A stretch of DNA of 64,000 nucleotides from contig NC_081373.1 of assembly GCF_030684315.1 (NCBI RefSeq), forward strand, positions 24,529,989 to 24,593,988, written 5' to 3'. Both the position numbers and the translations under genes were made by a program. This stretch comes from Stegostoma tigrinum (taxonomy: Eukaryota). Shown one piece after another: positions 1-64,000 of this stretch. The notes below the pieces were generated by a model, which was not told where the DNA came from, ran no database searches, and saw nothing but the letters and a program-made list of their open reading frames with translations. How positions within the stretch are numbered: position 1 is the stretch's first letter; every line of letters begins with the position of its first letter.

Positions 1-682
1 ATTCATTGAGTCACTTTGTGAAATCCCCACTGTTCTTTCTGACACCAGAATGGAGTGTTGTGATTACACAGTATATTGACACAGCAAAGAATTCTCCCAT
101 TTTAAACATTATTGCACCTCAATGACAGGAAGGACCATTGGTAGATCAACATGTTAAGAAAACATGAGCAGAAAACAGCACTGAGCCATCCTCAGGACTG
201 TGGATGTGTCTATACCAGGTCACAAATGCAGCAGACATTACGCATGATTAGGACAACAAAATGCCACAGAAAATGGATTGAATTAGCATATTTATATTTT
301 TGCTGATGCAAAACATTTTCTAGCCGGAAATCTAGTGTCCCAATTTTGTAAAACCTAAGTTATTCAACCCTGAATCTTCTGCTCCTAGCTGCCACCCGTA
401 ACAGTGGGAATCCAGGGGCAAAAGAAGGGAGAAAGTTTCTTTCCTCCAGCAATCTGCTCATTTTAGCTCTTGTTTTTCCAGTAGGATTTCTACTGAGCTG
501 AAAAATGGTTACCTATATGACATCTTGTTTCATAAAGACACCTCATTTATACCTGATCTTGTCAGTTAAGGAAACTGCCTTTTGTGCAACTTTAGAGTAC
601 TAGCTTAAGCCAGCTTGCACTTTTTGAACCCAGTAACCTTGCTAATCCATCCTTCTTCCTAGCAGCTGACTAAAATTAGACC

Positions 683-1306
683 GCTTTGCGGAACACCTAC
701 ACTCTGTTCACAACAAACAACTACACCTCCCAGTCGCGAACCATTTCAACATTCACTGCCCCCAACTCCTCGGACGACTTGTCCAGCCTGGGCCTCCTGC
801 ATTGCCACAATGATGCCACTCGAAAGATGCAAGAACAGCATCTCATATTTCGCTTGGGAACCCCGCAGCCCAAGGGTATCAATGTAGACTTCACAAGCTT
901 CAAAATCTCCCCTCCCCCCACCACATCCCAAAACCAGCCCAGCTAGTCCTCGCCTCCCTAACCATTCCTCCCACCTCAAGACCGCACCCCCATCTCCTAC
1001 CTACTAACCTCATCCTAACCCCGTGACCTGTCCGTCCTCCCTGGACTGACCTATCCCCCACTAACTGCCTACCGACATTCACCTTCACTGGCTCTAACCC
1101 CGCCTCTTTGCCCTATCTGTCTCCTCTTACCTTATCTTCTCCTTTATCCATCCTCTATCCGCCTCCCCCTCTCTCCCCATTTATTTCAGAATCCCCTTCC
1201 CTTCCCGCATTTCTGAAGAAGAGTCCCAACTTGAAACGTCAAGCTTTCCTGCTCCTTTGTTGCTGCTTGGCCTGCTGTGTTCATCCAGCTTCACACCATG
1301 TTATCC
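683..1306 (+). mobile_element. Penelope-like element (PLE), older single-arm 5'-truncated copy (GIY-YIG C-terminus + 3' UTR + degenerate hammerhead)
   Basis: Translates ...HCHNDATRKMQEQHLIFRLGTPQPKGINVDFTSFK, as in the other PLE copies. Ends at TGTTATC. 11-bp TSD AAAATTAGACC at 672-682 and 1307-1317. Confidence 0.9.
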
Positions 1307-1344
1307 AAAATTAGACCAATCTGTTTTTATATTTCACATAGCTC

Positions 1345-1690
1345 CTGCTTCATAATTGTCCAATCATTGGCTTTCTATTTGCACAACTTCACCTTGGCTT
1401 AGCTCATTTGCTCTTGTAACTCTCATTCTGATCTTTGTTTCCTCTAAACTGGATGGCTTCAATGCAGTTCTGACTGATCTTCCATATCTACACTTCATAA
1501 ACATGAGGCATTCTAAAACATGCAGCCCATGTTTTAACTCACAGTGAATCCCATTCCCCCTCTCATCCTGCTATTCAGACCTACATTGGCTCATGGTCAT
1601 GCAATATGTTGATTTAACAATTCTCTGACACATTGTTAAATCCCTTCATCGCCTTGCCCCTCTTTATTCTTGTCGCATTTCCCAATGCAA
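1345..1690 (+). mobile_element. Degenerate L2-clade LINE, ORF2 C-terminal remnant
   Basis: LILIFVSSKLDGFNAVLTDLP resembles the L2 motif LIHAFVTSRLDYCNxLLxGLP. Downstream ctacattggctc resembles LHWL. Confidence 0.55.
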
Positions 1691-1723
1691 CAATCCTCAA
1701 TATACACAAATGGTATATGGGCT

Positions 1724-1833
1724 TGCAGAGGCTGGAGAATCCAAGATAACAAAGTGTGGAGCTGGATGAACACAGCCGGCCAAGCAGCATCTCAGGAGCA
1801 CAAAAGCTGACGTTTCGGGCCTAGACCCTTCAT
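1724..1833 (-). mobile_element. Short PLE 3'-terminal fragment
   Basis: Matches the PLE terminus, with part of the tail and most of the hammerhead motif. No TSD seen. Confidence 0.85.
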
Positions 1834-1844
1834 TTGTCTGTTGC

Positions 1845-2608
1845 CATTGTGATTTTGTTTTTTAAAAAATAGCATAACAGTGATCATTCTTGGAGCATTG
1901 TAGAAAATTGTTTACATTGGGAGAGCACAAACAGTTTACTACATTTTCTTCTGTTAGTAAGTTCCAGAAATTGTATTTTTTGTTAGATTTGGGTAATACC
2001 CATAACTTGGACAATGTTTTATTTTCAGTTCCAGGGTTTGCAGAATTCCTGGCTGAATCTGGATATGAAAACAGTTGCACCTAAAGAACGGAAATAGTTT
2101 AGAACTGTTAAGAATTAGATTGGCTCAGCATAAGGAGTTTAGTTTTAAAGTCTCAGACTGGAGTGTTTGGTTTATACCTAAAACGGTTATTTGAAGCTGC
2201 AACATTCTCAGCTCAGTTGAATAAAGGCTCCAGGAAGAGACTATCAAATTATCAAGTTCGAGAACTGAAGCCAAAGTTACATTAAACTCTATAGTTGGGA
2301 CAGAAAGTGGAATGTTCTCTGGTGTGATTATTGTAAAAGACTGCTTTTGTGTTGATGGGATTAAGTTGTACCCTGTATTTCAAAATCTTTAAACTTTAAA
2401 TATGTGTCCCATGTAAATAGCTTGGTTTATTCTATTTTATCCTCATTTTTTTGCACAATAAACTGCTTTAGGGTTAAACCAAATTTGCAGCACTCCATGC
2501 TTGTATTTCAGTGCAGGACTATCTCCGTAAAACCAAAAAAAAATCTATGAAGCTAGATTATAGTCTGGGATCCAGTTTACCAGTACTAACTTCAGCTGGG
2601 ATCATAAC
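1845..2608 (+). mobile_element. Possible solo LTR
   Basis: AATAAA near 2457, and ends in ...CTGGGATCATAACA, an LTR-like CA terminus. 5' boundary and TSD not identified. Confidence 0.3.
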
Positions 2609-2966
2609 AGATAACGCTGAACATTGACTATCAAAATTCAACTACTTCCCATCAAATAATTTGTAATACTGGAGACATTCAAGGCCTAATGTGATGCTTA
2701 AAGAGGACAAATATTGATCTAAAATGGCAGCCATCATCACCTGACTAGAAAATAAGGTAAGTTTTGTGAAACAAGAATGAAATATCTTGGTGTACAAGAT
2801 GGCTTGGTATCATATTTTGTTTTATACAGCTCCTGTGGAATGCGTTGAGGTATTTCATTACATTAAAAACACTATATAAATATAAATTGCCAGCATTGTC
2901 CATGCTGTTGAGTTACTATTGGCCTCATCTGCAAATGTTGGAGCAGGCAGCAAAGGTGGAATAGTA

Positions 2967-4263
2967 GATAACAAAGTGTGGAGCTGGATGAACACAGCAG
3001 GCCAAGCAGCATCTCAGGAGCACAAAAGCTGACGTTTCGGGCCTAGACCCTTCATCAGAGAGGGGGATGGGGACAGGGAACTGGAATAAATAGGGAGAGA
3101 GGGGGAGGCTGACCGAAGATAGAGAGAAAAGAAGATAGGTGGAGAGGAGAGTATAGGTGGGGGGTAGGGAGGGGATAGGTCAGTCCAGGGAAGACGGACA
3201 GGTCAAGGAGGTGGGATGAGGTTAATAGGTAGGAGATGGAGGTGCAGCTTGGGGTGGGAGGAGGGGATGGGTGAGAGGAAGAACAGGTTAGGGAGGTGGG
3301 GACAAGCTGGGCTGGTTTTGGGAGCAGTGGGGAGAGGGGAAGAGCTGGGCTGGTTGTGTGGTGCAGTGGGGGGAGGGGACGAGCTGGGCTGGTTTTGGTA
3401 TGCAGTGGGGGGAGGGGATGAGCTGGGCTGGTTGTGTGATGCAGTGGGGGGGAGGGGACGAGCTGGGTTGGTTTTGGGATGCAGTGGGGGAAGGCGAGAT
3501 TTTGAAGCTTGTGAAGTCCACATTGATGCCATTGGGCTGCAGGGTTCCCAAGCGGAATATGAGTTGCTGTTCCTGCAACCTTCAGGTGGCATCATTGTGG
3601 CACCGCAGGAGGCCCAGGATGGACATGTCGTCCAAGGAATGGGAGGGGGAGTTAAAATGATTCGCGACTGGGAGGTGCAGTTGTTTATTGCGAACTGAGC
3701 GGAGGTGTCCTGCAAAGCGGTCCCCAAGCCACCCTTGGTTTCCCCAATGTAGACTTCACCAGCTTCAAAATCTCCCCTTCCCCCACCGCATCCCAAAACC
3801 AGCCCAGTTCGTCCCCTCCCCCCACTGCACCGCACAACCAGCCCAGCTCTTCCCCTCCCCCCACTGCATCCCAAAACCAGTTCAACCTGTCTCTGCCTCC
3901 CTAACCTGTTCTTCCTGTCACCCATCCCTTCCTCCCACCCCAAGCCGCACCTCCATTTCCTACCTACTAACCTCATCCCACCTCCTTGACCTGTCCGTCT
4001 TCCCTGGACTGACCTATCCCCTCCCTACCTCCCACCTATACTCTCCTCTCCACCTATCTTTTTTTCTCTCCATCTTCGGTCAGCCTCCCCCTCTCTCCCT
4101 ATTTATTCCAGAACCCTCACCCCATCCCCCTCTCTGATGAAGGGTCTAGGCCTGAAACGTCAGCTTTTGTGCTCCTGAGATGCTGCTTGGCCTGCTGTGT
4201 ACATCTAGCTTTACACTTTATTATCTTGGATTCTCCAGCATCTGCAGTTCCTATTATCACTGA
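2967..4263. mobile_element. Two-armed (inverted) PLE insertion: left arm minus strand without tail, right arm plus strand with tail
   Basis: Left arm 2967-3753 and right arm 3745-4263 join at microhomology CAATGT(A/G)GA. Hammerhead motifs at 3031-3058 (-) and 4134-4161 (+). No TSD found. Confidence 0.92.
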
Positions 4264-4848
4264 AGTCTTGCCTGTGCTGAGTCTCTCACTGACACAGCTT
4301 GGAAGAGGAACAATAGCACAGGACAACAATAAGAAAAGTCAGTCACCATTCAAGGGTGATTCAGTTCACCAGAAAATGCCCTTCGTTAAATAACATATAG
4401 ATAATATTCGTCACATCAGGACCTTGCTGGAGGAGCACCAGATAGAGCTGTGGAACACCTTCATGACATAGAGGCATAGGGGTTTTACAGCATGGAAAGA
4501 TGTCCTTTCATTCACTGAGTTCCCATCAAACACCCCTCAATTCTAATCCCATTTTTCAGCACTTGGCCCATAGCCCTTTATGGTGATGCTTTTTAAGTAT
4601 ACATCTGGATAGTTCTTAATTGTCTTGAAAGCCTAACACTTCTAACTCCATTTAACAGTAATTCAGGAAGACCTGAAGTAAATCCTCTACTCGCATTGGC
4701 CTCTGATTTATGAAGGCGATCACCAGTCTTAAACATTATAGCATTGTGTCAGATCAGTCAGCCAGGGAATTAAACAGGCATGTGCTTGCTAGATTATTGA
4801 TGGCCTTTTACTGCCAAGCAGCCTAATTAAACATTGTCAGGAAGTACG

Positions 4849-5004
4849 TCAGAATCCCCTTCCCCTCCCCGATTTCTGAGGAAGGGTCTAGACCCGAAAC
4901 GTCAGCTTTCCTGCTCCTCTGATGTTGCTTGGCCTGCTGTGTTCATCCAGCTCTACACCTTGTTGTCTCAGATTCTCCAGCATCGGCAGTTCCTACTATC
5001 TCTG
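4849..5004 (+). mobile_element. Short PLE 3' fragment with hammerhead (CTGAGGA variant) and tail
   Basis: ctgaggaagggtctagacccgaaacgtcagc...ttcctactatc. Confidence 0.85.
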
Positions 5005-7169
5005 CAACAAGATCTAAGGTGTTAGACTATCCGTCGCTTTCCTTCTGTGTATTGGACACAGCAACAACAGAATTGAAAGTAAATAAACTGGTGAGCAGCA
5101 TTTTCTCCAATTTTCTTTATGGCTATGTGGGTCTCCAAGGTTCATTCACATCAGCAACTGCCAGAACCAGAAATCAATGGCCCAATCAGCATGTAGACAC
5201 CAATCGACGCACGTGGACCCGAAAGGAAAGTTGCTGGTGAAGCTGATCCACTTCCTTCCTTCCCAGGTTCTGGCTGGAGCCAGTGTTAGCTGCTCCTTTT
5301 CTGTTCAGCACATGATCAAGGGTGGGGACTCTTGTTATTTGCAAGGCTGGGCAAGGTGGCAGGGTCCAACATTGACGGAGTCCTTCTTCCCATTTCAGTT
5401 GTCCTCTTGTATACCACTTGTCAACAAGAGCTTCAGATAGGAGTGTTTTCAGAAATAAATTTTCAACCAAAGGCCTGCAGTATGGATAAAATATACTTTA
5501 CAATTATTCAAAATGCTGTTAAATACATAACTTCCATTTTCGGATTACAACTTCATCTAGATCCTGTCATGTCTTCTGCCATCTCTACTTTTGTAGTGTA
5601 TGGCTTTTTTAAGGGCTTAAGTGGTCTAGTGGGCATGAAGAAAAAGAAGTATCTTGTATTGTAAACAAGATGTAGTTTATTGCATCTCTGCCACTATTTA
5701 CAGGTTACAAGAATAGGTTCTACTACATAGCAATGACCATTGGCGTGGAGCTAGCCTTAGGTCTGACCCATGAGATGCTGCTTTACCCTCCAACCAAGTC
5801 ATCACGACATCATCACAGTAGATGGAACTTATTGCACTCTATCAACTAATAACCATTTCACGCCTTTCCAGACACTTTTACAGCAATGTTAAATGTGCAA
5901 AAACTTGTGACACTTAAAACAAACAAAACTCATCATCTTACGACCTGATCATTCAATACATTGGTTTGCAAATATTATATTGTTGGGGTGAGATTCACTC
6001 TTTCTAACACTTTGTTTCACTTGTATGTTACCCATCAACCTAGTGACAATTTATTTATTTACTCCAACGTTGTTTCTCCAAATGTTCTGCAGGCAATATG
6101 TCATAGACAAAATTGCATTCCATCTTTTCTTTTTACATCTATATACCTCAGATCAGAAATTCGACAAGTATTGAAAGAGCGTGCTAAAAATACAGTGATG
6201 CACCTGTTTTGCAGGTACAACTTTATTTCCCTCCCCATCCTCGTCACTGGATTCTAACTCGAAGTACTCACTGTTAACTGTGCACATTAGCAGTTAATCC
6301 GCTCTCGAATCTCTGCTTTGCTGTCAGCCTGTACAAAATTTGTAACAGCAGCTGGGAATATATATTCTGTACATTTTTTCTTCATTCCTATTTTGGGAAA
6401 GCATATATTTCCCAATTACTACTGCCCACACACGAGAATACCTAACATCAATACTCAACACTGTGGGTCAAGGAGCAATAAATGCATTGATATGGTGCAA
6501 TCATTGAGTAAGCAACGTATGGTTAAAGTACTTGGAAGTCAAGTCCAGTGAAATCATGATATGTTAAAATCACTTAGCTTGAAATTCTGCTGCTGAAGTC
6601 ATCAGCCACTCCTGCCAGCAGAATATCAAATCCCAATAAGCAATGCCAATGATAAACCATACATTCACACAAACTCTTCTTTTAACAGCACTGATAGCTG
6701 ACACCAAAACACTGGGCCTCCTGTGCCTGTGGCCTTACCCTGATAGGGCATGGGCGCAGTGCCAGGCCCTATACATCAGTCATTTATGTCAATTAAGAGA
6801 CTTAATATGTAATCATATTTTATGAGAGTTATATGTACACATATTATTGGCTATTTTTCTACTATTTGATGGCCATTAAAATCCACAAAAACAAGGTTAT
6901 TAAACAACTTTTTTGAAAATGATCAAATGATTTTGTAACTGTGTACAGTAGTGACAATTTATTCTCTCAATCCTTCATCTGATGATTTAATCAGTACTTG
7001 TAGGTGTTCAGAATGTGTCTCAATGCCCTGGAGGTTTGGATGTTCTTCACAGTAGGCTTACTGAATGCTTTCAATCCCATGACCTCATTAGGTTGCTTTC
7101 CTGTGGGAGAATGCTCTTAATTAATAGAGACTCTGAATCAGGCACAAATAGTTGACAAAGTGAATTAAT

Positions 7170-7211
7170 CCAGCACAGCATAGGATCCCAGCACAGCACC
7201 GGATCCCAGCA
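7170..7211. repeat. Short tandem duplication, 18-bp unit
   Basis: cagcacagcataggatcc / cagcacagcaccggatcc / cagca. Confidence 0.7.
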
Positions 7212-8109
7212 AAGAGTCATCTCTCTGCTAGATGAGCAAGTAGTGATAGCTGTGAACTTAGCTTATGGAATTTTGGTGCATATAATATTATCAGAGTGTA
7301 AATTAATTTGCAGGCTAATGTGTGGAGACATGGAAAAATGATCAAACCTGACAGAAATGAGAACTTGAATATGGCACAGGAGTAATTCAAAAGTTCTGAG
7401 GGATATTAGTAAGGAAAATATCAAAAATTATGGATAGTGAATCTGTATGAAGGTGAAATCAATTTAAGATCAACACCAAAGAAGGATGACGTCAGGAGAA
7501 TGTTTTTCAAGCGAAGCATTCTCGCAGATCTAAAATAGCAGTGGAAGAAGAATGCATAAAATGACTTTGAAAAGGGCAGTGGATAAAAATGAGGAAGGTC
7601 AAAGGCTGGAGTGGATAGGCCATTCAAAGACTGACATATTGAACAAAATAACGTTTAAAAGATGTATGATTAGTTGTAAGATCGCCCTTACCTCAGTAAC
7701 CCAGGCAGAGGGTATACAACCCATAGATCTTTAAACCTTCAAAAGACATCAGAAACATTTCCAGGTAGACTGCAGATTTCACCTCAGCCCATCCAGAAAT
7801 AAAGTGCTACTGTCAATCTTCTGAACAACTCCCTCAATTCCACCGAAGGCGATCAGCATCTCCCTGCTCAGTTCTTCAGCCAAGCACAGCATCTAGGTCT
7901 GTGGGTTTAAGTGCAATTCAAGCACACCTAGTTTGGTCATCCATTATCAAATTCGGTTATGCCATGTCTTGCACTGCCACAAATCCCTCTCCTTACTCAA
8001 TCCTCGTAATATGCCAGAGTCATCTTGAGGGCAAGAATAATTCATGACTGACTGTGACAAATTGTTTCTTTCAACCAACTTTCCCTGCTCCAGCAGAGTT
8101 GTACTGCTG

Positions 8110-8670
8110 AGGATCCATAAGTCTCGGGTCAGACTGCATTTGAAACATTGTGAGCAGTTTTGGGTCCTGTCTAAGGAAGGATGGGCTGGGCTCAGAGGAG
8201 GTCTGCAGGAGATTTACAAGAATGATCCCAGGGATGAATGGCTTGTCATATGAGGAACAGTTAATGACGCTGGTTCTGTAAGCAATGAAGTTGCGACTGA
8301 CAGAATACTGAGAGGCCTGGACAGAATGAATATGGAGAAGTTGTTCCCATCAGTGGGAGAAACTAGGGCCTGAGGGCACAGACTCAGAGTGAGAGGATGA
8401 CCCTCTAGAACTATATTTAGGAGGAATTTCTTCAGCCAGAAGGAAATGAACCTGTGGAACTTATTGTCACAGAGGATTGTGGAGGCCATGTCATTGAGTG
8501 TATTTAAGACATAGTTTGATAGGTTTTTGATCAGTATGGGGCTCAAGCATTACAGAGAGAAGGCAGAAGAAAAGGGGTTAAGAGACACATCAGTCATGAT
8601 CGAATGGCAGAGCATGCTTGATGGACCAAATTGTCCAATTCTGCTCCTTTATCTTCATGGTCGTATGGTC
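8110..8670 (+). mobile_element. Degenerate CR1 LINE 3' end
   Basis: Remnants of RxHLEYCxQFW and RRNFFSQRxxNLWN motifs, plus a CR1-type 3' UTR. Confidence 0.8.
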
Positions 8671-9705
8671 CTTCCAGATTCAGCTCCAATTTTGAGAGTT
8701 TGATATCGTCTATTTTGGTCAAGTATCAACTTTCTCTCAAGCCAACAACTTCCTAACAACATCTTACTTTAGCACTGACCTGCCATGTCAGTTTGCAGCT
8801 TTACTTGTTAGCGCCCAACCTTTTCCAATGTCAACCGTCCTATTGTTTTTGATCTTCTCAGTTTTTGTCAATATTGTTAGTGGCAACATCTACTCAGACA
8901 TTATCCTTTTTCTATGCAGAACTATCGACATCTTCCTTCTCAACAGCTACAGTATTTCCTCCTACAACAGCCTAAACTGTGACTTCCTGGCTTTTGCCCA
9001 AGGTGCCTGCGTTCATTGTCCTCTCCCAGCTTCATGTTCTGTTCACCTACATCAACTTGCTGCCTTCAGGTAGTTTTTATTATTTTGCCTCTTTCAGGGC
9101 CATTATCCGTTGGGACAGAGTCAGCCACACAACAACCTGAAACTTCCTGCACAAGTTAGTCTCTTTAATCTACTCTACATGCTCAGACATGCAATTAACA
9201 TTAGAGTACCCTATACTTAAAGAAATCAAACATTCATTACTAAACATTTTTAAAGTACATTAATGACACCCATCTCTACAGCTCCAGCACTTTTCCTGAT
9301 AACTCTATAGTTATCACCATTCTGGTACAAAGTTAAATAGTAAAATAGTCAACAAGAGTTTACAATAAATAAGCAAGAGGACTAACTAAGGCATACGTTA
9401 TATCTCCTGTTAGGAGGTGCCCACCAACAATTCCATTCTCCTGCCTGAAAACCTGTTCAGGCTAAACCCAACTACAAGTCATTTTTACATTCTGCTCTAC
9501 CTAGGGTTGGTTTCAAACCTCAAATCCTACCCATTACCAAGACTAAATAGTTCTACCTCAATAACTCCAAATCCTTCCTCATCCACACAAAATCAATGAA
9601 GATACTGCTACTATGCTCTGTTCTGAAACAAGCCCTCTTCATACTTTATCTCCTGAAAAAATTGCAAAAGTCAATCGTGTAAACTAAATTCATAGCTATT
9701 AGAGA

Positions 9706-11000
9706 GAAAGCTGTTAGAGATAGGATTTATAATCATCTAGCAAGCAATAATTTGATTGGACACAGTCAACACGGATTTGTCAAGGGCAGATCATGTCTCA
9801 CAAACCCCATTGAGTTTTTTGAGAAGGTGACCAAGCATGTGGATGAGGGTAGGGCAGTTGATGTGGTGTACATGGACTTCAGAAAAGCTTTTGATCAGGT
9901 TCCACATGGTAGGCTATTGGAGAAAATACGGAGACATTGGACTGAGGGAGATTTAGCAGTTTGGATTAGAAACTGGCTTTCTGTAAGAAAGCAACGAGTG
10001 GTGGTTGATGGAAAATATTCAGACTGGAGTCCGGTTACTAGTGGTGTACCTCAAGGATCTGTTTTGGGACCACTGCTGTTTGTCATTTTTATAAATGACT
10101 TGGATGCAGGCATAGGTGGATGGGTTAATAAGTTTGCAGATGACACTAAAGTCGGTGGAGTGGTGGACAGTGTGGAAGAATGTTGCAGGCTGCAGGGACA
10201 CTTGGATAAACTGCAGAATTGGGCTAGAAGGTGGCAAGTGGAGTTCAATGCCGATAAATGTGAGGTGATTCACTTTGGGAAGAATAATAGGAAGTCAGAA
10301 TACCGGGTCAATGGAAAGATTCTTGGTAGTGTGGATGTGCAGAGGGATCTTGGTGTCCATGTACATAGATCCCTGAAAGTTGCCACCCAGGTTGATAGTG
10401 CTGTTAAGGCGGCTTACGGTGTGTTAGGTTTTATTGGTAGAGGGATTGAGTTCTGGAGCCGTGATGTCATGCGGCAACTGTACAAAACGCTAGTGCAGCC
10501 TCGTTTGGAATATTGCGTGCAGTTCTGGTCTCCCCATTATAGGAAGGATGTTGAAGCATTGGAAAAGGTGCAGTGGAGATTTACCAGGATGTTGCCTGGT
10601 CTGGAGCGAAGGCCTAATGAAGAAAGGCTGAGGGGCTTGGGTCTGTTCTCATTGGAGAGAAGGAGGCTAAGAGGGGATTTAATAGAGACAATCAAGATGA
10701 TCAGAGGATTAGATAGGGTGGACAGTGAGAGTCTTTTTCCGAGGATGATGACGTCAGCTTGTACAAGGGGGCATAGCTACAAATTGAGGGGTGATAGATT
10801 TAAGACAGATGTCAGAGTCAGGTTCTTTACTCAGAGAGTGGTAAGGGCATGGAATGCCCTGCCTGTCAATGTAGTGAACTTAGCCACATTAGGGGTATTT
10901 AAACAGTCCTTGGATAAGCATATGAATGATGATGGGATAATGTAGGGGGGCAACATCGAGGGCCTGTTCTGCGCTGTATTGTTCTATGTTCTATGTTCTA
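9706..11000 (+). mobile_element. 5'-truncated CR1 (HER1-like) LINE with uninterrupted RT/C-terminal reading frame
   Basis: Open ORF 9752-10945 with RT motifs. 3' tail is (GTTCTAT)n. Confidence 0.95.
9752..10945 (+). CDS. CR1 ORF2 fragment: reverse transcriptase + C-terminal domain (397 aa; truncated, not a host gene)
   Basis: Motifs QHGF, YMDFRKAFD, GVPQGSVLGP, KFADDTK, YCVQFWSP, FFTQRVVRAWNALP. Confidence 0.85.
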   Translation: MIGHSQHGFVKGRSCLTNPIEFFEKVTKHVDEGRAVDVVYMDFRKAFDQVPHGRLLEKIRRHWTEGDLAVWIRNWLSVRKQRVVVDGKYSDWSPVTSGVPQGSVLGPLLFVIFINDLDAGIGGWVNKFADDTKVGGVVDSVEECCRLQGHLDKLQNWARRWQVEFNADKCEVIHFGKNNRKSEYRVNGKILGSVDVQRDLGVHVHRSLKVATQVDSAVKAAYGVLGFIGRGIEFWSRDVMRQLYKTLVQPRLEYCVQFWSPHYRKDVEALEKVQWRFTRMLPGLERRPNEERLRGLGLFSLERRRLRGDLIETIKMIRGLDRVDSESLFPRMMTSACTRGHSYKLRGDRFKTDVRVRFFTQRVVRAWNALPVNVVNLATLGVFKQSLDKHMNDDGIM

Positions 11001-13679
11001 AAACAAAATCCATATTTAATTACTAAGCCTTATACCAAAATGCATGACATGCTGTCTTACAATAAAAGTAATGACATTATAAAACGTTTAGTTTACAAAA
11101 AGAAATTGTGCCAGTGAATGTATGCCATGAATTCAACACTTGAATGATCACTTAGACTGTTGGCTTTCACCACTTCCTCTTCTTCCCTTACCAATTGACA
11201 GTAATATGATCATTTTAGTAGGTTGCTGGAAGTAACAATGAGTTAAACTGAGAGCAGTTTGCTTTTTCTAGTGCCTGTGACTTGTTCACATTCCTGCAAA
11301 TTTCTCCAGAACTGAAATATTCTGGGATATTTTGCAGAAACACTAATTTATTTTAAATATTATGATCTTTGCTATGACATCTTAGCCTGAATCCTCTATT
11401 CAGTGGAATGCCTGTGTCCAATATTCATCAGGCAGAAAACCGCCCACTTACCTGCAAATGATTTTTCTGGTCAAATGTCAAACGGAGTATCCAGAAGGAC
11501 TCCCTTAATACAGAAATTCACAAACGGGAGCATAGAGAAGCTCTGCAGAAACCACAAATCCTTCCTACAGCATTAGCTGCTGCATTCTCTGTGCGTTTCA
11601 AGGTCCCAAAACTTCTCAGTGTGTTAGTGTGTGTATTGGTGAATGGATATGTGTATGGTAGCTATGTAAGTGGGCAGAGTGAGTGAGGTCAGTGATTCAG
11701 ATGGTAAGTGGGTGATAGTTGATGAGTGGGTCTGAGTGTCAGAAAGGTCATCACAGTTTCAATGGGGTCAGTGTGAAAGATTGAAGGGCCATCTATACAG
11801 TTAACCAAGAGTTAAAAAAAGGACACTTCTGTCTACTGTCTCCTGTATAACTATCCAGGTATATATGCCAGAACTGCGCAAAGTATTTGACGCCAACTCC
11901 CAATCAGAAATATTTATGAAAGGTCTCAGGTAGAAGGAGAATAATCTGTTGGAAACTCAAACTTCCTGAGAAAGTCCCACAGAGTCAATGTGTTGGGGTT
12001 TCCATGGGGCCCGGAGACTGGAAGAAGTGCAGCTTTTGAATTGCGACATTTTTAAGTCCAAACATGTTCCAAATAATTCAAACCAGAAGCTGCTTGATGT
12101 TAAATCCTTACAGGTAATGCTTGGAGAAGAAGGAAGTGATGCATGAAAATTTGCAGTTTAGCTATAGGGGAATAAAAGGTTGAAAAACGGTTCATTCATT
12201 CTTTCAGATATTTGTAAAATAAACCTTTAGAGGTGCCTTCAGCAGAAGTAGGAAACAAAAAGGGATAAAACTACTAATATTATTCACAGTTGAAGCAGAT
12301 TTGGAAAGCTAGTGTATATTTGACCAAATTCTTGGCTTTGAGCCTTTGCTGATTGTTTTTGGCTCTGCTGCAGTATATATGCCCCTTTGTGCTTTATTAT
12401 CAGCGTTGGTTATGTTCCAACTCCAGTGGGGTTTGTTCCTGAATTTATTTAGCCGCTTGTCACTAAAGCAGTAAACATTTTATGTCTTGTTTTCCTGAAA
12501 CATTGAATACCCCCTGGCACTGGTAATCCTTTCTTATCTACTTTGAAAAGCTGCCTCAGATATATAATTGACTAAAAATAATAAAGTTCCAGCTGGACAA
12601 GTTTACTTTAGCCTGAATGTTCAGATTGCATCCAGACAAATCTAACTTAGCTTTTCACTTTCTCATAATCTTATTGCTCAACACTTTGAGTCACCAGCAA
12701 AAGAAGTATGTGAAAAACTTTAAAACACTGGCTAAACAATGAGCCACCCATTGAAAGAATGATGGTTATCTTATGGAATGAAGAATTATTGTGAAATTCT
12801 AAGTGCGAACCTGGGATCTGCAAGTCTAAGCATAACAAATAATCGACAAAATACTAAGTTGGTTTGCAGCAGCTCCCAGCTCATTTTTTGAAAATGCTTT
12901 TACATTTTTTTAAGAAAAGGAAGGCCATTCAATTACAATCTGCAATCATGTCTGGCAAATAGTATGAGTTTGGTGTTCCTTGTGAAATTCTAGTCATCTG
13001 TACTGTGAAAACAAATGTAAGGGTATATTTTAACTCTTTTATGCCCCATCTCTCGTTACTTTACCATATTGAGGTATCAGGCAGCCTGTGCATTTTAGTT
13101 TTTTTCACATGGCAGGTCAGTGTCATTTTCTCAACTAAAGGCTCGTGAGTTTACGTTTCAATAAGACACTTTATCCCACCTTGTTTTTCCTCTGTTACAG
13201 ACTCTCAGACAACACTGAATAGCTTTTCAAATCGAGCAAACTTCTCCATGAAACAAGGAATCATATTTACTATTGGTTGATATCCAGAACAACATACCCT
13301 CTTAGGCCAACAGTCATAAATATTTAACATTCAGCACAACTGCTGGAGGCTGTTGGAGGGTATGAACATAAACAACTTAAGAATGTGTATCTTAATGCTC
13401 CAATTTTTTCTCCCACTTTGCAGCGTCCTGAATTTTCAAACTTTGGTGGTGATAACTGATCAGCAATTAGACCACAAGAACACAATGCCAGTTTGAGTCA
13501 GTGGGATAGCAATAAGCAATGGGAACTCTCACTTTCACCTTAACTGTAAGACGAAGCTTTGCAAGATCTTTCACAATCACAGGATGAATCAAAATGCTTT
13601 ACATTCAATGAAGTTCTTTTATAGTACAGTCTTTGAGTGGAAAAGAATGGAAATGCAGTAGCCAATTGTCTTTTACAAA

Positions 13680-13970
13680 TCTTTCATGGGATGTATCATT
13701 ACTACCTAGGCTGACATTCATTGCCAACCCATACTTGCTTTTGAGAAAGTAATACTGAACTGCCTTCTTGAACTGCTGCTGTGTTTGGGATGTAGATACC
13801 CCCACAGTGCTGTTCGTAAAGGAGTTCCAGGATTTTGACCCAGTAACAGTGCCATAATTCCAAGTGAAGATAGTGTATATCTTGAAAGGGAATTTGTAGG
13901 TGCTGCAGTTCCAATGTATCCACTGCCCTTACTCTTCTAGGTGGTAGAGATCATGACTTTAAAAGATACA
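13680..13970 (-). mobile_element. 3' end of a second LINE family (its tail is shared with the tRNA-SINEs below)
   Basis: Homologous to 41010-41410 (-) and 48980-49130 (+): gggtcaaaatcctggaactcc... Confidence 0.6.
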
Positions 13971-14319
13971 GTCAGCAGACAATATACACCTGGCCTCCCA
14001 ACCTAAGGGTCATAAGCTGAAATTTTGGGGATGCAAGTCCTTAGACAGCAATGGCTGCAGTGGAGCTGTGCTCCTGCTCCAAAGGACATTCTTACATCTC
14101 TCCCCAGTAGTTCTCACCAAGTAGTTGTAACTTTGTCCAAGCCATGAATGGGGCTCCAGTGGGAAGAAAATGCGTGAGAAACATTAATTTACACACAGCA
14201 AGCCCCCACTAAAAAAAAAATTGAGATGCATCGCTTACTTTAATTGAGCAGGTTGGTCAGGATGGCAGGAGAACTCATCTGCTCTTCTTCAAAAAGTGCC
14301 ATGAGATCTGTTAGGTCTT

Positions 14320-14925
14320 TTGCTAAAGGAATAGAGCAATAAAAGTAGGGAAGTGTTGCTGCAATTGCACAAGACACTAGTGAGACTTTTCGTTCCCCTT
14401 AATTAAGGAGGGATGTAGTTGTGTTGGAGGTAGTTCAGAGAAGGTTCACTAGATTGATTCCAGAAATGATGGGTTTGTCTTATGAAGAGAGATTGAACGG
14501 CGTAGGCTGATAGTTTCTGGAGTTTAGAAGAATTAAAGGAAATCTATTTGAGCTATATATGATGCAAAATGGGGTTGACAAAGTGATGTAGAGAGAATGT
14601 TCCCTCCCATGGAGCAATCTACAATGAGATATATCGTTTTAAGATAAGGTGTACAGATAGAAATAGAGATGTTAAAAAATTACTTCTCTCAAGGTGTTGT
14701 GAATCTGTGGAATTCGTTGCCCCAAGGTGCAATGGAAACCTGGATACTGAATAAAGTTAAGGAGGAGATAGATTTTTAATTAGTAACGGGTTGGAGGGTT
14801 ATGGAGAGCAGGCAGGAAAGTGGAGTTGATGCTGAAATGAGATCAGTCACAATTGTATTAAATGATGGAGCAGGCTTGAGGAGATGAATTGCACACCCCT
14901 GCTCCTAGTTCCTACATTCTTAGGT
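14320..14925 (+). mobile_element. Degenerate CR1 LINE 3' fragment
   Basis: CR1 ORF2 C-terminal motifs with stops. 3' end cctgctcctagttcc. Confidence 0.8.
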
Positions 14926-16815
14926 CCACTTGAGAATGCAGACCTCAGTTCACAGACTCATCTGATAAACCCAACAGAGAAGCATTCCTTCAGTATAGCT
15001 CTAAGTTGTCCCTGTAGATTATCTGCTCAAATCTCCAGGGGGACTCTCAGGAGAGAGAGCAACAGCTGACACCAACAGTCATGCCCCTAGACAAGTCCCC
15101 CCTGGCTTAATTACTTCAGTATAGATCTAGGGGTTTAGTTTCATAACAATCAATCTTTCAATTGTTCAAAAAATTTGTAGTAAAATGTTAGTGACAAAAA
15201 TCTGTAAAAGATAACGTTGCCTAGGATGGATTCTTATTTCAGGAACTATCGAGTGTTTCTAACGTAGGAGGGAATGTAATATCTGAGGAACAGAAACAAT
15301 CCCCTGAGAAAAATATAATGTGAAGTAAGAAAAGATTTTTGTAGCGATATGAGACATTACAAATGAAAGGTTATAACATAATAAAAATAGTCAGTGTTTA
15401 AAGGGCACTGTTAACCGGCAAGGGAATGGAATACTTCTAACAGTTGTTAATAATAGCAATAAAAAAGGTCCTAATTTACTGCACTTTGAGTAGGTTGCCA
15501 TCTTTTTAAAAATCAATTATATTTGTACTTCATTCATATTTTACACATTTACTTATAGATCCCATTGTAATGCATACTGTACGCTATTCACAGGGGAGCT
15601 ATGTTTAAGAATTGGATTGTGTTGTGCCAATTTCCATGATTAAATATATGCCAAAGGGTTCAATATGTCCAGCAGCAACCAAGTGATGATGTCACCCTGT
15701 AAATGTGTCACCTGTCATCTTACTTATGCCCGTTCAGTTTGGATTCAAGGCGTGTATCTATGATGGGCATTAGATAGACTGCATTTGAGATCCGATGGCC
15801 TAACACCAGACTGAGGCCAAGTTGGGTTTTAAATCGAGAAGTAAGCACTAGGCTTCCAGTAGTCAATCTTTTCAGACTTTCAAAGGGCATTGAAGAGCCC
15901 ACTGGAGGCTGAATCGCAAAGGTAAGATCTGCCATCTTTATTTACACTACGATAAAATCAGGAGGAACAGCATTGACTTAAACAGATTCAGCTACTTAAA
16001 AAGTAAATTGCCTCACAAATGGGGTAAAATTCTTGGGAGATGAAAAAATATAATTCATCTTTCACATAGTTTTGAATAGCGGAAACTTCTGACTCAGTAA
16101 GAGGGAAAGCAAAACATCCTGTCCATGGCCAAGTGATTGAGCAGCGCAAATCCTCAAATCCCTGTTTCATGTGGCAAAGTGGAGAATGAAGTGAAGAGCC
16201 CTTCTGTGACCTTCCCATTGGAATAGCAGTGCAACATGTTTGGAAAGCAGTGGAAGAAGAAATGTTTGTTTGTAGGAGCCATTGGATCCAGGCCTACAGT
16301 ACACTCTCACAGCAAAAATCTTTGAAACAGTTGGCACATCTTTGCCTTGGGCTGTTTGCTGATATTGTGAGCGTGGCCCAGGTTCCTCATGTTCAGGACC
16401 AACAAACATAGGTGGATGGGAGGGAGGGAATCAGATTATGGGCAGACTGGTTCACCACTGGTGAAATTGTAGTTGCTGTCATCTCTTCCTCCTTTTCTTT
16501 GGAAGAACATTAGGATGGGGGAATTGAATGGAAACACCATTTTCTAAATTATCTTCTAAGTATAAAACCAAATGGCAGCACCAGAATATTTAACACAAAG
16601 CCTGTGGAATATAGAGAAACGTGGAATGACCCAAAGCGCTGATTTCAAAAGTGACCTGAGAATGCAGCTATGATTCTTTGAATGGTCATCAATATATACT
16701 CTAGCAGCTCTGGTTAGCTTATATTAATATAATATCACAAGATCGCATGGACTTTCCTTTGGCACATAAATGTAAGAAAACTAACCACAGACGAGTGGGT
16801 ACTTCTAGAGTCGGT

Positions 16816-17418
16816 GATAATAAAGTGTGAAGCTGGATGAACACAGCAGGCCAAGCAGCATCTCAGGAGCACAAAAGCTGACGTTTCGGGCCTAGGCCCT
16901 TCATCGGAGAGGGGGGTGGGGAGAGGGTTCTGGAATAAATAGGGAGAGAGGGGGAGGCGGACCGAAGATGGAGAGAAAAGAAGATAGGTGGAGAGGAGAG
17001 TATAGGTGGGGAGGTAGGGAGGGGATAGGTCAGCCCAGGGAAGACGGACAGGTCAAGGAGGTGGGATGAGGTTAGTAGGTAGGAAATGGAGGTGCGGCTT
17101 GAGATGGGAGGAAGGGATGGGTGAGAGGAAGAACAGGTTAGGGAGGCAGAGACAGGCTGGGCTGGTTGTGTGATGTAGTGGGTGGAGGGGAAGAGCTGGG
17201 CTGGTTGTGTGATGCAGTGGGGGGAGGGGACGAACTGGGCTGGTTTTGGGATGCGGTGGGGGAAGGGGAGATTTTGAAACTGGTGAAGTCCACATTGATA
17301 CCATTGGGCTGCAGGGTTCCCAAGTGGAATATGAGTTGCTGTTCCTGCAACCTTCGGGTGGCATCATTGTGGCACTGCAGGAGGCCCAGGATGGACATGT
17401 CATCTAGAGAATGGGAGG
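16816..17418 (-). mobile_element. Single-arm PLE without tail
   Basis: GIY-YIG C-terminus and three 39-bp repeats. TSD TTCTAGAGTC(G/A)GTG at 16803-16816 and 17419-17432. Confidence 0.92.
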
Positions 17419-18212
17419 TTCTAGAGTCAGTGTAGTTCCCACACAGAACACTAAAAGAGAAAATTTCTTCAGTTAGTTATTTCCCGCCTCAGATCTGTTA
17501 ATCATAAAGTCTACCCTTTTATATCAAGTCAGCATCACCAAGTGTTGATTTTGAACATTCATGATCAGAGGTGCCTGATAGAGGCAGGAAATGATTTGTA
17601 GCAATTTTCTGACAGTTTGTTGAGTGTGAAAAGCAGGAGCAATTTGAATAGATATTTCCTAAATGACCTGTTCAAAGATGCTATTACACACCTCTGGAGC
17701 AGGTGAATTGACCCAGGCCTCCTAGCTCAGAGGTAGGAGCAATGCTGCTGCACCACAAGCACCCTCAACATTTTAGATATGATTAATTGGTTAATGAGGT
17801 AAAGAAAGTGCACAAGCATGATGACTGGGGATGGTTCACTGGAACCCGAAGACAAACAGCTGTCAGTGCAGAGTCTGTTGATCTTACTAAAGTTATGGAG
17901 GTAGCATCCTGCTCTTTAGCTGAGGCATTACGCAGCTCTTCCCTCGGTCTTCCTCCTGTTCTTGTGGTCCATCTTCCATCTAAAATTAACAGCTCCCTAT
18001 GGACTACTCGGTGAGGGTTTTTGCCTGATGGGGACTGTTCGATAAGGATGCCCTGATGTTGACTATCCTTAGCCCCTGAGTACTTGTTGATAAACTCTAT
18101 TTGCAGGGACAGGTAACTTGTGCTGTATCTCTCAATTGTCTGAACTTTCTTGGCCAATGACCATGTGATGACTACTCGTGATTTCAGATGACTGTTGCTC
18201 CCTTGCCCATCT

Positions 18213-18670
18213 GGGGAGGCAATGGCCTGGCAGTATTATCACTGCACTGCTAATCAAAAGACCCCGATAATATTCTGGGGAGAGATAGTAGGAACTGCAG
18301 ATGCTGGAGAATCTGAGATACCAAGATGTAGAGCTGGACAAACACACAGTATCAGAGGAGCATGAAGGCTGACATTTCGGCCTAGAAGAAGGGTCTAATA
18401 TTGTGGGGACCTGGGTTTAATTCCTGACCCAGCAGATGGTGGAATTTGAATTCAATAACATATATGGAATTGAGAATCTAATGATGGCCGTGAATCGATT
18501 CTTAAGAAAAACCCATCTGGTTCACTAACATCTTTTAGGGAAGGAAACTGCCATCCTTACCTGGTCTGACCTATATGTGACTCCAGACCCACTGCAATGT
18601 GTTTGACTCTCAACTGCCCCCTGGGCAATTAGGGATGGGCAATAATTGCTGTCTGGCAAGTTTTGCCCTC
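18213..18670 (+). mobile_element. tRNA-derived SINE, interrupted by a mini-PLE
   Basis: A/B-box-like head. Body and tail (gggcaattagggatgggcaataa) match the copies at 39865-40212 and 42985-43605. Confidence 0.75.
18282..18395 (-). mobile_element. Mini-PLE (tailed arm + tiny inverted stub) nested in the SINE
   Basis: TSD TAATATT(C/G)TGGGGA at 18268-18281 and 18396-18409. Confidence 0.8.
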
Positions 18671-19279
18671 ATCCTGTTGATAAATAAATGAAAAAGATCT
18701 CCATTTGAAGGTTAGTTTTTATTCCTTCCAAGAACAACATTTTCTTACTTTGGAAACACACATAATAGGGTGACATGGCATCCGAGTACATCATGCGGTT
18801 GAGATGGTGGAAGACTAGGTCCTCCTCTAACACAGTTGGCTGAGGTGTCACGCTATACTGGAAATTCCAAATGTGCATTAGTAAGTGAACAGCTTATAAA
18901 GAGACCAAAATTTCTGACGCATGTTCTCGAGACATATTCTAACATCTCAATTTCTAATTGACTTTAATCACAAAACCTATTTAGATCAATTTTACCACTA
19001 CTTATGTTGATGAGTTTTAAATGGAGTACTTTGGGCTAGCTTGCAGGAGCAATCTAGTCAGAGCCTGATCCCTGCACTAGTAGGACAGGTCTGAGACACA
19101 TCCAGTATTGGGCCTCCCACTCACTTCAATAGGATCGGAGAGTGATAACTGCATGCTTCACATTTGTGGGCAGCTAGCAGGTAAATTTGTATTGGCATTT
19201 GGACTATGATAGGCAACTGCCCCTCAGTACCTTTAGAAGGAGGAGAGCAGTCAGAAAGCAGGAGCTGATTAGGAGAAGG

Positions 19280-19705
19280 TGATCGGAACATACTAAATGG
19301 AAGCAAAAATATTTCAAAGTTGCAGAAGTTTTCAGAGCATCTTCCAGCTGCAATTCAGGTGCAGACTTTTCGATGACCTTGCCTTTGACAGAGCTATTCA
19401 TTATTTCATCATTAATCCTCATCCTGAAGTTCTTTGTATCTTTACTGCAATCTTTGACTTTTGTTCACAACTATTTAATCTCTCCTAGCCTCTAACCATC
19501 ACAGACCTTCCCTTCTGTTCTACCTCCCCATCCTCTCCTTTCAAAAATACTCAACCCATAGCTTTACTACTTGCACTCAGTTCCAAAGAAGGATCATTAG
19601 ACCTAAAACATTTTTTCCTCCTCTAAACCCTCCCAATTGGCTGAGTTTTTCCAATGCCTTCTGTTTTAGTTCAGGATTTCCAGCATCTGCAGCATTTTAT
19701 TTTTT
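19280..19705. mobile_element. Old PLE-type (second family) terminal remnant, probably two-armed
   Basis: Right part resembles 45770-46015 and ends ttccagcatctgcagcatttt. Left part looks like a degraded reverse complement. Confidence 0.45.
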
Positions 19706-19827
19706 GATGGTCACTTCCAATGTTAAGTTAAACAATTACTATCAGTGCCTCATGTATACTATTTGCTTGCTACTTAGGGAGAACTAATACTTCAGAAGGG
19801 CTTCAAACAGGTAAGAAGTCATGGAGC

Positions 19828-20766
19828 CATAGAGATATACAGCACAGAAACAGGCCCTCTGGTCCAACTCATCCATGCCAACCAGATATCCTACATAAAT
19901 CTAGTCCTATTTGCCATCATTTGGCCCCTATTCCTCTAAACCCTTCTTATTCATACACTCATTCAGATACCTTTTAAATGTTGTAATTGTGCCAACCTCC
20001 ACTACTTCCTCAAGCAGCTCATCCCATAATTTTCTTCTGAAGAAGGGTCTAGGCTCGAAAACATCAGCTTTCCTGCTCCTCTGATGCTACTTGGCCTGCT
20101 GTGTTTTTTCAGCTCTACACCTTGTTATCTCAGATTCTCCAGCATCTGCAGGTCCTACTATCTCATTCCATATACCACTCTGGCTGAAAATGTTGCCCCT
20201 TAGGGCCCCTTTAAATCTTTCCCCTCTCATCTTAAACCTATGCCCTCTACTTCTGGACTCCCTCAACCTGGGGGAAAAAACTATTTACCTTATTTATGCC
20301 CCTCATGATTTTATAAATGTCTATAAGATTACCCCTTAGCCTCCGATATTCTAGGGAAAATAACCCCAGTCTCCCTATATCAAAAATCTTCCAACCCTGG
20401 CAATATCCTTGTAAATCTTTTCTGAACTCTATCAAGTTTCCCAGCATCTTTCCTATAGCAGGGTGACCAGAACTGCACACAGTGTTCTAATAATGGCTTA
20501 ACCAATGTTCTGTACAGCCACAACATGGGCTCCTAACTCCCGTACACAAAGCACTGACCAATAAAGGCAAGCGTAGCAAACACCTTCTTCGCTATCTTAT
20601 CTATCTGTAATTCCATTTTCAAGGGACTATGAACCTGCACTCCAAGTTCTCTTTGTTCAACAACATTCCCCAGGACATTGCCATTAAGTGTATAGGCCCT
20701 GCCCTGATTTGCCTTTCCAAAATGTAGCACCTCACATTTATCTAAACTAACCTCCATCTGACACTC
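19828..20766 (-). mobile_element. CR1 LINE 3' part, interrupted by two PLE insertions
   Basis: Minus-strand DKCEVLHFGKANQGR, LGVQVHSPLK and LGLFSLEYRRLRGNLI. Continues briefly after 22082. Confidence 0.85.
20030..20162 (+). mobile_element. Mini-PLE with tail nested in CR1
   Basis: TSD CTCAT(C/T)CCATA at 20018-20028 and 20162-20172. Confidence 0.82.
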
Positions 20767-20831
20767 AGATAATAAAATGTGAGGCTGGATGAACACAGCA
20801 GGCCAAGCAGCATCTCAGGAGCACAAAAGCT

Positions 20832-20859
20832 GACGTTTCGGGCCTAGACCCTTCATCAG
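20832..20859 (-). ncRNA. Minimal type I hammerhead ribozyme motif (PLE-associated)
   Basis: Reverse complement reads CTGATGA-A-GGGT-CTAG-GCCC-GAAACGTC. Confidence 0.7.
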
Positions 20860-21943
20860 AGAGGGGGATGGGGGGAGGGAACTGGAATAAATAGGGAGAG
20901 AGGGGGAGGCGGACCGAAGATGGAGAGCAAAGAAGATAGGTGGAGAGGGTGTAGGTGGGGAGGTAGGGAGGGGATAGGTCAGTCCAGGGAAGACGGACAG
21001 GTCAAGGAGGTGGGATGAGGTTAGTAGGTAGCTGGGGGTGCGGCTGGGGGTGGGAGGAAGGGATGGGTGAGAGGAAGAACCGGTTAGGGAGGCAGAGACA
21101 GGTTGGACTGGTTTTGGGATGCAGTGGGTGGGGGGGAAGAGCTGGGCTGGTTGTGTGGTGCAGTGGGGGGAGGGGATGAACTGGGCTGGTTTAGGGATGC
21201 AGTGGGGGAAGGGGAGATTTTGAAACTGGTGAAGTCCACATTGATACCATTGGGCTGCAGGGTTCCCAGGCGGAATATGAGTTGCTGTTCCTGCAACCTT
21301 CGGGTGGCATCATTGTGGCAGTGCAGGAGGCCCATGATGGACATGTCATCAAGAGAATGGGAGGGGGAGTGGAAATGGTTTGCGACTGGGAGGTGCAGTT
21401 GTTTGTTGCGAACTGAGCGGAGGTGTTCTGCAAAGCGGTCCCCAATTCTCTTGATGACATGTCCATCATGGGCCTCCTGCACTGCCACAATGATGCCACC
21501 CGAAGGTTGCAGGAACAGCAACTCATATTCCGCCTGGGAACCCTGCAGCCATATGGTATCAATGTGGACTTCACCAGTTTCAAAATCTCCCCTTCCCCCA
21601 CTGCATCCCTAAACCAGCCCAGTTCATCCCCTCCCCCCACTGCACCACACAACCAGCCCAGCTCTTCCCCCCCACCCACTGCATCCCAAAACCAGTCCAA
21701 CCTGTCTCTGCCTCCCTAACCGGTTCTTCCTCTCACCCATCCCTTCCTCCCACCCCCAGCCGCACCCCCAGCTACCTACTAACCTCATCCCACCTCCTTG
21801 ACCTGTCCGTCTTCCCTGGACTGACCTATCCCCTCCCTACCTCCCCACCTACACCCTCTCCACCTATCTTCTTTGCTCTCCATCTTCGGTCCGCCTCCCC
21901 CTCTCTCCCTATTTATTCCAGTTCCCTCCCCCCATCCCCCTCT

Positions 21944-21971
21944 CTGATGAAGGGTCTAGGCCCGAAACGTC
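21944..21971 (+). ncRNA. Minimal type I hammerhead ribozyme motif (PLE-associated)
   Basis: CTGATGA core, stem II GGGT/GCCC, GAAA, GTC cleavage triplet. Stem III is reduced to the palindrome ACGT, and stem I is only about 2 bp. Confidence 0.7.
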
Positions 21972-22213
21972 AGCTTTTGTGCTCCTGAGATGCTGCTTGG
22001 CCTGCTGTGTTCATCCAGCCTCACATTTTATTATCTTGGAATCTCCAGCATCTGCAGTTCCCATTATCTCCATCTGACACTCCATGGCTCTTATTTGATG
22101 AAGTAAAAGTAAAAGATCTGGGCGTACAGGTCCAGAGATCCCTGAATGTGGCAACTCAGTTGGACAGGAAGGCATACAGCACCCTTGCCTTCGTTGGTCA
22201 TAAAAGTTGGCAG

Positions 22214-22440
22214 GATAATAAAATGTGAGGCTGGATGAACACAGCAGGCCAAGCAGCATCTCAGGAGCACAAAAGCTGACGTTTCGGGCCTAGACCCTTC
22301 ATCAGACTCTCTGATGAAGGGTCTAGGCCCGAAACGTCAGCTTTTGTGCTCCTGAGATGCTGCTTAGCCTGCTGTGTTCATCCAGCCTCACATTTTATTA
22401 TCTTGGAATTCTCCAGCATCTGCAGTTCCCATTATCTCTG
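22214..22440. mobile_element. 227-bp MITE-like two-armed mini-PLE with back-to-back hammerhead motifs
   Basis: Palindromic about 22308. Hammerheads at 22278-22305 (-) and 22311-22338 (+). Tail on the right. Perfect 14-bp TSD ATAAAAGTTGGCAG at 22200-22213 and 22441-22454. Confidence 0.95.
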
Positions 22441-22707
22441 ATAAAAGTTGGCAGATTGTGTTCCAGCTGTACAAAACCTTAGCTTGGTCATATTTGGAAT
22501 ATTGCACGCAGTTTTGTTGCCACACTACCAGAAGGACGTGGATGCATTGGTGAGGATGTAAAGAAGGTTTACCAACATGTTGCCAGGTCTAGAGGGTTTT
22601 AATTACGAGGAGAAGTTGGATAAACTCGGATTGTTTCCACTAGCAAGACAGAAGTTGAGGGGCTGAGGTTGATAGAGATCAATAAAACTATCAGACGCAT
22701 AGATAGG

Positions 22708-22797
22708 ATGACAAAGTGTGAAGCTGGAAGAACACAACAGGCCAAGCAGCATCTCAGGAGCACAAAAGCTGACGTTTCGGTCCTAGACCCGTCATCA
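22708..22797 (-). mobile_element. Single-arm mini-PLE without tail
   Basis: TSD CATAGATAGGATG at 22698-22710 and 22796-22808. Confidence 0.88.
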
Positions 22798-24019
22798 TAG
22801 ATAGGATGGATAGTCAGTGACCTTTTTCCCAGGGTGGAAAGATCAATTACAAGATAGCACAGGTTCAAGGTGAGAGGGGGAATATTTAGGAGAGAGGTGT
22901 GGGGAAACTTTATCACAGAGACGGTGATGGGCGCCTGGAAGGCACTGCCAGTGGAAGTGGTGGAAGCAGGCATGTTTGCAACATTTAAAATGTATCTTGA
23001 TAAATACATGAACATGAAGTGAGCAGAGGGATAGATACTGTGCATGGGCAATAAGTGGCATGTCTATATAACAACTAGGAATCGGCTCGGTGATCCAAAG
23101 GGCCTGGTCCTGAGCTGTACTGTATCGTATAGAAGTCCTAATGAAGACAGTTACATGATCACATTTCTCTCTGCCCTCACCAAAATGACATGTTTGCTGC
23201 TGCCTACCATATTGCATGCACTGGTGTCCATTTTATGGATGTTAACATTAACCAATTTCTAGGCCAACATAGTCAAACTTTGTTCTGTTTACTTACTTTC
23301 ATTTGTATGCATGGTCATGACTGCTTTCATTTGTAAAACAAATGTGTGAACCACAGAGTTTTGCTTTGACAATAATCTCATGAATATCACCCACTGTCTT
23401 ATTCAATTTGCCTTTGTTTGAAAGTCCACATTCACCCCACCCACACATAAATTAATACTAATATTACTTAGCCAAGTTTCAACCATCCTGACTGCATTAT
23501 AATGCAGCAATGGGCCAAGTGAGAAGGAAATAATGGAAATCTGCCGTTTGCCTTAACTCTTTGCTAACTGCAGTAACTTGCCCTTTAGAATGGCAAAAAC
23601 CTTATACTTCTCCTATTTTTTAAATTAAAAGTCAGGAATGAAACACAACCTCCTCCTCAATATATAAGAGTCACTGAAATCATTGGACTGGACTTTGCAA
23701 TAAGCCGTAAAACAAGTTTTCTCACTGTTCTCCTGAAAGAAAACCACAATGTGAGACCCAACAGTGCCTCTGGCAAGAGCTTTACCTCCTTCCACCACCC
23801 AATGAACTGCAATGTCTTTTCATGAAGATTCCCAGAGCAGTGATGGTATCAATCTTTCCAAGTAGCCAATGCCATTGACAAATTCTAACGGACAGTCGAC
23901 CAGCAAGTGAAAAGACACTAAAATTAAACCATTTTAAAGAAATTACCTTGAGCCAGATAATGATTGGGACATACAGATGAATGAATGCTTTAAAAAAATT
24001 ATTGAAAACTTTTCATGTT

Positions 24020-25700
24020 TGTGGCTCAGGAGGGAGGCCATTTAGCCCATCAAATACCTGCTAGTGCTTCACAGAGTAATCCAGTCAGTCACAGTCGTCT
24101 GCTCAATCCATGTACCTTTCAAATTTGTCCATTACAAGGGTTCATCCAAATACATTTTAAACTCATGATAACGAACTGTGGAGCTGGATGAACACAGCAG
24201 GCCAAGCAACATTTTAGGAGCACAAAAGCTGATGTTTCGGGCCTAGTCCCTTCATCAGAAAATCATCATCTTTTCTGATGAAGGGCCTAGGCCCGAAACG
24301 TCGGCTTTTGTGCTCCTAAGATGCTGCTTGCCCTGCTGTGTTCATCCTGCTCCACACTTTGTTACCTTGGATTCTCAAGCATCTGCAGTTCTCATTACCT
24401 CTGATCACATTTTAAACTCATTATTGTTTTTGCTTCCGCCACCCTCACAGACAGAGAGTTCCAGGTCATTACCACTCATTTTGTAATAAAGTTCTTCCTT
24501 ACATTCCTTTTGCCATGCTAGCCCACAAACAAGGCTCCTGAATTCTTGCATCACCAGCTAATTTGCCTGGTCTAAACTTGTCATAATCTTGAACAAATCA
24601 ATAAATCCCACCTCAATGTCTTATGCTCCAAGGAGAGAAATCATTTCCAACCTAACATCGTGGCTACAAATCCTCATCCCTGGAACCTTCACTTACACAG
24701 CGGGAGTAGGTAATTCATCCCTTCAAGACCACTCAGCCATCGTGGCTGATCTTATCCTGATCTCAAACCCATTCTCCTGCCTGCTCCCCACAGCCCTTTA
24801 TCCCTCTTTTAATCAGAAATGTATCTATTTCTTTTTTTAATCCACCACACTACCAGAAGGACGTGGATGCTTTGGCGAGAGCCCCTCTGAGAGAAATAAC
24901 TTCTCATCTCCGTTATGAACCTCCTTCCTCTCACTCTATATCTACGGCTGCTTGTTTGAGACTGTTCCACAAGGGGGAGCATCTGTTCCATGCACACTTT
25001 ATCAATCCGTGTAGGAATTTCATATACCTCAATCAGATCCCCCCCCCAACCCCACCCCCACCCCCCCACCACCATTCATCTGAACTCCAGCGAGTACAAG
25101 CCCAAGCTATTCAACCACCCCTTGTATGGCAGCTCTTTCATCCCTGGAATCAATTTGATCTATCTCCTCCAGTGCTACCCCATCCCTCCTCAAGTAAGGA
25201 AACCGAAACTGGACGCAATGCTCCATGTGTGGTCTCACCAATGACTTAAATAATTGTAATGACAAATTCTGTAACTTTTTTTCTGAATCCTCTCAAGGGT
25301 TTTCCTAAAGAGTGATGACCAGGACTAGACACAATCCTCCACTTAGGGCCTCACCAGTTCTTCATAAATGCTCAGCATAATGTCTACTTTTGTACACAGT
25401 GCCCATATGATTTGTTAACCACAGTTTAATATGTTCTGCAAACTTGGTTAATGTTCATGCATCCTCAGGTACCACTGCTTGTGCAAGCCCTCTGTAATTC
25501 TCCCATTACTGGCACAGGAAGCATAACATAGCTTTTCCCTAACCCTTTTACCAAAGCACATCACCTCATATCTGTAGGTTCGATTTCACCTTCCAGTTGT
25601 CTGCCCTTTCTGTTTATCCATCCTATTGCAGGCAATTTGTACCATCCTCATTGCCTGACGCTTTTCCCAAGTTTGGTACCATAAGTGAAATGTGAAACTC
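24020..25700 (-). mobile_element. Cluster of degenerate CR1 3' fragments
   Basis: GDLIEVYEI...RGRRFITEMRSYFSQRG on the minus strand. Several nested pieces. Confidence 0.7.
24167..24406. mobile_element. Two-armed mini-PLE
   Basis: Inverted arms around spacer tcatcatc, tail on the right. 15-bp TSD ACATTTTAAACTCAT at 24152-24166 and 24407-24421. Confidence 0.92.
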
Positions 25701-25959
25701 TACTCCATGTTCCAAGATACCATTTGTTTACATAAAATTCCAAAAGCAGGGGAAGACCTACCACCTTCCAGTTGGAAAATAATTATTTCATTTGGCATGT
25801 TGCTTTTTGTGCTTAAGTCTATTTTTTTCTTTCCCCAATTGGACACTGACTATCCTATTTCCTGTTTGGGTGCCACAGCAAAAGTTCAAAAAAAGGCTGA
25901 AAAGTTATCTCTTGCACTTGGCCAATATTTATACCTTTAAAAAATCTCAAAGAACAGTT

Positions 25960-26117
25960 TACTGGCATTATCACATTGCCATTTGTAGGAGCTTACTGAA
26001 CTCAAAATGTTTCCAACATGACAGCTGTGACTGCACTTCCAGAAGAACTTCATTGGCTGTAAAGCACTTTGAAATATCTAGTACTCATAAAGGGCACTAT
26101 ATAAATGCAAATCTTTC
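25960..26117 (+). mobile_element. Old SINE/L2-type 3' tail
   Basis: ggctgtaaagcactttg...gcactatataaatgcaa. Related pieces near 13550-13670 (-) and 49345-49445 (+). Confidence 0.5.
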
Positions 26118-27261
26118 AATTTTCTTTCATAGTCTTAACTATCTGTCAGTTAAGACCTCAACCTTTGTTTTTCTACAGCCTATTCAATCTTTCCTATTAG
26201 TAAATGATAACTGTGACATTTTTCAATGTCATTCTTGTTCATCTTCATCTGCATCGTTTTTGTGCCTCCATTTTTATTTAAGTTTATGTGTGTGTGTGGG
26301 GAGTGAGCAGCGGCAAATTGCACTCCCCCCCACCCCTCCCCTCCTTTTGGCGGTCACTTGGACCAAGTGGTGTATTTTGCTGACAGCAATTAACTAATTG
26401 GTAGCTATTGAAGATGACAGGCAATTAAAAACTAAGACCCACCCCAAAAAGCTACTAGCCCAATCAGAGAGCTGAGAGTTGTGCAGTCTCATTGCCAGCA
26501 CTAACCATTTGCCAGGGCTAAGGCTAGAGGGTGAAGATTAATTGATGCCCAGACCCCCTCTAAGACAGGTTCATGGTTCTGGGAGCATTGCCCTGGGGTT
26601 GGTAGGAGGGAGCACTCACTGGAGGTCAGGCAGCATCATTGATGTAGGGGATGTGGGGTATGGAGTATTGATGCCTGGGATCTTCTCCCTTCAGGGACCA
26701 TAGAGTGCCTAGCAAAAGATGCTCACACACAGACCCTGGCAGGAGGCCACTAAGCCTTACCTGGTAGGCTTCCCATTTAGGAGTGGAGCTGTCCAATGCA
26801 GGTAATTGCATGTGATGGTAGGAGTGGGTATTAATTAGCCACTTCAATAATTCAACTGGGCTCCCAGTGGGTGGCCCAAATGCCAACATCCTGGCCATGG
26901 GCAAAATAGCAGATGGTGGGATGATGCTGGGAAACCCATGATACCCTCCATCCAAATTTTGCAAACGTTCTACTTCCCTGGTCATTGACATGAGTCCAAA
27001 AACTTCTGGCCTTATTTTCCAAAGTCCAAGTTGTGTCTCAATTCTCTCAACCAAAACACATCGCCTCACACTTACCAATTGTGAGATTTAATTGCCAATT
27101 ATGTGCCCATTCTGGGGGTATATTTGGTCATTTAGTTATTTGTATAAATGATGTCGATGTGAGACATTTGTACACATCTTAATAGACAGTTGACATGATT
27201 GCAATAAAGGTCAAAATCCTGATACTTTCTGATAGCTCAGAGAGCAAATATAGTTCTTTTT

Positions 27262-27400
27262 TCTTTATTCATTCATGGGATGAGGGGCGTTGCTGGCTAG
27301 GCAGCTTTTACCGCCCATTGCCCAGAGGGCGGTTAAGAGTCAACCACATTGCTGTTGGTCTGGAGTCACATGTAGGCCAGACTAGGTGAGGATAAGGTAA
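27262..27400 (-). mobile_element. 3' half of the tRNA-derived SINE
   Basis: Matches 39865-40000. Confidence 0.7.
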
Positions 27401-27479
27401 GGTAAGTGAGACCACACACAAACCTGCAAGGTCAATCAGTCTGCCATATCACTGTTAACCCCTTACCTGCAATAACTTG

Positions 27480-29148
27480 GTACCCAGGAATGTGGGCTTG
27501 AGTTTAGAGTAGTGTAACAGTTGGATTACACCAAAGGTAGGTGAGGACCTGGAAACAATCATTATTACGGTAGTATTGGGCAAGTTAACGGAGCTAAGGA
27601 TTGATAAGTCTCCTGGGCCTGATGGAATGCATCCCAGGGTAGTAAAAGAGAATGTGGGAGAAATCGCAGGTGCACTGGTGGCAATTTTCCAAAATTCACT
27701 GGATTCTGGGACAGTCTCAGGAGATTGGAAAACAGCAAATGTGACACCACTGTTTAAAAAGGGAGGTAGACAAAAGATGGGGAATTATAGACCGGTTAGC
27801 TTAACCTCTGTAGTGGGGAAGTTACTTGAATCCATTATCAAGGAAGAAATAGGAAGGCATCTCAATAGAAATTGTACCGTTGGGCAGATACAGCATGGGT
27901 TCATGAAGGGCAGGTCATTCTTGACAAATCTTTTGGAATTCTATGAAGACATTACGAGCAAGGTGGACAATGGGGACCCAGTGGATGTGGTGTACCTATA
28001 TTTCCAAAAGGCCTTCAACAAGGTGCTGCATAAGAGGCTGCTGCATAAGATAAGGATGCATGGCTTTAGGGGTAAAGTATTAGCATGGTTAGAGGATTGG
28101 TTGACTAACAGGAAGCAAAGAGTGGGGATAAATGAGAGCTATTCTGGCTGGCAATCAGTGACTAGTGGTGTGCCTCAGTGTTGGGACCGCAATTATTTCA
28201 AATTTATAAAGATGATTTGGAGTTGGGAACCACGTGTAGGGTGTGAAAGTTTGAAGATGACACTAAGTTGAGTGGCAGAGCGAAGTGTGCAGAGGACTGT
28301 AAAACTTTGCAGAGGAACATAGATACATTGAGTGAGTGGGCAAAGGTCTGTCAGATGGAATACAATGTAAATAAATGTGAAGAGTAATAGTAAAAGGGAT
28401 AATTACTTGAATGGTAAAAAGTTACAAAATGCTGCTATGCAGAGGGACCTGGGTGTCCTTGTGCAGGAAAAGTAATTAGGAAAGCAAATGAAATTTTGTC
28501 CTTCATTGCTAAAGCGATTGAGTTTAAAAGCAGAGAGGTCATGTTGCAGCTGTACAAGGTGCTGGTGAGGCCACACCTGGAGCACCATGTGCAGTTTTGG
28601 TCTCCTTACTTGAGAAAGGATGTACTGGCACTGCATGGGGTCCAGAGGAAGTTCACTAGGTTGATTCTGGAGTTGAGCGGGTTGGTTTATGAGGAGAGAC
28701 TGAGTAGATTGGGATTATATTCATTGGAATTCAGAAGATTGAGGGGGGATCTTATAGAAACATATAAAATTATGAAAGAAATAGATAAGATAGAAGTAGA
28801 CAGGATGTTTCCATTGGCAGGTGAAGCTAGAACAAGAGGGCTGAGCCTCAAGATTAGAGGGAGCAGATCTAGGACTGAATTGAGAAGGAACTTCTTCACT
28901 CAGAGGGTTGTTAATCTATGGAATTCCTTGCCCAGTGAAGTAGTTGACACTACTTCAGTAAACATTTTTAAAGCTAGGGTAGAGGTTTTTTTGAACAATA
29001 AAGGAACAAAGGGATACAGTGAGAATGCAGATAAGTGGATCTGAGTCCACAAAAAGATCAGTCATGATCTTAATGAATGGCAGGGCAGACTCAAAGAGTC
29101 GGACGGCCTACTCCTGCTCCTAGTTCTTATGTTCTTAAGTTCTTATGT
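27480..29148 (+). mobile_element. 5'-truncated CR1 LINE, RT region with frameshifts
   Basis: ORFs 27576-28271 (KSPGPDGMHPRV, NYRPVSLTS, QHGF) and 28496-29044. 3' tail (TTCTTAT/AG)n. Confidence 0.93.
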
Positions 29149-30334
29149 CTATATTTCTGTCAGAGAGTTCTTTAGAAATTAGCTCATGTTTTATCCCTGA
29201 TATCTTTCAGCATTGAGTCAGAGTGTTCTCATTACCTTGCCTGTTTCCCAAATTTGTAGTCCTTGACAAAATCCATTTTCCAGTGGGTTGTTGCTACAAG
29301 GACCTGAAGTGTGATGGCAGAGTTTGTCCATCTTCTTTCTAAAATTAGATGGCAGGTTAGATAACCTATTTGTAACAGGATGACAACGTGAGGATTGCTG
29401 TCTACCTCTTGAGTGGTGAAATCCCAGATTTTTAACTTCCATGGGAAACCTGGGCAACAGTACAATGCTCAAGGATGGGTGAGGGAAGACATGGTCTAAG
29501 TGGAACATGACTGCGATCATCCAAGCCAGACATTCGCCCACATGCAGAAGGTGTGCTCTGGGGGATCCATACCTGGTGGTGGTAATAACCATTCACACTG
29601 CATCAGTTGAAGTTGTGGAATGCACTGTTAACATTTAACCTGTAACTGCTTCCCAATACATACAAACAAAAAAATAGATTTGTCAGAATCGTGTTAAGTG
29701 AGTCAGCTTGAGTCCAGAAGGCAAAAGAAATTGGTCTGAGCATCCCAAGCCATGGTGGAAAAACATAATTCTGAAGGATTATGCACCTTTGCTCTGTGTC
29801 TCGTATTGGCAGCTTGATTGCAAGGAAGGAGAGCACAATCAGGCTGTATATCAAACAGTTTCCAAGGGTCACGTAACGTGTCACTAATTACAATCTACTT
29901 TTGTATGTGAGCCAAAGCTACTTGGACGAGAGTTAGTGGAGGGCTACAAATGCCATTGAAGGGATGCTTCAGGGCTCACTTGTTAGTATTACGAAGTTTA
30001 TAAAATTGCTACGTTGAGGGACTGTGTCTTTAAGGTAAAATGGAAAGTGTCGTGTGGGCTCCGTCTGACAGCAAGCCTGGGTAATTTGATGTTGAGAGAC
30101 CAAAGGCAGCCCAGACTTTACCTTCTTCCCAGTAAAACAATCTGTTCATGTTTAAAGGCCTGTATGCTAACAGTGGACCGACTATGTGTCTAAGTCCAAG
30201 ATTGCAGAAAGTTGTGTTCTGAACTGTCCATTTAGTTCTGAAATGAAAGAGATTTTTGTTCTCAAAGATAACTAATCTCCCTAGATACCTGATGCATGTG
30301 ATGCATGTTGCAATGAAAGTGGACTAAGACAAGA

Positions 30335-31655
30335 GGAGATAATACTGTATGGAGGTGGAGGACCACAGCGGGTCAGGCAGCATCAGAGGAGCAGGAAAGA
30401 TGACTTTTCAGGGCTGGACCCTTCTTCACAAATGGGGAGGGGGAATGGAGCTGGGAAATAAGTAGAGAGAGGAGGGGTGGGACTGGGGAAGGTAGGTGAG
30501 ATGGTGATAGGTGAGACACAGGTAGGGAGTGGTGAGGATTGGTCAGTGGGATGGGTTGTGCGGATAGGTGGGAGAGAAGATGGACAGGTTGTGTCAGATC
30601 AAGGAGCTGGGGATGAGAGGGAGGGTTGGACACGGGATGAGGGGTGGGGAGATTTTAAAACTCACGAATTCCATGTTAAGGCCATCGGGCTGTAGGCTCC
30701 CGAGGCGGAATATGAGGTGCTGCTCCTCTGGCTTGCGGATGGTGTCATTGTGATGATGGAGGAGGCCCAGGATGGACATGTCAACCAGGGAGTGGGAGGG
30801 GGAGTTAAAAATGTTGGCGACCAGAGGTGTTGTCGTTTTTTGCAAACAGAGCACAGATCTCCACAAAGCCGTCTCCCGAGTCTACGCTTGGTCTCACCGA
30901 TGTAGAGGAGGGCATATTGGCAGCAGCAGATACAGTAGACCAGGATGGAGGATGTGCAGGTGAACCCATGTTTGATATGAAAGGTTTGCTTTGGGCATTG
31001 AATGGAAGAGAGGGGGAGGTGTAGGGGCAGGTGTAACTTCCTGTGGTTGCAGGGAAAGCTGCCGGGTGTGATGGGGTCAGTGGGGAAGATTGGAGGATGA
31101 GGCAGTCACGGAGTCAGTGGTCCCTAGGAAAGGCAGATAGTGGTGGGGAGGGAAAAATCTCTTTGGTTGTGGAGTTGGATTGTAGCTTGCGGAAGTGGCA
31201 GAGAATGATACATCGGATGCGGAAGTTGGTGGGGTGATATGTGAGGATAAGGGGGATTCTGTCCTTATTTTTGTTGGGAGGAGGACAAATGAGGGCAGAA
31301 GTGCAGGAAACGCAAGAGGTGTGGAGGGCATTTTCGATTACTGGAGGGAGGAAATTATGGTCCTTGAAATCAGAGGACATCTGGAATGTGAGGGAGTGGA
31401 ATGCTCCATCTTGGGGGCAGATGCAGTGGAGGCAGAGGAATTGGGAGTAGAGGATCGTATTCTTGCAGGAAGGTGGGTGCAAGGAGGTGTAGTCTAGGTA
31501 GCTGTGGGAGTCGGTGGGCTTGAAATTGATGTCAGTTTTGAGGTGGTCACCAGAGATTGGGACAGACAAGTCCAGGAAGGGGAGGTCCAGGTGAATGTGA
31601 GTTTGGGGTAAACATTGTTAATAAAGTTGATGACCTGTTCAAGCTGCTTGTGGGG
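30335..31655 (-). mobile_element. Older, longer PLE fragment (RT thumb + linker + GIY-YIG, decayed)
   Basis: KPTDSHSYLDYTSLHPPSCKNTILYSQFL (PLE RT C-terminus), RIPLILTYHP, EEQHLIFRLGSLQPDGLN. Confidence 0.88.
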
Positions 31656-32439
31656 AGTTCAATCAAGTCTGGGAGATTTTCCTAGGTTTAGCTAGAGGGA
31701 GAAGTATCCAAGAGAACATGGACTGTGAAGGACAGGTTTGTAGTTAAAAAGTTTCTAAGTGGAAATGGGAAAGATTAATCATAACTCCTGGGGAGCTAAG
31801 AAAAAATTTAGGTGATTCTGAGAAAAGTGAAGGTCCACATAAAGGACCGAAAATTGTTTACCTAATGGGATTCTCAGTTGTGTTTAAAGTTGTGTTCTGA
31901 AGTTTAAAGCATAAATTGACTACAAAAATAGTGCTCCATAAACAGTGTGTTTTAGTCTACAGCATGAAGTCTTGCTGTGCCATGCATTCAGCAATTAGCT
32001 GGCTGTTTAAAAACGTTTTGTAAAGGATTGATCTCTATAGTAATCGGAATGCACTGTTTTGAGACAAGAGGTGAATATTTTATTTGCATTGATTCTGAAA
32101 AGGCTGCTGTGGTCTCACAGTAATACTCCACTTATAAATAAACACCAGTTTTCATGGCAAGGACAGTCTCTGGCCCTGGGCAATTAGCAGTTAAGCTATT
32201 CACTGCAGTCATAGATTCAAATACTAGGATTTTCTGGCAGTGAAAGACTTATCAGCTTGTGATAACTCTGATTCATTCATAGCTGAGTTACAAATGGAGC
32301 AATTTACAGTAGCTGGGGCCTCTACAGTGTTCACTCATAATGTTGAAATACTACAATTCCATTTACCTCAGTTTGAACAAGCTCATTCACGACAACTGAT
32401 GTGAAATGTTCCCGACTGCTCCTAGCTTCAGATTTGGTC

Positions 32440-32770
32440 GGATAAATACAGAGAAGCTATTTATTCTTTGGGTAATCAAGAACAAGCAAACATAATTTTA
32501 ACATTAGAGCGAGGCTATTTATGGGGGCAAACAGGAAGCACTTTCTCGCACAAAGGGGAATAGAATTTGGAATTCCACTCACACCACCTCCCCCGCTTTT
32601 AAAATTTGCGAATGCTGGGACAATGAGAGCTTTCAAGTATGAGATTGCTGGATTCTTGTTAGGTAGGGGATGTGGAGCCATGCCAGGTGAAATACAAATT
32701 CACCATGATCTAATTAAATGTTGGAATAGGCCTGAGGGGCTGAATGGTCTCCTCTTGTTTCTATGCTCCA
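32440..32770 (+). mobile_element. Degenerate CR1 3' end
   Basis: RKHFLAQRGIEFG-like remnant and CR1 3' UTR. Confidence 0.65.
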
Positions 32771-33056
32771 AGTTAAAACAGATAGCTATGTCAGGAATTC
32801 CACTGGTTACCAAATCCAGATGGAGCTGTTGATTTGAATTTTCTAATTTAACCCTAAACAGCAGTGTGTTAAATGTGTATGCAATCAGGCATGGCAACCG
32901 GTCAAATGATTTTTATTATATTGTTAAAGTGCAAATATAAACAGAGCATCAATTTATTAAATAAATGTTACATAAAAAGTGGCTCATTAAGAAATGTATT
33001 GAATTCTTTTGGTTGTAACTAACTTTCTCAAAAGTGCAAAAAAAATTTCACAAACA

Positions 33057-33158
33057 TTTTTTTCTGAAGAAGAGCCTAGGCCCGAAACCTCAGCTTTCCT
33101 GTTCCACTGATGCTGCTTGGCCTGCTGCATTCATCCAGCTCCACAACTTGTTATCTCT
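33057..33158 (+). mobile_element. Mini-PLE terminus without tail
   Basis: ctgaagaagagcctaggcccgaaacctcagc...ttgttatc. Confidence 0.8.
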
Positions 33159-33299
33159 TGATTCATTAATGCGGGTTACTGGTGTTTTCAGAGGATCTTT
33201 CAAGTCACTGGCATTAGTAAGTCAAATCACAGTACTGTTACATTTGCCTTAATGGCAGCTGTTTTATACCTGTAATACAGGAGCCAGCAGCAATATCAT

Positions 33300-34283
33300 A
33301 ATTTAAATACTTGATGAGCAGTTTCTACATTGTACAGGTAGTGCAAAGTAAAGATTGTAGAGCCAATCCAGAGAAGGTTTCTAACCTGGTGTTTGGGAAA
33401 GAAATCTGGAGATATGCCAGTGTGTGTGGAGTCCTTGAGAACTACATATGACTATGACAGGACATCTCTAAAGTGTGCCAAACAAGAATAAGAAGCAGTG
33501 AGAAGGACAGAGAGAGCTACAAAACCAAAGTTGGATCTCATCAAGAATCAGAACTGAGTGTCTTCCTCTTCTGGATTGTCATGGATGCTTGAAATGCCCA
33601 AATCAAATCAGTGTGCCATGGTCAATGATGTTTACAGATAACATTGCAATGTGTAGTGGGAATGATGAAAACATTGCCAAGTATCTCGACAACTGGAGAA
33701 AAGCACTGAAGGTGAGGGATACAAAGATTAGTAGACCAAGCCCAATTTATGGATTATCAGTTTTAGACTAAGTGAAAGAAAATATTATGCATGAGGACTT
33801 GGAGAAAGTAAATAGTTGTAAATACTGGAATCAGTGGTTGAAGGAGATGGAAATATACAAAGGAAATTATGTAACAGATTATTAGATTTTAGTAATAAGA
33901 AAAAATTCAATAGATTATCACGTGATAGAAAAGAGCACTGAAACTAAAAGGAAAAATCTGTAAGACACTTCTAAGATACTTTATTAAATAGTGCAGAAAC
34001 ATGGGCAAAATTAGAGAGACCGGAACAACAACTGGGTACTAATGTGCTGTCGATGCTGAGGCAGATGTCTGGAATGAAGAGAAAAGACAACATCAGAGGC
34101 CAGCATAACAGAAGCTCATTGTGGGAGCACGGAAGAAAGTAGCTGTCAAGAGATTGAAATGGGATGATCATCTATTGCCAAAAGAGAGAGAGACATGTGA
34201 GATGTGGTGAGTTAAGTGGAGGACATTGGACTGACGGAATGGTGGAGAAGAATAAGACCTAAGACAAGATGGAAACCAAGAGG
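33300..34283 (+). mobile_element. Decayed RTE-clade (Rex3/Expander-like) LINE; continues after 36216
   Basis: VPWSMMFTDNIAMCS resembles PWxMMFADDIVxC. LDNWRKALKVRDTKISR resembles LERWRxALERRGMKVSR. GLHQxSxLS-like motif near 33530. Confidence 0.7.
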
Positions 34284-36202
34284 TAATGGGAACTGCAGAT
34301 GCTGGAGATTCCAAGATAATAAAATGTGAGGCTGGATGAACACAGCAGGCCAAGCAGCATCTCAGGAGCACAAAAGCTGACGTTTCGGGCCTAGACCCTT
34401 CATCAGAGAGGGGGATGGGGGGAGGGAACTGGAATAAATAGGGAGAGAGGAGGAGGCGGACCGAAGATGGAGAGTAAAGAAGATAGGTGGAGAGGGTGTA
34501 GGTGGGGAGGTAGGGAGGGGATAGGTCAGTCCAGGGAAGACGGACAGGTCAAGGAGGTGGGATGAGGTTAGTAGGTAGCTGGGGGTGCGGCTTGGGGTGG
34601 GAGGAAGGGATGGGTGAGAGGAAGAACAGGTGAGGGAGGCAGAGACAGGTTGGACTGGTTTTGGGATGCATTGGGTGGGGGGGAAGAGCTGGGCTGGTTG
34701 TGTGGTGCAGTGGGGGGAGGGGATGAACTGGGCTGGTTGAGGGATGCAGTGGGGGAAGGGGAGATTTTGAAACTGGTGAAGTCCACATTGATACCATATG
34801 GCTGCAGGGTTCCCAGGCGGAATATGAGTTGCTGTTCCTGCAACCTTCGGGTGGCATCATTGTGGCAGTGCAGGAGGCCCATGATGGACATGTCATCAAG
34901 AGAATGGGAGGGGGAGTGGAAATGGTTTGCGACTGGGAGGTGCAGTTGTTTGTTGCGAACTGAGCGGAGGTGTTCTGCAAAGCGGTCCCCAAGCATCCGC
35001 TTGGTTTCCCCAATGTAGAGGAAGCCGCACCGGGTACAGTGGATGCAGTATACCACATTGGCAGATGTGCAGGTGAACCTCTGCTTAATGTGGAATGTCA
35101 TCTTGGGGCCTGGGATGGGGGTGAGGGAGGAGGTGTGGGGACAAGTGTAGCATTTCCTGCGGTTGCAGGGGAAGGTGCCGGGTGTGGTGGGGTTGGAGGG
35201 CAGTGTGGAGCGAACAAGGGAGTCACGGAGAGAGTGGTCTCTCCGGAAAGCAGACAGGGGAGGGGATGGAAAAATGTCTTGGGTGGTGGGGTCGGATTGT
35301 AAATGGCGGAAGTGTCGGAGGATAATGCGTTGTATCCGGAGGTTGGTAGGGTGGTGTGTGAGAACGAGGGGGATCCTCTTGGGGCGGTTGTGGCGGGGGC
35401 GGGGTGTGAGGGATGTGTCGCGGGAAATGCGGGAGACGCGGTCAAGGGCGTTCTCAATCACCGGGTACTGCATCCACTGTACCCGGTGCGGCTTCCTCTA
35501 CATTGGGGAAACCAAGCGGAGGCTTGGGGACCGCTTTGCAGAACACCTCCGCTCAGTTCGCAACAAACAACTGCACCTCCCAGTCGCAAACCATTTCCAC
35601 TCCCCCTCCCATTCTCTTGATGACATGTCCATCATGGGCCTCCTGCACTGCCACAATGATGCCACCCGAAGGTTGCAGGAACAGCAACTCATATTCCGCC
35701 TGGGAACCCTGCAGCCATATGGTATCAATGTGGACTTCACCAGTTTCAAAATCTCCCCTTCCCCCACTGCATCCCTAAACCAGCCCAGTTCATCCCCTCC
35801 CCCCACTGCACCACACAACCAGCCCAGCTCTTCCCCCCCACCCACTGCATCCCAAAACCAGTCCAACCTGTCTCTGCCTCCCTAACCGGTTCTTCCTCTC
35901 ACCCATCCCTTCCTCCCACCCCAAGCCGCACCCCCAGCTACCTACTAACCTCATCCCACCTCCTTGACCTGTCCGTCTTCCCTGGACTGACCTATCCCCT
36001 CCCTACCTCCCCACCTACACCCTCTCCACCTATCTTCTTTACTCTCCATCTTCGGTCCGCCTCCCCCTCTCTCCCTATTTATTCCAGTTCCCTCCCCCCA
36101 TCCCCCTCTCTGATGAAGGGTCTAGGCCCGAAACGTCAGCTTTTGTGCTCCTGAGATGCTGCTTGGCCTGCTGTGTTCATCCAGCCTCACATTTTATTAT
36201 CC
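34284..36202. mobile_element. Largest two-armed PLE insertion (left arm tailed ~1.18 kb, right arm untailed ~0.74 kb)
   Basis: 14-bp TSD TGGAAACCAAGAGG at 34270-34283 and 36203-36216. Hammerheads at 34379-34406 (-) and 36110-36137 (+). Junction near 35460. Confidence 0.95.
34568..35462 (-). pseudogene. PLE polyprotein C-terminal fragment: Cys-rich linker + GIY-YIG endonuclease (Neptune-type)
   Basis: CNRRKCYTC Zn-finger linker, NVVYCIHCTRCGFLYIGETKR (GIY-YIG), DRFAEH, QEQ, GINV. Open frame but 5'-truncated. Confidence 0.9.
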
Positions 36203-36276
36203 TGGAAACCAAGAGGGATTGGATGAGGAATGGGTGACTAACAAAGATGAAGAACAGTGATCAACCAACATTGTAA

Positions 36277-36396
36277 GATAATAAAGTGTGAAGCTAGATG
36301 AACACAGCAGGCCAAGCAACATCTCCTGCTGTGTTCATCCAGCTTCACACTTTATTATCTGGGATTCTCTGGCATCTGCAGTTCCCATTGTCACTC
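36277..36396. mobile_element. 120-bp two-armed micro-PLE, both arms truncated before the hammerhead
   Basis: 17-bp TSD ATCAACCAACATTGTAA at 36260-36276 and 36397-36413. Tail on the right. Confidence 0.9.
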
Positions 36397-37159
36397 ATCA
36401 ACCAACATTGTAATAACTTCACCACCCCTCACCCCACAATGAAATGTAAGGAAGTTGAAAGGAATGGCTATGAAATGCAAACATTCAAAGTGATTGTGTA
36501 TTTTCCAGTGTTAATGGGCTTTTTCTCCCTTCAACAATGGAGAGATGATTGTTGTTTACTTCGGTCATTCAGATTCTGAAACAAATGTGCATCAATTAAC
36601 CATAGTTTAAAACCCATGGCAGAATTGATGGGACTAAATCCTGTTCCATTATTTGCAACTTTGTTCTGAATTAGAAGGCATGCTTCCTGTGGACTCTGTG
36701 CCCAACAGTAGCATCAAATTGCAGAATCACTGACGGTCTTTCTCTCTAGTTTTATCTCATTTTTGCTCCTGAATGCTCCTGAATTGGAGAAGAAGTACCA
36801 TAAAGGCGAGCGACTGTGTGAATAACAGAAATTTGTGGAAGATTTGAGGGCAAAGTAGTTATTTTAAGTTAAAAGTCCCTCATTATCCAGACAGAAAAAT
36901 TAATCAAAGTCAACATGATGATTGGACTGTTGCATTATTTAAAACTATTCCTGCACTGATAAACTCAAGAAAGTCAGTCTTTGCAAGGAGTTAGCAGGGA
37001 TGATAACAGATGATAAATTCTGCGTAGCATAACTGGAAATTGTTTGTGAATTTTTTTCTAACCATCCCTCCCGACCCAATAAAAATATCCAAATTAATTA
37101 TTTAGACATCGACCTTAAAAGCATTTCAGCATGTTCTACACTGGGCCATCAGCAAATTA

Positions 37160-37322
37160 GAACAGAAATCGCTGGAAAGGCTCAGCAGGTCTTGCAGCAT
37201 CCGTGGAGATAAAGCAGAGTTAGTGTTTCAGATCAAGTGACCCTTCCTCAGTTCTGAGCTTTTCCAGCAACTTCTGATTTTGTTTCTAATTTACAGCTTC
37301 TGCAGTTCTTTTGGGTATTTTC
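37160..37322. mobile_element. Two-armed mini-element of the older, second hammerhead-bearing family
   Basis: Inverted arms, right arm extended about 35 nt. TSD CCAT(C/T)AGCAAATTA at 37146-37159 and 37323-37336. Confidence 0.75.
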
Positions 37323-37366
37323 CCATTAGCAAATTAATTTGTTTGCCAGCCATCCTTTACATTTTT

Positions 37367-37680
37367 GACAATAAAATGTGAGGCTGGATGAACACAGCAG
37401 GCCCAGCAGCATCTCAGGAGCACAAAAGCTGACGTTTCAGGCCTAGACCCTTCATCAGAGAGGGGGATGGGGTGAGGGTTCTGGAATAAATAGGGAGAGA
37501 GGGGGAGGCAGACCGAAGAAGGAGAGAAAAGAAGTACAAGAGAGTTGCAGTGGGAGAGAGATTCCCTGAGGTTGGTCCGGAGGGAGGAGGGTAACTTCTT
37601 CAGGTTAGGCATCCCTGGAAGATGCTTCGCAGTGAGGTTAAAATTGTATCAGTGATAATGGGAACTGCAGATGCTGGAGA
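37367..37680 (-). mobile_element. Permuted, internally deleted PLE: tail, 5' leader and probable ORF start fused to 3' UTR
   Basis: TSD ACATTTTTGA at 37359-37368 and 37680-37689. Unique segment 37535-37650 follows the tail and contains ATG (MPNLKKLPSSLRTNLRESLSHCNS). Confidence 0.8.
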
Positions 37681-39864
37681 CATTTTTGATCTATTTTTCA
37701 GTCTGAACTGTTTAGATTATGAAAGACCTTAGTCAAAATTCATTTGTCTGGATTATGATTGACAAACATAGCAGTGGTGGAGTCAGTAAAGCACAGAAAA
37801 AGGCCATTCATCCCATTGACTCCATGTCAGTTCTTTGTAGACCAATCCATTCAACCTCATTCCCTGACTCTTACTGTCATATTATACCAAATGTTATCCA
37901 TATCTCCAAGTGGAAGTGAGGACTGGTCAAGGAAGAATTAAATATGCGAAGTGCTTAATTTTCTTTATAAAGGTGCCAGAGAGAAGACAAACCAAATTAA
38001 TTTCAGTGGCAAAAGATTAAAACTAAACTGCAAAAGAAGACTGGAGAAGGAAAATAAATTGTGAAAAGTGGCAGAATTGGAAAAAGTTTAAACGTCAGAA
38101 ATGTTTCCATGAGGCAAGTAACTGAGGGTGAATTCTGTTAGATTTGCCATTGTATAATTGGTTAGCCCAGTGCTTTATAAAAGAATGCCAAATATCTTTG
38201 ATAAACATTTCAAACAAGCTCCACTTAAGTGCCACTTTCAGTGCCAGAAGAAGAAGAAAAAGCAGCTTTTGATGAAATAAATTCCGTTTGGTTACGTTTC
38301 TGCTTCAATACCAACCAGCAGAGGGGAAAAAAATATGGCAAAAGTCATAATAAAACAGGAATGAGATCATTTTTCTGGGGTCTGGCTATTTTGAGCAGCC
38401 TGCAACAAGCAATGTATTTATCTAGGTTTCTATGACCCTTTTCAGGCACTCTGTCAGTGAGCTTAAATTGAGCAGCCAGGCCGGGAGAAAGTTGGAGTCT
38501 GCTCCAGGCCTTGTTGGTCCACAGGGACTAGGAGAATTATTGTTGGCAAGCCTGGCTGGCTCCAGAAGTTGATCCAGTGCCCCCCCACCCCCACTGCCTC
38601 CACCACTTACTGATGCAGCAGCAGGCCAGGCTAGGAATGTCCTTCTAACTTAATTACAGTTCGTGTTGATTGGCTGCTGGAGGTGGCCTTGTTACAAATG
38701 TTGAAATCTCTGGTGAACAAGGGTTACTATTCAAAGAACAAGCTGGAGTCTCACAGCCCATCCATAAACTCCATCATCTGGGCCAACCAGAATCACGCAC
38801 TTTCTTGAAGCTGCCACCTGCATGGTCTTGTTGAGCGAAGTGTTGTTATTGGAGGAAGCAGTGAAGTAAAACAGTTGAAAGTGTTATTAAATGCAGGGTA
38901 AAGTAGGAGCTGAACCATAAAAGGAAAGCATTAAAATAAAGGCTTTTGATGGATAAGAGCTAAAATTACATTACCAACTAAATAATATTAAGGGAGGGCT
39001 GTTGCTCTAATATTGCATCTGTAAGTGAAGCTGAAATATAAGGAGTGATTTTTCAGCGTTCTATGCCCATAAGTGTTCCAAATGCAAGAAATTTGAACCC
39101 ATAACTCCCTCTATCTGATTATCGTCCCTTTCTGCCTCCTCACATTTCATATTGGACGAACTGTACCTGAGAATAAATATTGTATTGTATTAAATCACAT
39201 ATAAGTATGGCTGGCACTGTCCACTCATCTGTGCAGCCAGTTTTCCCCCCATTTTATGCTGGTTACAGGTGAGTAACAATTGAAAACAGTAAGCAGGTGC
39301 TGCAGTGACAAAGTACCAGGAAATAACCTCCCAATCCTGCATGGACAGCTGGTTTGAGCTCCTAAGTATCATCCTTTGTTTCCTTCCTGTTCCTTACTTC
39401 ATCATTTGTCTTGTGACCAAAAATATTTACAGAATTTCATTTTGTTTTCAATAGAGTTCTAGGATGGCTGATTATTGCTGGGAATGAATGTCTAAATAGG
39501 AAACACAGATCTGAGCTTTACTAGGTTAAGGATTTAAATTTTCAGGCAAATTTCTTCAGCCAGTATTTTCATTCAGCATCAGATGGGTCTATGTGCAAGA
39601 GGTTTGTTAATGGATGACGTTTTGCTGTATCTTATTAACTTAAGCAATAGTGTTATCCACAAAGATGCAGTGCTTTTCTTTATGGGTAGGATTGGTGATT
39701 TTTACTGGCTCTACCTTAATGTTGCCTTTATCTGATTCCCTAATTGTGATGACATTGTCCACTCAACTCAAATTCTGACTGAGCCAGAATTTTCTCCATT
39801 TCAGCTGTTACAAAGCAAAGGCAACCCATGTTCTCTCTTGCCAGGAATTTTCCATTTCATACCC

Positions 39865-40212
39865 TTTACTCATTCCAGGGATGACAGCGTCGCTGCTAGG
39901 TGGCTTTTGTTGCCCATCCCTATTTGCCCAGAGGGCAGTTATGAATCAACCACATTGCTGTTGGTCTGGAGTCACATGTAGGCCAGACCAGGTAAGGATG
40001 GAAAATTTCCTTCCCTAAAGGACATTAGTGAACCAGATGGGTTTTTCTGACAATCCACAATGGATTCATGGTCATCATTAGATTCTTAATTCCAGAAATT
40101 TTATTGGGTTCAAATTCCACCATCTGCCATTGTGAGATTTGAACCTGGGTCCCCAGAACATTATCTGGGTCTCTGGATTAACAGTCCAGTGATAATACCA
40201 CTAGGCCTCCCC
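39865..40212 (-). mobile_element. tRNA-derived SINE, near full length
   Basis: Head ggggaggcctagtggtattatcactggac...gacccaggttcaaatc. Same body as 18213-18670. Confidence 0.8.
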
Positions 40213-41009
40213 ATGGTTGATTAATTCATTGATTCCAGTGCCTTCCTTTCTATTGGTTCAAATGGAACTAATAGACATGCTTTCTCACCTTGTCCAATGC
40301 AGAACCAAGATTCAGATTCCATATACAGATCACCACACAATACCCAGATCCTCACCTCCCCTCATCATGCTCTCACCAAGCTTATCGATAACCCTCAACC
40401 TTACCATGTCATCAGTCTCCAGGTACACTTTCTCAAGTGTGCTCCTTGCACACTTGCTACTTTCTTAGCTCTACTTGACACAAGGTACAACTCAATGAAA
40501 GTTTGGTAAGCCCATCCCATTCCACGTAGAGTTTTCCAATGAATCTTTGGAGCCCAGCATTCTATTTCCAGACAGCTCAGATTCAGGCATTCCCCTTCAT
40601 GCCAGTGTTGGCATGACCACTAGGAAAATTGAACTTTTAGCATACAGTCTCATGAGAACAAAAATGCTGGAAGATCAAAAGAGAAAACTGTGAAAATGTT
40701 CAAAAAGTACCTAAAATGTTGCAGATTCAATTATTCATGCACATTCTAAATCAGCTAATTCGCTGGTAAGACACACATTTCTCATGGTGGCATTTAGAAA
40801 CAGGCCAGATCACAGATAGGGTAACTTGGAACTTCTCAGTTTATCCAAAAATGTGAATATTTGTGGTACTGACAGTTGGTTTGTAATATCACATTCCCAT
40901 TTTGTACATTTAATTCATTCAATGCTATTTTTGAAGTATCTACCATGCCCACTGAAATTGGCATGTGCTTATAAATGCCATAAAATCTCCAGCAGGATTT
41001 TTATCAAAT

Positions 41010-41410
41010 TCTTTCAGGATGCAAGCATTGTTTATGCCAGCATTAACTGTGCATCCCTAACTTCCCTTGAGAAGATAGTGGTGAGTTGCCATCTTGAAAC
41101 ACTGGAATCCATCTGAAGTAGTGACACCCACACAACTGTTGAGGAGGTAGTTCCAGGATTATGACCTAGTGATAGTGAAGGAATGGAGGTATATTTCAAA
41201 GCCAGGATACAGTGTAGCTAGGAGTGTAGCGTTCTCATGTGTCTGATGTCGTTGTCCTTCTAGGTGGTAGATGTTGTGGTTTTGAAAGGTGCTGTTGGAG
41301 GAACACAGGTGAGTTGCTGTAGTATATCCTGTAGTTGGGGCTCATTGCTGCCAGTGTGTGTGGAGGGTGTGAATGTTTAAGGCGTTGGAGGGAGTGTCAA
41401 TATTCACTCC
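41010..41410 (-). mobile_element. LINE 3' end (second family)
   Basis: Homologous to 13680-13970. Confidence 0.6.
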
Positions 41411-41707
41411 ATCTGAGCAACCTACAAATGCATTTTTCAACAACTTTGGCACTGCATTCACCAATCATAAATTGGTTGCAGAAGTCCTGAACAGGAACAA
41501 TAGGAAGGGCTCCATTCTGAGTAGTAATTGAAGGTACTAGCACATTTTCTCTAGGTAACCCACTCCTCATTTACATGTGCTGCCAATGTGCTATTTCGGA
41601 GGCAGTTAGCCTGCTAGAACTGACAGTAATTCTTGATGAAAGTAATTCAGTTAGTCAGTAATGAGATTGCAAACCAGCATTTCTGGCAAAACTGTATTAT
41701 TTGAATG

Positions 41708-41862
41708 AGAGATAATGGGAACTGCAGATGCTGGAGAAATTCCAAGATAATAAAATGTGAGGCTGGATGAACACAGCAGGCCAAGCAGCATCTCAAGAGC
41801 ACAAAAGCTCCTGAGATGCTGCTTGGCCTGCTGTGTTCATCCAGCCTCACATTTTATTATCT
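41708..41862. mobile_element. Two-armed micro-PLE, tail on the left
   Basis: 15-bp TSD TGTATTATTTGAATG at 41693-41707 and 41863-41877. Arms join at GCT microhomology. Confidence 0.92.
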
Positions 41863-42849
41863 TGTATTATTTGAATGGTTTTGTGCTTCCACAGTTATTG
41901 CATCTGCAAAACATTAGGAGGGAGAGAAGGTTAGATTCCAGGTACCAGCAATGTGGCAGTGTAATGGACAAGACCAGAATCTCTTCCTTGCAGTTCACAG
42001 AGCAGTGGTATGAGAGGAGATTTCCTTTACCAGGGGAGACCTAGTACTTGTTATAACTGCACTTCTCCCTAATGAAGTGCTCGTAGGGCTGAGTGGTTGC
42101 AACTTATACCCAGGGCAGCAACAGGATGAGATTCAGTTATGGTCATACACCACCCTGATGCTAATTGGCCAGAATTCTGGAAAGACCTTAATTCTAGCAG
42201 GACACTCCGGGATTAAGGGAAACACAGATCAATTGACACTTCTAATATTTGTGACACAGTCTCTGTTTCTGCCGGTGTGAGCCTCGCAATAATAAGCCCT
42301 ATAAATAATTGTCAGGAGATAGACAATCCCAGCAATCGTTGTAAGAGCTGGATGGAGCTGTATGGGTCCGGTTTTTTAAAACCGAAGGAATTAATTAATT
42401 GTTGCTGGAGGTTCTGTGCACATTGTATTTTGCTCTAAAGCTCTGTTTCCTTCTAGTCCCAGTTGACACCAATACACCTTCCACTTAGGGTGCTGCAAGA
42501 GGCCTGACAATCCAGTTATGTTGTACAATTGCTTGTCTCCACATTGTGTATGGCCGTTGGAAAGCATGCATGCACTGCTAGTCGACCCTATTTGAAGCAA
42601 TGAATATTCTTTTATGTATGCTTTTTCCTATGTGCTGAAGTTAAATTCACTGAACTCTGGTATCATCATTAACATATTCTATTATTTCTTCCCAATAGGT
42701 AAAACAGCCAATGTGACTTCCTGGGGTGTAAGAAATATTTTTAAAGTAATTAGTGAACCACTATTTATGAATTGATTGTAAAAATGCACCCTACTTGATA
42801 AGATATGAATTAATTTATTACTTATCATTTTATTGAAGCACTTTATAAT

Positions 42850-43820
42850 GGGGAGATGGTCGTATGGTGGGAATGTCACTGGACTAGTAACTAGAACTCT
42901 GGGCTAATGCTTTGGAGCTATAGATTCAAATCCCACCATAACTGATGATGTTATTTGAATTCAATTTTTTTTAAAGTAATTGCAGGAGGTGAAGGCCTAG
43001 TGGTATTATCACTGGACTATTAATCCAGAGACCCAAAGTTTTCTGGGGACCCAGGATCAATCCCAAATGGAGGAATTTGAATTCATTAGAAAAATCTAGA
43101 ATTAAGAGTCTAATGATGACCATGAATCCACTGTTGATTGTTGGTAAACGCATCCAGTTCACTAATGTCCTTTAGGGAAGGAAACTGCTGTCCTCACCTG
43201 GTTTGGCTTAATCATAGAATAGAATCTCTATAGTCTGTGAACAGGCCATTCAGCCCCTGAAGTCCATACCGACCCTCTGAAGGGCATTCCACCCAGACCC
43301 ACCCCTCTACCCTATCTCTATATCCTTGTATTTTCCATGAATAGCCTGCTTAGTTTACTTACCTTTAGGCTGTGGGAGGAAACCAGAGGAAACCCAAGCA
43401 GACATGGGAAAAGTGTGTAAACTTCACTCAGGCATTCGCCTGAGGGTGGAATGGAACTTTGGTCACTGGCGCTGTGATGCAGCTGTGCTAACCACTTACA
43501 TGTGACTCTAGATCCACAGCAATGTGGTTGGCTTTTAACTACCGTCTGGGTGATTAGGGACAGACATTAAACGGTGGCCTCGTGAGTGGCACCCTCATCC
43601 CCCGAAAGAATTTCTTAAAAGATTAAAAATTGGCCTCATGGTGACCATGTAACTGTTCACTAATGATTTTCAGGAAAGGCAGTCTGCCACCCTTTCCTGG
43701 CCTGGCCTACATGTGACATAATACCCACAGCAATGTTAATTCTAATTCACTCTCTGAAGGGTTGATAAGGGATGTGCTGCAAATATTAGCCTTTCCAGTG
43801 GCACATGATTACCACACAAG
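42850..43820 (+). mobile_element. Cluster of tRNA-SINE copies (42850-42965, 42985-43605, 43625-43820), one interrupted by an HE1-type SINE
   Basis: Same family as 18213-18670. Confidence 0.7.
43212..43496 (-). mobile_element. HE1-type V-SINE nested in another SINE
   Basis: tRNA head and central domain matching 61264-61554. Confidence 0.75.
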
Positions 43821-43894
43821 AATAAGAAAAAGTTTATTTTAAGAACTTGTGGCTTGATGAAGTCTGGTCGTGTTTTGGATTCTATGATTCAGGA

Positions 43895-44245
43895 TCCTGA
43901 TATGTGGACGCTGGGAAGTTGTTTCCGTTAGGCGGGAAGACTAGGACCCGTGGGCACAGCCTTAGAATTAGAGGGGGTAAATTTAGAACGGAAATGAGGA
44001 GACATTTCTTCAGCCAGAGAGTGGTGGGCCTGTGGAATTCATTGCCACGGAACGCAGTGGAGGCTGGGATGTTAAATGTCTTCAAGGCAGAGATTGATAA
44101 ATTTTTGATCTCACAGAGAACTAAGGACTACGGGGAGAATGCAGGGAAGTGGAGTTGAAATGCCCATCAGCCATGATTAAATGGCAGAGTGGTATTGATG
44201 GGCTGAATGACCTCACTTCCACTCCTACATCTTATGGTCTTATGT
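43895..44245 (+). mobile_element. CR1 3' end
   Basis: TRGHSLRIRGGKFRTEMRRHFFSQRVVGLWNSLP. Confidence 0.88.
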
Positions 44246-44329
44246 GGCAGGCACATGCTACATATTTTCCTCGGAAAAACAGAAGCAACATAAAAAACAT
44301 AATAGACAACGACCCATAGATATCTAGTT

Positions 44330-44542
44330 ATAACAAAGTGTGAAGCTGGATGAACACAGGCCAAGCAGCATCTTAGGAGCACAAAAGCTGACATTTCAGG
44401 CCTAGACCCTTCATCAGAAAAGGGTCTAGGCCCAAAACGTCACCTTTTGTGCTCCTAAGATGTTGCTTGGTCTGCTGTGTTCATCCAGCTTCACACTTTG
44501 TTATCTCGGATTCTCCAGCATCTGCAGTTCCCATTATCCCAG
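44330..44542. mobile_element. Two-armed mini-PLE, tail on the right
   Basis: Imperfect TSD ATCT(A/T)GTTATAA at 44322-44333 and 44543-44554. Confidence 0.88.
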
Positions 44543-45235
44543 ATCTTGTTATAAGTTTGTAAATAATTCTATCACTCCCTGAAGGTCAAATTCCTAAAGC
44601 ATTTTATATTTTTAAAATCACAATATTCAAAAAATGTTAATGTTCTTCTATATAAAGAGTTTTACAGTGCATTGATCAAGATAATCTGCTTAACCTATTA
44701 TCTAACACTCTTATCGACTGAGTCCATCATTCAGACAGGAGAATGAACTTCCCTGTAAAACCACGTCAAAGCCAATCTGTGAACCGACCCACTCTTTAAC
44801 ACAGATCACTTCAGTGTTCCTTTCAATGGAACAAGGACCTCCATATATTGTTCTTGACTTTTAAATGTTCTCATCCACTGCCAGTTGTGCTGGCTTCTGC
44901 TGTTGAAAGTCAGCGAGCCATGTGTGATGGGTCTCTGCTGATTTGAGTTCCCAGAGTGGAGCGGATTATATGCTGCATACAACCAGCGGCACGCGGGTCT
45001 GATAATCCAGCCTAAAGCAACTTTGAAAAATAATTTAAAGCCTTTGTTCAGTTCCCTTCTTCCTCCCTCAGATCATATCCTCTATCCCAAACTCACCAGG
45101 GGCCACTGTCAGAATTACAATGGCCTAAAATTGGTGCTATTGTGGGCTTACACCACCCAACTGAAAAAATAATTTGCTTATACTTATTTCAATTCAGCCT
45201 ACCTACTGCATGCCCTGTGCTCTGGACTGAGGAGG

Positions 45236-46015
45236 TCAGAAACAGACCAGGTAACTGCTCCACTCAATCTTCAAGGATGATTGGGCCTTCTGGTCTCTTA
45301 TCATTTTAAACCTCAGCCTCGATCCAACTCCGACTGTTCTGCTCATAGCCTGCTACAGTGTTCTGGGGCATGATCAAGAAACAACACTTTATCTTTCAAG
45401 TTGGCATCTACAGCCTCCTGGACTCAGCATCGAGTTTGACAACTTTAAAATAAAATGGAGGCGGAAGTTATCACCAGTGTAGCTTTTACTGTTTTTACCT
45501 CCATGTTGTTTTGGGTTGGGCTTTATCAGTGTCGCATTCGAATGGTTTTCATGTGGCAATTAACTCTTCATTTGCAGAGAACCTTATCTCTCTCCCTACT
45601 GATACCAAATACTGCAATCTAATGAAGAGTTATCTAGACTGAAAAGTAGGATGCTGCCTGACAAGCTGTCATCTCCAGCAGTTTTTGTTTTCAGCACAGA
45701 TTCCAATATCTGCAATAATTTGATCCTACTTTGTTGCTGCTACACTCATTGGCAGTTGCAACATTAAATCTCTTGTTATTTAATCTCTCCAGACTGCCAC
45801 CCTAACACAAATATTCCCCTTTGTTTTTCTTGCACTCTCATCCTATCCACTAGTTGAAAAACCCCTACAACTCTATTCCTCTTCAGTTCTGATGAAAGGT
45901 CATCAACCTGAAATATTAATTCTGTTTTTCTCTTCACAGATGCTGCCTGAATTGCTGAGGTTTATGAGTTTTATTTGTTCTTGTGTCAGATTTCTGGAAT
46001 CTTCAGCATTTTGCC
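45236..46015 (+). mobile_element. Ancient PLE remnants: decayed GIY-YIG C-terminus plus two hammerhead-bearing termini
   Basis: gaaacaacactttatctttcaagttggcatctacagcctcctggactcagcatcgagttt resembles EQHLIFRLGTLQPxGLNIEF. CTGATGA-A-AGGT..ACCT-GAAATATT at 45889. Confidence 0.6.
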
Positions 46016-47569
46016 TTATAAATAAATATTAATTGATGTATTAAAATTTTATTTCAATCAGACAAAAAATTAGATTTTGCAGAAATTTCCAACAATATTT
46101 GTAAGATTACACCATAGCCATATTGCATGTTAAGTAAAGGGTGAAATTTACAAACATTACATTCGCCAAAGCACTTACAAGAAGGGCAAATGTTACAGCA
46201 CCAATTCATGGATTTATTGTAGGTGGTTCTTGTTGAAAATGAATAACACAAAACCAGTGACAATCGGCCAATTCAAAGTTTAAGTAAATTCTCAACATAG
46301 TAATAAGTCCTTTCAAAAAACTCTCCCCCACTAAAGCCACAATGTGTTTTGTGGAAATAGCTGAAATTTAATCTGTAGTTTGCTGTTGACCGTGCAGTGT
46401 ACTGACTAGCTTTTCCCACCCCAGTAAAAACGAAACCACAAGGGAACAGTAGTAATGATTGTGACACAGCCAGGTAATGACCTAGTCCCTATTCCTTCAC
46501 AGTTTAATTCACTTGGTCTGATTTCAGAAACATCTAAAAGAAAATAATAGGCAAGTCAAAGCAAACAGCCAAAGCTGAGGAGCAGCAGCCAGGGTGAGTA
46601 AGAGAGGAACAGTGAGAGCAAAGAATGCAGTAAAATAAGTTTCTCATTTCCTACAGAGGGTCCCCTACAGTGAAAGCAACTTCTTGAAAACAAAGCTCTC
46701 GTTTATGACTCAAACAATGTGGTGTAATAAGCAATGGTTTCAAGACTTTTTCCTGTCACCCTGTTGCAGCAGCATACTCCAAAATATCCATTAGCTGTCT
46801 TTAAGCACTTATCCTGTAAAGCGATGTAACAGCCGGATTCCAACAGAGAGATCCTATGAAATGTTTCTGTGTTCACCATTTTTTGTCCATTTCCAGTGCA
46901 ATTTAAAATTCTGCTTTCCTGGAGAAATCAGTTTCTTGCTGTGAGATTCTACCAGGACTTTCCTCCAACCTCAGGGACCAACTCAACGCCAAACAGTGGA
47001 CTGACCACCTGTCCTCTAAACTGTTCCATTAAAGCCACAGGTTTGAGGCAGTTTTTGAGATTTAAGCCCTGTCCCAGTTTATCAGGTCATGGATGTTAAT
47101 ACATACCACGATCACCTTGTAGAGTGATGAGTTTCCCTGTCATTCATCACATGTAAACATAGCAAGTATTGGTGGTTTCCGGAATATAAGCTATGGCATG
47201 TCAGGCCAATTACGCTGTGACTATGATATGATACTAATCATCAATAAACATGGCATTTACGTAATTCCATCCAGGCAAATGATGAATATTCTGTCAGATT
47301 CTTAACTTGACTCTGTGTTGATGAACCTTCTCAATAGCAACAAGGAACTGGCAATAAATGCTGGACTTGTCAGAAGCACACACGCATCAAGAACAGATAA
47401 AAAAAATCATAGGTTTTGGAGTGTCGAGAGGAGAATTATTCATTTCTCAGCTTCTGACCCACTCTTGCAGCTACAGTATTTATAGAACTAATTCAGTTCA
47501 GTTTCAGGTCAATGCCCAGGCTACTGATAATGGACAATCCAGTAATGGCAATGCCATTAGTGTTATAGA

Positions 47570-48025
47570 GTCATAGAGCTGTACAACACAGAAACAAACC
47601 CTTCAGTCCAACTCTTCCATGCCAACCAGATATGCTAAATAAAGCTAGTCCCTTTTGCCAGCATTTAGCCCATATTGCTTGAAACATTTCCTAATCATAT
47701 ATCCATGTGGATGCCTTTTAAAGGTCATAATTGTACCAGCCTTCACCACTTCCTAAGAAGCTTATTCTTTACATGCATCATGTTTTGTGTGAAAAGGTTG
47801 CCCCTTATATCTCTCTTAAATCTTAACCTTCTCACCTTAAGCCTATGCCCTCTAGCTTTGGACACCCCCACCAGGGGAAAGATCTTGTCTGTTTACCCTA
47901 TCCATTCCCCTCATGTTTTTATAAACCTCTATTAGGTCACCCCTCAGCCTCTGACATTCCTGGGAAAATAGCCCCAGCCTGCCCAGCTTCTCCCTATAGG
48001 TCAAACCCTCCAACCCTGGCAACAA
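47570..48025 (-). mobile_element. CR1 3' end
   Basis: Homologous to 19828-20400. Confidence 0.8.
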
Positions 48026-48174
48026 GTTTCACAGCATTAAATATCAAGAGAAGATGGTTAGAATCTCTTTTAAATTTATTATCTACTTACCCCATGTTTG
48101 CTTCATGCAATCATGGATTGCTTTGTTATCTGAAGAGTTATGGATGATACTGAAAACTGTGCAATCTCAGAGAA

Positions 48175-48620
48175 CATTATCACTTCTGGTCTTGTAATGG
48201 AAGGGAGGTCTCTGATGACATAGTTGAAGATTGTTGGTCCCAGAATACTACTCTGAGGAACTCCTGCATTGGTAGTGTCTCCTGGATCTGTGATCGCTGA
48301 TCTTCAATAGGCACAACCACGCTCCATTGTGTTGGGGTAAGATTCCCACTAATTTCAATTTCATAATGGTTCCTTGCTGCCATACCCAGTCAGATACTAT
48401 TGTATTGTCAGAGGCAGTCTCCTTACCTTCACATCTGAGATCTAACTGTTTTGTCCACTTTTGAATTGAGCGTAATAATGAGGTCCAAGTTGAGAGATAC
48501 TAGGAAATTTCCAACAGTTCCTCTGTAAACGCATTGTTGCTCAGTAGCTGCCCATTTATAGTATTCTTAGGTGACATTGTCCATCACTTGGAGTAAATGG
48601 GGCAGTGCTTCTACAGCTGA
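48175..48620 (-). mobile_element. Old LINE RT remnant
   Basis: Reverse strand reads AGVPQSSILGPTIFNYVIRDL (RT motif GVPQGSxLGP). Confidence 0.6.
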
Positions 48621-49734
48621 TGGCTCACAGTATCTCATACATGCCTAGTTTTGAGCAGTAGCCCTGTGTTGAATCTGTCCACTTAATAGGTGATAGTACC
48701 ACACAAGACAATGAGATGCCCGCAGTATGACGAAAGAACTTGATCTTCACAAAGACTACACCATGGTCTCTGCTACCGCTGCTGTAATGGATAAACACAT
48801 TTTTGAGCAGCATTAATGGCGTGAACATTTCAAATCAGTCTGTACATATGTCATGATACACCTATGGAACAGGGGCCTGCTGGCTCAGTTGGGACACTAC
48901 AAATGAGTTAAAAAAAGCCCAGAATTAATTATACCACCTGCAGAAATTCACCAAAGTTTCATTAACCCTTGATCACTAACATCCAGAAGGACAAGGACAG
49001 TAGAAGCAGGGCAATATCATCACCTGCAAGTTCCTCTCCAAGTCACACACCATCTTGGCTTGGAAACATATCGCCGTTCCTTCAGCGTCATTGGGTCAAA
49101 ATCCTGGAACTTCCTCGTTAACAGCGCTGATTCCTTGAATAAATAGAGACTTTCCCAGATGGGTAACATTCTGTGTATCATTAAAGGTCACAGATCTGAA
49201 AATAAATTGTTTCTCCCTCCTCAGATGCTGCCAGACCTGCTGAGTATTTCCAGCCTTTTATGTTTTTGTTTCAGTACTGATTCAGTTTTGTCAAATGCAC
49301 ACATTATATGTCCAGTAAGCTACATCATTTGAAACCACCACCTTCCTACATTGGAATAGTCAGTACACTTCAAAATTCCCGAATTCATTTGAAAACCACT
49401 TTGGGACATCTTGGTGTTGTTAAAGATACTATATAAATGTAAGTTCACACTTCTAACCAATCACAGATACCACCGTTAAAAGATCACTCTTTGTAACTTA
49501 ACGGTAGTGCAAAACCTGAAGTGTTCATCCTGGGGCTTTCCTCACTCTGCAGCCCATTTATCACACTGGGAATATACAATACAAATATAACTGTTAACCA
49601 CTTGATTTTAAATGATGGATTTTCAAGCCATGTGCCAATTTGTCTACCTTCTACAAGTAAAATCCACTTTCTTCCCTGGCACTGAAGGTTACTAGTATCA
49701 ACTGTACAGTATACTCAGCTTTATTGATAGTGTC

Positions 49735-50450
49735 ATAGAGTGCAAGAGCAGAGAGGACATGTTGAACTTGTACAAGACACTTGTTAGACCTCAGCTAGAG
49801 TATTGTGTGCAATTGTGGGTGCCATATCATAGGAAGGATGTGAGGGTTGGAAAGAGTGCAGAAAAAGTTTACAAGAATGGTTCCATGCATGAGGAAAAGG
49901 AGATCTGATAAAGGATATCAAAGTCATGAGTGGGCTCAATAGAGATAGACAGGGAGAATCAGTGAACAAGAACAAGAGGGCACAGGCTTAAAGTGATTTG
50001 CAAAAGAAGCAAAAGTGACGTGACATAAAGAGACAGTAAGAACTACCAGCGCTGGAGTCAGAGATAACACAGCGTGGAGCTACAGGAACACAGGAGGCCA
50101 GGCAGATCAGGGTCCTGATCCGAAATGACAGCTTTCCTGCTCCTCTGATGCTGCCTGGCCTGCTATGTTCCTCCAGCTCCACACTGTGTTATCTGAAGTG
50201 ACATGAAACTTTTCCACTCAGCGTATAATTAGGCTTGGGTGTTTTCACTGCCTCAAAATGTCATGGAGGTAGGTTCAATTGAGGCATTCAAGCAGGTATT
50301 AGATGATTATTTGGATAAAACAATGTGTAAAGATACGGCGGTGGGGGGAGGGAGTGGAATCATGAGATTGGCACTAGGTAATGCTGCTCATTTAATGAGT
50401 CAGAACAGTACAATGGGTCAAATGGCCTCCATCTGCATCATAACACTCTG
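49735..50450 (+). mobile_element. Degenerate CR1 3' part, interrupted by a mini-PLE
   Basis: LYKTLVRPQLEYCVQLWVP motif. Confidence 0.78.
50029..50194. mobile_element. Older two-armed mini-PLE, tail on the left
   Basis: Inverted arms. Imperfect TSD AAGTGAC(G/A)TGA. Confidence 0.75.
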
Positions 50451-50589
50451 TGAATTAGTCAGTTTGTTTGAAAAGTGAGACTGAACAAGGTGGCGACCAA
50501 TCTGCAAACTTAATCACAGTGTTTGTTGTACACAGTGCTGAGGCAGAGCAAAAAGTAAACTCATTTCAGTAAAAGTAAACGATAGACCC

Positions 50590-50670
50590 AGGCCCGAAAC
50601 GTCAGCTTTTGTGCTCCTGAGATGCTGCTTGGCCTGCTGTGTTCATCCAGCTTCACACTTTATTATCTTG
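50590..50670 (+). mobile_element. Single-arm micro-PLE
   Basis: TSD GATAGACCC at 50581-50589 and 50671-50679. Confidence 0.88.
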
Positions 50671-51932
50671 GATAGACCCTGGTTAGTGTTTTTTTTAATG
50701 TGTGTCTCCAAAGTTCCTTTTTTTTTTGAAAAAGAAATTTGCTTAACTTCCTCGATCGTGCCATGTTGTTGTTTTATTTTAAGTTTGCAGTTGGGTTTTT
50801 TTAGACTAGCCTAGATCATCTTCATATATTGCATTGATTACCTTTTTACATAGCTTCTGTCACCACATACGTGCAACTGCCCAGCTGTGAAAAAGAAATA
50901 TAAACAGACATTTGCTGATCATGTGTTATGTTTAATTAAAGTACAGAGATTCACATTCTTAATTGCAACACACTACAAAATGCCAATAAATGACCAAACC
51001 AAGTGTCAAAAACCAAGACACTTGCAGGGCCAAGGCATGTACTTCTAACTTGGCACTTAAAACATTAAGGGCTTCAATCAGGTGAATCAAATGAAGTTCT
51101 TTCGATGGTGGGCTACACTTGGAAGACAAAGCTATAACCTTATAAATCAGAGCTACAGCATTTCAGAGTGAAAGTAGGAAGCTCTTACTCACAGAGCATT
51201 TTGGAAATCTGGAACTTGCAAAAAGACTGAGCATGCTGGCACAACTGTAATTTTCAACGACTGTGTATGTTTTACGGAATTATAAAGTTTCTTCTTCATT
51301 CTGCAGACAGTTTACTGAAGCTTCTTTGACAAGAAACTGTGAACCAGTGTCAGATTGCCTTCAATCACCACCAGCTGTCTACAAGAAACAACAATTTATT
51401 CAAGGACCCTCGTAGCCCTTCTGTCTGTTTTCCCTCTGGCTATCAAGCAGGAAGAGAATTCCAAACCGTTCTCCCTCAGGCTTCTATCACTGAAGATAAG
51501 GTGCACATCATGAGCTAGATCTTTTCTCCCTAAATTCTGCATCCAATTCCTTTTGCAGCATTCTAGAAACTACAGACTTTAGGGAAGGACCTCTCATTTT
51601 TAGCAGCATGCAATACAAACAACACCATTTTAATTCCTTGACTTTTCACACTATCAGAGTTTCAAATCTGCTTGTGGTTGAGAAAACAAAAGCACTGTCT
51701 AAAAAATACTTGTGTGTGGAACTCATGTTGTAAGCCTCTCACACTGGTCAGTGCCAGAGGGTTTTCCATAACTGTGACAGGTACCAGCTATGAATTTTAT
51801 CAAAAACATTATAAAAACAATGTAAGAAGCACTGGCAGGGATATATCTATTGTGGCCATTGTTCAAATGGACACTTCTGGTTTGAATTGTCATTCAGTGA
51901 CTGTGTCATACAAAAACCTACAACCTCTACTG

Positions 51933-52017
51933 CAAGATAATAAAATGTGAGGCTGGATGAACACAGCAGGCCAAGCAGCAGCTCAGGAGCGCAAAAGCTG
52001 AAGTTTCGGGCCTAGAC
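51933..52017 (-). mobile_element. Single-arm micro-PLE
   Basis: Matches the PLE terminus. TSD unclear. Confidence 0.85.
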
Positions 52018-52213
52018 TGCAGACTTCTCTCAAGTTACACTTCATCAGGAAAATCTACTCACTGCTGGATCCAATCAAGTTTGAGATAAAGTTAATCTCT
52101 GTGAGACTTCTCTTAATCAAGTTATTTCCCAGTTAGGATTATGTTTATTGCAGAAAGATTATGCACTTTCTTATAGCTATAAGTGCAACATGAGTCAATC
52201 ATATGACTCCATG

Positions 52214-52365
52214 GATAACAAGGTGTAGAGCTGGATGAACATAGCAGGCCAAGCAGCACCAGAGGAGCAGGAAAGTTGACATTTCGGGCCTAGATCCTTC
52301 TGTTCATACAGCTCTACATCTTCTTATCCCAGATTCTCCAGCATCTGCAGTTCCTACTATCTCTG
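52214..52365. mobile_element. Two-armed mini-PLE, tail on the right
   Basis: 12-bp TSD TGACTCCATGGA at 52204-52215 and 52364-52375. Confidence 0.88.
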
Positions 52366-53217
52366 ACTCCATGGAGATGCTTTGAGCTTGATTCTCCACT
52401 TCCTAAATTTGCAAGGGTCTCTGTCAGTCACAGATTTCCAAGCTAATTTCAGGAAACAGTTTGACCATAACTTAACCTCTCAAATCTGATATAATCTCCT
52501 TAGAGGCTGATAACTTAAAAAAAAATCCAAAATTCTTGACAGGATCAAATGACAAGATTTCCAATTAAGACTTTTATTGCAACACACAAACTATAAGTAA
52601 CATTTAATAAATGCTATTTCATAAGCAATTTATATCTCAGAAAACAAAAAAATCCCCAATTTAACAATGAAAATTACAGAAAATCTCCTTGACTGATTTA
52701 TACTTCATGCTGTCCCATAATTAGATAAGAAATCATGCTAAAGCTACTCTTAGATCTTCTTTGTTTTCCAGCCAGATAACATCTACTCCCCAATCTAACT
52801 TTCTCAGTGAGCGTAACTTAGAGTCCTCCAGCTACTCAATACCAGGCGAACCTTTCAGCTTTAGACCCTCATGAACTTGTTTTCTCCAATCTAAATATAT
52901 ACTTCCGCCCAAATCCTACACGGTGAACAAAACAGACTTGCTTCCCACCTCTCTCTTTTCCTCTCTTTCTGTCATGAGAACTACCTTGTCAACATGGTTC
53001 AGGAATATTTAAGAAAATCTCTAACCCAATGGTTTCTGATTGGCTTTGAGAGGAGGTTACCAATCTCCCTGGCAACGTGTCTTACATGGGCCTTGCATCC
53101 AAGTGTATTATCCAGACGCCCCTAACTTCATTGCATTTTGGAACTAAATAGTTTAAGTATAATTATTTACATGATCGGACATGCCTCTCAGCTCACTGTG
53201 ATTTGGGAACCAGCAGT

Positions 53218-53545
53218 ACATAGAACATTACAGCACAGTAAATGTTGTGCCGACCTGTCATACCGATCTCAAGCCCATCTAACCTACACTATTCCATGTA
53301 CGTCCATATGCTTATCCAATGACGCCTTAAATGTACCCAAAGTTGGTGAATCTACTACTGTTGCAGGCAAAGCGTTCCATTCCCCTACTACTGTCTGAGC
53401 AAAGAAACTACCTCTGACATCTGTCCTATATCTTTCACTCCTCAATTTAAAGCTATGCTCCCTCGTGCTCGCCGTCACCATCCTAGGAGAAAGGCTCTCC
53501 CTAGCCACCCTATCTAACACTCTGATTATTTTATATGTTTCAAAT
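53218..53545 (-). mobile_element. CR1 3' end
   Basis: ETYKIIRVLDRV...FFAQTVVGEWNALP. Confidence 0.88.
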
Positions 53546-54349
53546 ATATCCATCATCAGCACAGCTGCCCTGTTCACTGTTTATAGCTAGGTGAATCTCT
53601 CACATCATAGCCTCAGTAAAACAACATGGGGGTTGCACTCCTCTTGAGAGCAAATTAACCACCATCATTCTGTGAAGTTCACTGACAAGTCAATGGTAAC
53701 CTTTGCAAATGAGGTGAGCAACATTATTACTGCTGGACTGTCTAGAATCATTCTTTTATCTGTCTGGGCTATATGCCAGCTGGTCCTGAAGGAAAAGTTG
53801 GGAATACATGAGTGAAAACACACGAGGCAGCTTAGTACAGAATGCATGCTAAGAAGAACAATCAACAAGTCAGGGAAGAGATGGGAGTAGTTCTCAGGGC
53901 AGTGGCAGGTTTTAAGTACTGTATGTACATAGAAGAATGAGATCCAGAGCAGAGTTGCTCTGACTTGAAGAGAGGGATATGAAACCCGGAGGGTAGGATT
54001 GCTAATGTTTAGGCAGCTGTCATTAAAGAGAAATGTGGACGGTTACTTCATCTTCATAGTTCAAGTGAGGTCATTATATTATTCCTGGCATTGCTGCTAA
54101 ATCTGGAGAGCAATCCCATGAGGCCAATCACAGACTCTCTTTTTCTTATTTTTCTTTTGTCTCTTCTTTTTCTCTCTTTCTGTCACTTTCCATTCATATT
54201 TCTGTCTCCATATTTCTTCAATATTCCATTTCTCCTTTCTCTTTTCATGAATCAAATTTATTCAGGAGTTTGACAACTGGTCCCATCAATCATCAAGATG
54301 CCAGGCTGCACTATTGACTGTTAAGTTGACCATTGACTTATTAGGTTCT

Positions 54350-54389
54350 GAGTTCTGAGGAAGGGTTACTGGACTTGAAACGTTAACTC
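54350..54389 (+). ncRNA. Minimal hammerhead motif of the older PLE family, with a 5-bp stem I
   Basis: GAGTT-CTGAGGA-AGGGTTACTGGACTT-GAAACGTT-AACTC. Stem I is GAGTT/AACTC and the triplet is GUU. Confidence 0.6.
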
Positions 54390-55299
54390 TGATTTCTCTC
54401 CACAGACCTGCTGAGCTTTTCCACCAATTTCTACTTTTATCTCCTTATTAAATTTTCACAAGCGCCCTTTTAGGCCACCAAAATAATGGAGCGGAGGGGT
54501 GCAGGTAAAAATTTAAACTTGGGGTGCTTACCACAACATGCTTTTCTTGAGCAAATTTTAACGTAATGTTTCCCAAATTTGTTTTCCCTTCTATGATCCC
54601 CTCTCAAGGCTTGAAAATTGCCAAGAACCAAAGTGGGGATCATTAGTTAGGCCACATCCCTCATTTAAAATGTTAGGATTTAACTGTTGGCACCCATTGG
54701 AGCTTCATGGCAGAATTATGGCCCCAGAATTTCATCTTGTGAACCTGTTGGGGTTAAGCTCCAGTCTTGGGTGATATCATTCTAATATTAGGGCACATTT
54801 TAAGTTGACAAGTTGAGCTGAAAGATGAATAAAGTGGCCTGCTAAGGCAGCAGACAATTCCCTGAAGCTTTTAGTCATCAATGGGTTAAAACATCACTGA
54901 ATAATCACACAAAGCATCAACAGATTTGAGTGACTCAGCAAGTAAGAAAGTAGGCTGGGCTCTAACTATTCGGAACAGAAAGTACAACTTAACATCCCAT
55001 TTAGGAAGAAATTAAGAAATTACTCAGCCACCAAACAACAGGAAAGTGAGTCATCCTTATTACTTCTCCCCTGTATTTCAAATGTCTAATTGTAATAGTG
55101 GCTTTGAAGAAAGCAAATTACATGATAACCTGAAGGGAGTGTAAATTCTCTGGTACTTACCTGCATGTGGTATCACTCAGATCTGCACGCCACCTCAACA
55201 TGACAAACAAATGTTGTGCAATTTCTAGACAGGGTATTATTTCCTATTTCATTCTGTGACTAACTGAAGAGCATCAAGGTCTCAGTCTGTCTTGCAAAC

Positions 55300-56200
55300 C
55301 CCTGACAGTACATGTGCTTCACACCTGACGGAGTCTAACACTACTACTGCGTGAATACTGATTATATTGTGCTCACTTGCAATGGTGTCTCTGGCTGTTC
55401 TTGCATCAATGGGTGGGATTTTCAGGGTCCACCTGGACCTCCTTAAATAATGCAATGGGATGTTAGTTGAATCATTGCGATCAAGAACATGATATACAAT
55501 CATTAGCATGAGGTGAATACTCCAGCCCACTGGAATTACACTCCTGGGCACAATTGCCTTAACTTGGCAACATTCAAAAATCAGGCTATTAATACAAGGT
55601 GTGTGTACCGGATGGGATACACCTCTTTGTGTAAGCTCCAAAGGACACAACCTTCCTCAGTTATTTATCTCCTTCATTACCACGCTGTTTCTTTGCGGCT
55701 TTAGGGGCGCAGCCTCTCCATGCTGATTAGCTTATCAGAAGTCTCAGTCGGCAGAGGTCTGTCTTCTTGCTGAACGATTACAGAGCCGATGGTGAAGCCT
55801 GATCTGTTTAACAGGCTGCTCCAAACATGGCAGCCACACCTGGCTGATGCCAGCGAGTACCACTGGGCCAAGCAAGTGGGGCTCAACTCAAAAACCACTT
55901 CTGTGGTTGTATCTGTGTCCTATGCAAGCCTTTAGTTATCACACAGTGTGATGAAGGGTCAGTAACTTAATGCTGCATGAGATGCTGAGTATGTGTGAAA
56001 TTGGCATATGTGTGAGATGCAGTACCAAATGGTGCCAGTAATGCCACATCAGTAGTTGCATTGACGTGACAGACATTGATTGCACATTAGGCATCTGATG
56101 GTGATTTCCAGCCCCACCCTTAACCTGTAACACTGTCTTCAGCTGTGCTAACTCACACTCACAGGGGCATGGAGCAGAGAGTAGTACTAACCCTAGCAGA
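55300..56200 (-). mobile_element. Possible highly decayed PIF/Harbinger transposase remnant
   Basis: Weak motif echoes in the expected order: IC.ISx..H.SIK.VTD (~55960-56010), QRGVSHPV..C.NSL (~55600), ARDTIA (~55385). Confidence 0.3.
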
Positions 56201-56454
56201 CTGCCGCACATCATTTTTCCTCTTTTGGTACAGGAGATGCCTGTGGGCTCTGGACACATATGGTTTTGGAGGTCAATGATCCTTGGGATGGCATGCACTC
56301 ACTTCCGCACTTTGTCTCAAAAGACACAAGAATTTTTTCTTATTCCTTTCTTGTTTCCCATCAGCAACCTCATCCGAAAACAAAGAATTAGGTTCTGCAT
56401 TTAGACTTTCATGACCTTAGCACCCCACACCTCACCAACACTTTAGTCTAAGAG

Positions 56455-59400
56455 CATTTGAGATGGTAGTTAGGACAGCAGTATGCTCCTCGTGCTGGAT
56501 GTGAGTACTTAGGGAGACTTCCATTGTCTCTGGTAACTACAGCTGTTGGAAGTGCACCCAGCTGCAGCTCCTGGGAGACTGTGTCAGGGAGCTGGAGTTG
56601 GATGCACTCAGGATCATCCGAAATACTGAGCGCAACAAAGATAAGAGTTTTAGCGAGGTGGTCACACCTAAGGTGCAGGCAGAGAGTAGCTGGGTAAACA
56701 CCAGGAAAGGCAAAGGGAGTAGGCAGAAAATGCAGGAATTCCCTGGTGGCCATTCTCCTTGAAAACAAATTTTCCATTTTGGATACTGTTGGGAGGAATG
56801 ACTTCAGGGTGAAGCATCAATAGCCTGGTCAGTGCCACTGTGACAGGCTCTGGAGCACTGTGGGAAAGGGTAAGGGTAAACAGGACGGTAGTGATAGGAG
56901 ACTAGATAGTTAGGGGGACAGACAGGAGACTCTAGCTGCACAGGAATCCAGGTTGGTGTGTTGCTTCCCAGGTGTTAGGGTCCAGGATGTCATGGAGCAG
57001 TGCAGAATGTTCTCAAGGAGGAGGGTGAGCAGCCAGAAGTGATTGTGCATGCTGGTATGAATGACAAGTCAGAAATAGGGATGAGGTCCTGTGGAGTGAT
57101 CATAGAGAGCTAGGAAAAAAGTTAAAAACCAGGACCTTGACAGTGGTAATTTCGAGATTACTTCCAGTGCCACATGCTAGTGAGGGTAAGAACAGGAGAG
57201 TATACAGCAGATGAATGCGTGGCTAAAGATTTGGTGCAGAGCGCAGGATCCTGGATCATTAGGATCTTTTCTGGGGCAGAGGTGATCTATTCAAGGGGGA
57301 TGAGGTGTACCTGAACTGGAGGGGACCAATATCCTGGCAGGCAGATTTGGTCTTGCTGCAAGGGGGGGTTTAAACTAAATTGGCAGGGAATGGGATCCTC
57401 AACAGCAGAGAAGCATGAGTCTGGAAGGAGACACAATAATCAAATATAGCAAGTTGAAGAAACGGGTCAGGCTGGAACAGGACAGGGAGCGAGGAATGCC
57501 TGTTGGATTAAATTGCATCTATTTCAATGCACAAGGGCTGACCAGTAAGGCCGATGAACTCAGGATGTGGATAGGTATGTGGGGCTGGGATGTTATAGCC
57601 ATTACAGACACATGGCTGAAGGAGGGACAGGACCGGCAGCTTAATGTGGGACACTGGTGAAAGAAAGAGGGGAGGGGGAGGTGAGTTTTTGATTAAGGGG
57701 AGTATCACAGCAGTAATCAGAGATAAAAGAACTGAGAGATCATCCAGTGAACCTGCGTGGGTGGAGCTAAGAAATGAAAAGGGGATGGAGATATTATTGG
57801 GGTTGTATTTTAGGCCCCGAAATGGTCAATGGGAATTAGAGGAACAAATATGCAGAGAGTCTGGAGACTTGCATGAGCAATAGGATTGTCATAGTGGGAC
57901 ATTTTAATTTTCCTAACAGACTGGGACTAGGATCGTGTTAAGGGCTTAGATGGTGTGGAATTTGTTAAATGTGTTCCAGAAAGTTTCCGGAAAGGATCCT
58001 ATTTGGGAAGGGCAAAATACGACTTACTGTTGGGAAATAGGGCAGGACAGGTGAACTGAACTGAGGTGACAGTGGGGGAGCACTTTTGCACCAGTGGCCA
58101 TAGTTCTATTAATTTTAGAATAGTTATCGAGAAGGACAAAACTGGTCCACAGGTTCAAATTCTAAATTGGGGCACGACAAATTTTGGTGATATTAGTCAA
58201 GAGCTTGAAGGGGTTGATTGGAGTAGTTTATTTGTTGGCATAGGGACCTCTGGCAAGTGGGGAGGGCTTCAAAAGTATGATAGCTAGAGTTCAAGGGCAA
58301 GGTTGGCCTGGAGTAGGGAGCACTGGATGACAAGAGATATTGAGGCTTTGACCAGAAAAAAGGAAGAGGTATGGCTCATGTAAGGTCAAGGGAATCCCCA
58401 GAGGTATATAGGGGATACAGGAGTTTACTGAAGAAGGAAATCAGAAGGATGAAAAAGGGGGGCACATGATAGATTTGGCTGAGAAGATTAGGGTGAATCC
58501 AAAGGGATCCTTTAAGTATATTAAAGAAAAAAGAATAACTAGAGGGGGATTAGGACCCGTCAGGGACCAAAGTGGACAATTATGTGTGGAACCGCAGGAG
58601 ATGGGTGAGGTCCTCAATGAAGATTTTTCCTTTGTGCTTACCGTGGAGAAAGACATGAAGGCTTGGAATCTTGCGGAAATTAGTGGTGTTATTTTGGGAA
58701 CAGTCGTTATCACAGCGGAGGTGGTGTTGGTAGTATTAGAATGCATGAAGGTGGATAAATCCCCTGGTCCTGACCAGATATGTCCAAGGACTCTGCAAGA
58801 GGCTAGAGAAGAAATTGCAGGGGCCTCAGCTGATATATTTGCATCATCTTTAGACATAGTGAGGTCTCAGAAGATTGGAAATTAGCGAATGTTGTGCGCT
58901 TATTCAAGGAGGGCTTCCAAGGAAAAACCCTTGAAGTACAGACCAGTAAGCCTAATACCTGTGGTAGTTGAGTTACTTGAGCAGATTCTGAGGGATACGA
59001 TATACATGCGTTTAGAATGACAGGGTTTGAATTGGAGTAGTCAGCATGGCTTCATGCGTGGGAGGTCAGACCTCACAAATTTCTTAGAGCTCCTTGATAA
59101 AGTGACCAGGAAGGTTGACGAGGGCAGGGTGATCGACATAGTTTAAATAGATTTCAGTAAGGCCTTTGATAAGGATCCACATGGAAGGCTGCTCTGGAAA
59201 GTCAGATTGCATGGAATCGGGGAAAGCTGACAAATTGGATACATAATTGGCTTGATGGTAGGAAGCAGAGGGTAATATTGGAAGGATGCTTGTCGGACTG
59301 GAGGCTAATGTTGTGCCTCAGGGGTCGGTGGTGGGCCCATTCCTGTTTGTTATCTATATCAATGATTTGGATGAGAATGTACAAGGCATGATTAGTAAGT

Positions 59401-59950
59401 TGCGGATGACACTAAAATAGGCGATATCGTGGACAGTGAGAAAGTTTATCAATGGCAGCAGGATCTTGATCAGCCAGGGAAGTGGGCTAAGAAATGACAA
59501 ATGGAGTCTAATATAGTTGTGTGAAGTGTTGCGTTTTGGAAAGTCAAATCAAGGTAGGTGTTTCATGGTGAATGGTCGGTCCTGAAAAAGTGTAGTGGAA
59601 CAGAGAGACCTTGGAGTTCATGTACATGATCATAAGAGGCATGGATCCGGTGAATGCATTCATTCTTTTTCCTAGGGTTGGGGAATCGAGAACTAGTGGG
59701 CGTCAGTTTAAGGTAAATGGGGAAAGAATGCATGGGAACCTGAGGGGCAACCTTTTCAGCTGCCAACAGAAGTGGTTAATGTGGGTACATTAACAGCTTT
59801 TAAAAGGCATTTGGGCAAATACATGGAGAGGAAAGGTTTAGAAGGAAATGGGCCAAGTGCAAGGAAATGGGGTTAGCGTGGATGGCAATTTTGGTCAGCA
59901 TGGACCAGTTTGGGCCAAAAGGCATGTCTCTGTGCTGTAGGAATCTATAA
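56455..59950 (+). mobile_element. Near full-length decayed CR1 LINE: ORF1 (Zn-finger + SGNH esterase) and ORF2 (APE + RT)
   Basis: VVIGD*IVRGTDRR and VCCFPGVRVQDV (esterase), CIYFNAQGL..KADEL and DVIAITDTWL (APE), KSPGPDQICPRTL and QHGF (RT). Many frameshifts and an internal deletion near 59627. Confidence 0.9.
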
Positions 59951-61263
59951 CTCCTCTCCTGAACTCTTCACAAATTCTGATTTGTTGGCGATCACCCAAT
60001 ATCCGGAGAAAATTACCAGATGGTAGAAATCCAAGATATTTCTAAGTCTGTTAGAAATAAAGCTAACAAAGTATAACTTGAAGATTATTACAGCTGAAGC
60101 TGGTTTTGCCAGAGGCCTTTAACTGAGCCATGGCCATTATATCCCGCCCCTCAGTTCCCTGGCCAATCAGGATGGGCAGGCACCCTGGGGTCTCCTCCTA
60201 CCTGGGCCAGAGCAATTGCTTACTTTCTGACAGTCTTCCAAGTGCCAGTGACATGGGGTATTTCATTCTCCATAAGCACTGTTGTTCTCAGGTATGGGGT
60301 AGGGGAGTTGCCTTTTGACCATGGAGACTGGGTTGAGGCCACTGGTACCTGCAGGAGACTGAAGACAGAATGTGTCATAAACAAGTGGCAGAAGCTCAGG
60401 CATGTTAAGTATACGTTCACAGTGAGTGAAATGGGAACATTGCACAGCAATGGACTTCTTGCTTGGTTGCTGAGACACAGAGGTTTTGTTATTTCCTGTC
60501 CTTGTGAGTCAACACCAAGTGATGCCAAAGCTCACCCAGAAAGATTGGGCACCCCACCACCCATCCTGGCCATATTATGGACTAGTTTCTCCAGGATGAG
60601 ACAAAGAGGGGGAATTGAGTAAGATGAAAGTGTCTGGCGCTGCTGTTAGCGCTGGTGCAGGTGGGGAAAAGATGCTGAGAGGTCCTGAGTGAGCAGACAG
60701 AGCAAAGAGCATGTGGGGTTACTAGTCAGTGGAGGGGTAAGTGTGAATGAGTGAGGAAGTTGCTGCATGCAACAGTGAGAGTAATGCATCATGGGCCTTG
60801 GTGGGAGGTGGGTGTACTATGAGAGAGAGAGAGTGTGAGTGAGTGTGGGTATCAGGCAGAAGATGTTTGAAGGAAGGCAGCGAGGAACTGAGAGAAGGTG
60901 ACCAGGGAATTAGAAAGGGAGAGGTGAGCAGATCACCTAATGGGGTGGGGGCAGAGGAGAGCTGGTTGCTGCAGACTCTCCAAATGCAAGTGGGAGATAC
61001 TGAGAACATGAGATGGATCAGGATGCCCACAAAGTGAAGCAGCAAGCAGGGACTAAGGATGCTGAGTGAGCAAGGGAGTGGGATGGTAAGGCACCAGCCA
61101 AGTGAAGCAGCAAGTGGGAGAAAGAGTTACCAAAGTGAACATCTGGAAGAGGTAAAGTTGGACTCTGAGCAGAGCTGCACGTGCAGTAAACGCGACAAGT
61201 GTGATGGAAGGAAATACATCAGTTTTACAATCTCTCTCATTTCAATATTGGTTTCAATCTTCA

Positions 61264-61554
61264 CATAGAATCCCTACAGTGTGGAAGCAGGCCCTTCAGC
61301 CCAACAAGGCCACACCCACCCTTGGAGCATTCCACCCAGACCCATCCCCTTTTCACCCACTTAATCTGCACATCCCTGAATAATACAGGCAATTAAGCCT
61401 GGCCAATCCACCTAACCTCCACATCTTTGGACTGTGGGAGGAAACTGGAGCACCCGAAGGAAACCCACACAGACAGTCGCCCAAGGGTGGAATTGAACCT
61501 GGGTCCCTGGTGCTGTGAGGCAGCAGTGCTGACCACTGAGACACTGTGCCACCC
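61264..61554 (-). mobile_element. HE1-type tRNA-derived V-SINE
   Basis: Head gggtggcacagtgtctcagtggtcagcactgctgcctcacagc...ggttcaattcc, with a CR1/HER1-like 3' tail. Confidence 0.85.
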
Positions 61555-61564
61555 CTCACCAATG

Positions 61565-61771
61565 AAATAGCAAGAACTGCAGATGCTGGAGTCAGAGATA
61601 ACACAGTGTGGAGCTGGAGGAACACAGCAGGCCAGGCAGCATGAGAGGAGCAGTAGAGTTAATGTTTCACGTCAGGACCCTTCTTCAGAAGTTCAAAACG
61701 TCAGCTTTCTTGTTCCTCTGATACTGCCTGGCCTGCTGTTCCTCCAGCTCCGTACTGTGTTATCTCTGTAT
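61565..61771. mobile_element. Older two-armed mini-PLE, tail on the left
   Basis: TSD TCACCAATG at 61556-61564 and 61772-61780. Confidence 0.8.
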
Positions 61772-63644
61772 TCACCAATGTTGCTTTAAATTGAATTACT
61801 GTGGATCTTTCCAGACTCTGTACAACATCATACTTGTCAGCCAGTTTTAAAAACTCTATGTTGGTTTAATGTTGTTTCAATAAAATTTATAGCTTCAATG
61901 AAGAATTGAAGTAGCTGTTCTGTTGGGATTTACCAATTTCAAGATTTTTAAATCTGTGGCTTTCTCATACTGTGTGCCTGTACTGCTCACTAGGTTTCCA
62001 ACATCTTTGGAGGCTTTTCCCTTTGAGTGATCAGAATATTGGCTACCCACTTCTTCCAGGGATTTCCCCAACTTCTGCAGCCAAGTTGGAGTTTCCCGAC
62101 TTATTCCTGAGTAAAATAGATATCTTCCTGCATTTCATGATTCAAAACACCAAATACTTTCTACTACACAATTTTTAAAATAAAGGTTTCTGGTTGTACC
62201 ACTTTTAAATCTTCCCACTGAAATTGGAGTTGAATTACTGAGCTGCCCAACAACAAGCTGTCCTCTCACATGGGGAGAGAGACAGAAACTGTTTGCCTGG
62301 AAACAGAGAGACATCTAGAAGCTCAGTACATTCCCAGATGACCGCAATCCTGATACCTTGTGCTTATGCCACTGTGGCCAGTGTGTGGTACTGGATAAGG
62401 GCTGTTTGCTGCCACCAATATTCCTTGGTGTCTGTTTTGTCTTGGCTTATGTATTGATTAGTAGTATTTGGTGCATCGTGGTGGAGTATCTACAGAAGAG
62501 GCATTGTTCTTAGATAACAAGAAGGTTTAATGCAATGAATAGCATAATTGCAACTAGATTGCACAAGGTATAATTACTAGGACCTCAGGGAGTTGCTGCA
62601 GTTCCACCTGCTCCCTTCAAAAGCTACAGTAGAAATTCCTCATCTTCACCAGACTGTGTGACATCAGTAGAATGACTGGAGTCAATGGTACTTGTACATG
62701 AACCCCTTCAGCACCATGAACTTAACATTAAGATGCACTGTCCATGCTACCTCTGCAGTTTGGATTCTTCATGCACTGCATTCGAGGTGACAATGACAAC
62801 CTGTTTCAGTCCACTTAACTTCATATCACCCACTGTTGCTTTACACAAATAAAGACCAAATCTTCACTCGATAGGTGTTGTGCAAAAACATTTGTCACTG
62901 CAGTTTCTGTCAGATATTTTTGAATAATTTGCAGAAGAGTTACATTTAATTTTGAGTAACTAAGATATTATTTGCTAAGTGTAGTACTAATGATCTAGAT
63001 GGCATGTGGTTCTCTTGACACTTGCCTCTTAGTTCACCTCTCTTAAACATCCAAATGTCTCTATCTTTCAATGAATGTATTCTAAACCCTGTTTCTCTAC
63101 TTATATATTATGTTGAGTATATCATTCATTTAATTCAGTATTAACATTTGTAGTGTTGAAAAAGCAATAAGTACATTTCTATCATTAGCTGGAGGAGTAG
63201 ATAGCAGTGGAAATGATCACAAAATTTAATCTTCAACCTACACTTCAAGATTAAAGCACCATCTCTCCATAAAAGCAACTCAGCTACTCTGGGATGTACA
63301 TGGACTAGCTTTCTCTATGCTTCTCTATATTTAGTTCAATGGACAGGGTTTTTTAAAAAAACTATTTTCTGTTAGTTTTTTGCCAGCTGAGATTCACAAT
63401 ACCTGACCTACTACAGCTTGCAGTGATTTCTACTCTCAGTCTTCCACCCTTCATCTCATTCATTTTGCAATAGAAGCCTTGACCACCTTCTCAAGTAATC
63501 ATGCAGCTGGAGAGGTAAAAGTTCTCACCACACCAGTAACCTTATAGCTTTCATGTCTTTGGCACCCTATTTAAAGCCACTTCCATCGATGCAACTCACA
63601 AACTAACTCTCATATTGTGGTGCTCGTGCCTTAATATTCAACTC

Positions 63645-63865
63645 ATAACCCAGAGGAAAGGAAAGCTCACTCCCTTGACTTCAAGGATTGGGACTTGTTG
63701 CTGCGAGAGGTCAGGGAAAGGAGGACAATCTTTTTCTCGGCCCCAACACCACACCCAGCCACCCCGGTTGCTCATCACAGCCTGGATCAGTCCTGTGTCC
63801 CTGGTGAAGCGAGATGCCCAGCAGCACTGGATGATCAATGATCTTTTGCACTCTGTAAGGCTAAG
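63645..63865 (+). pseudogene. Decayed Myb/SANT-trihelix exon of a PIF/Harbinger transposon
   Basis: FKDWDLLLREVRERRTIFF in one frame, then AWISPVSLVKRDAQQHW.INDLLHS in another, followed by a GT donor-like sequence. Resembles the trihelix pattern F.d.dle.L...v.err ... W....vs...R.aqQcrk..NDL. Confidence 0.55.
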
Positions 63866-63929
63866 TGGTACTATAGTCAGGGCCAGCACAATTGTGTCAC
63901 CATGCATACATCTCATCCAGGCTCACAGA

Positions 63930-64000
63930 CTACAATGAAGTGCAGAGCTGGATGAACGCAACAGTCCAAGCAGCAGAGGAGCAGGAAAGCTGACATTTGC
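63930..64000 (-). mobile_element. PLE terminus running off the window
   Basis: gagctggatgaacgcaacagtccaagcagc...gctgacattt. Confidence 0.7.

Follow-up and report, generated by a model that had tools for sequence, protein, structure and literature searches.

Two-armed PLE insertions carry a single tail, consistent with priming by both ends of a staggered target cut at two internal RNA regions

Our analysis of a 64,000-nucleotide stretch of Stegostoma tigrinum DNA (the window), placed on contig C24 of a 3.2-Gb genome, revealed that two-armed insertions of a Penelope-like element (PLE), made of two 5'-truncated copies joined head-to-head, nearly always extend into a short tail on one arm only. 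Positions bearing a + or - sign are counted from site 1, where the first TTATTATC-type motif ends; the second ATTATC, lying 33-34 nt farther on, is site 2. The tail between them is internal element sequence, and tandem copies continue from it into the 5' UTR and the ATG, which lies ~75 nt past site 1. An earlier note on this DNA had reported 12 such insertions in the window with exactly one tail each, and all 12 were borne out. The one-tail feature is thus real and robust, and it belongs to a known element class. Very probably both target ends prime reverse transcription with one start site each, whether on one RNA or on two.

PLEs are the sister group of telomerase RTs, and the window, whose DNA is vertebrate-like, contains many copies of one PLE family group together with LINE RT fragments. 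In a natural partial tandem copy (L218), a 1101-aa ORF remains open and encodes DKG, RT motifs, a CX4CxxC linker and a GIY-YIG core that contains an internal CxxC. This single ORF, which includes VVYCIHCTRCGFLYIGET, has the EN+ PLE layout of an RT followed by a C-terminal GIY-YIG. A Pfam search of the ORF matched RVT_1 at E = 2.8e-5, weaker than the curated cut-off for that family, and did not match the GIY-YIG domain; no RNase H domain was detected in the ORF. The CCHH motif is present, with two cysteines between GIY and YIG (CxxC 946-949, in the core) and histidines at residues 968 and 984, as is a CX2-5CxxC linker upstream of GIY-YIG (CNRRKCYTC, residues 903-911). Comparisons with the literature draw on the accessible portions of PMC11167929, PMC3846280, PMC8557442, PMC2377424, PMC7229834, PMC2837659 and bioRxiv 10.64898/2026.07.22.740005. 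The accessible text of PMC8557442 makes the CCHH motif, including its two cysteines between GIY and YIG, a criterion for EN+ PLEs and gives the CX2-5CxxC linker to Neptune and Nematis, not to Penelope/Poseidon; by these definitions the predicted protein is that of an EN+ PLE with a Neptune/Nematis-type linker. The copies also have pLTRs from partial tandems, an inverted 5'-truncated copy, a 30-40 nt tail and a variable target-site duplication (TSD), all of which are PLE traits.

A plain-motif count gave at least 88,004 young element ends genome-wide, 52,661 of which run on into the tail, and the motif just past the tail (i.e., continuation into the body) occurs 2,981 times. The resulting genome-wide tail share of 60% is an unclean test of the one-tail rule, because no-tail arms often lose the last motif bases. 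The family is also present in organisms B and C (runs X8, X10), where contigs have loose ends at the site-2 window.

The focal insertion occupies 20752..22082. It begins with a 15-bp TSD copy found by the TSD script (20752..20766), followed by a left arm on the minus strand (20767..21445; 678 nt) that is 99.1% identical to L218 and ends at site 1 with no tail. The right arm lies on the plus strand (21445..22035; 591 nt to site 1) and is joined head-to-head to the left arm, the two sharing 1 nt. Past site 1 it continues as the 33-nt tail between sites 1 and 2 (22036..22068, plus strand), and the right TSD copy follows at 22068..22082, its first 3 nt also fitting the continuation of the element (microhomology). 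Two rare variants are common to both arms, and the arms mismatch at -485/-484.

The remaining window insertions have the same organization. The tail is on the right in 2967..4263, 22214..22443 (arms 93/96 nt, 14-bp TSD), 24167..24406 (an older subfamily, 15-bp TSD), 36277..36396 (arms 49/35 nt, 17-bp TSD), 37160..37323 (an old sister family, 13-bp TSD with 1 mismatch), 44330..44540 and 52214..52363 (sister family, 10-bp TSD). It is on the left in 34284..36201 (arms 1149/736 nt, 14-bp TSD), 41708..41861 (15-bp TSD, the tail arm stopping at a predicted hammerhead cut), 50029..50193 (sister family, 11-bp TSD with 1 mismatch) and 61565..61771 (sister family, 9-bp TSD). As the earlier note had held, 11 of the 12 insertions have a TSD: eight are exact by script and span 9-17 bp (20767, 22214, 24167, 34284, 36277, 41708, 52214 and 61565), three are imperfect and were read by eye (37160, 44330 and 50029), and none was found for 2967. 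The tail arm of 34284 retains the 3' part of the ORF on the minus strand (34568..35497), comprising the CX4CxxC linker and GIY-YIG endonuclease, at 99% identity to residues 805-1101 of the L218 ORF.

The samples in which the rule was assessed came for the most part from the initial 5 Mb of contig C1, with further stretches taken from other contigs. In all, 1,564,000 bases holding 555 ends were analysed: the window, random sequence (300 kb), regions around ends chosen without regard to the tail (500 kb), regions around tailed ends (490 kb), an apparent exception (10 kb) and a set selected for long pairs (200 kb). A TSD score of at least 9 was reached by 128 pairings, compared with 2/288 unrelated end pairings; removal of one duplicate and one match to the tail itself left 126 TSD pairs. 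Exactly one tail was present in 126/126 (57 left, 69 right), 56 of them from tail-blind sets. When TSDs were ignored, 1,674,000 bases yielded 147 head-to-head junctions. Both outer ends fell at site 1 or 2 in 136 of these, with one of each in 133/136, and the other 11 had an internal end or a chaining error. The overwhelming one-tail class that had been predicted was therefore found in both sets of pairs. Tail-blind joined pairs were one-tailed in 59/61 cases (p = 8e-16 against a 50% expectation), which contradicts the occurrence of zero- and two-tail pairs at a chance rate. Among new loci picked only by their central junction, 18/19 had one tail (20 taken, one a duplicate).

The stronger statement that there are never zero or two tails held within the window and failed outside it, where we found two 0-tail cases (C10 stretch 93566 and L184 7034) and two 2-tail cases (L149 4903 and L243). 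These four may be later rearrangements, because all lack a TSD. Adjacent opposite ends up to 4.5 kb apart without a TSD comprised 36 one-tail, 9 two-tail and 7 no-tail cases; on inspection, most of the zero- and two-tail neighbours were unrelated, were inner tandem ends or had internally deleted tails.

Palindromes can be mis-assembled or homogenised, and the two-armed structures could in principle be assembly artefacts, two independent insertions or products of later recombination between copies. The four exceptions and window insertion 2967, all without a TSD, may be rearrangements of this kind. As an account of the structures at large, however, this is highly improbable: 126 pairs each lie within one TSD in unique flanks, against the 2/288 null, which contradicts separate TSDs for the two arms. 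The arms also differ in length, tail and private substitutions (L094 has 38 differences in 1213 nt). To a lesser degree, short-read contigs from other runs, which have loose ends in that same site-2 window as well as joints between opposite strands, argue against an artefact. The single insertion event put forward in the earlier note, with a staggered cut of ~14 nt, both 3' ends as primers and joined cDNAs, is therefore supported.

TSD lengths were 13-16 bp in 108/126 pairs and peaked at 14-15 bp (77/126), which by standard TPRT geometry indicates 3' overhangs of ~14 nt. The flanks outside the two nicks are mirror-symmetric, with A at -3 in 72 and 71 of 126 pairs and A at -7 in 83 and 76 (background 0.30). 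The target is thus read in the same way from both sides, and the RNA, rather than the target, is the likely carrier of the asymmetry.

The two internal RNA start sites proposed earlier stood as two regions about 33-38 nt apart, not as fixed points; both are windows with short microhomology to the target. Among 63 clean pairs of young copies, the match of the tail arm to the element continues 1-17 nt beyond the second ATTATC, and the TSD of the no-tail arm begins between -6 and +6 of the first motif. Microhomology between the target and the RNA continuation ranged from 1 to 7 nt, and reached at least 2 nt at 30/63 tail ends (null 18%, p = 8e-8) and 32/63 no-tail ends (null 25%, p = 1e-5); extra bases took its place at 7 tail ends and 5 no-tail ends. 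Of the single-armed copies with a TSD taken from tail-blind sets, 15 ended at site 1, 10 at site 2 and 3 internally, showing that each site can start a cDNA. Folding of the RNA from -97 onward was no better than that of shuffled sequences (z = 0.68) and offered no structural reason for two sites.

Single-armed copies in the window that end at site 1 lie at 16816-17418, 22713-22801 and 50590-50672, with TSDs of 10, 13 and 9 bp. A single-orientation mini-unit at 37367-37680, in which body +7..+152 is fused to the last 168 nt, also stops at site 1 and has a 10-bp TSD. At two loci (L221 2611-3187 and L102 1420-1840) the outer end falls at +144 or +151 instead of site 2; these ends, near mini-unit breakpoints, mark a possible third start region. 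At three others (L087 5007-5590, L086 4890-5052 and L049 5004-7328) the second arm starts internally (-414, -50 and -43, respectively) within the TSD. The first of these (L087) has non-overlapping halves and no tail, resembling L1 twin priming.

Modelling of residues 1-175 as a homodimer gave a score in the low-to-middle range, while the best control scored nil. Two of three runs agreed closely at that level and the third scored nil, with contact agreement at least 0% and pLDDT at least 63. The score mark was met by 21/30 solved pairs and 0/23 single chains in a microbial calibration, and by 7/16 animal pairs. A homologue search with residues 1-175 found none, and the dimer was modelled without an alignment because N-terminal homologues were not found. 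The predicted contact is an antiparallel helix at residues 63-106, and parallels the head-to-tail helix dimer modelled for PAc in the accessible portion of PMC11167929. This model supports binding of the protein as a dimer through its N-terminal 175 aa.

Arm lengths were compared in 76 pairs (126 pairs, of which 111 aligned on both arms and 95 had simple junctions; 76 were left once the length-selected set was taken out). Lengths of the two arms correlate (Spearman 0.81), and both arms fall in the same class (up to 66, 67-100 or over 100 nt) in 69/76 pairs, compared with a permutation mean of 27.2 and a maximum of 44 in 20,000. Which arm is longer varies, as had been claimed: the no-tail arm in 34 pairs, the tail arm in 34 and neither in 8. 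The prediction of a leader-trailer arrangement, that the no-tail arm is systematically longer, was rejected by this 34:34 split.

These lengths also bear on a fold-back reaction, in which a site-2-primed cDNA snaps back, copies itself, is trimmed or cut at site 1 and joins the other target end; this merges the self-priming and endonuclease-resolution ideas in the accessible text of PMC3846280 and PMC8557442. Fold-back predicts one tail, a shared haplotype and shared breakpoints, correlated lengths and central microhomology, all of which were observed. However, it also predicts that the no-tail arm is never longer, and this arm was longer in 34/76 pairs and in 18/29 of those differing by more than 100 nt, including 100%-identical young copies. 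Nor does it account for the 15 single-armed TSD copies at site 1, a polymerase jump onto site 1 (L250) or a locus with mixed templates (L220), and site 1 is an RNA-templated start in vitro in another PLE (PMC11167929, accessible portion). We consider fold-back improbable.

The central joint was examined in 58 young simple junctions, of which 43 are direct and 15 carry inserts of 1-9 nt. The direct joins overlap by at least 2 nt in 22/43 cases (null 14.5%) and by at least 3 nt in 15/43 (null 4.4%). Such central overlaps resemble microhomology-mediated end joining. The arms overlap in 133/147 joined junctions rather than forming the non-overlapping inverted halves of the L1 type, which a few rare loci (e.g., L087) resemble. 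At one locus (L064 4966-6105) a 17-nt telomere-like (TAACCC) stretch lies at the central junction.

Whether both primers act on one RNA molecule was tested through variants as well as lengths. Across 106 pairs and 38 diagnostic columns, both arms had the minor allele in 203 instances and a single arm had it in 80; this sharing of 72% compares with 37% for age-matched re-pairing (maximum 46% in 200 rounds). Of 67 informative pairs, 34 were fully concordant and 24 had at least two discordant diagnostic sites, and some of the discordance involves whole subfamily haplotypes (L180 5460, L170 5044, L155 4888 and L097 2954). Private variants in 25 young long pairs were on both arms 10 times and on one arm 17 times. 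The same deletion breakpoint was present on both arms in 7 loci, among 29 chosen for a body motif. In one locus (L219), a 329-nt unit occurs five times on the tail arm and more often on the other, all within one 14-bp TSD. Mixed templates nevertheless occur: L220 has one arm from an undeleted template and the other from a deleted mini-unit, and L114 is also mixed. Most events thus act as if one template served both arms, while a minority do not.

We lean towards twin priming on what is likely one RNA, with one primer per site, strand displacement and end joining. The predicted protein dimer would cut the target with a ~14-nt stagger, and both 3' overhangs would prime reverse transcription, one at each internal start region, where a few bases immediately past the site would pair with the overhang. 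After copying the tail, the polymerase that started at site 2 would displace the cDNA begun at site 1, a step we propose because no RNase H domain was detected in the ORF. Neither cDNA would extend past the RNA 5' end, which would lie near -97 at the putative start, at -64 after the predicted hammerhead cleavage, or much farther away on tandem or circular RNA. Host microhomology-mediated repair would then join the two cDNA 3' ends, and each cDNA would template the second strand of the other. Loss of one cDNA would leave a single-armed copy, and template jumps would yield partial tandems and occasional mixed arms. The tail, TSD, flank, microhomology, single-armed, arm-length, length-class, allele, breakpoint and central-overlap counts, the dimer model and the in vitro results for PAc (PMC11167929: both strands cut and extended, two internal start sites, a predicted dimer) back such a reaction on one RNA, and contrary to it stand the 24/67 discordant pairs, the focal mismatch at -485/-484, L220, L114 and the four TSD-less exceptions. 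Also contrary to it, the accessible text of PMC11167929 reports for PAc no difference between strands in start-site use and calls the RNA and cut DNA non-homologous. Shared haplotypes and length classes would also fit two RNAs of one locus, arm-to-arm gene conversion or fold-back.

Dual priming on two RNAs is less probable but is a reading we would entertain. Here the two polymerases would hold separate RNAs, mostly derived from one source locus and processed alike (e.g., RNAs co-cleaved by a dimeric hammerhead), and an asymmetric or sequential complex would force one start at site 1 and the other at site 2. This would explain mixed-template loci (L220, L114) and the haplotype-discordant arms, and would make strand displacement unnecessary. 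Vertebrate retrozyme hammerheads are better as dimers, and dual priming has been postulated for L1 (accessible portions of PMC7229834 and PMC2837659, respectively). Two RNAs would, however, call for an additional asymmetry that the symmetric target flanks do not supply, and would have to accommodate the length class common to 69/76 pairs and the breakpoints shared in 7 mini-unit loci against 1-2 mixed ones. The discordance itself could reflect the frequent template jumps of this element (as at L250 and L184) or gene conversion at a later time.

The arms supplied 293 5' ends, of which 185 fall no more than 110 nt from site 1. A wall of ends stands at -98, with only 3 ends from -99 to -129, and ~28 nt upstream of this wall lies a TATA-like octamer (-125..-118; 21910..21917, plus strand, in the focal right arm), a putative promoter. 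Farther downstream, the pLTR contains a minimal motif with CUGAUGA, stem II and GAAAC-GUC (21944..21971, plus strand), which we take to be a type I hammerhead-like motif by the hammerhead consensus; the core letters are present and stem I has only 2 bp by eye. An Rfam scan gave no hammerhead match, only palindrome-driven sub-threshold ones. The predicted cut after 21971 would give a 64-nt arm. At this position we found 14 arm ends from 8 insertions, while the 10 positions immediately upstream together hold 1 end. Genome-wide there are 595 instances of the exact 64/64 palindrome, a join favoured by its own palindromic centre, while jumps from the cut position to site 1 or 2 (L250, L184) are independent of that centre. 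Two RNA 5' ends may thus exist, a start near -97 and a predicted ribozyme cut at -64, and long arms may derive from tandem or circular RNA. At L250 185-423 and L184 7034-7352, units open at the position of the predicted hammerhead cut and then resume at site 1 or 2, which suggests that the polymerase jumped on reaching the end of a cut RNA.

As a structure, such an insertion is ordinary for a PLE, and the gain is mechanistic rather than a new kind of element. An inverted arm with a tail 'often' at one end is in print (PMC3846280, PMC8557442, accessible text). Like Pen2a_Av (PMC3846280) and the unit in Fig. 2 of PMC8557442, the present element forms inverted 5'-truncated head-to-head copies in one TSD with a 30-40 nt tail and partial tandems. 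Unlike the EN+ PLE unit as described in those portions, one tail is near-obligatory within each event here and either arm can be longer. Our counts turn 'tail often at one end' into a constraint, namely that the start sites are used one each per event, and this constraint is directly testable in the existing in vitro system. They also contribute a 14-nt stagger that is symmetric, priming helped by microhomology, and two apparent 5' ends for the RNA. A search of open papers found no within-event one-site-each coupling, microhomology-guided starts or such counts; the tail was first described in PLE reviews of 2005-2006, outside that search.

A close parallel is PAc, a Poseidon PLE of Anolis, for which the accessible portion of PMC11167929 describes two internal start sites and cutting and extension of both strands in vitro, with a dimer by modelling. 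The likeness extends to start sites that bound the tail at the pLTR-ORF junction, to the cutting and extension of both strands and to a predicted head-to-tail dimer through an N-terminal helix. The present element differs in its extra CX2-5CxxC linker and in having its sites in the 5' UTR. Priming by PAc is called non-homologous and uncut RNA is dominant, whereas we found microhomology of 1-7 nt and an accumulation of 5' ends where the hammerhead is predicted to cut. The accessible text of that paper has no within-event coupling of sites and no model for inverted inserts; a term search of its text supplements gave no match, and supplementary figures S1-S2, which lay outside that search, may be relevant to microhomology and to the tail counts. 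In L1, twin priming and the dual priming postulated for it (PMC2837659, accessible portion) likewise have both target 3' ends as primers, inverted halves in one TSD and a microhomology joint. There, twin priming is a minority variant with an internal second primer and non-overlapping halves, whereas here it is the main route, the arms copy the same stretch, and both starts are internal without poly(A).

The origin of PLE inverted structures and of the second strand is called unresolved in the accessible text of PMC8557442 and PMC11167929. We see an even chance that PLE integration is an obligate twin-primed reaction, in which a dimer on one RNA would engage one target 3' end per site, with strand displacement and with the cDNAs as mutual second-strand templates. 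If so, this would be a retroelement integration route without an element-made second strand; the tail, inverted pLTR, single-armed copies and retrozyme-like arrays would all follow from one mechanism, and the templates would be capped, hammerhead-cut, circular or tandem forms of the RNA.

Tandem arrays of deleted non-coding mini-units lie in single TSDs with one tail (L219 2634-5050, L220 1702-4020, L222-L225, L107, L109 and L115). Examples of these retrozyme-like units span -178..+151 (329 nt) and -222..+139 (362 nt). Many mini-units keep sequence to about +139..+194, a stretch that is possibly a protein-binding region. Deleted 330-360 nt units, a putative type I hammerhead motif and tandem arrays (L219, L220) liken them to non-LTR retrozymes (PMC7229834 and bioRxiv 10.64898/2026.07.22.740005, accessible portions). 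Unlike those elements as described there, the arrays here lie inside PLE-type two-armed, one-tail, TSD-bounded inserts and are thus tied to PLE integration. In the sister family, arms at L163 7139-7945 and L097 9519-9641 are tandem arrays of a ~50-nt unit just upstream of site 1, the former enclosed by a 12-bp TSD.

The window also holds an old diverged PLE relative (30337-31617) with ~70% DNA identity at its end and remnants of thumb and endonuclease. Fragments of another LINE RT lie at 9683-10945, 27513-29044 and 58412-58885 and are presumably CR1/L2-like from their look; the first matches Pfam RVT_1 at E = 2e-28. Several of the PLE insertions in the window are nested in LINE remnants.

Follow-up and report, generated by a model that had tools for sequence, protein, structure and literature searches.

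The closest described relatives of the motif considered here are the minimal hammerhead ribozymes (min-HHRs) of PLEs; statements below on the literature follow the accessible portions of the sources cited. Cervera and De la Pena (2014) reasoned that helix III and loop 3 are unnecessary, defined the min-HHR, with an extra base, a G10.1-C11.1 pair and a palindromic 15.2-16.2 pair among its features, and described it in PLEs of fish, coelacanth and frog (PMC4209133). According to the available text, monomers were inactive, dimer and trimer constructs cleaved weakly, and evidence for activity in vivo was stated to be absent (PMC4209133); for Xenopus, the text available to us gives no cleavage in 8/9 dimer constructs. 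Small PLE hammerheads that cleave as dimers were also described by Lunse, Weinberg and Breaker, as summarized in part of a review (PMC6765202). For the Poseidon element PAc of Anolis carolinensis, the only element reconstituted, the accessible sections report that the hammerhead cleaves only with protein and is dispensable for insertion: hammerhead mutants inserted in vitro without change, nicking and extension took place on both strands, and the protein was predicted to form a dimer (Frangieh et al. 2024; PMC11167929). Naiad PLEs, in the excerpts available, have inverted arms and a tail on one side and lack a detectable hammerhead (10.1101/2021.04.23.441226, PMC3846280), and non-LTR retrozymes have been reported in one chondrichthyan genome, according to the accessible parts of two further sources (PMC7229834, 10.64898/2026.07.22.740005). 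The motif is thus known, and its role in the Penelope life cycle is the question that the insertion-end footprint described below addresses.

The window, that is, the whole 64-kb stretch of DNA that was analysed, contains a 28-nt motif with the letters given in the first-pass annotation, and its parts, all on the plus strand, are as follows.

21944-21971, plus: minimal type I hammerhead core (sequence, descriptor match and the min-HHR features in the accessible text of PMC4209133)
21942-21943 with 21972-21973, plus: stem I, 2 bp (descriptor, folding)
21944-21950, plus: CUGAUGA of the hammerhead core (sequence)
21951, plus: extra A between positions 9 and 10.1 (sequence)
21952-21963, plus: stem II, 4 bp, with a CUAG loop (sequence)
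21964-21967, plus: GAAA (sequence)
21967-21970, plus: palindrome ACGU (sequence)
21971, plus: C17 (sequence)
between 21971 and 21972, plus: predicted cut (hammerhead numbering, after GUC)
21944-21949 paired with 21968-21973, plus: competing inactive hairpin (predicted fold)

Within the motif, position 0 is the first C of the core, which puts the predicted cut between +27 and +28. The order CUGANGA ... GAAA ... NUH is that of a type I core, and the extra base between positions 9 and 10.1, the G10.1-C11.1 pair, a closed stem II (one U-G among its 4 bp), the missing loop 3 and the palindromic 15.2-16.2 pair are all present, which, together with a PLE host carrying the motif in both pLTRs, bears out the earlier identification of a minimal type I hammerhead of a PLE. 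GUC comes immediately after GAAAC, with ACGU standing for A15.1-C15.2-G16.2-U16.1, and because no loop separates the two, stem III cannot close within one copy and needs a second, just as had been supposed. The designation "ultra-minimal", in the sense of a new form, has to be dropped, since the motif is the min-HHR already described in the accessible text of PMC4209133; the zero-loop and obligate-dimer ideas are published, and what is added here is the insertion-end footprint at the cut.

The claim of more than 15 intact or variant copies in the window agrees with the count: seven copies are exact, 16 have at most three mismatches (0 in 100 shuffles) and 23 at most eight. The strict minimal-hammerhead descriptor is passed by 15 window sequences, two of them from another family. 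That the motif occurs in most PLE termini holds for about two thirds of the ~34 element ends identified in the window. Throughout the 3.2-Gb genome, the exact 28-mer has 92,176 copies and its reversed control none. Stem I has 2 bp (U-A, C-G) in 24/25 exact copies of an 864-kb sample, as the first-pass annotation had stated for the young family; sister families have 3-5 bp, compared with the 2 bp of the main family, while typical examples have 4-5 bp and D. virilis 2 bp.

An Rfam scan of the window with E up to 1 gave 12 matches, none of them to a hammerhead family, and single-strand folding of five windows gave neither a stability above that of shuffles (z -0.08 to 0.57) nor a longer stem I. 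For the monomer, the predicted fold pairs CUGAUG with CGUCAG in a hairpin that ends at +29. In a secondary-structure model only, two folded monomers come to -22.8 kcal/mol and the double hammerhead to -5.5, a predicted loss of stability of 17 kcal/mol for the latter. For the copy at 21944, the partner lies on the opposite strand, and the next sense copy starts 367 nt downstream, at 22311.

This copy belongs to a head-to-head, 5'-truncated stub, which is listed here with the other insertions of the window.

20752-20766, plus: left copy of the 15-bp target-site duplication
20767-21445, minus: left (inverted) arm, with a short 3' end and no tail (arm comparison)
20832-20859, minus: mirror hammerhead in the left arm (motif search)
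21442-22070, plus: right arm of the two-armed, 5'-truncated PLE insertion (arm comparison)
22037-22070, plus: 34-nt tail closing the right arm (arm comparison)
22068-22082, plus: right copy of the target-site duplication, overlapping the element end by 3 nt
22211-22438, both arms: neighbouring mini two-armed insertion with a 14-bp duplication
22278-22305 minus and 22311-22338 plus: hammerhead copies of this neighbouring insertion
34280-36207, no strand assigned: longest insertion of the family in the window
41709-41864, no strand assigned: mini two-armed insertion whose minus arm begins at 41809
9683-10945, 27513-29044 and 58412-58885: LINE reverse transcriptase fragments (Pfam RVT_1 E 2e-28 for the first), which we take to be CR1/L2-like

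The left and right arms of the stub at 20767-22070 differ by three mismatches over 595 nt, and the left one encodes the C-terminal end of a GIY-YIG domain. The minus arm of the longest insertion encodes the RT thumb, the Zn-finger linker and GIY-YIG at 34568-35497. Within 22211-22438, the arms begin 1 and 4 nt ahead of the hammerhead core, and the arm that begins at 41809 does so exactly at the predicted cut and matches the other arm over 3 inverted nt. At 21910-21921, 22 nt before the core, is a pyrimidine tract with CAG as its last letters, and older subfamilies have a similar CAG; by analogy, the CAG of the tract is a possible splice acceptor, and PLE introns are described as ending near the hammerhead in D. 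virilis (PMC4209133, accessible text).

A genome search with the upstream coding part of the family yielded 20 long copies. One locus, L056, is a full partial tandem, in which a pLTR with a hammerhead is followed by a 1,088-codon frame and a second hammerhead; the two hammerheads are 3,621 nt apart and flank the ORF, and the motif is present in both pLTRs. The single ORF encodes RT followed by a C-terminal GIY-YIG, with the motifs DKG, YIDD and YIGET, and its Pfam matches (RVT_1 E 3.4e-05, GIY-YIG E 0.0015) are both weak and under the curated cut-off; a PDB sequence search with the full ORF gave no matches. The linker joining RT to EN holds a CX4CxxC Zn-finger (residue 911 of P0001), which falls within the CX2-5CxxC pattern of Neptune/Nematis. 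The host is provisionally assigned to the Neptune-type PLEs, a name based on this linker and on which clades vertebrates are reported to have, and the architecture is that of EN+ PLEs, with partial tandem pLTRs, an inverted 5'-truncated arm, a one-ended tail and a target duplication. The first in-frame ATG lies ~140 nt after the predicted cut. In 11/11 readings (L056:6437-6440 minus and ten others), the tail closes with a TGA that lies in the frame of the ORF. A constant in-frame upstream ORF was rejected, being present in 5/11 readings, with the upstream reading shifted by a 1-nt indel. Two further observations concern where the sequence occurs: related sequence is found in three contig sets (guessed to be RNA) of another organism, contigs of a kind that cannot show RNA ends, and at C10:20.0-20.2 Mb a segment of ~95 kb is tandemly duplicated with the same element insertions in both copies.

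The minimal-hammerhead descriptor matched 65 times in the 864 kb and not at all in the reversed sequence. Across families, the core and the palindrome stay constant against varying flanks, a varying stem II and a stem I of 2 to 5 bp, and the catalytic residues and the palindromic 15.2-16.2 pair persist in Neptune- and Poseidon-type families with unrelated stems; since the descriptor itself demands the core, these matches show recurrence with unrelated stems and not an unbiased rate. One copy has AGCU in place of ACGU. A Poseidon-type PLE family (L230, L246, L247, L087) carries a zero-loop ACGU hammerhead with a longer stem II and a 3-bp stem I; a MAFFT cross-family alignment was set aside because its Poseidon-type rows were misplaced. 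Within the young family, ACGU is found in 136/150 descriptor matches and the other 14 show a CpG-type transition, the decay being CpG-driven and fastest at CpG sites, those of ACGU included. No excess conservation of the core was seen there: it decays neutrally, like the flank, as is expected for dead copies, and hence the young family gives no signal of selection.

The logic of the footprint is that a cut RNA, if copied, should leave arms starting at +28. Genome-wide arm starts were counted with three mismatched letters required before the shared anchor, and in the main family 2,402 arms start at +28, compared with 359 at +27, 315 at +29 and 383 at +30. An AGCU palindrome starts at the predicted cut, and a hand count of the first 100 of the 2,402 listed starts gave ~62 symmetric joins on this palindrome, 12 snap-backs on a 3-bp hairpin and ~26 starts free of either match. 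About three quarters of the main-family peak thus falls on a palindrome or hairpin match, and the remaining quarter, ~625 starts, amounts to 1.6-2 fold the neighbour counts at +27, +29 and +30, which were taken whole, with their own deletion and microhomology classes included. A second family, from which both the AGCU palindrome and the competing hairpin are absent, has 199 starts at the cut, a count inflated by an added A, and 39 at the next base, or ~159 versus 31 when one microhomology class is subtracted by hand; upstream coding sequence on its own strand was found in 0/11 copies, and no PLE ORF was tied to this family. The Poseidon-type family gave 47 arm starts at the cut versus 23 one base further on, which become 43 and 12 after removal of obvious small deletions by hand; for both these families, the next base is the only neighbour control.

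A sample of 266 arms gave the same picture on a smaller scale. It covers 1.175 Mb, made up of 693 kb taken blind, the 64-kb window and 55 stretches picked out of the listed mini two-armed insertions, which bias it toward short, paired arms, and it leaves out 107 kb of a duplication and 35 old-subfamily arms. Twelve arms start at +28 and none at +25, +26, +27 or +29; six of the twelve have no palindrome or hairpin match, and a rough Poisson estimate is 7e-8 for the twelve and 0.004 for the six. Symmetric joins in this sample also occur on other palindromes (GGCC 2, CUAG 1, versus AGCU 3). In 30 insertions with a tandem junction, no restart falls between +1 and +130 except at the predicted cut. 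The best interpretation of a peak one base wide, at a site predicted beforehand and in three contexts, is a physical end of the RNA. The proposal that the motif processes the transcript is supported, indirectly, by the overrepresentation of insertion ends where the cut is predicted, and for a small part of the RNA: with 12/266 arms at the cut against 120/266 at the front edge, cleavage looks like a minor fate. A search of mainly open-access literature listed no paper on genomic insertion ends at a PLE hammerhead cut.

The 120 front-edge arms start at -13 to +9 and keep the motif intact, as most short arms do; their count at -1 is too high because a subfamily differs from the reference. We infer that this cluster marks the transcript 5' end, and, if so, the 5' copy barely has its strand of stem I, which fits the decay of that stem to 2 bp. 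Arm starts cluster at -7 to +9 of the core, in a pyrimidine tract (22307-22311 of the window and many other loci). A G precedes 12/15 arms starting at -4 (4/6 among unpaired arms) and is a possible trace of the cap.

Two sense copies of the motif on one RNA are provided by the full partial tandem at L056 and by short arrays, which occur among the 1,749 copies of the tail-ORF junction in the genome. The arrays (L162, L171-L175, L181, L182) consist of circularly permuted units that span the hammerhead, the tail and the ORF start; a unit is ~166-710 nt long and has its own type I hammerhead (e.g., L162, L171-L175). The junction is identical in every repeat of an array and has no overlap in L162, L172 and L173, and the arrays end at the two RT start sites of the element with the whole hammerhead inside. 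These features look like rolling reverse transcription of RNA circles. The 30 insertions have 28 junction types, and junctions that are nearly all distinct suggest arrays formed anew many times, not a few families that were amplified. The 5' sides of the junctions are often at T^C, a context that we would liken to TCT/TOP-type start motifs. An origin by back-splicing or from lariats is unsupported, the 5' sides being scattered and without AG or GT.

As for the two-armed insertions, the tail is on exactly one arm in 81/85 sampled pairs, the target duplication has its mode at 14-15 bp in these 85 pairs, and the further-reaching arm is tail-less in 34 pairs and tailed in 19. A tail on one arm, either arm reaching further 5' and duplications of 14-15 bp together point to two primings, one per strand; a simple fold-back from one fixed arm was rejected on the 34 and 19 pairs. 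Arms that differ at several subfamily-diagnostic sites were seen in ~5/85 pairs, and such mixed arms (L261, L271, L272, L247, C5 block 54237) reflect either two templates or partial conversion.

Two other accounts have to be weighed against the reading of the peak as cleavage and of the arms as products of two primings. One is that nothing is cut in the main family: the peak would then arise from stalling of the RT at the foot of the CUGAUG/CGUCAG hairpin together with joining on AGCU, and the motif would be kept as a promoter, initiator-flanking or protein-binding element. Much of the main-family evidence is compatible with this, given that some three quarters of the peak carry a palindrome or hairpin match, that the inactive hairpin is the predicted fold and ends at or next to the cut in the main and Poseidon-type families, so that a stall could mimic a cut, and that stem I has 2 bp, the 120/266 arms stop at the front edge of an intact motif and Rfam matches no hammerhead in the window. 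Stalling and joining do not readily account, however, for a peak one base wide, for its recurrence in the family that has neither palindrome nor hairpin (199 vs 39, or ~159 vs 31 trimmed by hand) or for the persistence of the catalytic residues and the palindromic pair across Neptune- and Poseidon-type families with unrelated stems, and we regard this account as unlikely, although it deserves to be kept in view.

The other account, that of the first-pass annotation, lets ACGU pairing of two RNAs both activate cleavage and deliver two templates to one target, giving the two-armed insertions. Such insertions are very common, with 48,488 mini examples having exact anchors within 140 nt in the genome, and some do have two templates: L162 combines an ORF-derived arm and a circle-type array arm inside one 15-bp duplication, and the ~5/85 mixed pairs may be of the same kind. 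The extension of either arm further 5' speaks against simple fold-back, and the agreement of the arms in subfamily (50/58 pairs; shuffled mean 18.7) is what pairing of sister RNAs would give. So far as co-delivery means that two templates can meet in one insertion, it holds; ACGU as the glue does not fare as well. Arms that start at the cut are without ACGU if cut, yet 11/12 of them are paired (in a sample that favours paired arms), in some insertions with both arms starting so. Both arms that cross a tandem junction share it in 11/11 insertions, whereas only 2/435 pairs of insertions do (hand tallies, overlapping loci removed for the latter), which indicates one RNA or sisters rather than random partners and would be explained equally by a single RNA copied twice and by sisters. 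A helix of 4 bp with two 2-bp stems is predicted to be unstable. Naiads, in the available descriptions, show the same arms and tail without a detectable hammerhead, so the architecture does not need the ribozyme (10.1101/2021.04.23.441226, PMC3846280), and the anole hammerhead mutants described in the accessible text insert normally in vitro, with a predicted protein dimer (PMC11167929); the catalytic mutants kept stem III and are therefore no direct test of pairing. An ACGU dimer as the origin of the two-armed insertions thus appears distinctly improbable, although conceivable between sister RNAs, and they likely result from priming by the element protein on both nicked target strands.

The reading that we prefer, and hold to be probable, is that the motif is the loop-less min-HHR of a Neptune-type PLE pLTR, which, in vivo, likely cleaves after GUC in a small fraction of the RNA, with a partner copy, and probably help from protein, predicted to be needed for stem III, and that the two arms come from protein priming. 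A lone copy of the motif would fold into the inactive hairpin, and the transcript would begin at the front-edge cluster. The double hammerhead may occasionally form between two copies, carried either by a single tandem transcript or by sister RNAs; the RT would run off the end of the cut RNA and leave the footprint at +28, and circles bearing the hammerhead could be copied round into short arrays. The element protein would prime on both nicked target strands and thereby produce two arms. A bolder version, put forward tentatively and with less than even confidence, is that the genome holds a base-exact fossil record of in vivo cleavage by loop-less hammerheads in two clades, solely by way of a partner copy. 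The dimer would then be a switch, off on single-copy transcripts that start at the front edge and on for tandem transcripts, whose monomers would circularise and be copied round by both enzyme subunits into retrozyme-like arrays born afresh with each insertion.

About 10^5 young copies, as records of template starts, make the genome itself a source on cleavage, on where transcripts start and on how templates are used. Two questions thereby become testable: whether minimal hammerheads are active in animals, and by what route pseudo-LTRs give rise to retrozymes. The simplest connection of RNA dimers with two-armed insertions is set aside.

Compared with the min-HHRs in the accessible text of PMC4209133, the motif is alike in the missing helix III and loop 3, the extra base, the G10.1-C11.1 pair and the palindromic 15.2-16.2 pair, as well as in its presence in both pLTRs, its thousands of dispersed single copies and its opposite-strand pairs, and action as a dimer was proposed there as for the motif here. 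At 4 bp, stem II is shorter than the 7-8 bp given for Schistosoma, and stem I, at 2 bp, is shorter than the 4-5 bp given there, whereas a 2-bp helix I like that of the main family is reported for D. virilis, and the copy number is ten times the highest vertebrate count in the available text; that text is without in vivo evidence, for which the present genome offers an indirect footprint (PMC4209133). The hammerheads of Lunse and colleagues, as far as the review excerpt describes them, share the diminished stem III and the association with PLEs and cleave as dimers (PMC6765202). The EN+ PLEs in the available descriptions have the same 5'-truncated head-to-head arms, target duplication and 30-40-nt tail on one end (10.1101/2021.04.23.441226, PMC3846280). 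The retrozymes, in the parts of the sources accessible, resemble the arrays in their short tandems, a hammerhead per unit and an origin from PLE pLTRs (PMC7229834, 10.64898/2026.07.22.740005); nearly every array here has its own junction and ends at RT starts, unlike what a few amplified families would give. Finally, PAc, by the accessible text of PMC11167929, shares two internal RT start sites giving the tail, a hammerhead in the pLTR, nicking and extension of both target strands and the dominance of uncut RNA as template, which agrees with the minor cleavage seen here. It belongs to a different clade, and its ORF starts inside stem II, compared with a first ATG ~140 nt after the cut in the present element; and while, by the available text, no PAc RNA reads ending at the cut were found, the genomic ends of the present element do peak there (PMC11167929).

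Follow-up and report, generated by a model that had tools for sequence, protein, structure and literature searches.

In the sections available to us of three reports on EN+ Penelope-type retrotransposons (PLEs; PMC8557442, PMC3846280, and PMC4209133), full copies of these elements encode an RT that is followed by a C-terminal GIY-YIG, and further features are pLTRs in partial tandem, inverted 5′ arms, a minimal hammerhead, TSDs, and a tail of 30–40 bp on one end only (the last already noted in PMC3846280 and PMC8557442). The function of the PLE hammerhead was called "still unclear" (PMC8557442), and the available text on Anolis Poseidon PAc states that none of the RNA-seq reads terminated at the hammerhead cut (PMC11167929). 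Animal non-LTR retrozymes are described, in the available parts of two reports, as families of units presumably released by cleavage at two hammerheads and then circularized by a tRNA ligase (PMC7229834; bioRxiv 10.64898/2026.07.22.740005). The short PLE copy analyzed here (the mini-copy) and its relatives form a genomic record of PLE copying, which bears on the origin of tandem pLTRs and on the role of the hammerhead.

The mini-copy and its parent element

The mini-copy is PLE sequence of 314 bases on the minus strand of the window (the whole stretch of 64,000 nt that was analyzed), where it occupies positions 37367–37680 and is flanked by a 10-bp TSD (TCAAAAATGT) that overlaps the element by 1 base at the element start and by 2 bases at the element end (Table 1). 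Element positions refer to a circular reference map of 3538 nt made from L031, with position 1 at the first base after the TTATTATC end, the ATG at 75, and the hammerhead cut after 3474. Aligned to L031, the mini-copy was map 7–152 joined to 3371–3538, or 314 (146 + 168) bases of a 320-nt unit, and it started 6 nt past its own end. Coordinates and map bore out a sequence-only reading of the window, which had described a 314-bp PLE copy with a 10-bp TSD and a start approximately 6 nt past its own end. The same reading had found the segment from about 37535 nowhere else in the window; positions 37535–37643 had no second match there, despite dozens of pLTR pieces.

Compared with the genome (G000; 3.2 Gb, 835 contigs), the window-unique segment gave 40 scored matches of 117 candidates. 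Positions 37535–37650 were PLE leader and ORF start rather than unrelated flanking DNA. The leader segment continued into the ORF in four relatives (L002, L005, L028, and L029), which makes the tail the first part of the 5′ leader, as had been proposed from the sequence. L031 is a near full-length, frameshifted copy in which RT motifs (YIDD-type) and a VVY...YIG (GIY-YIG) motif were read by eye; Pfam gave no matches on four fragments. Its linker between RT and endonuclease is CX4CX2C, which fits the CX2-5CxxC linker that defines the Neptune clade in the available text of PMC8557442, and by this motif the element is Neptune-like. The other features found were those of EN+ PLEs: a C-terminal GIY-YIG after the RT, a partial tandem pLTR before the ORF, inverted 5′ arms, an optional tail of 30–40 bp with two end sites, and a minimal type I hammerhead in the pLTR. 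Among the matches listed, single-arm copies ended at site A (38), at site B (31), or elsewhere (4). One full-length copy (L132; one lap of ~3.6 kb) also started at map 5 and ended at site A, and another relative (L032) had a 1.35-kb unit with a repeated joint.

The hammerhead core of the mini-copy (CTGATGA...GAAACGTC) was read from the sequence at 37458–37431, with the cut between 37431 and 37430. Helix I has 2 bp, helix II is closed by a G-U pair, and helix III is the palindromic ACGT. An Rfam scan gave no hammerhead match; there were only sub-threshold miRNA-like hairpins, which were inverted arm pairs. The cut site is seamless, and an uncut site and a re-joined site look the same there. The joint lies ~100 nt from the cut, outside the ribozyme, and is blunt or has one extra A. 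Because it is the only joint in this copy, and blunt or nearly so, the origin of the mini-copy was judged from its relatives. Adjoining the mini-copy, positions 37170–37265 of the window hold a brief stretch left over from another, older repeat that bears a hammerhead, with weak matches near 54355–54440 and 19641–19692.

Table 1. Features of the mini-copy and its flanks in window coordinates, with the basis of each assignment.
Feature	Position	Strand	Basis
TSD, element 5′ side, 10 bp, last base common to element	37680..37689	-	sequence
Tail between two priming sites, map 7–38	37649..37680	-	copy start 6 nt past site A
Priming site B, map about 31–45	about 37642–37656	-	relatives' copies end at A or B
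PLE 5′ leader, map 39–74	37613..37648	-	runs into ORF in L002, L005, L028, L029
Segment from ATG (at 37612) to joint	37535..37612	-	99% match to L031; relatives' joints cluster at map 139–157
Private joint 152/3371	37534..37535	-	1 genome match at ≤2 mismatches
Pyrimidine-rich 3′ UTR part of pLTR, map 3371–3444	37461..37534	-	92–95% identity to seven long window copies
Zone of relatives' stops and untemplated-G joints, map 3441–3449 (putative capped start site)	37456..37464	-	
Minimal type I hammerhead, cut 37431/37430, seamless	37429..37460	-	inspection against available text of PMC4209133; relatives' cut-site joints and A-runs
3′ pLTR part, ends at priming site A (37367)	37367..37428	-	
TSD, element 3′ side, first two bases common to element	37359..37368	-	sequence

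Repeated joints and paired arms in the relatives

Relatives were collected in three sets. A leader 24-mer had 3854 exact genome matches and gave set 1, which comprised 90 places among the matches listed, all on one contig, and 89 loci once L095 (a duplicate of L094) was dropped. A joint pattern (198 matches) gave set 2, with 79 loci among the matches listed after overlap removal, 4 of them left out. A pattern for joints near the hammerhead (190 matches) gave set 3, with 63 loci among the matches listed (59 in listing order, 3 from the previous sets, and L283, which was hand-picked). Sets 2 and 3 are biased by their search patterns. Part of the acceptor signal at map 3449, and of the ends at 3522, came from reference mismatches, and both were called anew against additional references. 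The stops that L088, L091, and L173 seemed to show at the joint were rejected, these copies actually crossing it.

Among the matches listed, a leader-to-3′ UTR joint was present in 65 of the 89 set 1 loci (62 exact types) and occurred more than once in 24 of these 65. Once sorted, 40 of the 65 joint donors lay within map 109–157, and the acceptors fell in map 3150–3475 (same matches). In sets 1 and 2 together, joints agreed within the locus in 38 of the 46 multi-joint loci among the matches listed (automatic key), compared with a chance of 0.027 that two loci share a joint. By eye, three or four of the eight disagreeing loci had the same joint with a later mutation, and L047, which the key counted as agreeing, had joints that differ. 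Second laps within the same arm showed the same joint in 17 cases, a different joint in 3, and ran past it in none (0/20). The partner arm had the same joint in 33 cases, a different one in 3, ran past it in 4, and ended at it in 8; 31 partner arms were too short. Joints were repeated two to nine times per locus, with four in L115 and nine in L238, each array lying inside one TSD. L238 (G000:C2:58041900-58046000) has a 208-bp unit, a private joint, and a 10-bp TSD call, and it lacks an intact ribozyme because its joint falls inside the hammerhead (map 3470).

Judged from the relatives, circle-like copying is well supported. The sequence-only reading had suggested that the mini-copy may be one turn around a hammerhead-made circle; the circle-like copying stands, given joints repeated two to nine times per locus, and the hammerhead-made circle is not supported. 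Its prediction that copy starts would be enriched just past the priming site held modestly. Of 29 single-arm copies, 10 began between −6 and +12 of the priming site that they had used, vs. an expectation of 15% (P = 0.006, for an interval chosen post hoc), so that a near-complete lap is somewhat more common than chance without being dominant. Among starts in map 1–65, 8 of 21 were in map 1–12 (P = 0.03). Splicing and back-splicing were rejected as the source of the joints, which are heterogeneous and retain the GT. Duplication in tandem at a later time was also rejected as a general cause because inverted arms have the same joint and because tandem loci (among them L004, L104, and L135) open with leader sequence ahead of the first joint.

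Of 74 two-arm insertions that could be classified, 65 had one arm ending at site A and the other at site B, vs. 49% expected (P = 4e-12); 16 more insertions had an unclassifiable end. One site per arm matches the two start sites and the extension of both strands described in the available text on PAc (PMC11167929). The window also holds large head-to-head pairs of 5′-truncated copies (2966–4263, 20767–22066, and 34284–36206), in which one arm ends at site A and the other at B, or both end near A. In five loci (L083, L117, L120, L123, and L124), arms ended inside the leader or ORF start, at map 99–159; L117 and L123 have TSDs at these ends, as if primed at an RNA 3′ end.

Joint structure and the nature of the template

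The joints of set 3 marked particular RNA ends. Thirteen loci were joined exactly at the hammerhead cut vs. three over 21 upstream positions (P = 2e-15, sorted by eye), several of them with added A's. In 30 loci, 2–12 extra bases lay inside the hammerhead cut, compared with one match, which was not an A-run, at a control site; of the 85 inserted letters outside the fixed pattern, 76 were A. None of the set 3 inserts had an untemplated G at the hammerhead cut. At map 3435–3452, 19 of 24 inserts ended in an extra G (the test used 18/22, without two miscalls that also end in G). The known behavior of RTs and of RNA decay leads us to infer cleavage by the hammerhead in vivo from the cut-site joints, 3′ ends bearing oligo(A) from the A-runs, and capped transcript starts, copied by the RT, from the extra G. 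In the mini-copy's own class (joints at 3100–3430), no clear excess of G was seen: 17 of 55 cases vs. 21% (P = 0.055) and, by another G count, 34 of 79 vs. 25% (P = 3e-4), these latter G's being mostly donor-templated. Elsewhere, G was present in 13 of 25 inverted arms, where it is possibly templated, and G before the start was not enriched in flank-joined copies (9/25). Together these counts only weakly suggest that all 5′ ends may be capped.

Many short copies and inverted pairs starting at map 3443–3453, the putative start site, were observed in the window (22214–22443, 24183–24420, 44335–44536, and 22713–22801) and look like strong-stop products; ends called at 3446 in older copies are possible alignment artefacts. 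Contigs of a DNA run, which may be the source sample, had joints from 37430 and 37459–37462 to 37647–37654, and no listed piece of it spanned the mini-copy. These joints to the site B region would imply smaller units of about 95–130 nt. Contigs of one run, guessed to be RNA, were mostly 85–95% alike.

Blunt joints were scarce: 4 of 65 vs. 38–44% in simulated blunt joins and, when joints were called exactly, 11 of the 69 clean calls vs. 48% (P = 2e-8); the other 65 of the 134 calls, which carried inserts or had mutations close by, were left out of this count. This depletion points to RT hopping. Behavior at the joint differed by class. Arms of the G-marked class stopped at the joint in 31 cases and re-crossed it in 1; the class joined at the hammerhead cut had five stops and two re-crossings. 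The mini-copy's class had 51 re-crossings and 6 stops, three of the latter in fact crossing by 7–15 nt, and the template of this class thus behaved as continuous. Microhomology favors jumps and seamlessness favors a covalent seam. Weighing the two, we lean toward the reading in which the RT copies a short pLTR-leader RNA in laps, jumping from one end to the other as if the RNA were circular. Seams carry microhomology, A-runs, or an extra G, as polymerase jumps would leave. A template jump had been among the alternatives offered by the sequence-only reading; it fits better than the circle proposed there, with the amendment that the jumps would be end-to-end and repeating.

In the jump reading, the PLE protein would bind RNA covering map 3371 to 152, either as one piece or as two pieces held across the hammerhead. 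The endonuclease would cut the target, and the RT would prime internally at site A, copy to the RNA 5′ end (3371), hop to the 3′ end (~152), and continue through leader and tail, stopping just short of its own priming site and joining the other DNA end. In the relatives, the RT would continue past the same joint for two to nine laps, and priming of the other DNA end, by a second RT, would use site B. The hammerhead would cut in vivo and supply one kind of RNA end among several, and not the seam of the mini-copy. For R2, RT jumps need an overhang of 1–2 nt that matches the template 3′ end (available text of PMC8857657). Because the mini-copy's class re-crosses its joint near-seamlessly, the jump reading must assume ends in register: uncapped ends with short pairing may be held so, perhaps by the first cDNA. 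Folding gave no helix joining map 152 to 3371. An ORF piece of 25–50 nt (map about 1020–1077) was observed inside joints or as a donor end in L003, L005/L032, L023, L072, L097, L107, and L116. Its predicted pairing with map 155–200 (−30.8 kcal/mol in L154 and −14.9 in L155; other good partners exist) suggests a long-range helix that may keep a second RNA fragment attached.

The continuous template would be explained more simply by a covalent circle closed outside the hammerhead, in which a trimmed pLTR-leader fragment is ligated at 152/3371 (for example by RtcB), with a new seam per molecule, and the RT travels around the product. The 51 re-crossings against 6 stops, the blunt joint of the mini-copy, and blunt or complex seams repeated identically two to nine times (L115, L238, and L097) all fit such a circle, and LINE-1 chimeras arise from pre-ligated RNAs (PMC8857657, in the part available). 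We nevertheless regard it as rather unlikely. Ligation predicts about 48% blunt seams and 16% were seen, and some loci (L134 and L043) have two slightly different seams. The sister classes, moreover, join ends that appear to be capped and A-tailed, and RtcB would not join such ends.

A third possibility is a deleted genomic master with two hammerheads, from which a monomer or a circle closed at GUC/AGC would be released as a true retrozyme and copied once around. A model of this kind has been proposed for PLEs (PMC4209133, sections available), the probable in vivo cutting seen in cut-site joints and A-runs is in its favor, a seamless cut site is indistinguishable from a re-joined one, and L304 and L305 combine an A-run at the hammerhead cut with a 15x/338x joint, which fits either a jump or a covalent seam. 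The genome search spoke against it. The joint of the mini-copy (152/3371) had one match in the genome at ≤2 mismatches, the joints of L115, L106, L112, L118, and L238 were confined to their own loci, and that of L138 was found at one further locus. Private joints thus accounted for six of the seven tested (five of six among multi-lap joints), with neither siblings nor parent in this one assembly, although a parent may be lost or extrachromosomal. Sequences did not cluster by joint: divergence was 0.067 among loci sharing a hot-spot joint vs. 0.069 between these loci and the rest (P = 0.25). Subfamily markers agreed across the joint in 34 of 39 loci, compared with 16 of 20 for contiguous sequence. 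Joints therefore arise per event, with both sides usually from one source; three loci (L053, L047, and L199) join units of different subfamilies, which shows that the RT can jump between RNAs. Masters also need first-generation deletions, which are rare (0/20 arms and 4/40 partner arms run past the joint), so that large families would be expected of them, contrary to what was seen. A master is consequently quite improbable. The sequence-only reading had asked whether one junction recurs as a family and had suggested a circle closed at GUC/AGC; neither is supported, the mini-copy's joint occurring once in the genome and the visible seam being 152/3371, not at the ribozyme.

We give equally little credence to a single internal switch of template while a long, normal transcript was being copied (deleting map 153–3370, with the start at 7 an ordinary 5′ truncation): the mini-copy holds a single joint and falls short of a full lap, starts are only modestly enriched near the priming site, and 7/40 partner arms and 3/20 second laps do not follow the first joint, but most testable relatives repeat their joint, and joints fall in the narrow donor and acceptor zones instead of spreading over 3.2 kb.

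End-to-end jumping could be part of a larger scheme, which we put forward tentatively and hold to be possible rather than probable, in which the genome records a whole PLE copying cycle of capped start, hammerhead cut, dimer priming, and end-to-end laps. Transcripts would start capped at the 5′ edge of the hammerhead (map 3443–3449) and be cut by it at 3474, so that the two ends would overlap by about 30 nt, much as in a retroviral R region. Both target ends would be primed by a protein dimer at two adjacent sites on one RNA, and each RT would run to the 5′ end, transfer to the 3′ end, and lap again. Long RNAs would yield pLTR tandems and short RNAs private retrozyme-like arrays, RNA ligation not being needed.

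Comparison with known systems

Single deletions are described in the sections available on EN+ PLEs (PMC8557442, PMC3846280, and PMC4209133); the relatives here are mostly ORF-less mini-units with private, repeated joints. We found no description of private repeated joints or of A-runs at PLE hammerhead cuts in the titles and main text passages of the open-access literature. PAc in vitro (Frangieh et al. 2024, PMC11167929, available text) is alike in that initiation is internal and uses two neighboring sites, one on either side of the tail, both strands of the target are extended, RNA downstream of the start is required, and a dimer is predicted. It differs in that cleavage was not needed, cut-site reads were missing, and end-to-end jumps were not reported there, whereas the genome holds probable cut-site ends, A-tails, and one site per arm. 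The copies may thus serve as in vivo fossils of hammerhead cleavage, of A-tailed and probably capped ends, of one priming site per arm, and of multi-lap copying. Circle vs. jump becomes directly testable with the 320-nt RNA and purified protein.

Two further systems are alike by inference, both from the text available. DRT2 makes tandem, concatemeric cDNA from linear RNA in a rolling-circle-like manner (PMC12039810); it is a bacterial defense RT with fixed template bounds, whereas the bounds of the PLE relatives vary per molecule and their products insert in chromosomes. R2 template jumping is aided by pairing of 1–2 nt (PMC8857657).

The mini-copy also has a likeness to animal non-LTR retrozymes, which, in the parts of PMC7229834 and bioRxiv 10.64898/2026.07.22.740005 available, are non-coding, PLE pLTR-derived units of 170–400 nt that contain a type I hammerhead and occur singly or in short tandem runs. 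The 320-nt unit of the mini-copy lies within that size range (about 170–400 nt; PMC7229834). Retrozymes are also recognized by at least two tandem units, each with a complete hammerhead (bioRxiv 10.64898/2026.07.22.740005); the mini-copy has one, minimal hammerhead, with its seam elsewhere, and the two-hammerhead tandem arrangement was found in relatives such as L115, L135, and L082. Nor does the mini-copy belong to a family with a shared unit, its joint being unique and five of six others single-locus. The mini-copy behaves much as a retrozyme monomer would, yet it lacks the second hammerhead and the shared family. The private arrays of the relatives suggest a possible route by which retrozyme arrays may be born in one insertion event. 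The mini-copy is one variant among the mini-elements derived from PLEs; what makes it of interest is the mechanism that it and its relatives record.
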